A stretch of DNA of 64,000 nt, taken from positions 62,868,001 through 62,932,000 of the forward strand of contig OZ024747.1 of assembly GCA_964016885.1 (NCBI GenBank). Direction: 5' to 3'. Shown here in pieces: positions 1-64,000 of the stretch. The translations under genes were made by a program, and so were the position numbers. This stretch comes from Eledone cirrhosa. Its lineage: Eukaryota. Positions within the stretch are counted from its first letter, which is position 1; each line of letters opens with the position of its first letter. The notes under the pieces are model-generated. The model had not been told where the DNA came from. It did no database searches and saw nothing but the letters and a program-made list of their open reading frames with translations.

Positions 1-120
1 ACACCAATGGAAAAAGTGTGTGGACTTCAAGGGGGACTATGTTGAAAAATAAACCTCATTTGGTCACATTTTATGAGAGTATTTTGGTCACCCTATGAAC
101 TTTTCAGCTGACTCTCATTT
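1..120 (+). mobile_element. 3' end of a mariner-type DNA transposon (transposase C-terminus plus probable right terminal repeat), cut by the window edge
   Basis: Nt 2-52 read HQWKKCVDFKGDYVEK*, matching the characteristic mariner transposase C-terminus (RWxKCvxxxGdYvE); followed by ~65 nt ending near a TA. Confidence 0.7.
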
Positions 121-245
121 ATATAAATAAGAATTTATATGTACACGCACACACACACAGACACACATATATATGTACATATATATATACTCATATATCT
201 AAATATATATATATGTAAATATATATATATATTTAGATATATAGA

Positions 246-587
246 AGGCACATGGCTTAGTGGTTAGAGCATTGGCCTTGCAGTCGAAAGGTTGTGAGTT
301 CAATTCTCAGACCGGGTGATGTGTTGTTTCCTTGAGCAAGACACTTTATTTCACATTGCTCCAGTTTACTCAGCTGTAGAAGTGAGATGATAGGACTGGG
401 GTCCCTATCATTCCACTGCAAAGTGGTCGTGGAGGTGCCACGGCAAAAAAGCACCCAGCACTCACTGTAAATGAGGTTGGTGTTAGGAAGGGCATCCAGC
501 TGTAGAAATCAAGCCAGAATCAGTTCCCGTCCCACCCTTGCAAGCAGGGATAAGTGGACGTAAAAAGGAAATGATGATGAAATGATA
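246..587 (+). mobile_element. tRNA-derived SINE, family A (RTE-tailed), full length
   Basis: A box TGGCTTAGTGG, B box GAGTTCAATTC, CORE-like tccttgagcaagacacttt, 3' end cccacccttgcaagcaggga..ggacgtaaaa(tga)n nearly identical to the RTE 3' end at 48007-48066; near-identical copies at 26735, 29005, 61078. Confidence 0.9.
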
Positions 588-1177
588 TATATAAACACGT
601 GTACAGATAGAGAGAGGCAGGCAGACATATCTATTTTGATTGTCAAAAATATTATATTCATATATTTTACGATAATGGACTCTTAATATGAAATAGTATA
701 TAATTTAGTAAAATGTACAATTTGTTCTAAGAGAAGATAGTAGTAGTTGGAATCAAGAGGTGAGCGAATTACACTTAAATATTGATGTATCATATTAGAT
801 AGACAGTTCAAAAGTAACGTTGTTAGTTTATGGTGGCTTTCAAAATATACCAGATGTAAAAGAATAAATGATTTGAATGAAAGAAATGAAACCTACACAT
901 AAAGATTTAATTATTTTCATACCAGCATAATAATAATAATTATTATATCTTAACTCTTGTTTCCATATGTTTATTAAAAGACATTCTGTTAAACTTTTTT
1001 TTGAAAATAACCAATAATTTGAAAGGATTTAGTAATATGACTTTCTCATAACAATGTTGGTGTTGGGAACATAAATGTTCTTACATAAAATTATGATGGA
1101 ATGTTTTTAGAAAAATATAAACCCTTTAGAATGAACAGTTTATATTATAGAACTAGTAGAGATTTTGGGTGGCTTCA

Positions 1178-1374
1178 TATTTACATTACTCTATATATAC
1201 TAGTGTATTTTTGTGGTAGAGTCTTTATCTCACATAATATCAAATCTATGAGATTTTGATATTTATTTTGAGAACAATATCTTAACATCAGTATGAGTAG
1301 CATGTTATGGCCAGTTTGAATACCAAGAGGTGACAGAATTCTGGTTGGATACAGCCGGTTTAAATGTTAAAGGG
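1178..1374. mobile_element. piggyBac-type MITE, one terminus decayed
   Basis: Homologous to 4254-4474 and 6094-6314; ends aaaggg|ttaa. Confidence 0.7.
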
Positions 1375-1623
1375 TTAAAGAAGATGCCTTGCATTGGACA
1401 GGAGGAGTTGATGTCAGTAGATGATGTCCAATCTTCGATTGGCTCTTTTGGCCCTGAAGCATAACACTCGCCCATTGGTGTGTCAGCAATAGTGGCCAAA
1501 TCAATACCTATCTTCTCTTTTTGGTTTCCAACTTATCCTCTCTCTCCTTCATAATCAAGTGTGGCTTTTCTACTATCTCCCCTCATTGTGAGCTAGCAGA
1601 TTCCATTAGAAGCAGCAGAGGAA

Positions 1624-1790
1624 TACAGATTTAAGCAAAGAATTTATGCTTTCACCCTTTACGGGATCTTCAGAAACTCAATTTCAGAAGATCCCATAAA
1701 GGGTGAAAGTAGAAATTCTTTCCTTAAACTTTAATCTGTATAAATAATATATATTTGCTCTACGGGTTTATATATATTTATATATATGGT
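1624..1790. mobile_element. Short fold-back element (family E) with hammerhead-like motif
   Basis: Imperfect inverted arms 1630-1676/1682-1728; left arm on minus reads ttt CTGAAGA tccc gtaaa gggt GAAA gcata aatt; relatives at 8093-8230, 25632-25715, 54795-54846. Confidence 0.6.
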
Positions 1791-2021
1791 CTTTGTATTT
1801 ATTATTACTATATAGATATATATGTATAATCACCATAATCATCATCATCTGTTTGACATCTATTTTCCAGGCTTGCATGGGCTAGATGGGTTGTCATGTA
1901 CTGTTGCTAGATCAGTCTTGTGGACTGAGTGGTTTTTATCGTGGCACCAATACAAACACTTTACAGATTGGACTGGGTGTATTTCATCATGGTGATGAGA
2001 AAATGCTAATATCTATATATC

Positions 2022-2054
<33 letters not shown>

Positions 2055-2355
2055 GAGAGAGAAAGTGTGTGTAAAGCTAGATGGATAGATTGATCATAAA
2101 TTGATGTATGAATATATCAAATAATAGCTGGAAGGTTATAAATAATTTCCAACCAGACACTGAACCAAAACATACTTTAAAAACACAAATAATATAGTTT
2201 GATAAAAAAGGATAAATCAAAACGATTTTCAGATATCAAAATCTATAGATTTTATTATTATTATTATTACTGGTATTATTATTGTTGTTGCTTTTATTGT
2301 TGAAGTTGCTGTTATTGTTGTTGTTATATAGATGCTACTATTGCTGTTATTGCTG

Positions 2356-2512
2356 TGGCAGTATCGGTAGAGGGTCGGATGCCATGCATTATGGTCTGAG
2401 TTCAAATCCTGCCGAGATTAACTTTGCCTTTCATCCGTACGGGGTCGATAAAATAAAGTACCAGTAATGCATTGGGTTATTGCTGGCCTTGTGCCAAATG
2501 TAGAAACAATTA
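2356..2512 (+). mobile_element. tRNA-derived SINE, family B (Nin-like central domain), internally deleted
   Basis: gagttcaaatcc B box, gcctttcatccgtacggggtcgataaaataaagtaccag central block, tail tagaaacaatta. Confidence 0.85.
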
Positions 2513-4028
2513 TTGTTATTGTTGTTTTTGCAATTATTTGTTTATTTATTTTAGTTTTTATTTAAAGAAACTATTATATTATTATTATTATTATTACTAT
2601 TATTCCCCTACATGTTGGCCCTTGTGGCCAATAAATGAAATCATTATTATTATTATTGTTGTCATGATTATCATCTAAGTGTCAGTTTCCATGTAAAAAA
2701 AAGAAAATTCCAATCTAAACTATGATGTGATAATACATACACATAAATGGAACAGCCATTTTATCTTAGAAATGCCTGAAGACATTTACCCTCTCTCTCT
2801 CTTCAAAAGAACACACACACCAAAATAACAAAAGAGTGAGAAAGTCTTATTAAGATAATTTTGCTATTTACATGGCATCTTACTTAATATTTTTATAGAC
2901 CTTTACTATATAAAAACGTGTAAAATATGATTAAGACTTATTGGGTTTAACTCCAGTTACATTTTCATCCAAATTTTTCTCAAGATTCTTATCAATTTTG
3001 TTGCGTTGCTGCATCCACTCAAATTTTGGTTTATTGTTAAGACAGAGGAGAGTATTTTTGTATATTTTTGTGTATATTATTAGGTTATTTATTATTTTTT
3101 TTTTTTAGAGAAAATCGATTTGGCAATAATGGATTTTTTTTTTTTGACATATTCTATAATTTAAGATGTTTCTTCTTTACTTATATATGTGTACATACAT
3201 ACATACATGCATACACATATATATGTGTGTTTGTTTGTATAATTCGTTGTTACATTATACACATATACACACAATCATATGTATATATATATATATACAT
3301 ATATACACACACACGTATATATATATCCATGTATTTACAAACACACACACACATATATATAATTACATCCATGCAAGCACAGAAAACACTAACAAATGTT
3401 AAATGGAGGTGATATATATATATATTTATAGTAATAATAAAATTGAAGACTTATATATATTTATATATATATATATAATACAACTAGTTGAATATTGTAT
3501 TGAACTAAAGTACATTCATCTAATTAATATTCAATATGTTCCAATATATCTGAAATACGACATTTTTCTTTTGTTCTTCTCACCCCTCCTTTGTCATATA
3601 TTATTCTTATATATATATCCCTATATGTGATATATTAAACAATTTATATGTTAAAATACGATAAATTTTCCATTATTTTCTTCACACTCCAGCAATTGAT
3701 TTCTCGTATGTCATTACTATATCATCCATTGCTACATTTTTGATATTCAATACATTCCAGTGTCAAATAATGTCATTTTCTCTTCATAATTTTCTCAATT
3801 AGCTACTTACCTTTAGAGAGATCCAGAGGTGTATCTACTATTTTATTTGAATTATATTACTAGAAAAGAAAGCTGAAATAAATAGACTTAGCTTAGAAGA
3901 CAGCAATTTGTCAGATTTATATTTTTGTACAAAGTAAAAAGAAATATCTAGATTCTCTACAAGAATTATACTAACATGAAATTCTATTGAAATGTAGCTA
4001 ATTGTCTCCTTAACATGAATGCCTGTTG

Positions 4029-4250
4029 ATAGATCTGGTGTCTAGAATTGATGAAGAAACTATTGATGGCAAGGAAACGACATATATTGGTTTATCGAAA
4101 ACTGATTCAAACCCCAATATAAGACAACCATTTGTTCAGATACAGCACCAAAGACAACCCTTCTTCATTGCCAATGTACATTTGATATCTAAGGGAGAGA
4201 GCAATAGATAATCCCACAATCAGGTAGTGCATAGTTATAATAGTGTGTCT
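4029..4250 (+). pseudogene. Decayed GIY-YIG endonuclease fragment, Penelope-like retroelement
   Basis: Reads ..KETTYIGLSKTD.. then, after frameshifts, YI*YLRERAIDNPTIR*CIV, resembling the YIGL..F..R..NH ... KYIW.L......I.W.I pattern of Penelope-type endonucleases; second copy at 39409-39607. Confidence 0.55.
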
Positions 4251-4253
4251 TAA

Positions 4254-4474
4254 CCCTTTAGCATTTACATTACTCTATATTTACTATTGTATTGTCATGA
4301 TAAGGGCTTTACCTCACATAATTATCTCACATAATACTGAATCTATGAGATTTTGATATTATTTATTTTGAGAACAATACCTTAACATCAGTATGAATAG
4401 CCAGTTACAGCTGGCTTGAACAGAAAGAGGTGATAGAATTCTGGCCAGAAATGGCTGGTTTAAATGGTTTAGGG
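4254..4474. mobile_element. piggyBac-type MITE, complete
   Basis: ttaa|ccctttagcattt ... aaatggtttaggg|ttaa: TTAA on both sides, CCC..GGG termini, non-coding 221 bp. Confidence 0.8.
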
Positions 4475-4477
4475 TTA

Positions 4478-4685
4478 AGCCATTGATGGCTCGTTAGGCC
4501 GGTGCCTATCCCGGTTTCATGGCATGAAACGACTGAGAGTACAAGACTACCCAGCTGAGTATAATGGAGCAACATGAAATGAAGTGTTTTGCTCAAAAAC
4601 ATAACATACAATCCAGCCTAGGAATTGAACCCACAACATCATGATCGTAATTTCAACACCCTTACCACCAAGCCATGCACCTCCA
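4478..4685 (-). mobile_element. Older tRNA/CORE-type SINE
   Basis: Minus strand has ggcttggtggtaag..ggttcaattcc head and ttttgagcaaaacacttcatttca block related to family A, with a different 3' part. Confidence 0.65.
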
Positions 4686-6093
4686 CAGTATAGTTATCAT
4701 GACAAAGTCAAAAGTGGCTGCTGCAGTTATTGTAATTTGTGTGCAACCAAGAAAATTAACATACTAACTGTACCGGTCAATATCTTAAATAGGAGGGAAG
4801 AAACACTAGGCCCAGAACCCATCACCCCCTTTCCCCTTCTCATTCTTCTGTGACACTGGAGCCCTTGCCTTTCCCTTCCTTTTCTGTTATTGTATTTTCT
4901 TGTTTTGCATTCCATTTTTTCTTCTCAATCTTTTTTTTTCTTTTTCTGATAGGGAAATTGTAGTTAAAATAGGGAAAGAGAAACAATCTAGACCTGTAAC
5001 TGGGAAACCCAATAACTAAAATTACACTGGCATTGCACATTTGTGTCACATTCAAATTTTACAAAGGTGGGGGAGCGGATCAGTAACACTTGTGTGGAGA
5101 AGTTACATAGGAACAATGTAAAGATTCATTACTACCAACATAACTCTTGATAATGGAGATGTAATCAAAGGTCAATGAAAACCATTGTACTTGAAATTTA
5201 AAAGTGTTACAGATTTAACTTTTAACATCCTATAATGATTTAGCAAGAAAATCTGAAAATAGATGTGATAATCTAAGTTTTTATATTATCTTTCTAGTTG
5301 ACAGATCATTCTGAAAATTTATAGCATTAAAGACATTAGTTTTTAATCTCTTTGTGATCCAGTTATAGTTCTGTTTTGTACTTTTAAACAATGTCTTGCT
5401 AATGTGATTTTATGTTTTACAGGATGTTAACAGTTAATCAACAGACTGATTTGGTTCTAACCCTCAAGCGGTTTTACATTTTAATGTTTATGCTCTTAAT
5501 ATTCAAACCCTTAACCCTGTAATGCAAGATCTAATTACGGTGCCCTTGCAAGAGACTCAATTATTTTCAGTAAACAGATTTTGCTATTTTTATTTTGAGA
5601 ATAATACCTTAACATAAGTATGAGCAGCCAGTTACAGCTAGTATGAACAGAAAGAGATGAGAGAAATCTGGCTGGCTATGGCTGGTTTTAATGATAAAGG
5701 GTTAAGGCATAGGACAAAATGCCTTGCTGTATCTGTTGCTGTCTGTGTTCAAATCCCACAAGGTCAACTTTGTCATTCACCTTTTCAGGGTCACTAAAAT
5801 ATAGCACGAGTCTAGTGTGATGTATTGAAAGAATTGTTAGAGCCTTGGACAAAATGCCTTGTGGTATTTGTTCCAGCTATTTCCATTGTGTTCAAATCCT
5901 GTTAATGCCTAAATGAGTAGCAAACTTAATCTATCACCCAGCTTAACACTTTGTGTGACCCTTGGGTGCTTTTAGTAGATTTCACTCTGCTTCAAGTATT
6001 GGGGTAGGTCTTCTGTTTGATAATGTATTCCTCCCTCCCATCAATTTCAAAGGGTTATAGGCATTGTCTTTCCTTTTCTGGTAGAATGGTTAA

Positions 6094-6314
6094 CCCTTTA
6101 GCATTCAAACCGGCTGTATCCGGCCAGAAATGTCTCACCGCTTTCTGTTCTAATCGGCTGTAACTGGCCACTCATACTGATGTTAAAGTATTGTTCTCAA
6201 GATAAATAACATCAAAATCTCATAGATTCGATATTATGTGAGATAATTATGTAAGATAAAGTGTTTACTACCAAAATACAATAGTATATATAGAGTAATG
6301 TGAATGCTAAAGGG
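6094..6314. mobile_element. piggyBac-type MITE, complete, opposite orientation to 4254-4474
   Basis: 14-bp TIR ccctttagcattca/tgaatgctaaaggg flanked by ttaa and ttga; partial copies at ~5565-5702, 28334-28515, 39611-39810. Confidence 0.85.
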
Positions 6315-8092
6315 TTGAAAGAAAAATATAATGAAATTAATATTTCTTCTTTACAATGTCACAACAATTATTTACATTTGATTTCATTCTTTGCTAGCCT
6401 TGTTTATTTATTTAATCAATTTAAACGTCCGTATAGAACTAGTAAGCCATGAAAGACTAGAGGAAATATTGATTACTCCTTAGTAATCAAAAGGAGCTAG
6501 TGAGACAAGTACTACAAAAATAAATCAGAAAAGAAAAGAAAAATGTCAAATATTGAAGGCCAATGGGAGACAGATTATGCATAAGAAAACAAAAAAGAAA
6601 AGGAAAAGAGGAAAGAAGGGAAGCTGTAAAACAGAAGTTTCTGTTGTTGAATCTTTTTGTAGCTTCCATGTACTCAAAGATTTTGTTTATATTTGGCAGA
6701 CCTTTATACATATATTGAACTTCCAATCTTGGTAGTTTTTTAAAAATTGGTTTTAACATGGCCTCTCTCGTGTGATTTATTCATTTGCCAGGGGATTTCA
6801 TGTTTTGCCCTTATTTTATTTTTATAGTTTCATTCTTTCTGTCTTTCATTCTTTGCCATCTTTCAGTTGTGAGGTTTCATTCCTTGTCATCTTTCATTTG
6901 TATGGTTTTATTCTATGACATCTTTCAATCATGTAATTTTGTTCTTGGCCATCTTTCAGTCATGTAGTTCCATTCTTTGCCATTTTTACATTGGTTATCT
7001 CCCTAAAGAAACTCCCTCCAGCCTCAGTAAACAAGCTATACTTCTGAACAAAAGTATAAAATGTTGAATGCTAATGTATATAATTGTGTTTGTTCAGCTG
7101 GAAATAACCATACACAGACCATCTAGACGACACTTCAGTATATTGGTTGTTGTTATTTTTTATATGCTCGCTTTTAACAAAAAACTATTATCTCAATGTG
7201 AACGTGTCTCCTATAAACATATTGAACATTGTTGTTTTTTTTTTTTCAATTTTTGTCTCTCAATGGTTTGATTGTATTACTTTCATGCTTCAAAAGTCAC
7301 CTGATATAATACTGTCTTCTTTCGTCCTAAACTTCTTCTGAGCTGAAGTGGCGTCATTCATCTGAATAATTCACATGAACCAAAAATATAAAAATCAAAT
7401 CAAAACCCAAGCAAAAATAATCAATCAATTCTTCTTTAGCATTATCGGATATTTTCTTTCATTCATAAACACCTGCATAACTTTGAAAGTTAATAAATGT
7501 CTGAATCTGCTGCCAATTAAACCAAAATCCCTCAGTGACCATTATTTTGAAATGTCTGTTTATGATCCATCAGAGAAAACTAAACAAACATATACTTCTC
7601 AACGTTAAAAGAAATAATAAAAGAAAATAAACTTATTTTTTTATCATCGATACAGAATGATTTAAGAAATTATAAAAAAATTAGAATTCTGAATTTTATA
7701 GCAAAAAAAATCCATAAAATTAGTTGCCATTCTTATGAGATGATAGTTACAATAAAAAAACAAAGCAAAAGTGGAGACATGACTGTCTGGTTATATCTTT
7801 CCTATGCAATCACATGGTTTTAATTTCAGTCAGACTGTGTTATCCTACCCATGCTAGCATGGAAAATGGACGTTAAACGATGATGATTAGGATGATGATG
7901 ATGTGGGGGTATCTCAAGCAAGTGTCTTTGACCATGGCTTGACCAATGCCTTGTGAATAAGATTTGCTAAATTGAAACTGTATGGAAGCTTGTCATATAT
8001 ATATATGTCCCACCCTTGCAAGCAGGGAAAAGTGGACGTAAAATGATGATGATGATATATATGTATATTAATTATTAGTACAAATTAAAAGG

Positions 8093-8230
8093 TTAAGTAA
8101 TAAATTACTGCCTTCACCATAAGCAGGATCTTCTGAAGTTTCAGAAGATTCTGCTGAGTGTGAAAACAGTAATTTATTGCTTAAACATTTAATCTGTACT
8201 GATAATAAATATTTGCTCTACAGGTTTATA
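8093..8230. mobile_element. Short fold-back element (family E), second copy
   Basis: ttaagtaataaattactg..gatcttctgaa / ttcagaagat..cagtaatttattgcttaa palindrome plus tail tttaatctgta..atatttgctctac.ggtttata shared with 1730-1770. Confidence 0.65.
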
Positions 8231-8329
8231 TATACTTATATATATATGTATGTATGGATGTATGTATGTATATGTACACACACAATCCTTATCGAATCCT
8301 CTTTGGATTTCAGTCTTTGTATTTATTAT

Positions 8330-8442
<113 letters not shown>

Positions 8443-8500
8443 ACTGGAAGGTAATATCCATAGTGGTAGAGCACTCAGTCCATGGGACAACAGTTAGTTC

Positions 8501-8552
8501 ACCATACCGAGAACAATTGTTTCACCTTAGCGGATCCTCAGCTCATAATGGT
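8501..8552 (-). ncRNA. Type I hammerhead ribozyme (left arm)
   Basis: Minus strand: accattatgag CTGAGGA tcc gctaa ggt GAA acaattgt t ctcggtatggt. Confidence 0.8.
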
Positions 8553-8958
8553 CATGGTTATACGGAATAGGAAGGACAACCATATGAACGCGCATGTGCA
8601 GAAACGGTCACTTCACCCAAGCAGTACGGTGTAAGGGAGATTACTGCGAAAGTCCGAAAAGTAGTTCGAGTTGATAAGAAAATCAGGAAGTTGTTATTCA
8701 ATCCGGAGCTTTGTAGTTATGTAAGAGGTGTTTCTAGACATGTGGACAATGTGTGAAGATTTCATATCTTGAGTTTAGGCAATCGCTATTGCGTTTGAAT
8801 AACAACAACATCCTAATTTTCTTATCAATTCGAACTACTTTTCGAACTTTTGCAGTTATCTTACACCTTTCACCCATGGTTTTGTATTGCTTCGGTGAAG
8901 TGACCGTTTCTGCACATGCACGTTCATACAGTTGTCCTTCCTATTCCATATAACCATG

Positions 8959-9010
8959 ACCATTACGAGCTGAGGATCCGCTAAGGTGAAACAATTGTTC
9001 TCGGTATGGT
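8959..9010 (+). ncRNA. Type I hammerhead ribozyme (right arm)
   Basis: Stem I accat-ta-cgag/ctcg-gt-atggt, core CTGAGGA 8970-8976, short stem II, GAAA 8988-8991, palindromic stem III acaattgt, predicted cleavage after GUU at 8999. Confidence 0.82.
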
Positions 9011-9035
9011 GAACTAACTGTTGTATTACCACTTC

Positions 9036-9121
<86 letters not shown>

Positions 9122-9764
9122 ACACTGCCATACGGTATGTCCAGGTCTGAACACAGCTGATTTTTTTCTATAGAAGAAGAATCGACCTGCAGAGAGAGAG
9201 AGAGAGAGAGCTGTGTGTGTATCAGTATTTATGTTGTTTGTTTTGATCCTCCATACTTAGTGTTTTGGCAAGTAGAGATTGACAAAATAAGTACCAGACT
9301 TACAAAAACAAATAGGTAATAAGTTCAATATCACATACTATTAGAAAATCCCTGGAAGATAGTATTCCAGTATGGCCTTAGTCAAGTCCAATGATTGAAA
9401 CCAATAAATGAGTAAAAGGAAATATTATTTTTCTTTCAAGAGAAATTCTCTAAATGTGTGTGTGTCTAAGAGAAATTATATTGAAGGGAATGAGTGACTG
9501 ACAGAAAGAAAACCAATAATTAGAAGATCAATAATGAAATGCTTTCAATCATTTCTGTGTATGGCATTTTAAGATATTTTGATTTGTGTCTTCAGTTTTT
9601 AATTCTTTGTCAATCTTAGAGTTATATAAAATGTTGGTGTTTGTCACATTTTCTGTGATATTTCAAAACTGGGCAGCTAATTCTTACAGACACATATATA
9701 CACACACATATACACATGTATTTGCACTTACTCACACACACACATGCGCAAGACATCACACAAT

Positions 9765-9945
9765 TGGCAGCCCGTCTGAGGAAGGAGGCCTGTAAGGTAG
9801 GGTGGCTGTTGCAGCAGGTATTGCTGGCCATTGTCCATGGTATGCAGCCCCAACACTGCTACACTTTAGGCCCAGATACCAACCCCTTCCCCCATTCCTT
9901 TCTTCTGTGTCCCTAGAACCCTTGCCTTTCTCTTCCTTTTCCATT
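9765..9945 (+). repeat. Fragment of a dispersed GC-richer repeat, homologous to the reverse complement of 23060-23230 and to ~4805-4880
   Basis: Shared cagccccaacactgct.ca and aggcccaga blocks with a pyrimidine-rich tail; looks like a retroelement 3' end, family unresolved. Confidence 0.55.
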
Positions 9946-10559
9946 TTTAAATATTAATTAATATAAATACCGAAAGAAATAATGGAAGAGTGTGACATCT
10001 GTGAAAGATATCAAGACCAGTTGTTGGATTACCTAAAGCAACAGATTTACCATGAAAAGATTACCATGCAATACTTCCACACTGTGTGTAATCCAACTCC
10101 CCTTTTATTTCACCAACAGTCAAAACATACTGTAACTCATTTCTTCTATAAACTGTACATGCGCAGCTGCAATGATATGCAGTTATCACTTCCTTTGTAA
10201 CATTGTAATGTAAAAGTCAAACTGACATGTTATACCATGTCAACACAAACATGCACACACACACACACACGCGCATGCACTCACACACACACACACACAT
10301 ATACACCTGCTCTCTCTCACACACACACAGTATCTCCTATAGAAACCAAAATTCAAATTTAGTATTTTTAAAGTAATGTGAATGAACTAATTGTTTGCAA
10401 CCCTAACATCAGTAAATCAGCCAGCCACCTGGTCACTTATCAATCAGACAAACACACAAGCCAGATTTACTTTTTACTTATTAAAGAATGTGTCAGTCAG
10501 ATATTAGAATTGCTATGTCCATCCCTACATTAAAATGTTCTACATAGCATAAGTGACAT

Positions 10560-11730
10560 CAGAATAAGTAGAGGATGGAACAAGACATAAGCAAATGAAA
10601 GCTAGATAATCTGTTTGTTAAATAGAGGTTTAGAAAAGCTCTATGTGATGCATATGATGAGAGATGAGATAAGTTAGATACATATGACATTGAGGACAAT
10701 TGGAAGTTTCTATGAAACAACCTACTGCAGGTTAATGTGGAGATTTATAGTTAAAGCAAAGCATAAATCAGACCAGCGTTGATGTAGTGGTGGAAGAAAA
10801 CTGTGAATAGTGATGTTAAAGAGAAAAGACAGACTGGAAGAAATAGATGAAGCAAAGATCAATATCAAGTAGCTAAAAGAGAAGCTAGACAACAAGTATA
10901 GATAGCATGCAAAGAATCTGAGAGCAGGGAGTTTGCAAATGTTTTGTGTTGTAAGGATTAGGGATGTGAGGTGTTCCACATTGCTAAGTAGTGTGTTCAT
11001 AATAAACGGGATGTAGTTAGGGAAAAGTGTGTTTAAAATAACCCTGGTGCACTTTGCGTCACTGACACACTAAAGAAAGAAGCCTGGAAATGGTATTATG
11101 AGAGATTGATGACTATAGAGAATGATTAAGAGCAGGAGAGACAACCCCCTGCTGACCCAACAGTAGGACTGGCCATCGAAATTTGGCAATTATAGAGTCA
11201 AAGAGCAATCGCAAAGATGAAAAACAGAAAGACCATTGATATGTCGGAGATAGTTGCTGAGATACTAAAATTTTCTGGGTCAGTAGAAGTTGAATTAGTG
11301 ATCTGAATAATGAATAACGTAATACATGATGGGGGGGTCATAGGGATTGACTGGCATAGTCATATACTCATTAATTGTTACAAGGGAAAAGGTGATGCAT
11401 TAGAAAGGAACAACTACATGGTCATAAAGCTGATGGATCAGGTCATGAAACTGACAGGAATTTTAGCACAACTAATTCTGGAAAGAGTAAAATTAGATGT
11501 GATGTGGTTTGGTTTTGTGCTAGGGAGAAGCACAACAGATGCCACCTTTCAAGTGAGACAAGTACAAGAGAAGCTCCTAGCTAAGTGTAAAGCACTATAT
11601 CTTGATTTTATTGTCCTAGAGAAGGCCTTTGACAGAGAACTGCGATCTGTTGTGAGGTGATCCTTAAGGTAATGAGCTGTAGAAAAATGGCTTGTAAAAG
11701 CAGTGCAAGCCATATGTAGAGAATTAAAGC
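10560..11730 (+). pseudogene. Decayed RTE LINE fragment related to the intact copy at 48030-51098
   Basis: ORF 11310-11660 ILINCYKGKGDALERNNY..IKLMDQVMK..STTDA.F.VRQ.QEK..LEKAFDR aligns by eye to the intact ORF; many stops and frameshifts. Confidence 0.9.
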
Positions 11731-11744
11731 CATATGTAAAGCAT

Positions 11745-12665
11745 TTTGTCAGATGCTCTTCAAATACTGCCAACCCACCACCCTAGTCAAAAATATGATT
11801 TATGATTTAGGTACATGATCAGCAATTTTTGGGGAGGGAAAAGGTCAATTAAATTAACCCCACTGAATGACTGGTACTTTATTTTACCAACTCTGTAAGG
11901 ATGAAAGGAAAAGCTAACCTCAGCAGGATTCAAACATAATAATAATGATTTCTGATTTAGGCACAAGGACAGCAATTTTTGGTACTTTATTTTATCAACC
12001 CTGTAAGAATTTGAACTCAGAACATAAAGGGCTGTAACTTCATGCCACTAAGCATGTTGCCCAATACTCAACTAATACTGCCAATCTACCATCCTAAAGG
12101 AACTTATAATAATAACAATAATGATGATGATAACAGCAGCCATAAAATTATTAATAATAAAAGTTTAGAATTTTGGCACATGGTTGATAATTTCAATTTT
12201 GGGGTGGGGTGGTGAATATGTCTATTATACTGACCCTCTTCAATCATTGATTGCTACTTTATTTTATTTTGACCCCAGAAGGACTGTCATGTCTTGTTTA
12301 TTTCCTTATGCGAGTAGGTAATTGACAAAGAACAGTAATTTATAAATTTCTATTTCGAAACAATGAAGCACAATAAATTGTAGAAATGTCAAACTGAAGC
12401 AAGCATATAATAATAATTGTTTCTACTTTTGGCACATGGCCTGCAATTATTCCAGTGTATTACTGGTACTTTATTTTATCGACTCCGTAAGGACAAAAGG
12501 CAAAGTTAACCTCGGCGTAGTTTTTCATTTAGGCACAAGGCTAACAATTTGGGGTTAGAGAAAAGACCAGTGTGTGACTGGTACTTACTTCATTTTATCG
12601 ACCCCGTAAAGATGAAAGGAAAAGGTAACCTCAGAAGGATTTCAATTCAGAACATAAAGAGCATA
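11745..12665 (-). mobile_element. Cluster of stacked or nested family B (Nin-like) SINE pieces
   Basis: At least four repeats of ggcacaagg..gcaatt..ctggtactttattttatcgacc..ggatgaaagg.aaag. Confidence 0.75.
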
Positions 12666-12876
12666 TAATAACATTGAATGTAATTCTATGGTGACAGAAA
12701 GAATTGGGTATTCCTCAACCATCAGGCTACACTTTGAACTTGTAGGATAGAATTGTGTACCTCCGTTTAGCTGAAGCATAATATATAGGCAAAAAACATG
12801 AGCTCACTTGAAACAAATGATATCGGAGGGGGAAGGGGTCCATTTTATTTTATTTGCAATTCTTACAATTTTTTCT

Positions 12877-12908
<32 letters not shown>

Positions 12909-12914
12909 TATATT

Positions 12915-12946
<32 letters not shown>

Positions 12947-13154
12947 CGATTTCATATAAAAAAACTCGCAAAACTAAATATATATATTTATATATATAAA
13001 GATTTACATATACATAAAGTCATAGATATATATGTGGCAACCGGTCATGTTGTGGCTCAATGAAGAATTAATAAATTAAATAATCAGAGCAATATATTTT
13101 TGAATCTATTTTTGATGCGATCGCTTTGGAAAATTAATTGTCCAATCTTGAGTT

Positions 13155-13235
13155 TGTCTCCTGATGAGTCTGTTACTCTGGGTACATCCTAACAATAGGA
13201 TATCTAACAATACGGACGAAACCATGGTAGAGATG
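13155..13235 (+). ncRNA. Type I hammerhead ribozyme with extended stem II
   Basis: tgtctc CTGATGA gtctgt..(nested hairpin)..acggac GAA accatggt a gagatg; canonical core, palindromic stem III, predicted cleavage after GUA at 13229; lies in a ~500-bp unique segment (13000-13518) between (TA)n tracts. Confidence 0.85.
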
Positions 13236-14183
13236 TAATTACGGTATGTACACGTTTCTTCTAAGTTTAAATTTACACCTAATTGTGTATGGTTAACGGT
13301 ATATTTAGTCAGTTTCTACATGCTGTTGAAATGTTTGATAAATACTCTATTGGGGTCACCGCGAAGAGGCCGCTTTCGGTTATTTGTTGAAAATTTCTTC
13401 ATAGCAGCCTTTATTCTTATAGCCTGGTCTAATTGATTTTTTATACGGTTAATTATGCTAATTGGGAGGAGAAATGGTATATATTTTATCTAATAATTCT
13501 AAGGACATGATTTATGATATATATATATATATATTTAAATATATTTATATTTAAATAGCTCTGTAGCATACATAGGGCACTCTCCTTTCCTTTACCCTTT
13601 CTACGGAAATACTTCATATATTCAGACCAGGTCCGCATACAGAAGAGCCAAACTCCCACTGTCATCTCCTCCATCTCTCCTGCCCTCCCCATCTCTCTGT
13701 ATTATGAGCAAATGGAGTTCCACGTGCTGGCTGCCCCATGGCCCCAGCGGACAGAGTGGAGAAGGCGTTTAAGGGAGATGCACTGGAAGCAACACATGAT
13801 TGTGATATGATTGGCTGTTGTTAAATAATTATACTCAGCACTTGTTAGATAATACTCATGAGTTCAATACATGACAAGGTCATTAGGCAAAGTTGATCTT
13901 GGTAGGATTTGAACTTAGAATATATAGAACTGGTATAAATTTCAACATATGTAAAGTGAACATGACCACAAAAGATAAATTACACGAGAAGACATTGAAG
14001 TAATGTTATTTCTTCCTACCTACGACACTTCAATGGATTTATTATATAGAATATCTTCATTGTTTCAGCCATAAAGACGCACCATATATGTGTATAACCA
14101 TACACATACTAGAAGAAATGATAGCATTGCTTCTGGAAAATCAATGAAAAATAAAAGCAAACTTTACAATAAACTAAAATAAT

Positions 14184-14365
14184 AAATATACTAAAAGAAA
14201 TATATATATATATATAAAAGAAATATACTAAAAGAAATATATATATATATATAAAAGAAATATACTAAAAGAAATATATATATATAAAATAAATATACTA
14301 AAAGAAATATATATATATATATAAAATAAATATACTAAAAGAAATATATATATATATAAAATAAA
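14184..14365. repeat. AT-rich minisatellite, ~33-37-bp unit aaatatactaaaagaaa(ta)n-aaag
   Basis: Five tandem units visible. Confidence 0.85.
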
Positions 14366-14680
14366 GTAAAACTATAATGAAAATAAACTAAATTGAAATG
14401 ATTCCATAACTGTGAAGAACGAACAGTTTTAAGTAATAGAAATATTAACTACACACACAACAAATGGGAATAATAATAATAATTGTCTCTTTATGAATAT
14501 TATGAAATTCTTTTCTATGTTGCTTTAACAAATCTGTAATGTTCTGCACACCAAAGTAACAAAACAAAACAAAGCAAAAAGAAAAAAAACAAGACAACTA
14601 AAGTATATGAACGACAAAATACTTAAATCAAAACTAAACACAACTATTATTTTTCTTTTGTCTGTTGTCAAAGATTGCAT

Positions 14681-14856
14681 ACTACTACTACTACTACTAC
14701 CGCCGCCGCCGCTGCTGCTGCTACTGCTGCTGCTACCATTACTACTACTACCATTACCATTACTACTAGCAGCAGCAGCACCACCACTACTACCACCACC
14801 ACCACCACTACTACCACCACCACCACCACCACTACTAACAACAACAGCAACAACAA
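14681..14856. repeat. Compound trinucleotide microsatellite (ACT/CCG/CTG/ACC/AAC)
   Basis: Direct reading; explains the homopolymeric ORFs in several frames. Confidence 0.9.
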
Positions 14857-15791
14857 TATACATTATTCTTTTCCATCAGCCTGTCTATTGATTACATAAC
14901 TATGGCAGTGATATGAATATTGGATAACATTATTTCCTGTTGCTTTTGTTACATATTTTTCACTGAATTAGATTTATATTTGTATTTAAACACTTTCTTA
15001 ATCATTTTGTTTCCTCTTTTTCCATTCAGTATTTCAGTGTTGTTGGTTCCCATTAAAAATGAATCCCCTCTTCATTTTATGAGTCCCTTAGAAATTATGG
15101 AAATGACTAGAAAACTGAAATATAATATTTCATTCATACTTTTGCTTGGAGCACCACTTTGAAGGGATTTAGTCAGTGATATCAACACCCCAGTACATGA
15201 TTCTTTAAATCTGGTACTTATTTTATGGAGGAAGGGGTTCTTTTTGTTGAACCTCTGTCTATGTTATAAACATATAGACAGAAACAAACATAAACACATA
15301 CATGGACACACACACATGTACACATATATACACATGATATTGAAACAATTGGAATATGCCAATAAGGTTTGTACTTATGCTGCAACACTGATTTGATTCT
15401 TTTTAATCTATTTATACTCTAAGGATTACAGCTGCCTTAACTCTGGAATACAATCCAAATGAGACGGACCTCATAACAGCAATGAATGCTTCAAACAGAG
15501 CACTACCTGTAACTATAGTTACACACCTAACTAACATATACACATACATGTATGTGATAATGATGAGCTTCTATGGTGATGTTTGTATGGATTTATAACT
15601 CCTGATGGACTTGTTGAGGTACTGTCATGGCATATAGTGTGTATTTGGCATTTTCAACCTTTTCCAAGCTTCTATCAAATTTCTCACACAAGGCACTCTT
15701 CAACTTGTGGCTATAATAGAAGAGTGCCACACAGTTTGGCTGAACTCCAAACTGCCTGCATGGTTGCAAATCAAACTCCTTAACCACACAG

Positions 15792-16137
15792 CAGGGCCAG
15801 ATTTAATGGGGGAGCAAAGGGGGCAATAGCCCTGGGCTCCTTGCAGTTGGGGGCCTCACCAGTGACGGCCATAGCAATTTATTTGTGCCCTCAGCTGCAC
15901 TTTTTTGTTTTAGGCTGATTAGAATTTTTGAATTTAATACCTGTATGATTAACTTTTCAATTCCAATTACGCCAAGCTAACTTTGATATGTAAAGTTGGT
16001 CGTTTACTGTGTATTCTAATTGTTTGTGTATGAGGGACCCCCCCCAAACCTGAATATCCCCCCCCCCAAACTTGAAGTGTCCTGGGCCCTCCCAAACCTG
16101 AAATGCCCTGGGCCCCCAAGGTCAAAGTCCAACCCTT
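15792..16137. mobile_element. Possible hAT-type non-autonomous element
   Basis: Starts cagggccagattt, ends aagtccaaccct (degenerate inverse), with repeated gccctgggc subterminal motifs. Confidence 0.45.
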
Positions 16138-16524
16138 TCACATGGCCATACCTACACTTATTGCTAAATATTTTTCACTGAATTATATTTATATCGATGG
16201 AACATGGGACCATACATAAGCAAGAAACAGATCCCTGGCTTGCTTAGGAGATCAGTTGCTCTGCTTCACTATGGACTTGGTCTATATAGACCTGCCAGAC
16301 CATTGCTAGCAGGGAAAGCGGACATTAAAATGACGATGATGACTTGTATTTAAAACTTTCCTTATCATTTCTTTCTCTCATTTTTTATTCTTTTATCTTC
16401 ATTTTTTTCTTTCTATCAATCTTTAATGTAGCTGATCCTCATTAAAACTTTGCCCCCACCTTTAGCCACATTTCATAAACAGTTTTCTTGAAATGATGGA
16501 AATTAATAGAAAACAAAACAAAAA

Positions 16525-16713
16525 TAATTGTTTCTACATTTGGCACAAGGCCAGCAATTATCCCAGTGTATTACTGGTGCTTTATTTTATCGACCCCATA
16601 AGGATGAAAGGCAAAGTTTACCTCGGCGTGATTTGAACTCAGACCATAAAGGGACGTAACTCTTTGCTGCAAAGCATGGCATCCGACCCTCTACCAATAC
16701 TGCCAATCCACCG
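16525..16713 (-). mobile_element. Family B (Nin-like) SINE, full length
   Basis: High similarity to 40211-40394 and 47658-47842; possible TSD aaaataat. Confidence 0.9.
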
Positions 16714-16789
16714 AAAATAATGATTCTTCAACAAATTGAAAATAAATAACGGAATATTTAGAAACTGCAATAATATCAACAGATAAAAA

Positions 16790-17250
16790 CTACACCCGCA
16801 TGCACGCACACTCACACATGCTCATACACACACACATGCTCACACACACACAAATACATGCACACACATGGTCATACACACACACACACACATGCACGCA
16901 CGCACACGTGCACACACACATGCGCACACACACATGCATGCACGCTCACACATGCTTGCACACACACGCTCACACACACATGCATGCTCACACACATGCA
17001 CTCACACACGTGTATTCACACATATACACACACATACACGCATAAATTCTCATAGCCACACCACATGAATTACACTCACACATACATGCATACTGGCACA
17101 AGCACACAAACACATTCATTCTCACACACATACACTAACATGCAAACTGCACACAATGTGCACACTCACATAGACTACACACACACATACACACCAACTA
17201 CACACACACACAGCACACATCGACTGTATAAACACACACACACACATAGA
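16790..17250. repeat. Degenerate (CA)n microsatellite field
   Basis: Direct reading. Confidence 0.9.
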
Positions 17251-17597
17251 ACATAGGCTGTTCATCTAATTACTGAATCAATACCCAGTTTAACATGTAA
17301 TAAATTCTCCTCTTCAGAACAAAACAATAGGAAATGTAAATCAATCTTCTTTTACCTCAGTATATTACAGGTAGTCAGTGAATTATATTATCAACTCTAG
17401 AATGATGAATTGCAAAGTTGACCTCAGTTGAATTTGAACTGAGAATGAATACCACAAAATTGCAAAGTTGACCTCAGTTGAGTTAGAACTCAGAACAAAT
17501 AGCCCCAAATTATTTATCAGATGCTCTTCTGATTCTGCCATGGTACTACTCTTAACAGTAATACTAATAACAAATGTTCATCATTTTGTCATGTTGA

Positions 17598-17925
17598 ATC
17601 ATCATCATCATCATTTTTACATCCGCTTTTCTATGTTTGCATGGGTTGGACGGGTCCTTCTCAGCACGGCATCTCTCCACTTGTCATCTTCCTTCATCAT
17701 CATCTCTTTCAGTTTTAGTGATTTGAGGTCAGCTCTCATAACCTCTGCCCAGGTCTTTCTTGGTTATCCTTTACTGCGGCTTCCTTCCAATGAGATTTCC
17801 CAGCATTTCTTCACCCTTTCATTATTGTCCACGTCCATCACATATCCATACCAACAGTCTTCCATCCTGAGAATTACATTATGGGTACATGTCTGTGGAA
17901 TCCTCAACCACTTGCATGCTAATTT
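17598..17925 (-). pseudogene. RTE LINE 3'-end fragment
   Basis: Minus strand WYGYVMDVDNNERVKKCWEISLEGSRSKG, tail aaagcggatgtaaaaa(tga)n; homologous to 48007-48350. Confidence 0.85.
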
Positions 17926-19135
17926 AACGAATAGGCTATTACATTGATAAAAAAAAAAGAATGTAACACACATTGTTGAAAGCAATAGAGGTCCATCACA
18001 TCCCAATGTAGAAAATTAATGGTTTAGAATACTAAGATGAAGTGAGATGGAAATTGTGTGAAGATGATGTATTTCCTAATGAATATAAGTAATGTATGCT
18101 TAGTAAAATGGCTACTGGCTGAGAAATGATGATGCATCATTTTATATAAGAGGGAAAATATTCTATTTGTTTAGATATTCTCTGAGCTATATATACTACA
18201 GTAAAAAAATATACAGGCTCCTCATAGCAATTAACTGAATCCATTTTAGTTGTATATTGAGGCTATTTCACTGCAATTTCTCTATTAATATCTTTGGGAA
18301 AGTCATAAACACCACTGCAATGGTTTCTGACTAATGAAATCAAAGTAATATTCTGGATGTTCTAGAAACACCAATTTCTTCTCAGCAAATATATGAAATA
18401 TATCCTTTTATTTTTTGCTGTTTTTGGTTTATTCAGGAATATTATATTCTTGCATCTTTTTGGGTTCCTTTATTCACTTTATTTGTAATTTTTCTTGTTT
18501 GTCATACTATACATGAGATTGAGCAATACCACCATAAAACAGTTTCTCTTTAATTGAAATCTTGTTGTTTATTCAGAATTCTGTATGAAATAAATGAGTT
18601 TTTTTGTTGGAAGCAAGAGTTGGGAGAGGGATTATTTTCTTATTTGAGAATGAAAGAATAGAATAGTAATGCTAAGTTTTATATCCACAAAAACCAGATG
18701 ACAGAAATAAGAATAATATAATGATATTAATAATGTATTGAATAGGACAAGATGAAATTAACAATGAAGGATCTTTAGTGTAGAAAGACAAAAAAAAAAG
18801 AAGAAAATTCTATATGAATTTATTTATTCCATATGTTGTGTGAAACATTTACACAATTTAATTTCCCAGAAGTATTTGTTGTCAAGCAAACATTATAACA
18901 TTCTCCATCATGAACTTAGTGGTAGTCTTAGTAACTGTAATAATCTTGTAGATACATTAAGCTTTTAATATCTATACTTCTTTGGACAAAAAGATATAAC
19001 TGTTGAAAAATTAAGTGTAAATAGAAATAAGAAAAGAGAAGAATAAATATATGGTGCCATTTAGCTAAAGGAAGACAAATAAATGTCTGAATATAAGGTA
19101 ATGAAAATAGCATAGCATCTTCAGTATTTAGATTT

Positions 19136-19330
19136 CTGTAGATCCAGAACAGTAAGTGTGGAGGCCCAAGGGCTAAGTTCAAAATTTCAAGTATTTTAAA
19201 TTCATAATAGATATATATGCTATTGGATATCCTGTAGGTCCATAAAGGTAGGTGTAGAGGCCCAACTGCTAAGTTCAAAATTTCAAGTATTTTAAATTCA
19301 TAATATATATATATATGCTATTGGATATCC
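19136..19330. repeat. Tandem duplication, ~96-bp unit x2
   Basis: ctgtag..gaggcccaa..gctaagttcaaaatttcaagtattttaaattcataata..atgctattggatatcc occurs twice head to tail. Confidence 0.85.
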
Positions 19331-19536
19331 ATCCCTCCTTAAATATAAGCATTTCTCACTTTCAATTGTTATTCTCACTGGGAGGGAATAATAGTTCTGA
19401 GGGTCTGTAGGGAAATTCACTGAAATAAACAGGGTCCTTGGTAGTAAAAAGTTTGGGAAGTGGTGCAAATATTGATATGAGTAGGCATTAACATAAAAAA
19501 AAACCTATATTCAACTATGTTCTCTGTATTATTGCA

Positions 19537-19727
19537 GTGGATTGGCAGTATCGGTAGAGTGTCGGACACCATGCTTCACTGCATAGAGTTCCGGCCATTT
19601 ACGTTCTGAGTTTTAAAAACTCCTCCATGGTCAGCTTTGCTTTCATCCTTCCAGGGTCAATAAAATATTTAATCGACTCTCTCCTCCCCGAAAATTCTTG
19701 GTCTTGTGCTTAAATCGGAAACCATTA
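19537..19727 (+). mobile_element. Family B SINE, diverged
   Basis: gtggattggcagtatcggtagag head and ttgctttcatccttccagggtcaataaaat block. Confidence 0.75.
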
Positions 19728-21549
19728 TTGTGGTTTTTACACTTTTAGAGAGGACCACTTATTCTGGTAGTGTCAGCAGTGAAGAACTGTTTGGAAATCA
19801 TATGATACTGTTGTCTTTTTGTCCCATTCTTGTTATTAGACTATATTATTTAGTAAATGTTAGAGAGAACCTTCTATTTCTATTTCAATTCTAAACTTGA
19901 ATACTCACCATGTTCCAAACATACCTCCTTTGTTTACATATTGCTAAGTTATAGCTTTTAGAAATAATGCAAAAAGCTGAGTTGATTCATTGACATAATG
20001 GTAGCGTACTCGTCTGGCACATGTAAGGTGTAGGTTAGACCAAGGTGAGCACTTGATACACAGGTAGAGTGTATATTAAGAAAAATGAAGTTTCATTTGC
20101 ATGTTTTTTTTTTTTTGTGTATCGACTTGTTACACACGTTTCACAGATGATTGGCTCAGGGTCACCCATAGAAGTTATGGATCCAACTCCATTATTGATC
20201 TATTCCTCATACTGGTGATTGAAAAAAAGTATTTTGTATATATACAAAAAGTATTGTGTATATATACAAAAAGTATTGTGTAATATATAAAAGTCTTGTG
20301 TGTGTATATATATATAGATAAAATCTTACAACAAATCTTATTTGTTTCATCACAAAATGCTATATATTTGCATTCAGTTGTCTTCCTGGAAAATAATTCT
20401 AGTAATTCACTCTAAGCCCCTGCATTTGCAGTTGAATTAAAATGCTAGCTGTTATTCTGCCAGGCCAAACTGTGAAGAATGCATTAAAAGTGAAAGATAT
20501 AATGCATCAAAACCAACCAGATATGACAAATATTAGCTTTAATTTAAACAAGGAAAGGAGTGGTCAATATTAGGGTGTGAGATATCGATTTCTTATCAAT
20601 TTAATTCTATAGACATTCAGGTAAGCACACAAACTTAATGGAGTCTTGTAAATTTATTCAAAATGGATTAGCTTAATATTTGAAGTAACTAATTGAAAAT
20701 TTTGTTCTATAATTTTGATATTTCAGTCCAAAGTAACTTATAGCCTAGTGGTAATATGGCATTTTATAAGGTATCTTTAATCAGCTAAGAAATATTAATC
20801 AAAGGATTTATAGTAAAGTATTCTGATAACATTTAATTACTTAATGAATTTTGCCTGAAGACTTAATCAGTGTATTATGAGATATGTCCATAGTGTAGAT
20901 TTTTCTCTCTTTGTTTAATAATTATGGATCAAATCTACCAGAATGCTATGTTTGACATACAACATCTCCTGCAGATGTTATCCAACAAACAAGTCCATGT
21001 ATGGATCTCTGATTCACATTTATGATGTTGTAAGGTGTTGTTGTCTCTGCCTTTGCTGGCCATGTCACTCACCAAGAACCTGCTGGAAGATTGCCCCTGT
21101 GGATTCTGGAAGCAGAGATACTGATTGGCTGGCTGTATTGAACTCATTGAACTCAATCATTGAGAAGGATACAAGCCTCAAAGAAAGATCTGCATGCTGC
21201 AATGTTTAACTAAGGACTCTGGAGCTCAAAATTTGTCAATGCCTCACCATTGTATGATTTAAGAACAACAACTATGGATCAAATCCTGGAATGGTACAAT
21301 GAGTTCTAAATAGAATATCTCATATGATGTTCTATGTATTCTCTGTGAATCTAGTTTAGAATAAATACACCATATCCCTGCATGCTGTATGAGGTATCTG
21401 AAAGTGTTGGCAACAAAATGAGCATCCTGTTTTAAAACAATTCCTCAAAAAGAACCCTATAGTGAGAATGAAGGGTTTCATGGGTCTTGGAAGACTAAAC
21501 CCTGCTTTAAGAAAGATGATCTTATAATGCCAACCTTACTTATGGTCAT

Positions 21550-21960
21550 TAATCTTAGGTAATGACTGAAAGAATACGACTTTGAATACAAGCAGCCAAA
21601 ATGGGGTTCCTCTAAAGGGTCTTTAGAATGACGTTACTTGCTCGGAGATCAGAAAGTCACTCAAGTTAGAGCTGCTACTTATTTGAGATGAGAGATCATG
21701 GCTCTGATATTAAGGTGTGCGGTTAGAATATCACAGGAAAGAATCGCTGGATGGATTTTTATGGGCAAATCCAACCGGCAGGAGACCCAGGGTTAGACCC
21801 TGATCAAGCTGGTTGGATAACATCTATGAGATCAGCTAGTCTTGCTTTGTGTACCAGCTGGATCAGTTGGAGATGGTTGCTAGTGATAAGACCCACTGGA
21901 AGGAGTGTTTTGAGGACTCTGCACCTGAGACCCTCTCAATAATGAGTGGGTGAAGAAAAA
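21550..21960 (+). pseudogene. Decayed LINE (RTE-like) 3' fragment; related piece at 22590-22840
   Basis: ggagacccagg.(g/t)tagaccc (RPRGRP-like motif) and ggagtgttt..gaggactctgc shared between the two loci. Confidence 0.55.
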
Positions 21961-23059
21961 GAAATTGTCATCATGAAAAGGGTTAGTTACTGTGAGAAGT
22001 AGCATTATCTAATGTTTCAAGCAAATCTAAAAGTATCTGAAATATTTGATATTCCTCTATTCAGTATATTGATATACATCATTTTTTTTTTACTTCTAAA
22101 TATTGATTCTTGCCAATGTTGACCAATATTCTAAAATTCTTGTGATTTTATTCAATTATTTGTTCCTCTCTAATTGGTTCAGACAGTTAACAACTCCCAT
22201 TTGTAGAGTGCCACATTCATATTTTGGCAAAAAAACAACAAAACTGTTTTTTATATCTCACGAGGCCTGAATTCAATTAAAGAATGATGAGGAAGGGTAA
22301 TTATAGATGATACTGTCAGGATTATTCTACAAGGGCATCAAATGGCCCCACCATCTTTGGAGACACAACTGCCATGATGATAATATTAATGGTTTCTAAT
22401 TTTGGCAAAAGCTCAACAATTTTGTGAGGAATGGGAAAGTTGATTATATCAAGTACTTGACTGGTACTTTATTTTATCAACACAGGAAGAATGAAAGACA
22501 AAGTTGACTTCAGCATATTTTGAACTCAGAATATAAAGAGTTCTAACAAAATGCCACAAAGTATTTTGTCTGACATTGTAATGATCCCCATGGGCATGTG
22601 GTTTGAATGTCTCAGGAAAGAATGGCTGGACAGATTTTACGGGAAAAACCAACATGTAGGAGACCCAGGGGTAGACCCCTAGCATCATGGTTAGATAGCA
22701 TCCATGAGCTTGGCTGGTCATGCTTGGGGATCTAGTTGAATCAGTTGGAGATGGTTGCTTCTGACAGGACCTGCTGGAAGGAGTGTTTGAGGACTCTGCT
22801 CCCATGACGCTCTCAGGAATAAGTGGGAGAAGAAGAAGATTGTAATGAGTCTCCTAATCCATGATAATAGTAATAACAATAAATATTTTTATGGTTTCTA
22901 AGTGTGGTGGATTGGCAGTAATCGGGAGAGCGTGGGACAATATGCTTTGCAGTATAAAGTTATGGCCCTTTACCTCCTGTGTTCAAATCCTACCAAAAAA
23001 ATCATAAACAAATCTATTTCAAATAACAACAGTACAGATATTTAAAAACAGAAAATGAA

Positions 23060-23830
23060 GGGAAAGGCTCTAGGATCGCAGAAGAATGGAAGAGGAAAGG
23101 GGAGGGTGATGGGCTCTGGGCCTCGGATGCAGCAGTGTTGGGGCTGTGCCCCACGGACATGACCGCAAAGGCATTTCTGCAGGCAATAGCCACCCAACCT
23201 CACTGGGCTCCTTTCTCAGACAGGCTGCTGACACTCTGATCTTGCAGTGGAGCTCTGCAGTATGGGGTCCAAGTATTCCTGAGGTCCCAATGGCAACCAG
23301 TGCGAAGAGGAAGTGGCCGGATAAAAAGCAGTATTTGTTTGTCTTCCTTTCCTCGGCAATGAAGGCCACTGTACAGGGGAAGTTGAAGAGTAAGAATGTA
23401 TCACATCATGTGGTGTCCCAGATGAGGAATCTACCTCCTTTGAATGGAAGAAGGTAATTACATTGGGGCACTTGCTGTCTCTGTTGTCAAGGCCTGCTGG
23501 CTCCAGTTTTGATGGGAAGCCAGCTGAATCCAGGCTCCTTCTCAATATATCATTGAGGGCTGCCTGTCAGGGGAACCAGCCTGTGCTCTAGTGGCAGGAT
23601 AGTGGATGTAGGCCAAACTTGTGAAGGAGTGCCCTGCAACAGCATTTATATGGCTAACACATATGGAGGGCGAGGTGTTGGGCCTTTCTGATGTGTGTGC
23701 ACTCATCATCAAGAAGGGTACAGGTTGATGAGGTGGGCACTAAATTAAGCTACGCACCACTGTTTGACTGTGAAGCAGCGTGGAAGCAGGTGAGGCGGTG
23801 CTGCTCCAAGCCAGACTTGATCTGTCTGAA
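23060..23830 (-). mobile_element. GC-richer decayed retroelement-like segment, family unresolved
   Basis: Sharp compositional contrast with flanks; its 3' part recurs at 9765-9945; no diagnostic motif readable. Confidence 0.4.
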
Positions 23831-24654
23831 TGAACACCTGCATATGATGTCTCAGTTAGGTTTGAGCCTAGAAACTTATCAGACTGAAGCTTATCCTGGT
23901 TTCATGTGGTGTGAAGCTTCATCAGACCTTGTGTCCTTCTGTTTCATTATTGTGAAATAATTTAGCCCATTTTTTTTAACCCCAGACTAGACATGACTAA
24001 GCACACCTATGATAAATTCCAGCTATAACCAAACTCTTTTTATTTAATTAAAAAAAAATCCTTGTGTGTCTCAGGCACATCAGAATTATCCACTGCCTTT
24101 TTCTTTTCTTCAAGATATCAAGTTGTAATTTAGAGTAGATTTGGGCCTGCTATTGGGCTAGCAGATTGAACAACTATTTAGAGGCTCCCTGAGATAAAGT
24201 GTTTTAATCATTATTGATGCAATATTCTCAAATGTACTTCAAAGTATTTCAGCCACTTTATATTTCTCCTTTATTTATGTTGTTGTTTTCATTTGTCATG
24301 GTGATTGTTGTTGATATTGTTTTCATTGTAGGTGTAAATGTTATTGTAGTTCTTATTATTGTAGGTGTAATTGTCATTGTGTTTCTTGTTGTTATTGTTG
24401 TTCTTGTTCTTGTTTCTGCTATATTTCTCTGTATAATGTTCAATTAAATGTTCAAAGATTTTTCCCAAACCAAACTGAAATAAAGATATGTTTTCCTATT
24501 GTAATATTCATTTCAAAACACCTGGTGTCTTTTAACATTCTACTGAGAATCAATCCTCTGCTGCAAATAGATTTACCTTGAGAAAAATGTGTGTATACTT
24601 GTATACATATATATATATATAATGTGTGTGTGTGTATATAATGATTATATATAA

Positions 24655-25020
24655 TGATTATGAGCACAAGTGTTTCAGAAAGTTGCTACACATCACGTAC
24701 ATGGAGCATAAAACTAACAGCATTGTCAGGCAACAAGTTAATAAATATGCTGGCAGACAGGAAACAGTCCTTGCAATAGTGAAAAGATGGAAGCTTGCCT
24801 GGTATGGTCATATATCATGATAAATCTCCTTGTCAAAAACCATCCTTAGAGGCACTGTCGATGGAGGGGGAAGAAAAGGCAGGCAAAGAAAATCCTGGCA
24901 ACATCAAACACTGGACTAGTAACAACACCGAGATTCTTCTATGCATGACGGAGAATAGAAACCAATGATGACAACTGACAGCAAAAGTGTCTAGAGTGAC
25001 TCCCCAACAACTGACTGCAC
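24655..25020 (+). pseudogene. RTE-clade LINE 3' fragment, second family
   Basis: YEHKCFRKLLHITYMEHKTN..VRQQV..LAIVKRWKLAWYGHIS then G.RKGRQRKSW-like sequence; ends at (TA)n. Confidence 0.8.
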
Positions 25021-25037
25021 CAATTCCAGGGACATGA

Positions 25038-25394
25038 CGATATATATATATATATATTGGTATGGATTCAGTAAGAAACTGGTTAGACCATGACTTACCA
25101 GAGTACTCGATACTTGGAGAAGTAGAGTATGGTTATAAGAATGAGTCAGAACCCCGATGGCTGAGCTCTTGCCATTTCAACAGCTAATTCCAGACTGAAT
25201 TACAAATGCATTGGCGGTTAAGTAGCTGTTTTGTCAAGATGTGTCAATTAGTCCAACTAAGGGCATACATTGTTTATCCAATTGTGAAGAATTTTTACAA
25301 AAGTATCTGGTTTGTTGACACCTGATGAAACAGCTCCTTAACCACCATGTATTTGCAGTTCAGTCTGGAACTAGCTGTTGAAACAGCAAGAGCT
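25038..25394. mobile_element. Fold-back element (family F) with decayed long-stem-II hammerhead motifs
   Basis: Arms ~25164-25247 and 25315-25394; right arm CTGATGA aacagct..agctgtt GAAAC; tail 25038-25160 is the reverse complement of the tails at 37845-37955 and 57250-57355. Confidence 0.7.
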
Positions 25395-26734
25395 ATTTTC
25401 TCTTAATATTTATAATTGATATATTAAGAGAGAATATGTAAAATATACCTAATTTTCGTCCAAGGTCCTGACTGCACAGCTTTGTCGATTGGTATGCAGG
25501 TATAAGGCAATGAAAATGCACTAGGTCTGTGAGATTATTGGCTCCTCAAGAGACTCCTCAAGTAAAAGAACTAATTCTTGAACTGACTGTTTTATATATA
25601 TATATACACACATAGTAATAATAATAAATGTGAAGATCCCATTTCAGAAGATCCCGTTAAGAGTGAAAGCAGAGATTCTTTGCTTAAACTTTAATCCGTT
25701 ATTTTAATAAATATGTATATATATACATACATAGTAAAGGTGCGTGGCTTAATCGTTAGAAAGTTTGATTCTCAATCATGAGGTTGCAAGTTTAATTCTC
25801 GGATTGGGTGATGCGTTATGTCCTTGAGGAAGACATTTTATTTCATATTGCTCTTTCTGCCAGGAGTTGCGACCAGTAGATAGCATCAGCAATGGAAAGA
25901 CCAATGGAAACATTGTTTCCTTGGTCCAATTTGATGAGGTCCACCCCATTCAGCAAGTGAATGAGGGCTGAGATCTTGTTGATCAATCAGAATGACACAT
26001 ATATAGTGTATATTGTATATTTTTGCAAGTATCATTTAACAGAAAGAGAATATATTTGTGCTGTGTATATATTTTTATATATTATTGGGACATGTTGCCA
26101 ACAATATTGGTTTACACATTGAAAAGAAACAAAAAAAAAACAACAAAACAAGTGACAAAAGCTGTTTACACAGTTGAATGTATATGACAATGTGTCTGTG
26201 TATGTAGGGATCTAAAGGGAGTTGGGTTTGACAAGATAACATAAAACTATCTTATCTCATTAACAGCCAAATACTGTTGTCAATGACAATCATTCTGATA
26301 TCTCAATGATCCAGTATATCTAGCTAGAAATTATTGCCATTGGTTCTGCTATACACTTGAAACAATAGCTACAGTCATCATCATCATCATCATCATCATT
26401 GTCATCATCTGTAACAAACTATCCCACTTATGCTATCATGAAATGAGGATCGAAAATGCTGCTAACAATAGCTAGTCATGATGACGGCGACAACAGCAAC
26501 AATGATGATCATCATCATCGTCTATAACAACAAACTATCCCACCTATGCTATCATGGAATGAGGATGTAAAATGATGCTGCCTCTGCTGATGATGATGAA
26601 TATGACATTATTGTCAAGATCCAATAGTTTGTACGTGTGTGTATATATATATATGTGTGTGTGTGTGTGTTCTGTAAAGAATTATTTCAAATATTGAAAT
26701 ATCTTTTTTTTTTATCTAATTCATAATGTGAATT

Positions 26735-27071
26735 GGAGGCACATGGCTTAGTGGTTAGAGCATTGGTCTTGCAATCGAAAGGTTGTGAGTTCAATTCTCA
26801 GACTGGGTGGTGTGTTGTTTCCTTGAGCAAGACACTTTATTTCACATTGCTCCAGTTTACTCAGCTGTAGAAATGAGATGATAGGGACTGGGGTCCATAT
26901 CATTCCACTGCAAAGTGGACGTGTAGGTGCCACGGCAAAAAAGCACCCAGTACTCACTGTAAATGAGGTTGGTGTTAGGAAGGGCATCCAGCTGTAGAAA
27001 TCAAGCCAGAATCAGTTCCCACCCTTGCAAGCAGGGAAAAAGCAGACGTAAAATGAAATGAAATGAATGAT
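26735..27071 (+). mobile_element. Family A SINE, full length
   Basis: Near-identical to 246-587. Confidence 0.92.
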
Positions 27072-27101
27072 AAATATAGGTGTATGTATGTATGTATATA
27101 T

Positions 27102-27510
27102 GGGAGAGATGACCCCTTAGCCTTTGTCAAGGCAGAATTCTAGGAGAGGGAAAACTCTGATATAACACCTGCAACCCTGATGGTATCCAATGATGTTGAC
27201 TTGTTCTTCTTTTTGGTAAATATCATCTTGGCTAAGAGAGTGGGACTGGCTTTGTGCAGTGCCTTTGCTCACTATAAAAGCTTCACGGCACAGGCATTGC
27301 TTTATATCTGGAGATCTCTCTGCACTTGTCGTCACATGGTACCATGGGCCCAGCACTATGTGTCAATAATTGTCACAGGTGTAGTGTTTGTACCAGAGTT
27401 TTCAAGTCGCTGGCTGGACTAAAAAGCCACACTCATTCAGCGCATCGGTAGGGATTCTCCTACATGGATATAAAGTAGTGGCCATACTCGAAAACGAGTT
27501 GGCAGCCACC
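27102..27510 (+). mobile_element. Possible 5' region of an RTE-type LINE inserted in (TA)n
   Basis: ctaggagagggaaaactctga resembles a motif I recall from RTE 5' UTRs; bounded by TA repeats; no ORF. Confidence 0.35.
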
Positions 27511-29004
27511 ATATATATATATATATATACAAGCAGGGAAAAGTGGATGTAAAATGATGATGATATATATACATATATATATATATATAAATTAGTATTA
27601 TATCTAATATATTGATCTGTCTCAGATGACATTGTCAATCTGTGTGTTGTTATCGTTGTTGTACTTCTTCTCCAGAACCTCTGGCTTATTAATCCCTTAC
27701 CTACCAATTACTTACATTCAGACATTATTGTATTATCAAGAGATATATAAATATTTCCAATATACTTGTGATCAGAATTCTAAGTGTAAATCTGCATGGT
27801 GTTAAGTGTATATCTAATGATGTATAGTTAATACTTTGCAAAGTTAGTTGTTATACTTAGAACTGGTAGAATAGTTGCAATAATCATTGTCATTTTTATC
27901 TCCACTTTTCTATACTTGGTAGGACAGGACCATTTCAGGTAATCTTTTACAGCCAGATGCCCTGCTTGACACTAACCCTTTTAGTTGCATCTTACAGCAT
28001 GCAAGGACATGGTGTCCTTATTCTAAAATCCTGGGTTAAGGTTAGGTGTCTCTATTCTAAATTCCTGGGTTATACACAGAATGTAGAATGAAATGTCTTG
28101 AAGTGTTTGATCTGGGTCTCTGTATTCTCAGTTCAAATCTGGCTGAGCTCAACTTTGCCCTTCATTTTATTGGGATTGATAAAATAGAATATTAATCCTG
28201 AGCATTGGATTAGTAGATTTGTTAGATTTTCTGGTGTGATGGCTTGCAATATGCTTTCTGGTTCATTGCATTCTGAGTTTAAATCCTGCTGTAGCTTACT
28301 TCAGTGTTTGACTTAATCTATCACTTGGTTTAACCCTTACTCTATATTTACTATCTTATATTCATGGTAAAGGCTTTATCTCACATTATATCAAATCTAC
28401 GAGATTTTGATGACATTATTGTTTATTTTAAGAATGATATCTTTATGTCAGTGTCAGCTGTTGGTTACTGCCAGTTTGAAAAGGGGGAGAGAATTCAGGC
28501 CCGATACAGCCAGTTTAGTGGAACCATACTGACAAGGTTACTAGTTTGGTGATATCTTCTTCTTTCACTCCCACCAATCAGGTAGGCTCTCTAAAAAGTC
28601 ATGGACACTGCTCTTTCTTCTGTGACTAAATAGTAAAGTTAAAACAAAAAGCACCCAGCCCACACTGTAAAGTGGGCATGTAGGAGTCACGACAAAAAGT
28701 ACCCCAGCGCACATTGTAAATGTGGTTGGCTTTAGGAAGGTCATCCAGCCATAGAAACCAAGCCAGAAACAGTTCTATATGAGTAAAACACTGTCACCTG
28801 ACCCAACTTGCTTCAAATGGGGCAACCCGTCTAACCCATGCTAGCGTTAAACGATAATGATGATGAATAACTGGTTATACCAGGTAGCAGCTTTGATTAT
28901 TGCTCTGAAATACTATGTTCAGTTTTGTCACTAGATATAATCCTGATTCTGATTATGAGCCATATAGGATCACAGATATGCAAGCCATCATTAATTTATG
29001 AAAT

Positions 29005-29375
29005 AGGCACATGGCTTAGTGGTTCTAACATTGCATTGGCTTAGTGGTTCTAACATTGCATTGGCCTTGCAATCGAAAGGTTGTGAGTTCAATTCTCAGA
29101 CCGGGTGATGTGTTGTTTCCTTGAGCAAGACACTTTATTTCACATTGCTCCAGTTTACTCAGCTGTAGAAATGAGATGATAGGGACTGCGGTCCATATCA
29201 TTCCACTGCAAAGTGGTCGTGGAGGTGCCACGGCAAAAATGCACCCAGCACTCACTGTAAATGAGGTTGGTGTTAGGAAGGGCATCCAGCTGTAGAAATC
29301 AAGCCAGAATCAGTTCCTGTCCCACCCTTGCAAGCAGGGAAAAAGCGGACGTAAAATGAAATGATGATGATGATG
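29005..29375 (+). mobile_element. Family A SINE with a 25-bp duplication in its head
   Basis: Near-identical to 246-587; ggcttagtggttctaacattgcatt occurs twice. Confidence 0.9.
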
Positions 29376-30320
29376 TGTTGGATTGGTAGAATTAGTAGTG
29401 TTGGTCGAAAGCTTTGGCAATATTTGGTTTTAACTCTTTACCTTCTGAGTTCATTTCATATTAAGGTTTGCTTTACGTTTCATTCTTCCAAGGTAGATAA
29501 AGTAGAATATCTGTCAAGCACTGCGGTTGATGTACTTAACTTATATCACCCACCACCCCTCATTCCAAGCCTTGTGTTTAAATTAGAAATCATTGAATAA
29601 TGAACTAAAACAGGTGTTAACTATGCATGGACCATGAGAGGCTTTATGCCAATCATATGGTCCTTTTTGATGCAACGTTTTATAACAGATAACTTTCAGG
29701 GTACCAACCCTTTTAGTCACCTCTTACAACATGCAGGGATAAGGTGTACCTATTCTAAATGGGATACACACATGGTAATGACCTGATTAACTATGCTGAA
29801 GTGAAAGACAACTAGTGTGGGTGTTTTTATTGGTAGTATAACCCTACAAAAATACTAAAGCTATAAATTTCACATATAAAATGTGACAATAAGAAAAATT
29901 TAAGTGAGAGTGGAAACATAAATGGTATTTATTCTCTCTGCTCTGGTTGATTTGAACTCAGTATATGGAAACAGAACTAAATTATAAAAATCATTTCCCC
30001 TAGCTTCCAACCACTTTTACAAACTTTCTAATTGAGTAATTGACCAAAGCAGCACCAGTAACAATCTCTATTGCATATATGGTGGAGCAACAATTTATTT
30101 TATTCCCAAAGAGTTCAGCAATAATGAATGGCTTAAACCCTACAGTCATACATTATTCAAGAAATAGCATTTTATCAGACGTGAGTGATTTTGTAGTTCT
30201 CCAGGTATTGATTCAACAAACTTGATTTACTGTCAGTTAATTATAACAGAATATTACAGTCTTCTGTTTTTGTCTTGGATAAATGTTGTATAACATAGCA
30301 TAAAGGTATGTGTATAAGTG

Positions 30321-30379
<59 letters not shown>

Positions 30380-30879
30380 ATATCTATCTCTCTATGTGCG
30401 TGCGTGTATATATATGTATATATATATAAACATACACACACACATATATATCATGTATGCACACACATAAGTATGTGTATATATGTATATATATATATAT
30501 AAATATATGCACACACACACACACACACATATAAATTTAAATATATGATGATTGCTGATTCTTTTCAGAATATTTCCACCTCATTGATAAATACCTGTGT
30601 CTCCCCAACTACATGAAATTCTTGGTGATTAACGAGACCAGCTCTAGAAAGCAGTACTCTTTTGCACATATTGCATCTAAATTTTGGATTGAAATCTTCT
30701 GGAATCTCTCTGTTTACTTTCATTTGTAAGGATCTTTTGATCTCTGTACATTTGATGTGTTTTGCCTCAAACCTCTCATAACTCTCTCTAATTATGCCAA
30801 CCTATTCTGTTATTTTCTAAGGATTCCCAATTTCTAATATCCATATCGAGAATCTTCAAATTATTCTTAACCACATCTT

Positions 30880-32400
30880 TGCATCATATCTTAAGTTTAT
30901 GATTTGACCTCTTACTATTTAAAAGCTCTCCGTATACCAATCTCTTGGGCAACCTGGCATTGTCCATCCTGATAACACGACAGTCCAATACATCTGGCTG
31001 TAAACAATCAACTTTTCAATAATTTCACAACCAGCTCTCCTCATTACTTCTATATCTGGTGTCAAAGATATTCACATAATTCCTAAAACATATATAAGAC
31101 AGTTTTGATGAAACCTTTCTAACCATTTTACATGTCACCTATAGGTTATCCATACCTCAGATCAATACAGCAATACAGTTAAAAAGCATGATCTGTACAC
31201 ACTTATTTCAGTTACTAGATGAAGGTTCTGATCTTCCCATACCCTTTTCTTGAGTTTTTCAAATGCTGAAATAGCATTTTGTATTCTCTGATTGATTTCC
31301 ACATCAAGTGGTCCATCTTTACTGATAATGCTTCAAAAATATGTGAAACTATCTACTACACTCAGTCGAGTGCCATTAACTCTTAAATTTAGCTCAACAT
31401 GAGCCTCGTCTGGAGAAAGAGTGAACGTTACTTTAGTTTTAGCAAGGCTGATGGTCAGTCCAGAAACATAAGCTATAGAAATGATCCATTATGACCTGCA
31501 ACTCTTCTTCATTGTGTGCAACAAGATCAGCATCATCTGTGTACAACAGCTCCAGGATAATGTCTTGAAAAGGTTTTGAGTTAAAAAGTTTGTCAGATGT
31601 CTGAAATCAGAAGGAAACTCCCACATTGCAGTCCTTAAATGCATAGCTTAGACAGGCTGCAAAATAGATGGAGAATAGTGTTGGTGCTATGTCCTCCTGT
31701 TTCGCTCCATTTTCAATTTTGATTGACTCAAGGAGTTTACCATTAAGGTTAACTCTTCTTTTTCTGTAGTGTGAAACCTTTTAAACAAATCTACAAACTT
31801 TGAGGGACAGCCAAGTTTCCCGTGCTTCCACAAAGCATCTCGATTTACAGTATCAAAAGCCTTGGTAAGAACTTCAAAGACCTGACAGTGGAAGTCTAAG
31901 TTTAAAGCACTTCTCCTGCAATTTGCATGCTATGAATATCATGTCCATGGGGCCACGACCTGATGTGAACCCACACTGACTCTCTGGTAGAACTGAGAGA
32001 CAGATCAAGGTTGACAATCTGTTAAGCAATAAATTGACAAGAACCTCACCAGTGGTTTCAAGCACACTCAAACCATGATAGTTGTTGCATAATTCTTTAG
32101 ATCCTTTGACTGTGTACAAGGATATTGTGATTACATTTATCCAAACCTGGGGTATGTAGCCACCTTCCCAAATTCATAATATCAAAGAGTAAACCCAAGA
32201 AGTAATAATATCGTCTTTATATCTCAAAAGCTCAATTGGAATCCTATCCAGATCAGGAGCCTTCTTGGTATTTATTACCAGTATTGTAATATACTTAGTC
32301 AGGGCTAATATGTTAGGATTCGAGAAAAGGCAACACAGGAATTGGTCTGATGAAAAAACAACCAAGAAATTGGCATCCTTCTGCAACAAAAGCAAGAACA
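30880..32400 (-). pseudogene. Decayed RTE (BovB-like) LINE, RT region
   Basis: Minus strand KKAPDLDRIPIELL, KGSKELCNNYHGLSVL, LPESQCGFTSGRGPMDMIF..LQEKC, LTKAFDTVNRDALW, LLYTDDA. Confidence 0.85.
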
Positions 32401-32750
32401 GTACCTTAAAATGTTTAAAGTGAACCTGGCAGAGTTACCAGCAGCTGAAGCCTGTTTCTAGCAATTGAAAGTAACATTACATCAAGAAATGAGAAGAATA
32501 AAACATAAGTGCTGCAAAAACCAAAAGTATATATGATAGGAAAAACCCAAGAGCACACTACAACCTCATTAATCAAGATTTGGGGCCTAATTCATCAAGT
32601 GTGGTGCCTTTATTCTCCAGGGATGCTGATGCTATTATGAAGTGATGGCAGGAACATTTCACTGATTTGTTTCATAACCCATTAGAAATTGATTCGAAGG
32701 TAATCAACAGTCTTGACTACACAGAAATAATTGCAGAGATGATGGATTTG
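32400..32750 (+). pseudogene. Inverted upstream segment of the same RTE
   Basis: Plus strand ..AIMK*WQEHFTDLFHNPLEIDSKVINSL.., the linker that precedes the KAPGxD motif in RTE ORFs. Confidence 0.7.
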
Positions 32751-32823
32751 CTGATGCTGGCGTGGAAGAACGGACGTAAAACGGTGATGATGATGAGAAT
32801 ATATATATATATTCCACATGTAC

Positions 32824-32854
<31 letters not shown>

Positions 32855-33250
32855 TGTATGTATGTATGTATGTATGTATGTATGTATGTATGTATGTATA
32901 CACACACATATATGTATATATATATATATATATAGACACATATACGCACATATTTATATATATATATAGACACATATACACATATATATATACACACACA
33001 TATATATACTCATATATACATATACACACATGTATATGTGTGCATGTGTATCATCTTCATTTAATGGCCATTCTCCCTGCTAGTAAGGGTACACACACAT
33101 ACACACACACAACATATTTAGTTTGTGCTTTCTCAGTATTTTCCTCATCAATGTGTATATATTTCTTACAAATGACTGACACCATCATGGTTTTTAGAAT
33201 AAATACACCATGAAACTTCTCTCGTATGGGGTGTGAAATGGGTTGACATT

Positions 33251-33570
33251 AAGAAATGAATCCCACTATAAAACATTCTCAAAATATCCTGTTTAACCCA
33301 TGTCAACATAGAAACATTGACATAACCTATCCTGTCAAACCCATGTCAACATAGAGAAGTTGACATACAATATCCTGTCCAACCCATATCAATATAGAAA
33401 GCTAGACATAACATACCCTGTCAAACCCATGTCATCCTAGAATAGTTAACATTCAATATCCTGTCCAACCCATGTCAGCATGTCGGCATGAAGAAATATA
33501 TCCCACTATAAAACATTCTCAAAATATCCTACCCAACCTATGACAGCATAGGAAAGTAAACGTACAATCA
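33251..33570 (+). repeat. 43-bp minisatellite derived from an RTE/SINE 3' terminal stem-loop
   Basis: Unit tatcctgtccaacccatgtcaacatagagaagttgacata..; about six units. Confidence 0.75.
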
Positions 33571-33796
33571 AATTCCGATGATAATGATTATAACTTTATG
33601 CAATTGCCATTCAGTACCTTATAATCTATGGGAGATTTATATCATATCTGATTAATATTGCGGCACTGAAGTTCAGCACTGCTCTGCTGAATCTTGATGA
33701 TTTTAGATTGAATCAGCTTCCAATGTTATTTCAGATGCATGAGCAGGTATAAATAGTATCAATAAAGAAGGAAAAAAAATATCTAACTGTTTTATA

Positions 33797-34125
33797 GGGT
33801 CAAGACCCCCTTTGGTCACGAATGACCATGGGACTTACACCTAGAAAGTTCCCATCTGAGGCACAAGTCTGGGCAAGGTGTTTGTGGAAGACCAGCAGTC
33901 ACCCATGCATACCAGTCTCCCCTCTCCATGCCTCTGATGATGTCCAAGGGAAAGGCAATGGGCAATACGGCTTGGCACCAGTGACATCACAACCCATTTC
34001 TACAGATGAGTGAACTTGAGCAACGTGAAATAAAGTGTCTTACTCAAGAACACAGTGCAAGCCTGGTCCAAGAATTGAACTCACAACCTCACGATTGTAA
34101 GCCCGATGCTCTAACCACTAAGCCT
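33797..34125 (-). mobile_element. tRNA-derived SINE sharing the family A head but with a different 3' half
   Basis: Minus strand ggcttagtggttagagcatc..gagttcaattc..ttgagtaagacactttatttcacgttgctc, then an unrelated body. Confidence 0.8.
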
Positions 34126-34439
34126 ATAATTACCAAAGTTTTGGTACCCTTGAAATATATATAATAGAATAAATATGGTTTTATAAATATATTTTCTATG
34201 TATTAATATCACTGATATTATACTCCAGAAACTTGTCGAGTGCTTCGAATCTGTTATAAATATATTTGTTGAATTACTAGCAAATTAAATATCCCTTTGC
34301 TTATATACATATGTATATATGCTGGATGCGCTTCCTAAGGCCAACGACATTGACAGTGTGTGCTGGGTGCTTTTTGCTGTGTCTTTTACACATCCACTTT
34401 ACAGTGTGGGCTGGATGTTTTGTAGTATCAGCATAATAT

Positions 34440-34504
<65 letters not shown>

Positions 34505-35146
34505 AAAAATAATAGGGGGAGGTAAACAAGGGGTTGGGAGATCGGTAATTGTATAGTATATGCTCATAAATATGGGATTTCTTGTAATGCTCTTTTTATG
34601 TTGTATAAAATGTTTTTTAATATAAAATAAAATTTTCATTGGATTCTCCGGCTGTTGTATCAATATGAATCACTTACAATACAATTTCACTGGAGATAGA
34701 TTAGCAAAGTTTAATAAGCGGGGATGGGGTGGTGGAAAAAAATCTAAACAATTAATAAGGGAGGGGGTGGATTATTCATTCAACACTTGAGAGTATATAT
34801 ATATATATATATATATATATGGCTAAAACAGCACGACGTGCTGTGACCAGCGGCGCCGATTGGCGCCCGACAGACTGGTCAGTCAAGGTGATATATATAT
34901 ATATATATTGGGCCATACAATGATGAGGATGCTAGATTTCTATTCTGTGTGTGTATATGTGTGGTGTGAGTGTGTCTGACTGTAAGCATTAGGAAATCTC
35001 TGAAGCAAAGCAAATATCAAATAACATATTTCTTATTTTGACATGTGCAATGACTGTAGTGGCCCCCATCCTTGTGAACAATTCTGAACATGTCATATAT
35101 ATTTATTTGACCTTCACAGATAGCTAGGTTAAACCACTGAAATATT

Positions 35147-35362
35147 GGTTTCTGATTTAGGCACAAGGCCAACAATTTTGGGGAGAGAAAAGTCAATTAA
35201 ATCGACCCGAGTGTATTAATGGTACTTTATTTAATCAACCCTGTAAGGATGAAAGGCAAAGCTAACCTCGGCAGGATTTGAATTCAGAATGTTAACAGCC
35301 ATTACTATATGCCACAAAGCATATTGTCGAAGGCTCTATTGATACTGCCAATCCACCACCCT
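35147..35362 (-). mobile_element. Family B SINE with 16-bp TSD
   Basis: aaaccactgaaatatt / aaaccattgaaatatt flanks. Confidence 0.85.
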
Positions 35363-35673
35363 AAACCATTGAAATATTAAATGAAGATAACGGCAAGTAC
35401 GTTTTGTAAAATAGTTTATCCTATGAGCACTTTCTCAGGCATTCATTACCATTTGATATTTCCCATTCTTGCATGGGTTAGATAGATTGTCCTGTATTGA
35501 GGCTTGACTGATCAGGTGACTACTTCATGTTCAAATGTTTTGCTTTTGGCTTAGTTTCTATGGATGGATGCTATTTCAAATGCTAACAACTTTACCGCTT
35601 GTACTGGGAGCATTTAATCATATTTTCAACACTACTGCCTTATAGAGTGGACAGGGTGTTTCTTTTTTTTTAA

Positions 35674-36368
35674 TTGCGGCACCAAAACTACCATCCTACA
35701 GTGTGGGCTGGGTGTTTTTTTGTCATGGCCCCAACACTGTCACCTTACAGTGTGTTGGATGTGTTTTATTGTAGCCCCAACACTACCATATTACAGTGTG
35801 TGCTGGATGTGTTTTATTGTAGCCCCAACACTACAACATTACAATGTGTGTTGGATGTGTTTTATTGTAGCCCCAACACTACAACATTACAATGTGTGTT
35901 GGATGTGTTTTATTGTAGCCCCAACACTACCATATTACAGTTTGTGTTGGATGTGTTTTATTGTAGCCCCAACACTACCACCTTACAGTGTGTGTTGGAT
36001 GTGTTTTATTGTAGCCCCAACACTACCACATTACAGTGTGTGTTGGATGTGTTTTATTGTAGCCCCAACACTACCACCTTACAGTGTGTGTTGGATGTGT
36101 TTTATTGTAGCCCCAACACTACCACCTTACAGTGTGTGTTGGATGTGTTTTATTGTAGCCCCAACACTACCACATTACAGTGTGTGTTGGATGTGTTTTA
36201 TTGTAGCCCCAACACTACCATATTACAGTGTGGAGTGGGTGTTTTTTGTCATGGCACCAGCACTTCCACCTTACAGTGTGGGCTGCGTGCATTTTATTGT
36301 AGCCCCAACACTACCACCTTAAAGTGTGGGCTGAGTGTGTTTTATTGTGGCACCAATACTACCACCTT
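35674..36368. repeat. 48-bp minisatellite, ~14 units
   Basis: Unit ccaacactaccaccttacagtgtgtgttggatgtgttttattgtagcc; produces the periodic 232-aa and 200-aa ORFs. Confidence 0.95.
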
Positions 36369-36779
36369 TTGAATTCAATATATCAAACTTTTATCATAAA
36401 ATCTGGCCCCATTACTGAGATAAAAATTATCAATAATTTTTGATGATTGATTCTCAATAGAAGGTATTTTGTCCAATAACAATAAATTAAATAAATACAA
36501 TAAATAAATAAATACAATAAATAAATAAAATAGATGAACAAATAAATAAAAATGTAGTGGATAATTTTTATGTAAATTATAAGTAGCACTTATAAGTTTC
36601 ACACACACACACTCGCATACTCACATACATACACACACATACTCACATACACATACACACACCAATGAAAATAACAAAATTGATTTTCCCTTAAAATTCA
36701 CACTTAACTACGGTTGGTTGCCTCTTTGACTATTCACCTGTGTAACAGAAACTAATTTGGAAATCAACTAAAATGTTGC

Positions 36780-37272
36780 TGTCATCCTCATAACCAGCAT
36801 CAGCATCAACACAATCATTGTCATCATCCCCACCACTACCATCACCATCATTGTCATCATCACCATCACAACCATCACCATCATCATCATCACTCACCAC
36901 CATGATCACAACTACCACCACCATGACCCCCATCATCACTATCATCACCATGACCACCATCATCACCACTGCTGCCACCATCACCCCCCCCCATCACTAT
37001 GACCATCACTACCACCATCACCATGACTACTATCATCAACACTGCTGCCATCTTCACCACCACCACCATCATCACCACCATCACCACCATGACTACCATC
37101 ACCATCATGACTACTATCATCACCACTGCTACCATCCTTACTACCACTACCATCACCACCACCATCATCACCATCACAATGACCACCATCACTATGACCA
37201 CTATCATCACTACTGCTGTCATCACCACCACCATCATCACCATAACCATCACCATAACCACCACCTCCATCA
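36780..37272. repeat. Degenerate (CAT/CAC)n low-complexity tract
   Basis: Direct reading. Confidence 0.9.
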
Positions 37273-37760
37273 GTTCTAATGATAGTCCAGAAAATTATTA
37301 TTTTATTCGATACCACCATCTCAGACATTTACAAATTTCCTGTTAAAATTCTCTCCCGACATTCACCTTAAATATTATGAGTCCTTGTGTTATAGATGTA
37401 CTTATTTATAGATAGTATATGAAGATGTATTTCATTGATAGAGTTATTACACTGTGACTATAGTGTCACATGACCTGATAGTGTATACCATGCTTTTGTT
37501 CAGGGTTTTAGGTACCCATCTAGTTGCAGGCAGACACTCTCATCCCCTCCCTCGTTTGAGGCAGCTGGAAGAAAACAGGACTGCACCAGCTCTGGGCTAA
37601 TACTTTTAACAACCTTAAAAGGATGAAAGTCAAAGTGGATTTGAAGTGTAAACCCAGAACAAATATTCAATGCTCTAATGAGTGGTAAATTCACTGCCTT
37701 AATTATAGGCTACAAATTTTGACCAATCCCCTTGACAACTACAATCTTTCCATATAAGGA

Positions 37761-37952
37761 AGTACCCTTGAAAAGTTCGGCTATTTATTTACCAGACTAT
37801 AAAACTCTTACTTTAGTCCAGAAATAGCCGTCGAAACGGCTTGAGCTCTGCCGTCGGGGTCATACTTTATTTTATTACCCACTCTACTACCCTAAGTATT
37901 GAGTACTCTGGTGCATTATGGTCCATCTGGTTCCTTACCACACCTCCTTCGT

Positions 37953-37955
<3 letters not shown>
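37761..37955 (+). mobile_element. Family F element, single arm with variant hammerhead-like motif
   Basis: TTGAAAA (37768-37774) g..cggctattt ... aaatagccgtc GAAAC ggc tt; tail nearly identical to 57239-57355; ends in (TA)n. Confidence 0.65.
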
Positions 37956-37989
<34 letters not shown>

Positions 37990-38369
37990 TCATACTACCA
38001 TATATATGAACTTAAATAACAATTGACAAGTTAATAAAGATAAAGAAAGAGAAAGAGAGAGATTAAGAAATAAAAGAGAGATAGTGGAATAGATATTAGA
38101 AAGTTTAATAAAATGGTGTACCAAAAGAATATATTGTGTGTGTTGCAGTTTGGAATCAATTTACTGTTGAATCACCAATAGAGAATCAAAGGTGAAATAT
38201 ATCAACAATAAATTATTTGTAAACAACAGAAAACATTTCTATCATCGAGAAGATAGAATCTACTGTGATTGTAAACTGTAATTCTTTCTTTCTCACAACG
38301 CAGCAAATGACTGAAGTTTGTTGACTTCAATGCATAGAACAAATAACAATTATTTCATCATATCATGTA

Positions 38370-38926
38370 ACACACACAGACATGCAAACAAACACATACA
38401 CACATGGACACATACAAACACGGTCATTTACATAGACATGCAGACACGAGCACACACACACACACACGGACATTCACACACACACACACACACACATGGG
38501 CACTCATATACACACACAGACAGGGACACTCACATACACACACACACACGTGCACAAACACACACACACACACACACACACAGAGGCACAGACAGACACA
38601 CAGAAGCACAGACACACACACACACACACACACAGACACACGCACACAGAGGCACGGACACGGACACGGACAGACACACACACACACATAAACTCACACA
38701 CACAAACACAAACAGACATGGACACATGCAGACACAGTCACTCACATACGCACACTTACAAACATATATACACACACACAGACATGGACACAGAGACAAA
38801 CACATTAATTTCCTTGTTTCATGATTTGTGTGACACATGAATACCACTGGCAACTTATGAGGCTGGTGGTATTGTACATAGATTATAGTTATATTAAATT
38901 CTAAGAGAAATATATACAGCCATTAG

Positions 38927-39000
<74 letters not shown>

Positions 39001-39045
39001 ACACACAAACACACGCACACATATATACAAACACACACACACATG
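38370..39045. repeat. (CA)n-rich microsatellite field
   Basis: Direct reading. Confidence 0.9.
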
Positions 39046-39408
39046 TTGTTTTGTAAGGATTTCTGAAGACACAATTACAAATTGGAGGCTTATTGAATAT
39101 TAAATTAATGTATATGAGAGTGTTTTATTGTAATCGCATGGAAGAGATAAGTTAGTAACGTCTCTAGAAATTTTACTATTTCTCAAATGAAACGTATATC
39201 ATAAATAACAAAACTATCCAACTTTACTGATAAAACCAGTGTTGTTTTAGACGAATATTTCTAATTAGAATATCTGCCATGTTTATAGAATGCTTTGTGG
39301 AAGTTTATCAAAACTAATATATTTTGGTATTTAATACTTAGGAAAATATATTATAAAGGATAAATGAAAAATGTTGTCTCTGGTCGAGACTAAGTATGAA
39401 TGTATTTC

Positions 39409-39810
39409 ATAGATCTGGTGTCTAGAATTGAAGAAGCTATTGATGGCAAGGAACATATTGGTTTATCGAAAACTCATTTAAACTACAATATATATGACAA
39501 CCATTTGTTCAGATACAGCACCATTGTCAAAGTACATTTGCTATCTAAGGGAGAGAGCAATAGAGAATTCCACAATCAGGTAGTGCATAGTTATAATAGT
39601 TTGTCTTAACCCTTTAGCATTTACATTACTCACACTATCGTATTTTCACAGTAAAGGCTTTACCTCACATAATATCGAATCTTTGAGATTTTGAGATTAT
39701 TTAATTTGAGAACAATACCTTACATTAGTATGAGCAGCCAGTTATGGCTGGTTTGAACAGAAAGAAGTGATAGAATTCTGCTAGGATATGGCTGGTTTAA
39801 GTGCTGAAGC
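39409..39810 (+). repeat. Second copy of the GIY-YIG fragment plus piggyBac-type MITE composite seen at 4029-4474
   Basis: atagatctggtgtctagaattga..gtagtgcatagttataatagt.tgtcttaaccctttagcatttacattactc shared, same junction. Confidence 0.85.
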
Positions 39811-39813
39811 ATT

Positions 39814-40148
39814 AAATACATATAAAAATGAGAAAACTCAAATGCTGTGGAAGACAGCGATGGGAAAAAATGCCTGAGAGGACAGAGACCAGCATCCAGT
39901 AGTCGACATACATGTGTTGTACATGGCCTTTCTTTATTTCCTTCTGTTGCACTAACACACCTCTCCATGCCCTCCTCCTCTTGCAATCTTTTCTGTTTCA
40001 TCTGCCTGTCACCCATCTCATGGATTATCTCTTTGTCAACAACTGGTCTCTATCCTCTGTGGCACTTTTGCCCATCGCTGTCTTTGACAGCATTTGGCTG
40101 TTTTAACGGTTGTTCTAGCAATGAATTTTCTCCTTTTTATATGTATTA
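39814..40148. repeat. Inverted-repeat (fold-back) element
   Basis: 39814-39890 (aatacatataaaaa..aatgctgt..agacagcgatggg..agagaccag) is the reverse complement of 40043-40148 apart from an internal indel. Confidence 0.75.
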
Positions 40149-40210
40149 TAAAGGATATTCTTTTTTATATAACTTTACAGAATGAATCCAATATGTTCTG
40201 TGAAAATAAT

Positions 40211-40394
40211 TGTTTCTACCTTTGGCACAAGGCCAGCAATTACCCAGTGCATTACTGGTACTTTATTTTATCGACCCCGCAAGGATGAAAGGCAAAGTCA
40301 ACCTCGGCGGGATTTGAACTAAGATCGTAAAGGGACGTAACTATGCTGGAAAGCATGGCGTCCGACCCTCTACCGACACTGCCAATCCACCGCC
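40211..40394 (-). mobile_element. Family B SINE, young, with 19-bp TSD
   Basis: tatgttctgtgaaaataat at 40192-40210 and 40431-40449. Confidence 0.9.
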
Positions 40395-40699
40395 TCTATA
40401 TATTCTCAACTCTATATATTACATAATTATTATGTTCTGTGAAAATAATAATTATGTAATATATAGAGTTGAGAATGTTGGTACAATGCAGATAGAAATA
40501 TTGTGATGGAAGTGGAGGGGTTAAAAGAATGATAAAACAATGTTTTTTTTTTACTCTCTATATTTTGTTTTAGTATTTCAAGGTAAATACTTTCTTTTCA
40601 AATGATGAATGGAGAATATGAAGTGCCCAGTTCCCTCAAACTTTTCCTATGTTGTCTGTATGACTGGTCATTGGTGGAAGTGTGACATACGTAGACAAG

Positions 40700-41400
40700 T
40701 TATAACAACCAGTTTGCTCTATGTAGTTCAGATCTATTATTGGTGTTTGTCATATGCCTGTTTATAAGAAGAGCTTTTTTAATTCATAACCTCCTCACAT
40801 TCCTCTCTGTGGCCTCTATGATGGCCTCAATATCTCAGGTGTGGCATTTCTCTAGGTGTTTGTTGACAGAGGAAGCACTCATGGTCATGTGTTCTTTGAT
40901 CCTTATGTGTAGTTTCTGGACAATGTTTCCAGTGTATGAATTATTACAGTTTCTGTAGGCGACTTTATAATCCCTATACAATCTCATATACATTTCCACA
41001 TTATTGATGGGACAGTTAGAAAGTGTGTATATATTATTGGTGCGTGTGGGTCAGGATTTGGAGAGTAGTTTCAAAAAAGGTCTTGAGTTTGCCTGTTGTA
41101 TGTTCAAACCCTCCCTACATATAGCTTGGCAGCAGCAATGGTTCTCTCATTAAAAGGTAGTATCTTTAGATAGTATATGTTATCTCTAGTGGTGTGTATT
41201 TTCCTCAGCAATGTTTTGGTGTCCTGGTGTTTGGTGAGAGAAGTTGGGAAACCATTTTCGGTGAGTACTCTTTGGAAATCTTTTGTGCTGGTGTATCTGT
41301 TTCTACTCTTGCTGCATCTGTTGTATATCTGGAAGTGATCCTCAGCATCCAAGATGTGGGAAGGAGTGAAAGAGTCACAATTAATACTTTCCAAGGTTTC
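40700..41400 (-). pseudogene. Decayed Penelope-like element, RT thumb to GIY-YIG region
   Basis: Minus strand RVLTENGFP (L..NGYP motif), TLSNCPINN, then RNCNNSYTGNIVQKLHIRIKEHM (C..C..YIG.T...L..R..EH motif). Confidence 0.8.
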
Positions 41401-42119
41401 AGAAAAGATGAAGAATTTTGAGAATTTACTAAAATTTTTATTTCATTATTAAAATAGTAATGTAACATATGCATCTTATATAAAATTACTTTGGAAGATT
41501 CTAATTTAAAATGGGTGGTTTGTTTCATAGAAGCAAAGCTGGTTTTAGCCAGATTTGTATCACAAGGGTTAATGCAAAATTTCAAAATAGCTGAAAAAGA
41601 TATTAAATATATCTTCTTCAAAGACATGAATGGTTTGTAAGTGTATTATGATAAAAGAAAAAAACTAAACATGACTTTATATTAAAATATGCAGCATCAT
41701 GGGAACATATTTTGAAATATGTAAATTTGTTTCCATGATCCTGGAGCAGAGTAGCTCAATGAATATATTTCAAAACAACTTGATATTTTTTCATAATAAT
41801 ATAGATATGGTAAGCTATGCAAAAACTATTTTAATGTTTTGTTTTTTAGTTTAGGCTCTGTAGTAGTGACTTTCTCCTGGGCACAGTGCTACCAAGACTA
41901 TTTTAATGTAATGGGTTCTATTCTTTGTAAAATTGCAATGTAACATTTTAGGGAGGCTTGACTGTCCTTTCTAGCAGATCAATAAACTCACCTATCTATC
42001 CACCCACACATCTATCTCTCTATCTTTCTATCTGGCCACCTGTATATCCTTCCATACACGCATCTCTCCATTCAGCTATCCATTTATCCACCCATTCACC
42101 TATTCATCTATCAAACTCA

Positions 42120-44110
42120 TCTATCAAACCATCCATTCACCCAGCTATACAACCATCTAACCATCCACCCAGCTATACAACCATCTAACTATCCAGCCAA
42201 CCACCCAGCTATACAACCATCCAACCATCCACCCAGCTATACAACCATCTAATCATCCACCCAGCTATACAACCATCCAACCATCCACCCAGCTATACAA
42301 CCATCTAATCATCCACCCAGCTATACAACCATCCAACCATCCACCCAGCTATACAACCATCTAATCATCCACCCAGCTATACAACCATCTAATCATCCAC
42401 CCAGCTATACAACCATCTAATCATCCACCCAGCTATACAACCATCTAATCATCCACCCAGCTATACAACCATCCAACCAGCTATACAACCATCCAACCAT
42501 CCACCCAGCTATACAACCATCTAATCATCCACCCAGCTATACAACCATCCAACCAGCTATACAACCATCCAACCATCCACCCAGCTATACAACCATCTAA
42601 CCATCCAGCCAACCACCCAGCTATACAACCATCTAACCATCCACCCAGCTATACAACCATCTAACCATCCAGCCAACCACCCAGCTATACAACCATCCAG
42701 CCATCCACCCAGCTATACAACCATCCAACCATCGACCCAGCTATACAACCATCCAACCATCCACCCAGCTATACAACCATCTAACCATCCAGCCAACCAC
42801 TAAGCTATACAACCATCTAACCATCCACCCAGCTATACAACCATCTAACCATCCAGCCAACCACCCAGCTATACAACCATCTAACCATCCACCCAGCTAT
42901 ACAACCATCTAACCATCCATCCAGCTATACAACCATCTAACCATCCACCCAGCTATACAACCATCTAACCATCCACCCAGCTATACAACCATCTAACCAT
43001 CTATACAACCATCTAACCATCCAGCCAACCACCCAGCTATACAACCATCTAACCATCCATCCAGCTATACAACCATCTAACCATCCACCCAGCTATACAA
43101 CCATCTAACCATCCACCCAGCTATACAACCATCTAACCATCCACCCAGCTATACAACCATCTAACCATCTATACAACCATCTAACCATCCACCCAGCTAT
43201 ACAACCATCTAACCATCCATCCAGCTATACAACCATCTAACCATCCACCCAGCTATACAACCATCCAGCCATCCACCCAGCTATACAACCATCCAGCCAT
43301 CCACCCAGCTATACAACCATCCAACCATCGACCCAGCTATACAACCATCTAACCATCGACCCAGCTATACAACCATCTAACCATCCACCCAGCTATACAA
43401 CCATCTAACCATCCAGCCAACCACCCAGCTATACAACCATCTAACCATCTAGCCATCCACCCAGCTATACAACCATCTAACCATCGACCCAGCTATACAA
43501 CCATCCAACCATCGACCCAGCTATACAACCATCCAACCATCGACCCAGCTATACAACCATCTAATCATCCACCCAGCTATATAACCATCTAACCATCCAG
43601 CCAACCACCCAGCTATACAACCATCTAACCATCCAGCCATCCACCCAGCTATACAACCATCTAACCATCCAGCCAACCACCCAGCTATACAACCATCTAA
43701 CCATCCATCCAGCTATACAACCATCTAACCATCCACCCAGCTATACAACCATCTAATCATCCACCCAGCTATACAACCATCCAACCATCCACCCAGCTAT
43801 ACAACCATCTAATCATCCACCCAGCTATACAACCATCTAATCATCCACCCAGCTATACAACCATCTAATCATCCACCCAGCTATACAACCATCTAATCAT
43901 CCACCCAGCTATACAACCATCCAACCAGCTATACAACCATCCAACCATCCACCCAGCTATACAACCATCTAATCATCCACCCAGCTATACAACCATCCAA
44001 CCAGCTATACAACCATCCAACCATCCACCCAGCTATACAACCATCTAACCATCAATCCAACCATCCTTCCACGCAGCTATACAACCACCCACCCATCAAT
44101 CCAACCATCA
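42120..44110. repeat. ~2-kb satellite, 28-bp unit ccatccacccagctatacaaccatctaa with 20- and 36-bp variants
   Basis: Direct reading; units are built from 4-mers and grade into CCAT-type microsatellite at both edges. Confidence 0.97.
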
Positions 44111-45920
44111 ACCCATTTAACCATCTACCCATCAATCCAACTATCTATTCATATTTGTTTCTCATACACAGATTAAATGCAGTTAAACAATATTTTGTGT
44201 TAGATTTTACTTAAAGCAAAATAAACAATTGAGATGACGGTAAAAATCAATAAAGCACCAAATAATATTTATTGATGTGCATCAGATCAATTTCTTTCAC
44301 GTTTAGAATAGCAACATTAACATTCTCTTTTTGTCTTGCTATATTACCTATAATTATGAAATATTTAAGTTATTAACATATTAAATAACAAAACATGGAT
44401 CACGATTTTCTTGTGTCATTTTTACTTCAAAAGATTTAAATGATTATGAAATGCTTCTCATAAATTTTAATCTCTTCTAACTAAATATTTAAGCTTCTAA
44501 TATTTCAAAATTAAATATTTTTATATTTATTAGATTTTTTTGTCCTATGTTAACTCAGAAATATTTGTATTTTTAGTGTGAGTATTTTATTTTGCAAATC
44601 ATTTAAAATACCATATAAAATTTAAAACAAAATACAGATGAATATAGCCAAAAATTATTTGAATATTGTTTTGTTGCTGTTGCTGTTGTTAGAAATGTTT
44701 AGTCAGAGGGAGTGGCAGTGCTCATGATGCTTTTCAGGGCTTCTGAAACTAATAGGAAGGAGTGAGGGAGGAAGGTATCCTCAAGCTAGAGATCAGGTCT
44801 GAATGCTTGCTACAGAATGAACCTCACTCAAGTCATCCAAGGCTCAGTTGGTGATGTTTAACTGCAACCAAATTAAGCTTAAAACTGAAGTAAATCACCA
44901 TAGAATTTGAAGTCAAAACCCAATGAGCCAGAACAAATACCATGAAGCATTTTGTCCTCCACACTAATAACTTTACCATCAATCAGAGTTGTGAAGGAGT
45001 GGAAATTCTATAGAGCTTGACTAAATAGCTCTCCAATATTTGATAATATTTGTCTGTTTATGTTTTGGGTTCAAATCCCATTGGGATCTTATTTTGCTAT
45101 TCATCCTTCCACTGTTAATAAAGTAGCCTGCAGTAATGTAATTGAGATTCATTTAATCAATGTTATCTCTTCTCGGTATATTTCTAGTGTACCACTGCAA
45201 GGGAAAATCAATATTAACTCCATATCTCAATATTTTGACAGTTGTAAATAGAATCAAAATTACAGTGAGAAGATTTAAAAAGAAAAAAGAAATCTTTATT
45301 GAAAATAAATTGAAAATCTGAAAAAAAAAGAAAATTGAATGTCTAGTTGTAATTTTTTAGTTAAACATGGGGGGAAAATTAAAATAGATTAAAATAAAAG
45401 CCTCTAGGTTTTTTTAACAAATCACTATACATTAATTAATGTTAACCCATTCCACCTGCCCCACTTGTACCAATGGTAACTGATGATGGTGGTGGTGATG
45501 ATGATTAATAAAATGAATGAATAAATATTATTTTATTCTTTCACTAGTTACTGTCAGTTGTATGCAGTCATGGTGGGGCATGCCCATCACAGTATTTAGT
45601 TGATTATATTGAACCATAGTAGTTGGTTTCTTTTAAATCTTGCATTTTATTGATATCTACAGGAGATAATCAAACACACACACACACATACATATATAGT
45701 GTAGGTGATTCAGTGAATTACTGGTGTTGGTACCAAAATTATATTTTTTTGTCACATCATCAGTCTAAGAGACCGATAGTGGAGTCGGGTCTTGTGGGTG
45801 ACCTTGTGGGTGACCTTGAGCCAAGCCTCTGTGAAACGCTTTCAACAGGTCAATACACAATAAATATCAGATACATGAAAACGAAACTTCCTTGTTTTTT
45901 CTTATTTATTTATTTATATC

Positions 45921-46122
45921 TAGGTGCCACGGTAAAAAGCACACAGTACTCACTGTAAATGAGGTTGATGTTAGGAAGGGCATCCAGCTGTAGAAATCAA
46001 ACCAAAATCAGTGGTGTATGAGCAAGACATAGTTACGTGACCTGGCATTGTCCAGAAAAGGACAACCCATCTAACCCATGATGGCGTGGAAGAATGGACG
46101 TAAAACAGTGATGATGATGATG
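45921..46122 (+). mobile_element. 3' half of a family A-related SINE with an alternative RTE-type tail
   Basis: ggtgccacggtaaaaagcac..ttaggaagggcatccagctgtagaaatcaa, then ctaacccatgatggcgtggaagaatggacgtaaaacagtgatgatg. Confidence 0.75.
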
Positions 46123-46169
46123 TATGTGTGTGTGTATATATATATGTATGTGTGTATATAATATATATA

Positions 46170-46475
46170 TAATAAATAATAAAAAGGACGATTGGTTATG
46201 TCTTCATTATGTTTATCAAGTAGTGATGCGCGTTTTGCTATTGATCAGCTCAAGATTCGATATTTGATTCCAGAGTTGATCTAGATACAGATAGATCCTT
46301 GAGCTGATCATTAGGCAAATGTGCGTCAGTACTCAATAAAAATAACGAAGACATAACCAATCGTCCTTTTTTATTATTTATTATTACTGCACTCTGCTTA
46401 GTACTACACCTATATACTTACTGGAGACTACGCATCAAGTGCTCACTGTGGTGAACCTACAGTAACTGGATGTTA
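46170..46475. mobile_element. Fold-back element with decayed hammerhead-like remnant
   Basis: Arms 46170-46254/46298-46384 plus an ~90-bp one-sided tail, between microsatellites; arm consensus ..ttga gct..agc aaaac gcgc gtc. Confidence 0.65.
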
Positions 46476-46494
46476 CAATCTCTCTCTCTCTCTC

Positions 46495-46595
<101 letters not shown>

Positions 46596-47657
46596 TTGCA
46601 CACATTTCACATCTCTCAAATTTCAATCAGAAGGCATTGGGCACCACATGGCTTTAGCATAAGTAGAAGACGTCCAAAATACCATATACTGAGTCAGAAC
46701 TCAAAACCATGTGGTTGGAAAGTAAACTCCTGAATGACACAGCTATTCCTGCACCTATAAATAAATATATGCATAGATAAATAAACAAAATTATTTATTT
46801 TTCTCAAAGTTATTTGCTTTGATAGAAATATAATTTATTAAACATTTCAGCCTTGGAAAATTTTCTCTGAAAAAGTCCATAAATAAGAAAAAAAATATTT
46901 TCTCTAGAATATTTGTGGAACAGTTGAATTATTAAATTTTAAGTGTGTTTCCCAAGTAAATATTTCCCTTCAGAGCTTTTGGCTTATTTTTAGCAGATAA
47001 GGAAGAAGATTCTTGAAGCATATTCCATCTATTTAAAATCTCTTAACTCTTATCACTGCAACCTTAAGCAATATTATCTCCTTTGTGCCACTTAATGGTA
47101 AGTAAAGATAGCAAGTACCCTTAGAGGTAATCTAAAATTTAACACCACCACCACCACAACAGGTTATGCTATCAACCATGAGGGGTTTGATATAAAACTA
47201 CTCTGAACAGGGATATGCATTAGAAATAATGAATACTTTAATATCCAAAGAGAATCAAAAAAAAAAAATCTTTGAAATAAAATCTATGTCAAAGTATGTC
47301 ACTAAGAAATATCTTTATAAAGCTATATATATGCAGTAATAAGACACATATGAACCCCAACAGAATACATCATAGTGTGGTTTAGCAAGGTGTTTTTAAC
47401 AGAAGCCAAATAAATTAAGCCCTACTTGGATAACAGGTTGTCTATTCAATTTTTATTATCCGACTCTAGTTATTTGGCATCAATATTTCGCTGACTTGTT
47501 AATTTTTCTCCCCAAACTCCTATCTATATATATGTATATGTATATTTAATATAATTTTAACCAAACATTGGGATATATCAATTCCAAACATTGGGATATA
47601 TCAATTGAGGAACTAACAAATGTTTATTGAGCTTTTTACTGTGAAACATTATCTATC

Positions 47658-47842
47658 GGTGGATTGGCAGTATTGGTAGAGGGTCGGACGCCATGCTTTC
47701 CAGCATAGTTACGTCCCTTTATGGTCTGAGTTCAAATCCCGCCGAGGTTTACTTTGCCTTTCATCCTTACGGAGTCGATAAAATAAAGTACCAGTAATGC
47801 ACTGGGTAATTGCTGGCCTTGTGCCTAAAGTAGAAACAATTA
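47658..47842 (+). mobile_element. Family B SINE, full length
   Basis: TSD attatctat (47648-47656 / 47839-47847); B box gagttcaaatcc. Confidence 0.9.
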
Positions 47843-48006
47843 TCTATGCATATTTTATATGTATTGATTAAACCTAAAACTATATATAAATGAAAAGATT
47901 CAGGACCCTGATAGCTGAGTTCCAGCCGTTTCAACAGCTAGATCCGAACTCTAGTCCACCTATGGTTCACCTAGTATTTTACTACACCCTTTCTGATATA
48001 TATATA

Positions 48007-51000
48007 TCATCATCATCATCATCATCATTTTACGTCCGCTTTTCCCTGCTTGCAAGGGTGGGACGGGTCTTATTCAGCACAGCATCTCTCCACTCGTCAC
48101 GGTCCCTCGTCATCTCCACCGTGAGCTTCAATGATCTGAGGTCTGTTCTCACCACCTCCGCCCATGTTTTTCGTGGTCTACCTCTACCACGTCTTCCTTC
48201 AACTGGCATTTCCTGGCACTTCTTCACCCATCGGTCATCCTCCATGCGCATCACATGTCCATACCACCTCAGTCTCCTCTCCCGTACACTACATTCTATC
48301 CCTCTCAGACACAGTTTCTCTCTCAACACATTTATGCTGGGTCGTTCACGCACATTTACACTGCACATCCAACGGAGCATGCTTGCCTCATTTCTCTCCA
48401 GCCGTCGCATATCTTCTGCGGTAGCTGCCCATGTCTCACTACCATGCAGCATCGCGCTCCTCACACAGGCATCATACAACCGGCCTTTCGTACGCAGGGA
48501 GAAACCCTTCTTCGTCAACAGAGGAAGCAGCTCCCTAAACTTCTTCCAACCCGTCCTTATTCTAGATACTATGGCCTCGGAACACCCTCCTCCCATGCTA
48601 ATCTGATCTCCTAGGTACCGGAAGCTATCCACCACTTCTATAGCGCCCTCTCGCATTTGAAAAATGTGTCTATCAGTGCGACTTCTACTGTCTAATTTCC
48701 CTGTACATCTACTGCATACATATTTCTCCCTACCTGTTAGTTTGCCTGCTATCCCGCTACATCTCTTGTGTACCCAGGACCTACATTGTGTGCATTTTAT
48801 AGAATTTATGCCAGTTCCTTTTCTGCATATCGAACATGGCCATTTCCCTGACGGAATCAGGGTTTTGTCCTCTTTTCTACTCATCAACACTTTTGTCTTA
48901 GCTAGATTTACTCTCAGTCCTCTTGCTTCCAACTGCTGTTTCCATAGCCGGAATTTATTCTCTAGCTCCTCTACTGATTCTGCCATAAGAGCCAGATCGT
49001 CAGCATAGAGAAGTTCCCATGGACAGCCAGTCTTAAACTCCTCTGTTATGGCTTGGAGGACTATAATGAACAAGAGCGGGCTGAGGACCGAACCCTGATG
49101 TACTCCTACTTGTATCTGGAATTCCTCACTAAACTCCATTCCTACCCTGACTTTACTGAGAGTACCTCTGTACAAAGTTTGCACTGTCCTTACAAGCCAT
49201 TCCTCAACACCCAGCTTCCTTAGGGACCACCAGATGACAGATCGGGGTACCCTATCAAAGGCCTTCTCTAGGTCAACAAAGGCTAAGTATAGTGGCTTAT
49301 TCTTCTCTAAGAACCTCTCTTGCATTTGTCTCACCAAGAAGAGGGCATCTGTTGTACTCTTCCCAGGCACAAAACCAAACTGCATCTCATCTAGTTTGAC
49401 CCTTTCTCTAATTAGTTGTGCTAAAATCCTTTCTGCCACTTTCATAACCTGATCTATCAGTTTTATACCCCTATAATTGCTCCTCTCCAAAGCATCCCCT
49501 TTACCTTTGTAGCAATTTATGAGAATACTGCTGCACCAGTCTTTGGGTATGACACCACCATATATAGCCTGATTGATTATGCGTGCAACCAGTTTAGTGC
49601 CTACGTCCCCTGATGCCTTCAGCATCTCAGCAACTATTCCCGATGGTCCGGCCGCCTTACCATTTTTCATTTCCCTAATCGCCTCTTGGACCCTATATTC
49701 GTCAATCTCAATAGCTGGTCCCTCTGTCGGATCTACCAAGGGTAATTTCTCTCTCTCCCATTCGTTCTCCACATTCATCAGTCTCTCATAATGACATTTC
49801 CAGGCCTCCTTTTTCTGGTCATTCGTGACATTAAGTACACCGGCATCATCCCGGACACATTTATCACCAACAACATCCTGATTTGCATTGGCACACTGCC
49901 TTGCAATGTGGAACACCGCACGCCTCTGATCTTCTCGTCGCAGAACATTGGCAAACCTCCTACTCTCTGCCTCCCTGCGTGCTAAGTACACCTGACGTCT
50001 AGCTTCTCTCTTAGTGGCTGTATATTCTTCCCTACTCCCACCCTTATTCCAAGCCTTCCATGCTAGTCTTTTGTCTCTAATAGCCTTATCTACACTGCTG
50101 TTCCACCACCAGGTCACTCTCTGTCTGGGTGGAGCTCTGCTCCAGCCACAGGTTTCATCAGTAGCCTTCAGCAAGTTGTCACGTAAGAACTTCCAGTTAT
50201 TATCTATGTCATACGTCTCTAAATCGTCTTCTTTTTCGTCATATACATCTTGAAGGGCTTTCCTAAATTTGAATTTTAGTGAAAGGTCTTTTAGCTTCCA
50301 GACCTTTCTTCTCCACACCTTCCTATATGTCTCATTCCATCTCTTGCTTACTGAGATATCACTAACAACTAACCTATGCTGTGGGGTACATTCTTCCCCA
50401 GGGTATGCCTTGGTATTAGACACTATCTGCCTGTCCCGCTGCCTAACTAGCAGGAAGTCAATCTGGCTTATGTGCTCACCAGATTTGTAGGTTATTAGGT
50501 GATTGGCAGGTTTCTGGAAGTTTGTGTTGCAAATAGTCAATGTACTTGCATCACAAAATTCAAGAAGTCTCACTCCTTCTTCATTTCTTGAACCGTAACC
50601 GTGCCCACCATGTACCCCAGTGTAACCATCCTGGAGCTGTCCAACATGACCATTGAAGTCTCCTGCTAGCATAACGATGTCTCCGTCCTCTGTCATTGTG
50701 GTTGTTTGCAAAAGTTGCTCATAAAAGCAGTCTTTCTCATCTTTGCCTAGGCCTGCTTGGGGAGCATAGACCGAGATGATTGTCAGTAGTCTCCTACCTA
50801 CAACTAATCTAAGCTTAATTATTCGATTACTAACTCGAACAACCTCTATTGTCTTATTGATCCATTTCTCAGCCAGGAAAATGCCTACTCCCCCTAACCC
50901 ATCATCCTTACCTACCCAGAATAGCTTATAGCTAAGACGCTTGCCTACGACTAGTCTCGCAGAGGCACCCCTCCATCTCACCTCTTGCACGCAGCACACA

Positions 51001-51287
51001 TCCACCTGCCTTCTCTCCAGCATCTCCGCTATTTCAGCAGATCTACCTCTGAGAGTGCCAACATTAAGTGTTGCAACTCTGAGATGCGACGTCTTCATAT
51101 TTTTCTATGCTGTTTTGTTGCTGTGCTGATAAGCTTTTTGGCATTGATACACTGGTTGGATGCCCTTCCTAACACCAGCGCCACTTTACAGCATGGACTG
51201 GGTGCTTTTATTTGTGCCACCAACACTAGAGAGGATGTCTTACTAGACTCAAGGGCCCTCTCTACCCCTCCATTTTACAGCATGGTC

Positions 51288-51290
<3 letters not shown>
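48007..51290 (-). mobile_element. RTE-clade LINE, probably near full length
   Basis: Single long ORF, (ATG)n 3' tail at 48007-48028 abutting (TA)n, ~190-bp putative 5' UTR; 5' boundary uncertain and no TSD recognised. Confidence 0.9.
48030..51098 (-). CDS. APE endonuclease + reverse transcriptase polyprotein of an RTE LINE (1022 aa, uninterrupted)
   Basis: APE motifs ATLNVGTL, CVQEVRW, SVYAPQ, GDFNGHVG, QIDF; RT motifs KAAGPSG, DLEKAFDRV, QGSVLSPLLF, LYADDL, FRYLG; RTE C-terminus RLRWYGHV..GRRGRGRPRKTW. Confidence 0.97.
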   Translation of the reverse strand: MKTSHLRVATLNVGTLRGRSAEIAEMLERRQVDVCCVQEVRWRGASARLVVGKRLSYKLFWVGKDDGLGGVGIFLAEKWINKTIEVVRVSNRIIKLRLVVGRRLLTIISVYAPQAGLGKDEKDCFYEQLLQTTTMTEDGDIVMLAGDFNGHVGQLQDGYTGVHGGHGYGSRNEEGVRLLEFCDASTLTICNTNFQKPANHLITYKSGEHISQIDFLLVRQRDRQIVSNTKAYPGEECTPQHRLVVSDISVSKRWNETYRKVWRRKVWKLKDLSLKFKFRKALQDVYDEKEDDLETYDIDNNWKFLRDNLLKATDETCGWSRAPPRQRVTWWWNSSVDKAIRDKRLAWKAWNKGGSREEYTATKREARRQVYLARREAESRRFANVLRREDQRRAVFHIARQCANANQDVVGDKCVRDDAGVLNVTNDQKKEAWKCHYERLMNVENEWEREKLPLVDPTEGPAIEIDEYRVQEAIREMKNGKAAGPSGIVAEMLKASGDVGTKLVARIINQAIYGGVIPKDWCSSILINCYKGKGDALERSNYRGIKLIDQVMKVAERILAQLIRERVKLDEMQFGFVPGKSTTDALFLVRQMQERFLEKNKPLYLAFVDLEKAFDRVPRSVIWWSLRKLGVEEWLVRTVQTLYRGTLSKVRVGMEFSEEFQIQVGVHQGSVLSPLLFIIVLQAITEEFKTGCPWELLYADDLALMAESVEELENKFRLWKQQLEARGLRVNLAKTKVLMSRKEDKTLIPSGKWPCSICRKGTGINSIKCTQCRSWVHKRCSGIAGKLTGREKYVCSRCTGKLDSRSRTDRHIFQMREGAIEVVDSFRYLGDQISMGGGCSEAIVSRIRTGWKKFRELLPLLTKKGFSLRTKGRLYDACVRSAMLHGSETWAATAEDMRRLERNEASMLRWMCSVNVRERPSINVLREKLCLRGIECSVRERRLRWYGHVMRMEDDRWVKKCQEMPVEGRRGRGRPRKTWAEVVRTDLRSLKLTVEMTRDRDEWRDAVLNKTRPTLASREKRT

Positions 51291-51321
<31 letters not shown>

Positions 51322-52167
51322 TATTGACACGACTCACACACTAATACTCATGCATACAAACCACAACCACACATACCAACACTCATTCATGCATACAATC
51401 ACGCACACCACTCACAAACATATATATATATATACATATATTACCGACAGTACTGATACAAAATCAAAGTCAAAATCACTATCATGTCAACTGTTGACCT
51501 TTCCCAGTCCAGTTCGGCTTGTATATAATAACAATAACAATAATAATTGTTTGTTTACGCTGGTAATGGCGGTGGTGGATGGTGTCAGTGTGGTGGTGGT
51601 GGATGGTGTCAGTGTGGTGGTGGTGGTGGTATCAGCGTGGTGGTGGTGGATGGTCAGTGATGGTGGTGGCAGTTGTTGGTGCTGTAGTTGTTGTCCTTCA
51701 TTTCACTGCTGCTGTTGCTGCAGACAATGGTGTTGATGCTGTTATTGCTGTCGCATATATACAAATACATACACACACATTCAACACAGACGATGGTGTT
51801 GTTGCTGTTGTTGTTGGTGTTGCTGCTGTTGTTGTTGCTGTGTTGAAATCTGGTCGCATCCACTGAGATATACATATACACACACATACACATATGTATA
51901 TACACATACATACATCAAAAGAGAGTCAGCAGTATGTCAACAGGGGACAGGACAGCGATCTTAGAGTAATGTGGTGATGGTGGGGAGCGAGTGTAGGCGT
52001 TATTGTTATTGTGGTGACGGGGGGATCAGTGAGATGTTACAAGTTCATAGATCACTTCTCTCTTTTCCTCTCTCTTCAAAATTTTGAATTTATGGCCTTT
52101 TGCAATGGCGGACAAGTATATATAATATATATATATGAAGCAAAGAAAAGAAAATTTTCACTGATAT

Positions 52168-52476
52168 GAAAGATTTCCTGGTAGAAGTTCAGGTGTATTC
52201 AGTAATTGGTATCCAGTTTCGGGGTATCCAATTAGAAAATCCAACGAATCTTTAAGAGGGGTCCACGCAACCATTGATATATATATCTATATATGTAAAA
52301 TGCAAGCAGAAATGACAACGAAAGATTTCCTGGTAGAAGTTCAGGTGTATTCAGTGTTGGTATCCAGTGTTAGGGTATCCAATTAGAAAATCCAACGAAT
52401 TTTTGAGAGGGGTCCACGCAAGCATATATATAGATATATATATGTATATATGCAAAATGCAAGCAGAAATAACAAC
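52168..52476. repeat. Tandem duplication, ~152-157-bp unit x2
   Basis: gaaagatttcctggtagaagttcaggtgtattcagt..gaggggtccacgcaa..aaaatgcaagcagaaat.acaac starts at 52168 and 52320. Confidence 0.9.
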
Positions 52477-52718
52477 ACATATACTAATGAACATACATTA
52501 AACACAGAGGGACTGTAAATGATAATAGCAATATCTAGATATAAATATATAAATGTACATATCTCTATTGGTCTCATAAATTTTAAATTTTCTCTTTCCT
52601 CTTGTGTGTGTGTAGCAACACGTGGTTGTGTGTTGCTGCTGACTCTAGCAGAGCCCAAGAAAACACGTCTTGCCCTAACAGCCGCTGCTCCCTATATATC
52701 TTATTATATATCTTATAA

Positions 52719-54401
52719 CTGGATCAATCTAAGGCGTTCGATAGGGTCGACCATGGTTACCTGGATGCGGTGCTAGCGGCGGCAGGCTTCGGACCCGTTT
52801 TCAGGGGCTGGATCACTGCTATGCACAGCAGCCGCATCTGCTCTAGGGTCAAGGTGAACGGCTACCTCTCGGAGCCGTTCAAAATCGCGCGGTCCATCCG
52901 ACAAGGGTGCCCTCTCTCCTCCCTTCTGTATGTGTTGACTCTCGAGCCACTACTGCGGAAGTTGGAGTTGTTGCAGGGCATCCCTTTGGAACCGGGATTG
53001 CGGAAAGCGGTGTCGGCCTACGCCGATGACGTGACAGTAATGGTGTCGACGGCCTCCGAAATCGAGGCGGTCGGCACCTTACTGGAGGAGTACGAAAAGT
53101 TCACAGGGGCTAAGCTGAACCGGGACAAGTCGATCGGTTTGCAACTCGGCACGTGGAGGGGCAGACCGATGCCCTCCGATAGCGTCGTCGGACGCTGGAC
53201 GGAGGGCCCGGTGAAGTTGCTCGGGGTCTGGTTCGGACCGGACCTCCAGGTGGAGAAAAACTGGGCGGAGGTTACGAACAGGGTGTTTGCACTGACCCAG
53301 AAGTGGGCCAGTTGCAAACTATCCCTGAAAGGTCGGGCGGAGGTGGCGAACACCTACATAGCGTCCGTCATCTACTACCGCCTGACCGTAGTGCCCTGCC
53401 CAAGGGAAACCCTCACCAAGATGGAGCGCGCGCTCTTCCAATTCCTTTGGAAGAGGCGGGCTCCTATGGTGAGGAGATCCATCTGCTGTCAACACCCTTC
53501 GAAAGGAGGGCTGGGGATGCCGTGGCTAATGATGCGTAAACACGCATTAAGGCTACGGCACCTCTACGTATTCCTCACCGGACAACCGGTGTGGGCCTCG
53601 TTTGTGAGACGAACCTTTCCCAGACTCGTCTCACTCACCGAGCTGCAATCCTGGGTCAAGCAAAGACCGAGAAAACTGGGCGCCTGGCACACTGAGTGTG
53701 CCCAGGCGCTCACCGCCCTCTGGCAGGCGGATCCGGTTATCAGTGGAGACTCCACCGCAACATTCTATAGAGGGCTGGTACGCAGCAGGTGCGACGACGC
53801 CCTCGGAGAAGCCCTAGACATGGAGGAGGACGAACTGGCCAGCCTGTTCGGTAGGACATTCAGCCCGGGACCTATGGACAACTTCCAGAAGTCCCTGGCC
53901 TGGCAGTGCTACCGAGGGGCTTTACCCGTTCGAGAAAGGCTCTACAGACACGGGCGCCCGGGTAGGGACCCCGCCAAAAAGATCTGTCCCAGATGCGTGT
54001 GCGACGAGGAAACCGTTGCACACGCATTAGTACACTGCTCGGGCGTAGCCGATCTGTGGGGCTATGTCGAACAACTGCTGTCAAGGGGGGGACCGATCCG
54101 GTTGACCACCGAGTCTATTGTAATGATCAAGCCGCCTCCCCCCTTCAAAGATGAAGCAGAGGCGGTGTTTCTGTGCGTAATAGCCATGGCGAAAGAGGTT
54201 GTATGGTGGACGCGTCTGAAAGGACTGAGGTCGGGCACCTTTCTCTCTGGTCAACAACTGGTCCGTTTCTTCCGATATCATTTCGGAAGAAGGATCAGGA
54301 TGGAGAGAGAGGTGCTGCACCCCAGCCGTTTCTATGAAAGATGGGTGAAAGTGGCGAGAATGGCCCGTGTGAATGGGCCTTCACTCTACATCAGACTATA
54401 G
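52719..54401 (+). CDS. Truncated ORF2: RT C-terminal half plus CCHC zinc finger (no start codon, endonuclease missing)
   Basis: In frame LDQSKAFDRVDHGYL, SIRQGCPLSSLLY, AYADDV, KLLGV, LSLKGRA, GGLGM, CPRCVCDEETVAHALVHC; no internal stops. Confidence 0.9.
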   Translation: MDQSKAFDRVDHGYLDAVLAAAGFGPVFRGWITAMHSSRICSRVKVNGYLSEPFKIARSIRQGCPLSSLLYVLTLEPLLRKLELLQGIPLEPGLRKAVSAYADDVTVMVSTASEIEAVGTLLEEYEKFTGAKLNRDKSIGLQLGTWRGRPMPSDSVVGRWTEGPVKLLGVWFGPDLQVEKNWAEVTNRVFALTQKWASCKLSLKGRAEVANTYIASVIYYRLTVVPCPRETLTKMERALFQFLWKRRAPMVRRSICCQHPSKGGLGMPWLMMRKHALRLRHLYVFLTGQPVWASFVRRTFPRLVSLTELQSWVKQRPRKLGAWHTECAQALTALWQADPVISGDSTATFYRGLVRSRCDDALGEALDMEEDELASLFGRTFSPGPMDNFQKSLAWQCYRGALPVRERLYRHGRPGRDPAKKICPRCVCDEETVAHALVHCSGVADLWGYVEQLLSRGGPIRLTTESIVMIKPPPPFKDEAEAVFLCVIAMAKEVVWWTRLKGLRSGTFLSGQQLVRFFRYHFGRRIRMEREVLHPSRFYERWVKVARMARVNGPSLYIRL

Positions 54402-54665
54402 GTGAGGAAGATGAAAGACCAAGGGAGCACCCCTTCTCTGTGTTCCTGAGGAGAAGGGTTGCACACTTTTTTCGGGGGTGTGTGCGACCCCCCAAGGCGC
54501 CTCCTCTCTATTGAGGATTTTGTTAAAAATTTTATTTTTTGTTATATCTTATTTTATTTTTATATTTTGTTATTGCCTTCTCCTTATTGAGGACGCCTTT
54601 TTGTGAAAACTCCCCCCTTTGTACTTGTCCCACTTTTGATGCCCTAGTGGCAAATAAAAGAAATA
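52721..54665 (+). mobile_element. 5'-truncated L1/Tx1-type LINE, recent insertion
   Basis: 16-bp TSD tatatatcttataact (52705-52720 / 54666-54681), AATAAA plus short A-rich tail, GC- and CpG-rich relative to the flanks. Confidence 0.92.
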
Positions 54666-54853
54666 TATATATCTTATAACTATATATATATATATATATA
54701 TAGTTATAATTTGCTTACAAACCCCAAATTTAAGGGTTAAGGCATTTAATTACTAATAATTGCAACTGTATAATGGCTCTGCATGACCCTATCATAAAGT
54801 TTAATCAATAAATTTATGCTTTCACTCTAAGTGGGATCATCTGAAAGACACTC

Positions 54854-55465
54854 TCAGAGGTTCGTACTTAGGATGAAGTCTATTTTGCTTGTCTGCCCAC
54901 TGATTGGTAGGTAATAAGGTGGTTGGCTGGTCTTGAAGTTTATGTTACAGATCATTAAATCAGGACCATGACAGAACTCCAGAAGCCTAATCCCTTTCTC
55001 ATTTCTTGTGCTATATCTGTAGCTTCCATGTATGCCAGGGAATGTGTCATGATGTTTTCCAATATGTCCATTGAAGTCACCAGCTGTGATTATAAGATCA
55101 CTGTCATCTGTCATTGGTCCCTTTTATTCATTGGCATGCCTAGCTTGTGAGGCATATGCTGATAGTATAGTGTCTGCAGTATTGCCCAAGGCAATTATTC
55201 TATCATTTACTTTGACTACCTCAATTACCTGGTGTACCTATCTCTTAGTGAGGAGCATTCCTATTCTGTCCATCCCATTTTTACCACCCACCCAGAAGAA
55301 TTTGTACCAGTGTTCCTTATCTGTGATGAATCTGACCACACCACTGCACCACCTCATTTCTTGAACATAACACACATCTGCTTCTCTCCTCTCTAGCATC
55401 TCCTCAACATCACTGCATCTACCTCTTATTGTTCCGACATTTAATGTAGCAAATCTGAGGTCCTA
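54854..55465 (-). pseudogene. Decayed RTE endonuclease region
   Basis: Minus strand LRFATLNVGTIRGR.., AGDFNGHIG..RNEKGIRLLEFC..KIDFIL. Confidence 0.85.
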
Positions 55466-56118
55466 TGCTTGATGGGAAAGGGGCTGCATGACTGATGTAC
55501 TGGTATATATATAAATATAATTGTTTCTACTTTTGGCACAAGGCCAGCAATTACCCAGTACATTACTGGTACTTTATTTTATTGATCCCATAAGGATGAA
55601 AGGCAAAGTTAACCTCGGCAGGATTTATGCATGTATGTATGTATTTTGTTTTTTTGTGGGGTGGGGAGTGAGAGCCTCCTAGTTTTCGTTAAGACATCTC
55701 ACTATTTGAAGGTCACTCTGTTTTAAAACCTGCGACTTCGTTTGCATCCAATGATGTAGACCAGTTCTTCTTTTTGGGCAAATACTTTTGATGTTCAAAG
55801 AGTGGGACTGACATCGCGCAAAACCTTTCCTCACTTAAAAAAAGCTTCAAGCAAAGGCAGCACTTGACATGTGACATTCTTCACGATGCATGGCATTGCT
55901 GGCCATAGGCAAGTCCCTAGCAAGACTAAAACCCCACATCCATGATGCTCATGCTTAAGTATCAATGATGGCATTACTCGAAATTGAGTTGCAGCCATCA
56001 TCGTGTGTGTGTGTGTGTGTGTGTGTATATACATATATTTTTTATCATTGTATATATATATAAATATTTTATTTTTTTATCATTATATATAAATATATGT
56101 TGGCTTCTTGCTACAATA

Positions 56119-56484
<366 letters not shown>

Positions 56485-56486
56485 TG

Positions 56487-56672
56487 AAGGCGCATGGCTT
56501 AGTTGTTAGAGCATTGGCTTTGCAATCGAAAGGTAGTGAGTTCAATTCTCAGACCGGGTGATGTGTTGTTTCCTTGAGCAAGACAAGATCAGCCAACTGG
56601 GCACTGCCTACAACAGGACAACCCATCTAACCCGTGTTAGCGTGGAAGAACGGACGTAAAACGGTGATAATG
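56487..56672 (+). mobile_element. Family A SINE head joined to the alternative RTE-type tail (internal deletion)
   Basis: Head to ccttgagcaagaca, then aggacaacccatctaacccgtgttagcgtggaagaacggacgtaaaacggtgat. Confidence 0.8.
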
Positions 56673-56865
56673 ATATATATACTTCTTATCTTTTATAATG
56701 GAATGAGTAACTGGGCTAATAAGTATGTATTTACTTATTATACATCTGTTAATGCAAACATTAAATTAATTACTGTTGTGGCTTCTGGATTATTTGCTTC
56801 TCTCTCTGTATGTTTTTTACTTATCACCAATGAATGTTCTTCCAACACTCACATGAAATAATAAT

Positions 56866-57090
56866 GGTTTCTAGTTTAGGCACAAGGCAAACAATTTGGG
56901 TGGTGGGAGCAGTTGGCAGTTGATTAAATCAACCCCTGTGTGATACTGGTACTTTACTTTATCGACCCCATAGAGAGAAAAGGCAAAGATAACCTTGGTG
57001 GGATTTGAACTCAAAACGTAAAAGGCAGTAACTATATGCTGAAAAGTATGTTGTCCAATACTTCACTGACACTGCCAATCCACCGCCCCC
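56866..57090 (-). mobile_element. Family B SINE
   Basis: Same blocks as 35147-35362. Confidence 0.85.
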
Positions 57091-57184
57091 CTTCATGAAC
57101 AAAATAATAATACTAATAAATCGATGCACTGCCTTTTACCTATGTTTAAAAACGCTCTTCTTCACCATAAATATATATATACAC

Positions 57185-57357
57185 GAACGAGTAGGACCCC
57201 GACGGCTGAGCTCAAGCCGTCCAGAATTAGCTGTCAAAACGGCTTGAGCTCAGCCGTCGGGGTCCTACTCGTTCCTATTACCCACTCTACTACCCTAAGT
57301 ATTGAGTACTTTGGTGCATTATGGTCCATCTGGTTCCTTACCACATTTCCTTCGTTA
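57185..57357. mobile_element. Family F element collapsed to a perfect 36-bp-arm hairpin plus tail
   Basis: gaacgagtaggaccccgacggctgagctcaagccgt (57185-57220) / exact reverse complement (57239-57274), flanked by (TA)n. Confidence 0.85.
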
Positions 57358-57419
57358 TATATATATATTCATCATCATCATCATTTTACGTCCACATATT
57401 TATACACACTCATCTATAT

Positions 57420-57480
<61 letters not shown>

Positions 57481-57540
57481 AACATCTGTTAAAAAGAAAA
57501 GTATATATGTAAATATATACTTTTCTTTTTAACAGATGTT
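57481..57540. repeat. Perfect palindrome, 28-bp arms and 4-nt loop
   Basis: aacatctgttaaaaagaaaagtatatat-gtaa-atatatacttttctttttaacagatgtt. Confidence 0.9.
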
Positions 57541-57561
57541 TTATAACAAGAGAAAGTGATA

Positions 57562-57634
<73 letters not shown>

Positions 57635-60437
57635 GAATATTTATAAATTATTTTTCATTTGAAATTGTCAGATTTTACTTTTGTTTGTATGATTTGATTC
57701 CTATTCTACTTCTTGTTCTTCTTCCTATTCCTGTTTGCTGTTTTCTTATTCTGTGTATTCAACTTTTGTGATTAAGAAATCAAGAATGATGTTTCTTGAC
57801 AGTTTCGTCTATGGTTGCTCTTCAATAATCTCTGTGCTATGACATGTCCTTTTAGTTCTATCATGTCGTGGCAACCAACACTGTCTTTTCATGCCATACA
57901 CGATGGAAGGATCCATTCAATACCTTTCATACATAAACTACAAACTTCTCAAGATTCTCTCTAGAAATATCAGGACACAGTTTTGCCTTAGCAATAACTA
58001 AACTTTCTATGAGAATCACAAATGATAGATGCTGAGGAAATAACAAAAGGGAAATGTCTAAATCAAATGACAAGTGAGGGCTTCCATTGCTCTCTCTCTC
58101 TTTCTCTCTCTTTTCTCCCTCTCGCTTTTCTCTCTTTTTTTTTTCTTTCTCTCTCTTTTCTCCCTCTTGCTTTTCTCTCTTTTTTTTTTCTCTCTCTCTT
58201 TTCTTTCTCTGTTCTCTCACTTTCTTTATTTCTCTCTCTCTCTCTTTCTGTATTTCCAGCTCCATTTCTTTTCTCTTTCTTTCTCTCTCTCCTTCCCTCT
58301 CTCACATACATATACCACATAAATATTTAGCTATATCTACACATGTTAAAATACACATATATACTATCACAAATATATATTGAGATAGTTACCATATATA
58401 TTCGTATACTTTGCACCAAATAAATAAATAAATCACATATTACATACAGTTTTCACAATGTACGATATATTTTGAATCGAGATATTATAGGTCCAGTAGA
58501 TAATTCCTATCTCAATTTTATATACATTTACTGTGTACCATATATTTTGAACTGAAGTTTTGTTGAACCAGTAAGTAAGCTGTGTATTGGATTGTAACAT
58601 CATATTTTCATGCCAAAAGATATGACTTATACATATGAGAAATATATTTAGTCATTTCCTAAGTAAATATTTGTTATTTGCCTACTATCTTCATATGAAC
58701 ACATAATCTTTTATGTGTAGTGAAATCTGTCCACACCTTGACCCCAGGGTGACATTTAACGGTCATTTTCTGGGTTATCTCCTTATCTCCTTTCAGGCAT
58801 GAACACATCATAGAGTGAACAACCTCTAGAGGTCAGCCCTTTGTTCTCAAGGCTTGGGGACAGGAAGTGACAGAGATAAATAGCCTGCCTTGGATCAAAG
58901 CAGTTCAAAGCAGTTCTTGATAGATGTTGACTATTGCTTTCTACAGACCCCTTGGGGTCTTACAGACTCATACTTTCTCTTACTCTCTCACTTTTACTCA
59001 ATCTCTATCTCTTGGTCACTCTCCCAACCAAGCCAGTCTAGTTTTCTTGGTAAATACGACTTTAACTCCACCTTTACAAACAAATAACGTCCATAATTCT
59101 TGTGTAATTTTCATATAACTTCACCGTGAGCTATTTTCAATAAATTAATAATATAGCAGTTTGGTGTTATTGTGGTTCATTTATATAAATTCATTTTCTG
59201 CATGATCAAGGAACTATTATATCATCATATTGAACACTTACTCACTTACATGCACACATGCAACCTCTGGTCACACTGTATCACACAACATTGACCACAC
59301 GACACAGCAAGTTGCAAGTGAGTACACACACAACAAACGAATCAACACCACAACTCAATCAGCTACCCACACGACCAACAGATCATTGCTATATATGTAC
59401 TTACTTCTAATAAATTTACTACGATACCTTTATAATTATAATTATCAGGGAGGAAGAATAGATGAATATTTCATGAGAGTTTCTCAATAAAAAGCCACAG
59501 ATGTTTGCAGTGGTTATGGAGATGAAGAAGGACAAAGCAATGCTTATCTTATGCCACTGATGGACTAATTAGAGATTTATATATATAGTTTGAGAATGCA
59601 CTGAGTACATGCATCTCTCTCTCTCTCTCTTTTATATATATATATAGAGAGAGAGAGAGAAGGAGGGGCTGGTAGAATCTAGGAATGTATCTCATTGGAT
59701 TTAATGATAGCTATAATTTAGTAAAATTTACAGTGCTTCTCACATGCAGCTGAAGTTTCAAATGATGATTACTTCCATAGTTCTTCATCCCACAATACCA
59801 TTCGGCAGGTTGAATTTAATGGAGAATTTATGAAAATGTAATTTGTGATATGAGTAAGGTTAAAAGGTGAAACTGGTATAAGATATTTACCTGGTCAAGA
59901 ATTGTAGAAAAGTTTTGACATTGAAGAAATTTAAGAAGTAATTTATATGAAGAAGGTTGTTTGGGTTTCTAGTAGGAATATTGCTAAACTTAAGAAGAAT
60001 AAAGGTGGAGATGGTAATGTTTTACGTGTGTCAGGGGGAAGTGTGGGATGATATATATCTATATATTAATTTGAGTGACTTCCATCCGTCACACACTGTG
60101 TGTGTATGTGTTTGTGTGAATGTATGTGTGTGTAAAGGGGATGAAGAAAAATCTATAACAAAACAGTAGCTGGCATTCCATTTGCTACGCTGTGTGTGTG
60201 TGTGTGTTTGTGTAAATGTATGTGTGAGTTTGTGTGAATGTATGTTTGTGAGTGTCTATTTTTGTAAGTGTGTCTCTGTTTGCACGTTTATATTTATATA
60301 CTCATACATATAAATGTATGCATATGCACCTACACACCCATACACACTTATACACATATGCGTCAGCGTATTGAAAATGTGAGAAGCCCAAACCCCTCAA
60401 ATAACTGTAATGATAGTTTCTCACTATTAATAATAGA

Positions 60438-60621
60438 GTTTCTACTTTTGGCACAAGGCCAGCGATTAGCCCAGTGCATCACTGGTACTTTATTTTATCG
60501 ACCTCGTAAGGATGAAAGGCAAAGTTAACCGCAGTGGATTTGAACTCAGAACGCAAAGGCCCATAACTATGCTGCAAAGCATGGCATCCGACCCTCTACC
60601 GATACTGCCAAACCCCTGCCC
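60438..60621 (-). mobile_element. Family B SINE with 13-bp TSD
   Basis: tattaataataga at 60425-60437 and 60625-60637. Confidence 0.9.
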
Positions 60622-61077
60622 TGTTATTAATAATAGATGACAGATTCAGGTATAATACCCTAAAGATAGAAAAATGTGGCCAAATGTAATCACTTCTGTT
60701 GACTTTTCTCTGTCTCTAGGGGTATATATTCTCTCAACTATAATCCATTTCGATATTATTACAGTTATTATCTGTGATTCATCTCACATTTTTCAAATCT
60801 CTGTGCCTTGATAATATACATAATATCTACAGTAACTGTTTGTTTTTGTTTATATATATATATACAAGTGGAAGCTTAGTAAAATCGAAGCTTTGGCTGT
60901 GGTCAAGCAAAGTCGACCTACAATTAGGAATGAGTAGCAAAGCACTAAATAAGGGTAGGTCCTCAGAGTAATAACATTATGTTTAGATAGCTTGACAAAT
61001 TGAAAATTGTGGCAGGCAAAACCCAACCATACAATATCAAAACAATGAAAAAACTAATCAGGTTAGACAACTATATA

Positions 61078-61424
61078 TCATCATCATCATCATCATCATC
61101 ATTTTACGTCGGCTTTTCCCTGCTTGCAAGGGTGGGACGGGAACTGATACTGGCTTGATTTCTACAGCTGGATGCCCTTCCTAACACCAACCTCATTTAC
61201 AGTGAGTGCTGGGTGCTTTTTTGCCATGGCACCTCCACGACCACTTTGCAGTGGAATGATATGGACCCCAGTCCCTATCATCTCATTTCTACAGCTGAGT
61301 AAACTGGAGCAATGTGAAATAAAGTGTCTTGCTCAAGGAAACAACACATCACCCGGTCTGAGAATTGAACTCACAACCTTTCGATTGCAAGCCCAATGCT
61401 CTAACCACTAAGCCATGTGCCTCC
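61078..61424 (-). mobile_element. Family A SINE, full length, inserted in (TA)n
   Basis: Reverse complement of 246-587 with (ATG)n tail. Confidence 0.93.
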
Positions 61425-61440
61425 ACATATATATATATAT

Positions 61441-61558
61441 CATCCTCATCATCATACGTCCACTTTTCCCTGCTTGCAAGGGTGGAATGGGTCCTAGTAA
61501 GCATGGCATCTCTCCATTCATCAGGGTTCTTTGTCATCTCCTTAGTGAGCTTCAGCGA
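61441..61558 (-). mobile_element. Heavily 5'-truncated RTE 3' end
   Basis: Minus strand SLKLTKEMTKNPDEWRDAMLTRTHSTLASREKWT matches the last ~35 aa of the intact ORF. Confidence 0.85.
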
Positions 61559-61637
61559 TATATACAACCTACAATCTATATATGTATATGCTAACCCATG
61601 CTAGCGTGGAAAGTGGACGTTAAACGAAGATGATGAT

Positions 61638-61668
<31 letters not shown>

Positions 61669-62094
61669 CTGTAAAAATACCGTGTTTCTTTAGAAATACG
61701 AAATTTTTATACATAGCTGAATACAGCTATGACTGAAGCTAAATCCTAATTCTATTCTATTATCTGTTGAGCCAACTTATGCAGCTTCATATGCAAATGA
61801 GATTAATCACTTCCTTTACACAGACGAGAAAACTATATATTCTCAACTGTTTTCAAGTCCAGCAGTCGCAAGTGTGGGAGGGATCATCCTGATGAGGACC
61901 ATTTAAGTCTGAAATGCATCGACGATTGTCCCCCTTGCTTCTGCTGGACACCACCAGAAGGCATTAGCCCCATTGTTTTTTGCATAGCTACGGCTTTCTA
62001 AATGTTTATCTGGAAACATACCGTGTTTCTTTAGAAATATGAAATTTCTATACATATCTGTATACAACTATGCCTGAAGCTTAATTCTAATTCT
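61669..62094 (+). mobile_element. Retrozyme-like / Penelope pLTR-like element: 341-bp monomer with ~77-85-bp terminal direct repeat and a central hammerhead
   Basis: ataccgtgtttctttagaaata..ctgaagct..ctaattct at 61677-61753 and 62018-62094; microsatellite flanks. Confidence 0.8.
61883..61926 (+). ncRNA. Minimal type I hammerhead ribozyme
   Basis: atcatc CTGATGA ggac catttaa gtct GAA atgcat c gacgat; palindromic stem III atgcat, predicted cleavage after AUC at 61920; stem I extendable by gcaag/cttgc. Confidence 0.85.
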
Positions 62095-62300
62095 CTCTCT
62101 CTCTCTCTTTATATATATCTATCTATATATTTATATATATATATAAGCAAGATGTATGGTAGGTCGTATGTGAATCGCGATGATCACGCCTGACCTACCA
62201 AATATGCGACGGTAGCTAGTTAAGCTCTATGCGTATAAGCAGAGCAGAAATATTAATGAAAAAGAACAAAGGAACTATTATGACATTATAACAAGTTTAT

Positions 62301-62347
62301 TGCCGACAGCCGTTTCGTCCGACCCCATGGTGGGACTTTTCAAGGCA
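62301..62347 (-). ncRNA. Type I hammerhead ribozyme, U3-A8 variant
   Basis: Minus strand tgcc TTGAAAA gtcc caccatggggtc ggac GAA acggctgt c ggca; GUC cleavage triplet. Confidence 0.75.
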
Positions 62348-63156
62348 TATAACAGGTGATTGTAAGTTCATTATTTACATCAACGTTTCACTCAAGATTA
62401 GCAGTTTGAAATTGTGGTATACATCAGCAGCTCCGCTTGTATATTTGGGGTCTATATTCTAAGGGGGCTCTTTTATATTAGTTGTAGGAGTTGTAAACGG
62501 GATGGGTTATAGGGAGTTAAGAGAATTTGAAAAGGGCCTAAGAGTCAGGGATTGAAGGTTAAAAATTAGAGAATTTATAATTTTCACATTTAAAGTAAAA
62601 GACTTGGGATCTCGTAGAAGCACCTTAAAAAATCCCTCAATAAGTGCATAAAGCTTATAAGCCCCAATAAACCTAACAAATCAGAAGAGATTAAGAGACT
62701 AATAAAATAAAAAAAATAAAAATATAGAGTTTCCTAAAAAAATATAAAGTTTCCTAAATAATTCCTTCAAAAGAAAAAATTTTTTCTAAGAGATCACGTT
62801 AAAAAATTTCAGAAAATTTACGAAGTTTTGATAATCCCTACTAAAGTTCTAAACTCAGAAATTAAAAATTAAAAATTAGGGAAAAGAGCTTTCAATAAGA
62901 TTTCACAGGTTAATAAAGTTAATGATTTAGGGAGTACATATTATAAATATTAAGATTTAATTTAGGATTTGAATTTTAAGAGTTCCAAACCCCGAAAGTA
63001 AAAAATTTAATGAATTTAAGATTAAGCAATCTTATATATCCATGATTAAAAATTAACGATTAAGGGGTTGAACATTAAATTTAATTTTAAAAATTAAGAA
63101 ATAAATAGTTGAGTGAAACGTTGATGTAAATAATGAACTTACAATCACCTGTTATA

Positions 63157-63203
63157 TGCCTTGAAAAGTCCCACCATATGGTCGGACGAAAAGGCTGTCG
63201 GCA
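63157..63203 (+). ncRNA. Type I hammerhead ribozyme, U3-A8 variant, with a stem III mutation
   Basis: tgcc TTGAAAA gtcc caccatatggtc ggac GAA aaggctgt c ggca. Confidence 0.65.
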
Positions 63204-63267
63204 ATAAACTTGTTATAATGTCATAATAGTTCCTTTGTTCTTTTTCATTAATATATATATATATATA

Positions 63268-63339
<72 letters not shown>

Positions 63340-64000
63340 ACTACTATTAATTAATATTGCCCCAGGCGATGTCACAGGATCTAGATCTCTGGTCTTATGC
63401 AGTAATACAGAATACGTCTTCACATGTGCAAGGGTTGAAGCATACATCTAGTATGCACCACTTTCTCCTTCCTCTCCCTTATGTTTATCTTCTACATCCT
63501 AACACCCAACCCATCACTAGATAAGTTCCCCACCCCACCATAGATTTACCTTTCCAATCTCCACTCACCATCCTCATCCCAGCCCCCAGATCACACTATA
63601 AAGTGGTAATTTTGGTGCCACAACAAAAAGTGCCTATACTATTGGTGTTTAGTTTAATCTGTTTTAAGTCAACTGCTGAGGGACAATATTCTAGGGAGAA
63701 AGGATAGGATGAAGTGGTTAGTGTGGGGCCCTATAATAGGGAATACAATATGGTTGATGTGAGGAGGTGAGACATCCTGAATGGAGTAGTAGAAAAAGCA
63801 TTATAACCAATGAGATTAACCCTTCCATGACTATATTTCTAATGAAATACACACTATTTTAATTAATTAATGAAGAATTTTGAGGGATTTACTAAAATTA
63901 TTAATTATTTCATTACTAAGATAGTAAATTGATGTAGGGTTCTCATATGAAATTATGATTGCTGAACTGGATGTCATGTTGTGTTCTTGAGCAAGACATT

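What the first reader, a model, noticed from the sequence alone, without database searches (positions are those of the whole stretch)
61669..62094. 341-bp ~1.2-mer with a central hammerhead: footprint expected from reverse transcription of a circular RNA
Seen: terminal direct repeats 341 bp apart with the ribozyme (cleavage predicted at 61920) in the middle rather than at an end; non-coding; microsatellite flanks. Established: non-LTR retrozymes are a few hundred nt long, self-cleave from tandem transcripts, circularise, and reinsert as permuted partial multimers; palindromic stem III favours dimeric cleavage. Inference: a retrozyme-like element with a 341-nt circular RNA. A partial tandem PLE pLTR is the alternative.
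Basis: partly seen in the sequence, partly recalled or inferred. Interest (0 to 1): 0.75.

Follow-up and report, generated by a model that had tools for sequence, protein, structure and literature searches.

The report
Penelope-pasted hammerhead repeat with snRNA-type promoter
This is one decayed copy of a scattered, non-coding 341-base repeat that carries a predicted self-cutting RNA and a likely small-RNA-type promoter; its copies end at two fixed points and sit in simple repeats, which likely records pasting by a Penelope-type jumping gene, while copying from an RNA circle is possible but unproven.

Summary
Observation confirmed: 85-nt direct repeats 341 bp apart (88%), a minimal type I hammerhead cutting after 61920 (predicted), microsatellite flanks. 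The interpretation needs correcting. The family has thousands of candidate loci, and its copies are not randomly permuted: 50 of 57 copies picked by internal sequence end at two fixed 3' sites about 40 nt apart, while 5' ends scatter. 21 of 116 loci carry a head-to-head inverted second copy; 90 of 118 3' ends run into microsatellites; almost no target duplications. That is the Penelope-like (PLE) insertion signature, so the central ribozyme follows from fixed internal priming and does not diagnose a circle. The unit also holds the host's U6/U1 promoter motifs at near-matching spacing, kept in sister families. A circle stays plausible: templates were uncut at the ribozyme, repeats within a copy share rare variants, and rare 2-mers restore the upstream promoter. 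No RNA could be checked and no autonomous partner was found. This copy has one ribozyme and cannot release a circle. It is a new member of a known kind (non-LTR retrozyme, likely PLE-mobilised); the scan noted the same picture before on other families and genomes.

The parts
61669..62094 (+). whole insertion: 1.25 units of a 341-bp non-coding repeat (subfamily A), 5'-truncated, fixed long 3' end
   Evidence: 5.4% from the subfamily consensus; start ambiguous by 2 nt (61667-61669)
61669..61753 (+). 5' copy of the terminal direct repeat (unit phase 1-85)
61790..61801 (+). TATGCAAATGAG, octamer-containing motif found at -77 to -79 of this genome's U6 genes
   Evidence: kept in sister family 3; only match of the pattern in the window
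61805..61810 (+). AATCAC, like the AATCAG/AGTCAG at -58 to -60 of this genome's U1 genes (likely PSE core)
61834..61840 (+). TATA box; by U1/U6 spacing (-30) predicts +1 at about 61864
   Evidence: start site inferred, not mapped
61860..61950 (+). type I hammerhead with long stem I; core 61889-61920; predicted cut after C61920; stem III is 2 bp with palindromic AUGCAU
61976..61981 (+). T6 run (would stop Pol III; shortened in subfamily B)
61984..62024 (+). hairpin module shared with the 314-bp and 321-bp sister families; likely part of the RT recognition region
   Evidence: function inferred
62010..62094 (+). 3' copy of the direct repeat; holds both family 3' end sites, the short one at about 62054-62059 and the long one at 62094 (the optional ~40-nt PLE 'tail' lies between)
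61639..61668 (.). (TA)n then CACAC: left target flank
62095..62145 (.). (CT)n/(TA)n: right target flank

Best explanation
This is a dispersed, non-coding hammerhead repeat of the non-LTR retrozyme type whose copies have two fixed 3' ends, variable 5' ends and microsatellite targets, and which is likely pasted in trans by the reverse transcriptase-endonuclease of a Penelope-like element (probably Neptune clade). Shown: family, end pattern, inverted pairs, hammerhead covariation, promoter-like motifs. Inferred: a source copy of about two units is transcribed from an snRNA-type promoter inside the unit (likely Pol II); the PLE protein cuts (TA)n/(CT)n/(CA)n DNA, starts cDNA at one of two internal AT-rich sites 136 or ~176 nt past the ribozyme cut site, often from both DNA ends, and mostly stops early. 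The template is intact at the ribozyme site: an uncut linear precursor or a re-ligated 341-nt circle. Because the promoter lies upstream of the start site, a linear transcript of a 2-mer cannot give back a 2-mer; new source copies need a circle, a homologous template switch or read-through. I put the circle as the route at about 0.4. This copy has one promoter and one ribozyme and would be a dead end.
For: 3' ends: 50 of 57 copies picked by internal sequence end at phase 36-61 (17) or 77-102 (33); about 15-21% expected. Sister family: 37 of 48 segments end at exactly two positions 32 nt apart (the long end was part of the query). 5' ends occur in 32 of 35 ten-nt bins. Head-to-head inverted partner at 21 of 116 loci, 16 of 21 partners ending at the same 3' sites. 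Microsatellite at 90 of 118 3' ends against 13.6% background; 2 of 118 possible 6-nt duplications. These match the PLE features in PMC8557442 and the two internal RT starts and both-strand extension in PMC11167929. Open RT+GIY-YIG frames with the CxxxxCxxC linker exist in the genome. 27 of 29 copies from the one search that did not require the cut site read through it. Rare non-CpG variants shared within a copy: tandem repeats 30/6277 vs 103/153197 sites between copies; inverted arms 12/2873 vs 13/25574; 18 of 18 arm pairs same subfamily. Promoter motifs at -74/-59/-30 vs U6 -77..-79/-30 and U1 -58..-60/-30, kept in sister families.
Against: No autonomous PLE sharing this terminal sequence among 120 GIY-YIG loci (of 150 scored, 10,596 candidates); the 3 hits look like separate insertions, so the mobilising enzyme is inferred from footprints only. 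The 3' ends here resemble the target, unlike the non-homologous starts of the anole PLE. No copy longer than 2.0 units among 118. 7 of 10 of the longest copies stop at phase 171-193 (p about 0.005-0.02), which suggests a linear length ceiling, but 3-25 nt upstream of the predicted +1, so it fits neither a start site nor a circle cleanly. Shared variants can also come from homogenised source loci or later gene conversion. All loci are best matches to the query, not a random sample. The U6 motif rests on three promoter types.
Confidence: 0.75

Rival explanations
1. One reading: reverse transcription of a 341-nt circle from arbitrary points gives randomly permuted partial multimers, and the central ribozyme is the footprint.
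For: 5' ends vary; templates intact at the cut site; repeats in a copy share rare variants; circular monomer folds well (z -4.0 and -5.1); circles shown for coral, mussel and axolotl retrozymes (PMC7229834).
Against: 3' ends fixed at two sites, 50 of 57; nothing above 2.0 units in 118 copies. Random permutation is refuted; only the circle-as-template part survives and is folded into the best explanation.
Confidence: 0.08
2. Solo remnants of an autonomous PLE: 5'-truncated pseudo-LTR pieces of a coding element, with no life cycle of their own.
For: All PLE end signatures; retrozymes relate to pLTRs in Xenopus (bioRxiv 10.64898/2026.07.22.740005).
Against: The 3' site runs directly on into the next unit in every copy longer than one unit, up to 2.0 units, with no ORF between; no PLE protein match to the unit (best E 0.25); no copy joined to a PLE ORF in the family loci scanned (three loci have unrelated PLE pieces nearby); subfamilies with their own compensatory changes.
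Confidence: 0.07
3. A SINE-like element with its own snRNA-type promoter that is copied by a LINE (the window holds an open RTE frame), with microsatellite tails made by slippage.
For: Fixed 3' ends and 5' truncation also fit LINE-type priming; an intact 1024-aa RTE-type frame lies at 48030-51104.
Against: Two alternative 3' ends 32-40 nt apart, inverted partners with their own 3' ends and the lack of duplications are PLE features; four different microsatellite types follow the same end, so they are targets, not tails.
Confidence: 0.06
4. Satellite-like DNA spread by DNA-level recombination between microsatellites, without an RNA step.
For: Junction microhomology with (TA)n is frequent.
Against: Polar end pattern, head-to-head pairs, RNA-level covariation, copies on most large contigs as single short insertions.
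Confidence: 0.04

Closest known systems
Metazoan non-LTR retrozymes (Cervera and de la Pena 2020, PMC7229834; seen: passages and the Discussion)
   Same: 150-450 bp non-coding unit with a type I hammerhead, two length variants differing by a 20-nt indel (as in the coral family), short stem III as in axolotl; PLEs proposed there as the mobilising partner.
   Different: Here mostly dispersed 0.5-2.0-mers, not long tandems; insertion ends mapped and PLE-like; circular RNA and cleavage not shown here.
Animal retrozymes as non-autonomous PLEs (Li, Clavereau, Pollet, bioRxiv 10.64898/2026.07.22.740005; seen: parts 1-3 of 5, abstract to discussion; supplements not seen)
   Same: Same overall conclusion; monomeric derivatives are common.
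   Different: That work argues from co-occurrence and pLTR homology in vertebrates; its text has no hits for 'promoter', 'tail', 'target-primed' or 'mollus'. Here the evidence is insertion footprints, and pLTR homology was not found.
EN+ Penelope-like elements, Neptune clade; anole PAc mechanism (PMC8557442 passages; PMC11167929 parts 1-2 of 4)
   Same: 5' truncation, partial tandems, inverted 5' copy, optional 30-40 bp tail between two RT starts, microsatellite bias, both strands extended, uncut RNA used as template.
   Different: No ORF; 3' sites resemble the target; promoter motifs are snRNA-like, not those seen downstream of the autonomous ORFs sampled.
Newt satellite 2 with an snRNA-type Pol II promoter (Coats et al. 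1994, seen only as cited in PMC2220036; paper not held)
   Same: About 330-bp hammerhead repeat with an internal snRNA-type promoter.
   Different: Different phylum, no sequence comparison made; here the motifs mix this genome's U6 and U1 elements and include a TATA box.

Membership tests
non-LTR retrozyme | type I hammerhead in the unit | tested here: met
   core positions conserved in 83-92 of 92-95 copies, compensatory pairs in stems I and II
non-LTR retrozyme | non-coding unit of 150-450 bp | tested here: met
   341 and 321 nt; longest open frame 64 codons
non-LTR retrozyme | tandem copies with two ribozymes (Li et al. criterion for an active element) | tested here: inconclusive
   this copy has one (a monomer derivative); a minority of family copies span two ribozyme sites, up to 2.0 units; their intactness was not scored one by one
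non-LTR retrozyme | self-cleavage and circular RNA in vivo | not testable with these tools
   no RNA holder listed
non-autonomous PLE-mobilised element | fixed 3' end with optional 30-40 nt tail | tested here: met
   50 of 57; sister family 37 of 48 segments
non-autonomous PLE-mobilised element | 5' truncation, partial tandems, inverted 5' copies | tested here: met
   21 of 116 loci with inverted partner
non-autonomous PLE-mobilised element | microsatellite targets, no clear target-site duplication | tested here: met
   90 of 118 vs 13.6%; 2 of 118 six-base candidates
non-autonomous PLE-mobilised element | terminal homology to an autonomous PLE | tested here: inconclusive
   none among 120 GIY-YIG loci, a small sample of 10,596 candidates; descent from a pLTR is therefore not claimed
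autonomous PLE | RT + GIY-YIG open frame | tested here: not met
snRNA-type promoter | host U6/U1 upstream motifs at matching spacing | tested here: met
   motif in 93 of 200,000 simulated units; U6 motif 3-5 nt closer to TATA than in U6 genes
snRNA-type promoter | drives transcription from the predicted start | not testable with these tools
   no RNA; 5' ends of long copies lie 3-25 nt upstream of the predicted +1

The most novel reading that the evidence does not exclude
The circle is an obligatory step: the element's promoter lies upstream of its start site, so only double self-cleavage, ligation to a 341-nt circle and more-than-once-round copying by a Neptune PLE enzyme, primed from both ends of one DNA break on one RNA, can rebuild a promoter-bearing 2-mer. 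That would give the hammerhead of PLE-type elements a function (promoter regeneration) and name the enzyme class that spreads animal retrozymes.
Probability: 0.35. Interest if true: 0.65.

Novelty: new member of a known kind. Interest (0 to 1): 0.4.

Why it matters
How animal retrozymes are copied into genomes, and what the hammerhead does for PLE-type elements, are stated as open in the papers read. This family gives exact predicted RT start sites, a target preference, a candidate promoter and candidate enzymes in one genome, so the circle-versus-linear question becomes a direct assay. The copy in the window is itself an ordinary, decayed insertion, the family is about 5-6% diverged, and younger families with the same picture were noted earlier in this scan, which limits the interest.

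Tried and rejected
Rfam did not detect this hammerhead. Search for an autonomous partner: a PLE remnant query (20 loci), GIY-YIG loci (120 of 150 scored hits examined) and two related segments followed up led only to two more non-coding sister families. A Pfam accession recalled for the PLE thumb domain is not in the library. Pile-up of 5' ends at phase 91-98 as proof of one full round of a circle: rejected, these junctions share ATTAT/TA microhomology with the target. Pile-up at 171-193 as a mapped start site: only suggestive, offset from the predicted +1 and not significant in single-pass copies (3 of 21 at 187-189); a hairpin forming in the new cDNA is an untested alternative. Invariance of phase 87-204 between subfamilies was not used: subfamily B copies were selected on that region. 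L237 looked like a 3-mer but is two insertions. 11 of the top U6 hits beyond the first 12 loci were not fetched as promoters; the 14 fetched lack the motif and look like retrocopies. Coats et al. 1994 could not be read. Literature searches for a cephalopod retrozyme or for PLE footprints of retrozymes found none in the held library; Repbase/Dfam were not searchable, so the family may be catalogued there.

Full report
Observation. The 426 bases 61669-62094 begin and end with an 85-nt repeat at 341-nt spacing, 88% identical. Rfam misses it. There is no coding frame above 64 codons. Flanks are (TA)n and (CT)n/(TA)n. Below, 'phase' is the position in the 341-nt unit, phase 1 = 61669; the cut site is phase 252.

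A family. The window lies in a 3.0-Gb animal genome; size and repeat landscape suggest an octopod, which is my inference and was not tested. The element had 3,521 first-look candidates, sub-regions 1,181-2,632; these are not copy numbers. I mapped 150 fetched loci from five searches, all best matches to their query. After removing repeats of the same copy and six rows (L016, L020, L081, L226 near-duplicates; L026 misaligned across an inverted pair; L237 two insertions), 118 copies at 116 loci remained. Two subfamilies exist: A, 341 nt, 75 copies, 6.1% from consensus; B, 321 nt, 22 copies, 4.7%; this copy is A, 5.4% (on the first four searches).

The ribozyme is real at family level. Core positions are kept in 83-92 of 92-95 copies; pairs 228:242, 229:241, 230:240 (stem II) and 216:257 (stem I) switch between G-C and A-U forms; the cut triplet is AUC in A and AUA in B. 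On 35 aligned copies, 95.2% of cells pair and 40 cells change on both sides against 16.0 shuffled (relatedness inflates this). A 1-2 bp palindromic stem III is the dimer-dependent type (PMC4209133 passages). This copy has a G-U at the core-closing pair of stem II and an A.C mismatch in stem I.

To avoid selecting on ends I used the 60 loci found with internal queries, minus the focal copy twice and one duplicate. Of 57, 17 end at phase 36-61 and 33 at 77-102; 7 end elsewhere. The windows are wide because alignments run on into (TA)n; they were set from the first search. 15% is expected under uniform ends, about 21% allowing for the query region. 5' ends fall in 32 of 35 bins. So ends are polar: fixed 3', variable 5'. 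The ribozyme is central because copying starts 136 or about 176 nt downstream of the cut site.

PLE signature. Two 3' ends about 40 nt apart match the optional 30-40 bp tail of PLEs (PMC8557442 passages), shown in the anole element to be the stretch between two internal RT starts (PMC11167929). 21 of 116 loci have an inverted partner joined at the 5' end, and 16 of the 21 partners end at the same two sites, as expected if both strands of a break are extended (PMC11167929). 90 of 118 3' ends enter a dinucleotide repeat against 13.6% of random flank windows, and only 2 of 118 show a possible 6-nt duplication. The genome holds open RT+GIY-YIG frames with the CxxxxCxxC linker of Neptune elements (938 and 1096 aa; clade assigned from that motif, no tree). 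Against: none of 120 GIY-YIG loci carries this terminal sequence as its own end, and the 3' sites here resemble the target, unlike the anole case.

Sister families. A 314-bp unit (alignment score 93 vs 38+/-6 shuffled) and a 321-bp unit (167 vs 41+/-6) are colinear with this one, also non-coding in the loci seen, each with a hammerhead-like core. In the 314-bp family 37 of 48 segments end at exactly two positions 32 nt apart.

A promoter inside the unit. TATGCAAATGAG (61790-801) matches TATGCWAATKAG at -77 to -79 of three U6 promoter types of this genome; AATCAC (61805-10) and TATA (61834-40) sit 29 nt apart like AATCAG (-58/-59) and TATA (-30) of U1 genes. The 12-mer arose in 93 of 200,000 simulated units. 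Family 3 keeps all three motifs amid diverged sequence, family 2 keeps the AATCAG core. Predicted +1 is phase 196 (61864), in the same AGC|A context as U1. A T6 run at 61976-81 argues against Pol III read-through. Function is untested. An snRNA-type promoter is reported for newt satellite 2 (cited in PMC2220036).

Circle or line. Templates were intact at the cut site: 27 of 29 copies from the one search not requiring it read through; the 129 of 130 is mostly selected. Repeats within a copy share rare non-CpG variants about 7 times more than between copies (30/6277 vs 103/153197 sites, 53 copies), inverted arms about 8 times (12/2873 vs 13/25574, 18 pairs, all same subfamily) (sites are not independent). 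5' repeats are no closer to each other than to 3' repeats, so there is no fixed two-part master. This fits one RNA read more than once, but also homogenised sources or gene conversion. A linear transcript from a 2-mer source would be about 580 nt with one promoter and could not rebuild a source; three copies exceed this (L230 687, L036 683, L239 659 nt), so a circle, a template switch or read-through must occur at times. Against a circle as the usual template: nothing above 2.0 units in 118 copies, and 7 of the 10 longest stop at phase 171-193 (p 0.005-0.02), though this is upstream of the predicted +1. No RNA was available.

Mechanism, committed. Shown: family, polar ends, tail, inverted pairs, targets, covariation, motifs. 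Inferred: snRNA-type transcription of ~2-unit sources, target-primed copying by a Neptune-type PLE protein from fixed internal sites (0.75 overall); circles from double cleavage as the route that rebuilds sources (about 0.4; obligatory 0.35). This copy has one ribozyme and one promoter: it would give a short promoter-less RNA and no circle.

Known and new. It works like a non-autonomous PLE and fits the non-LTR retrozyme class (PMC7229834; bioRxiv 10.64898/2026.07.22.740005, which already proposes PLE origin and mobilisation). I found no paper in the held library mapping PLE footprints or this promoter on such a family; supplements of the preprint and Repbase were not seen. Verdict: new member of a known kind, interest 0.4.

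Noticed in passing
window 62250-63254: Inverted arms of 146 nt, 98% complementary, 713 nt apart, each with a variant hammerhead (CTTGAAAA...GAAA; Rfam Hammerhead_1 20 bits at 62299-62348 minus), (TA)n-flanked on the right, with 310-nt periodicity inside: likely another head-to-head PLE-type insertion, young.
   Followed up: partly
window 8440-9060: Inverted pair of a different hammerhead-bearing repeat (cores at 8520-8541 minus and 8970-8991 plus) between (TA)n runs; a third core at 1650-1673 minus.
   Followed up: no
window 48030-51104 (-): Open 1024-aa frame with AP endonuclease, RT and a PHD-like finger: intact RTE-type LINE.
   Followed up: partly
window 40724-41645 (-): Decayed PLE coding remnant (thumb region and GIY-YIG end; 44% to L141 protein).
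   Followed up: partly
window 52719-54401 (+): 560-aa frame of a 5'-truncated L1/Tx1-like element, by eye.
   Followed up: no
window 26742-26805 and 61358-61415: tRNA-derived SINE heads scoring just above the Rfam tRNA cut-off.
   Followed up: no
L255-L284 and L285-L314: Two sister families (314-bp, about 95% identical copies; 321-bp, about 84%) sharing the 3' module and promoter motifs; the younger 314-bp family has very sharp 3' ends and is the better test system.
   Followed up: partly
L014 and L056: The same inversion junction (phases 12 and 288) at two loci of different subfamilies, unexplained.
   Followed up: no
L163-L174; L157, L158, L160-L162: U1 genes of this genome carry a TATA-like box at about -30; several U6 array copies have their upstream motif replaced by a SINE-like piece.
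   Followed up: no
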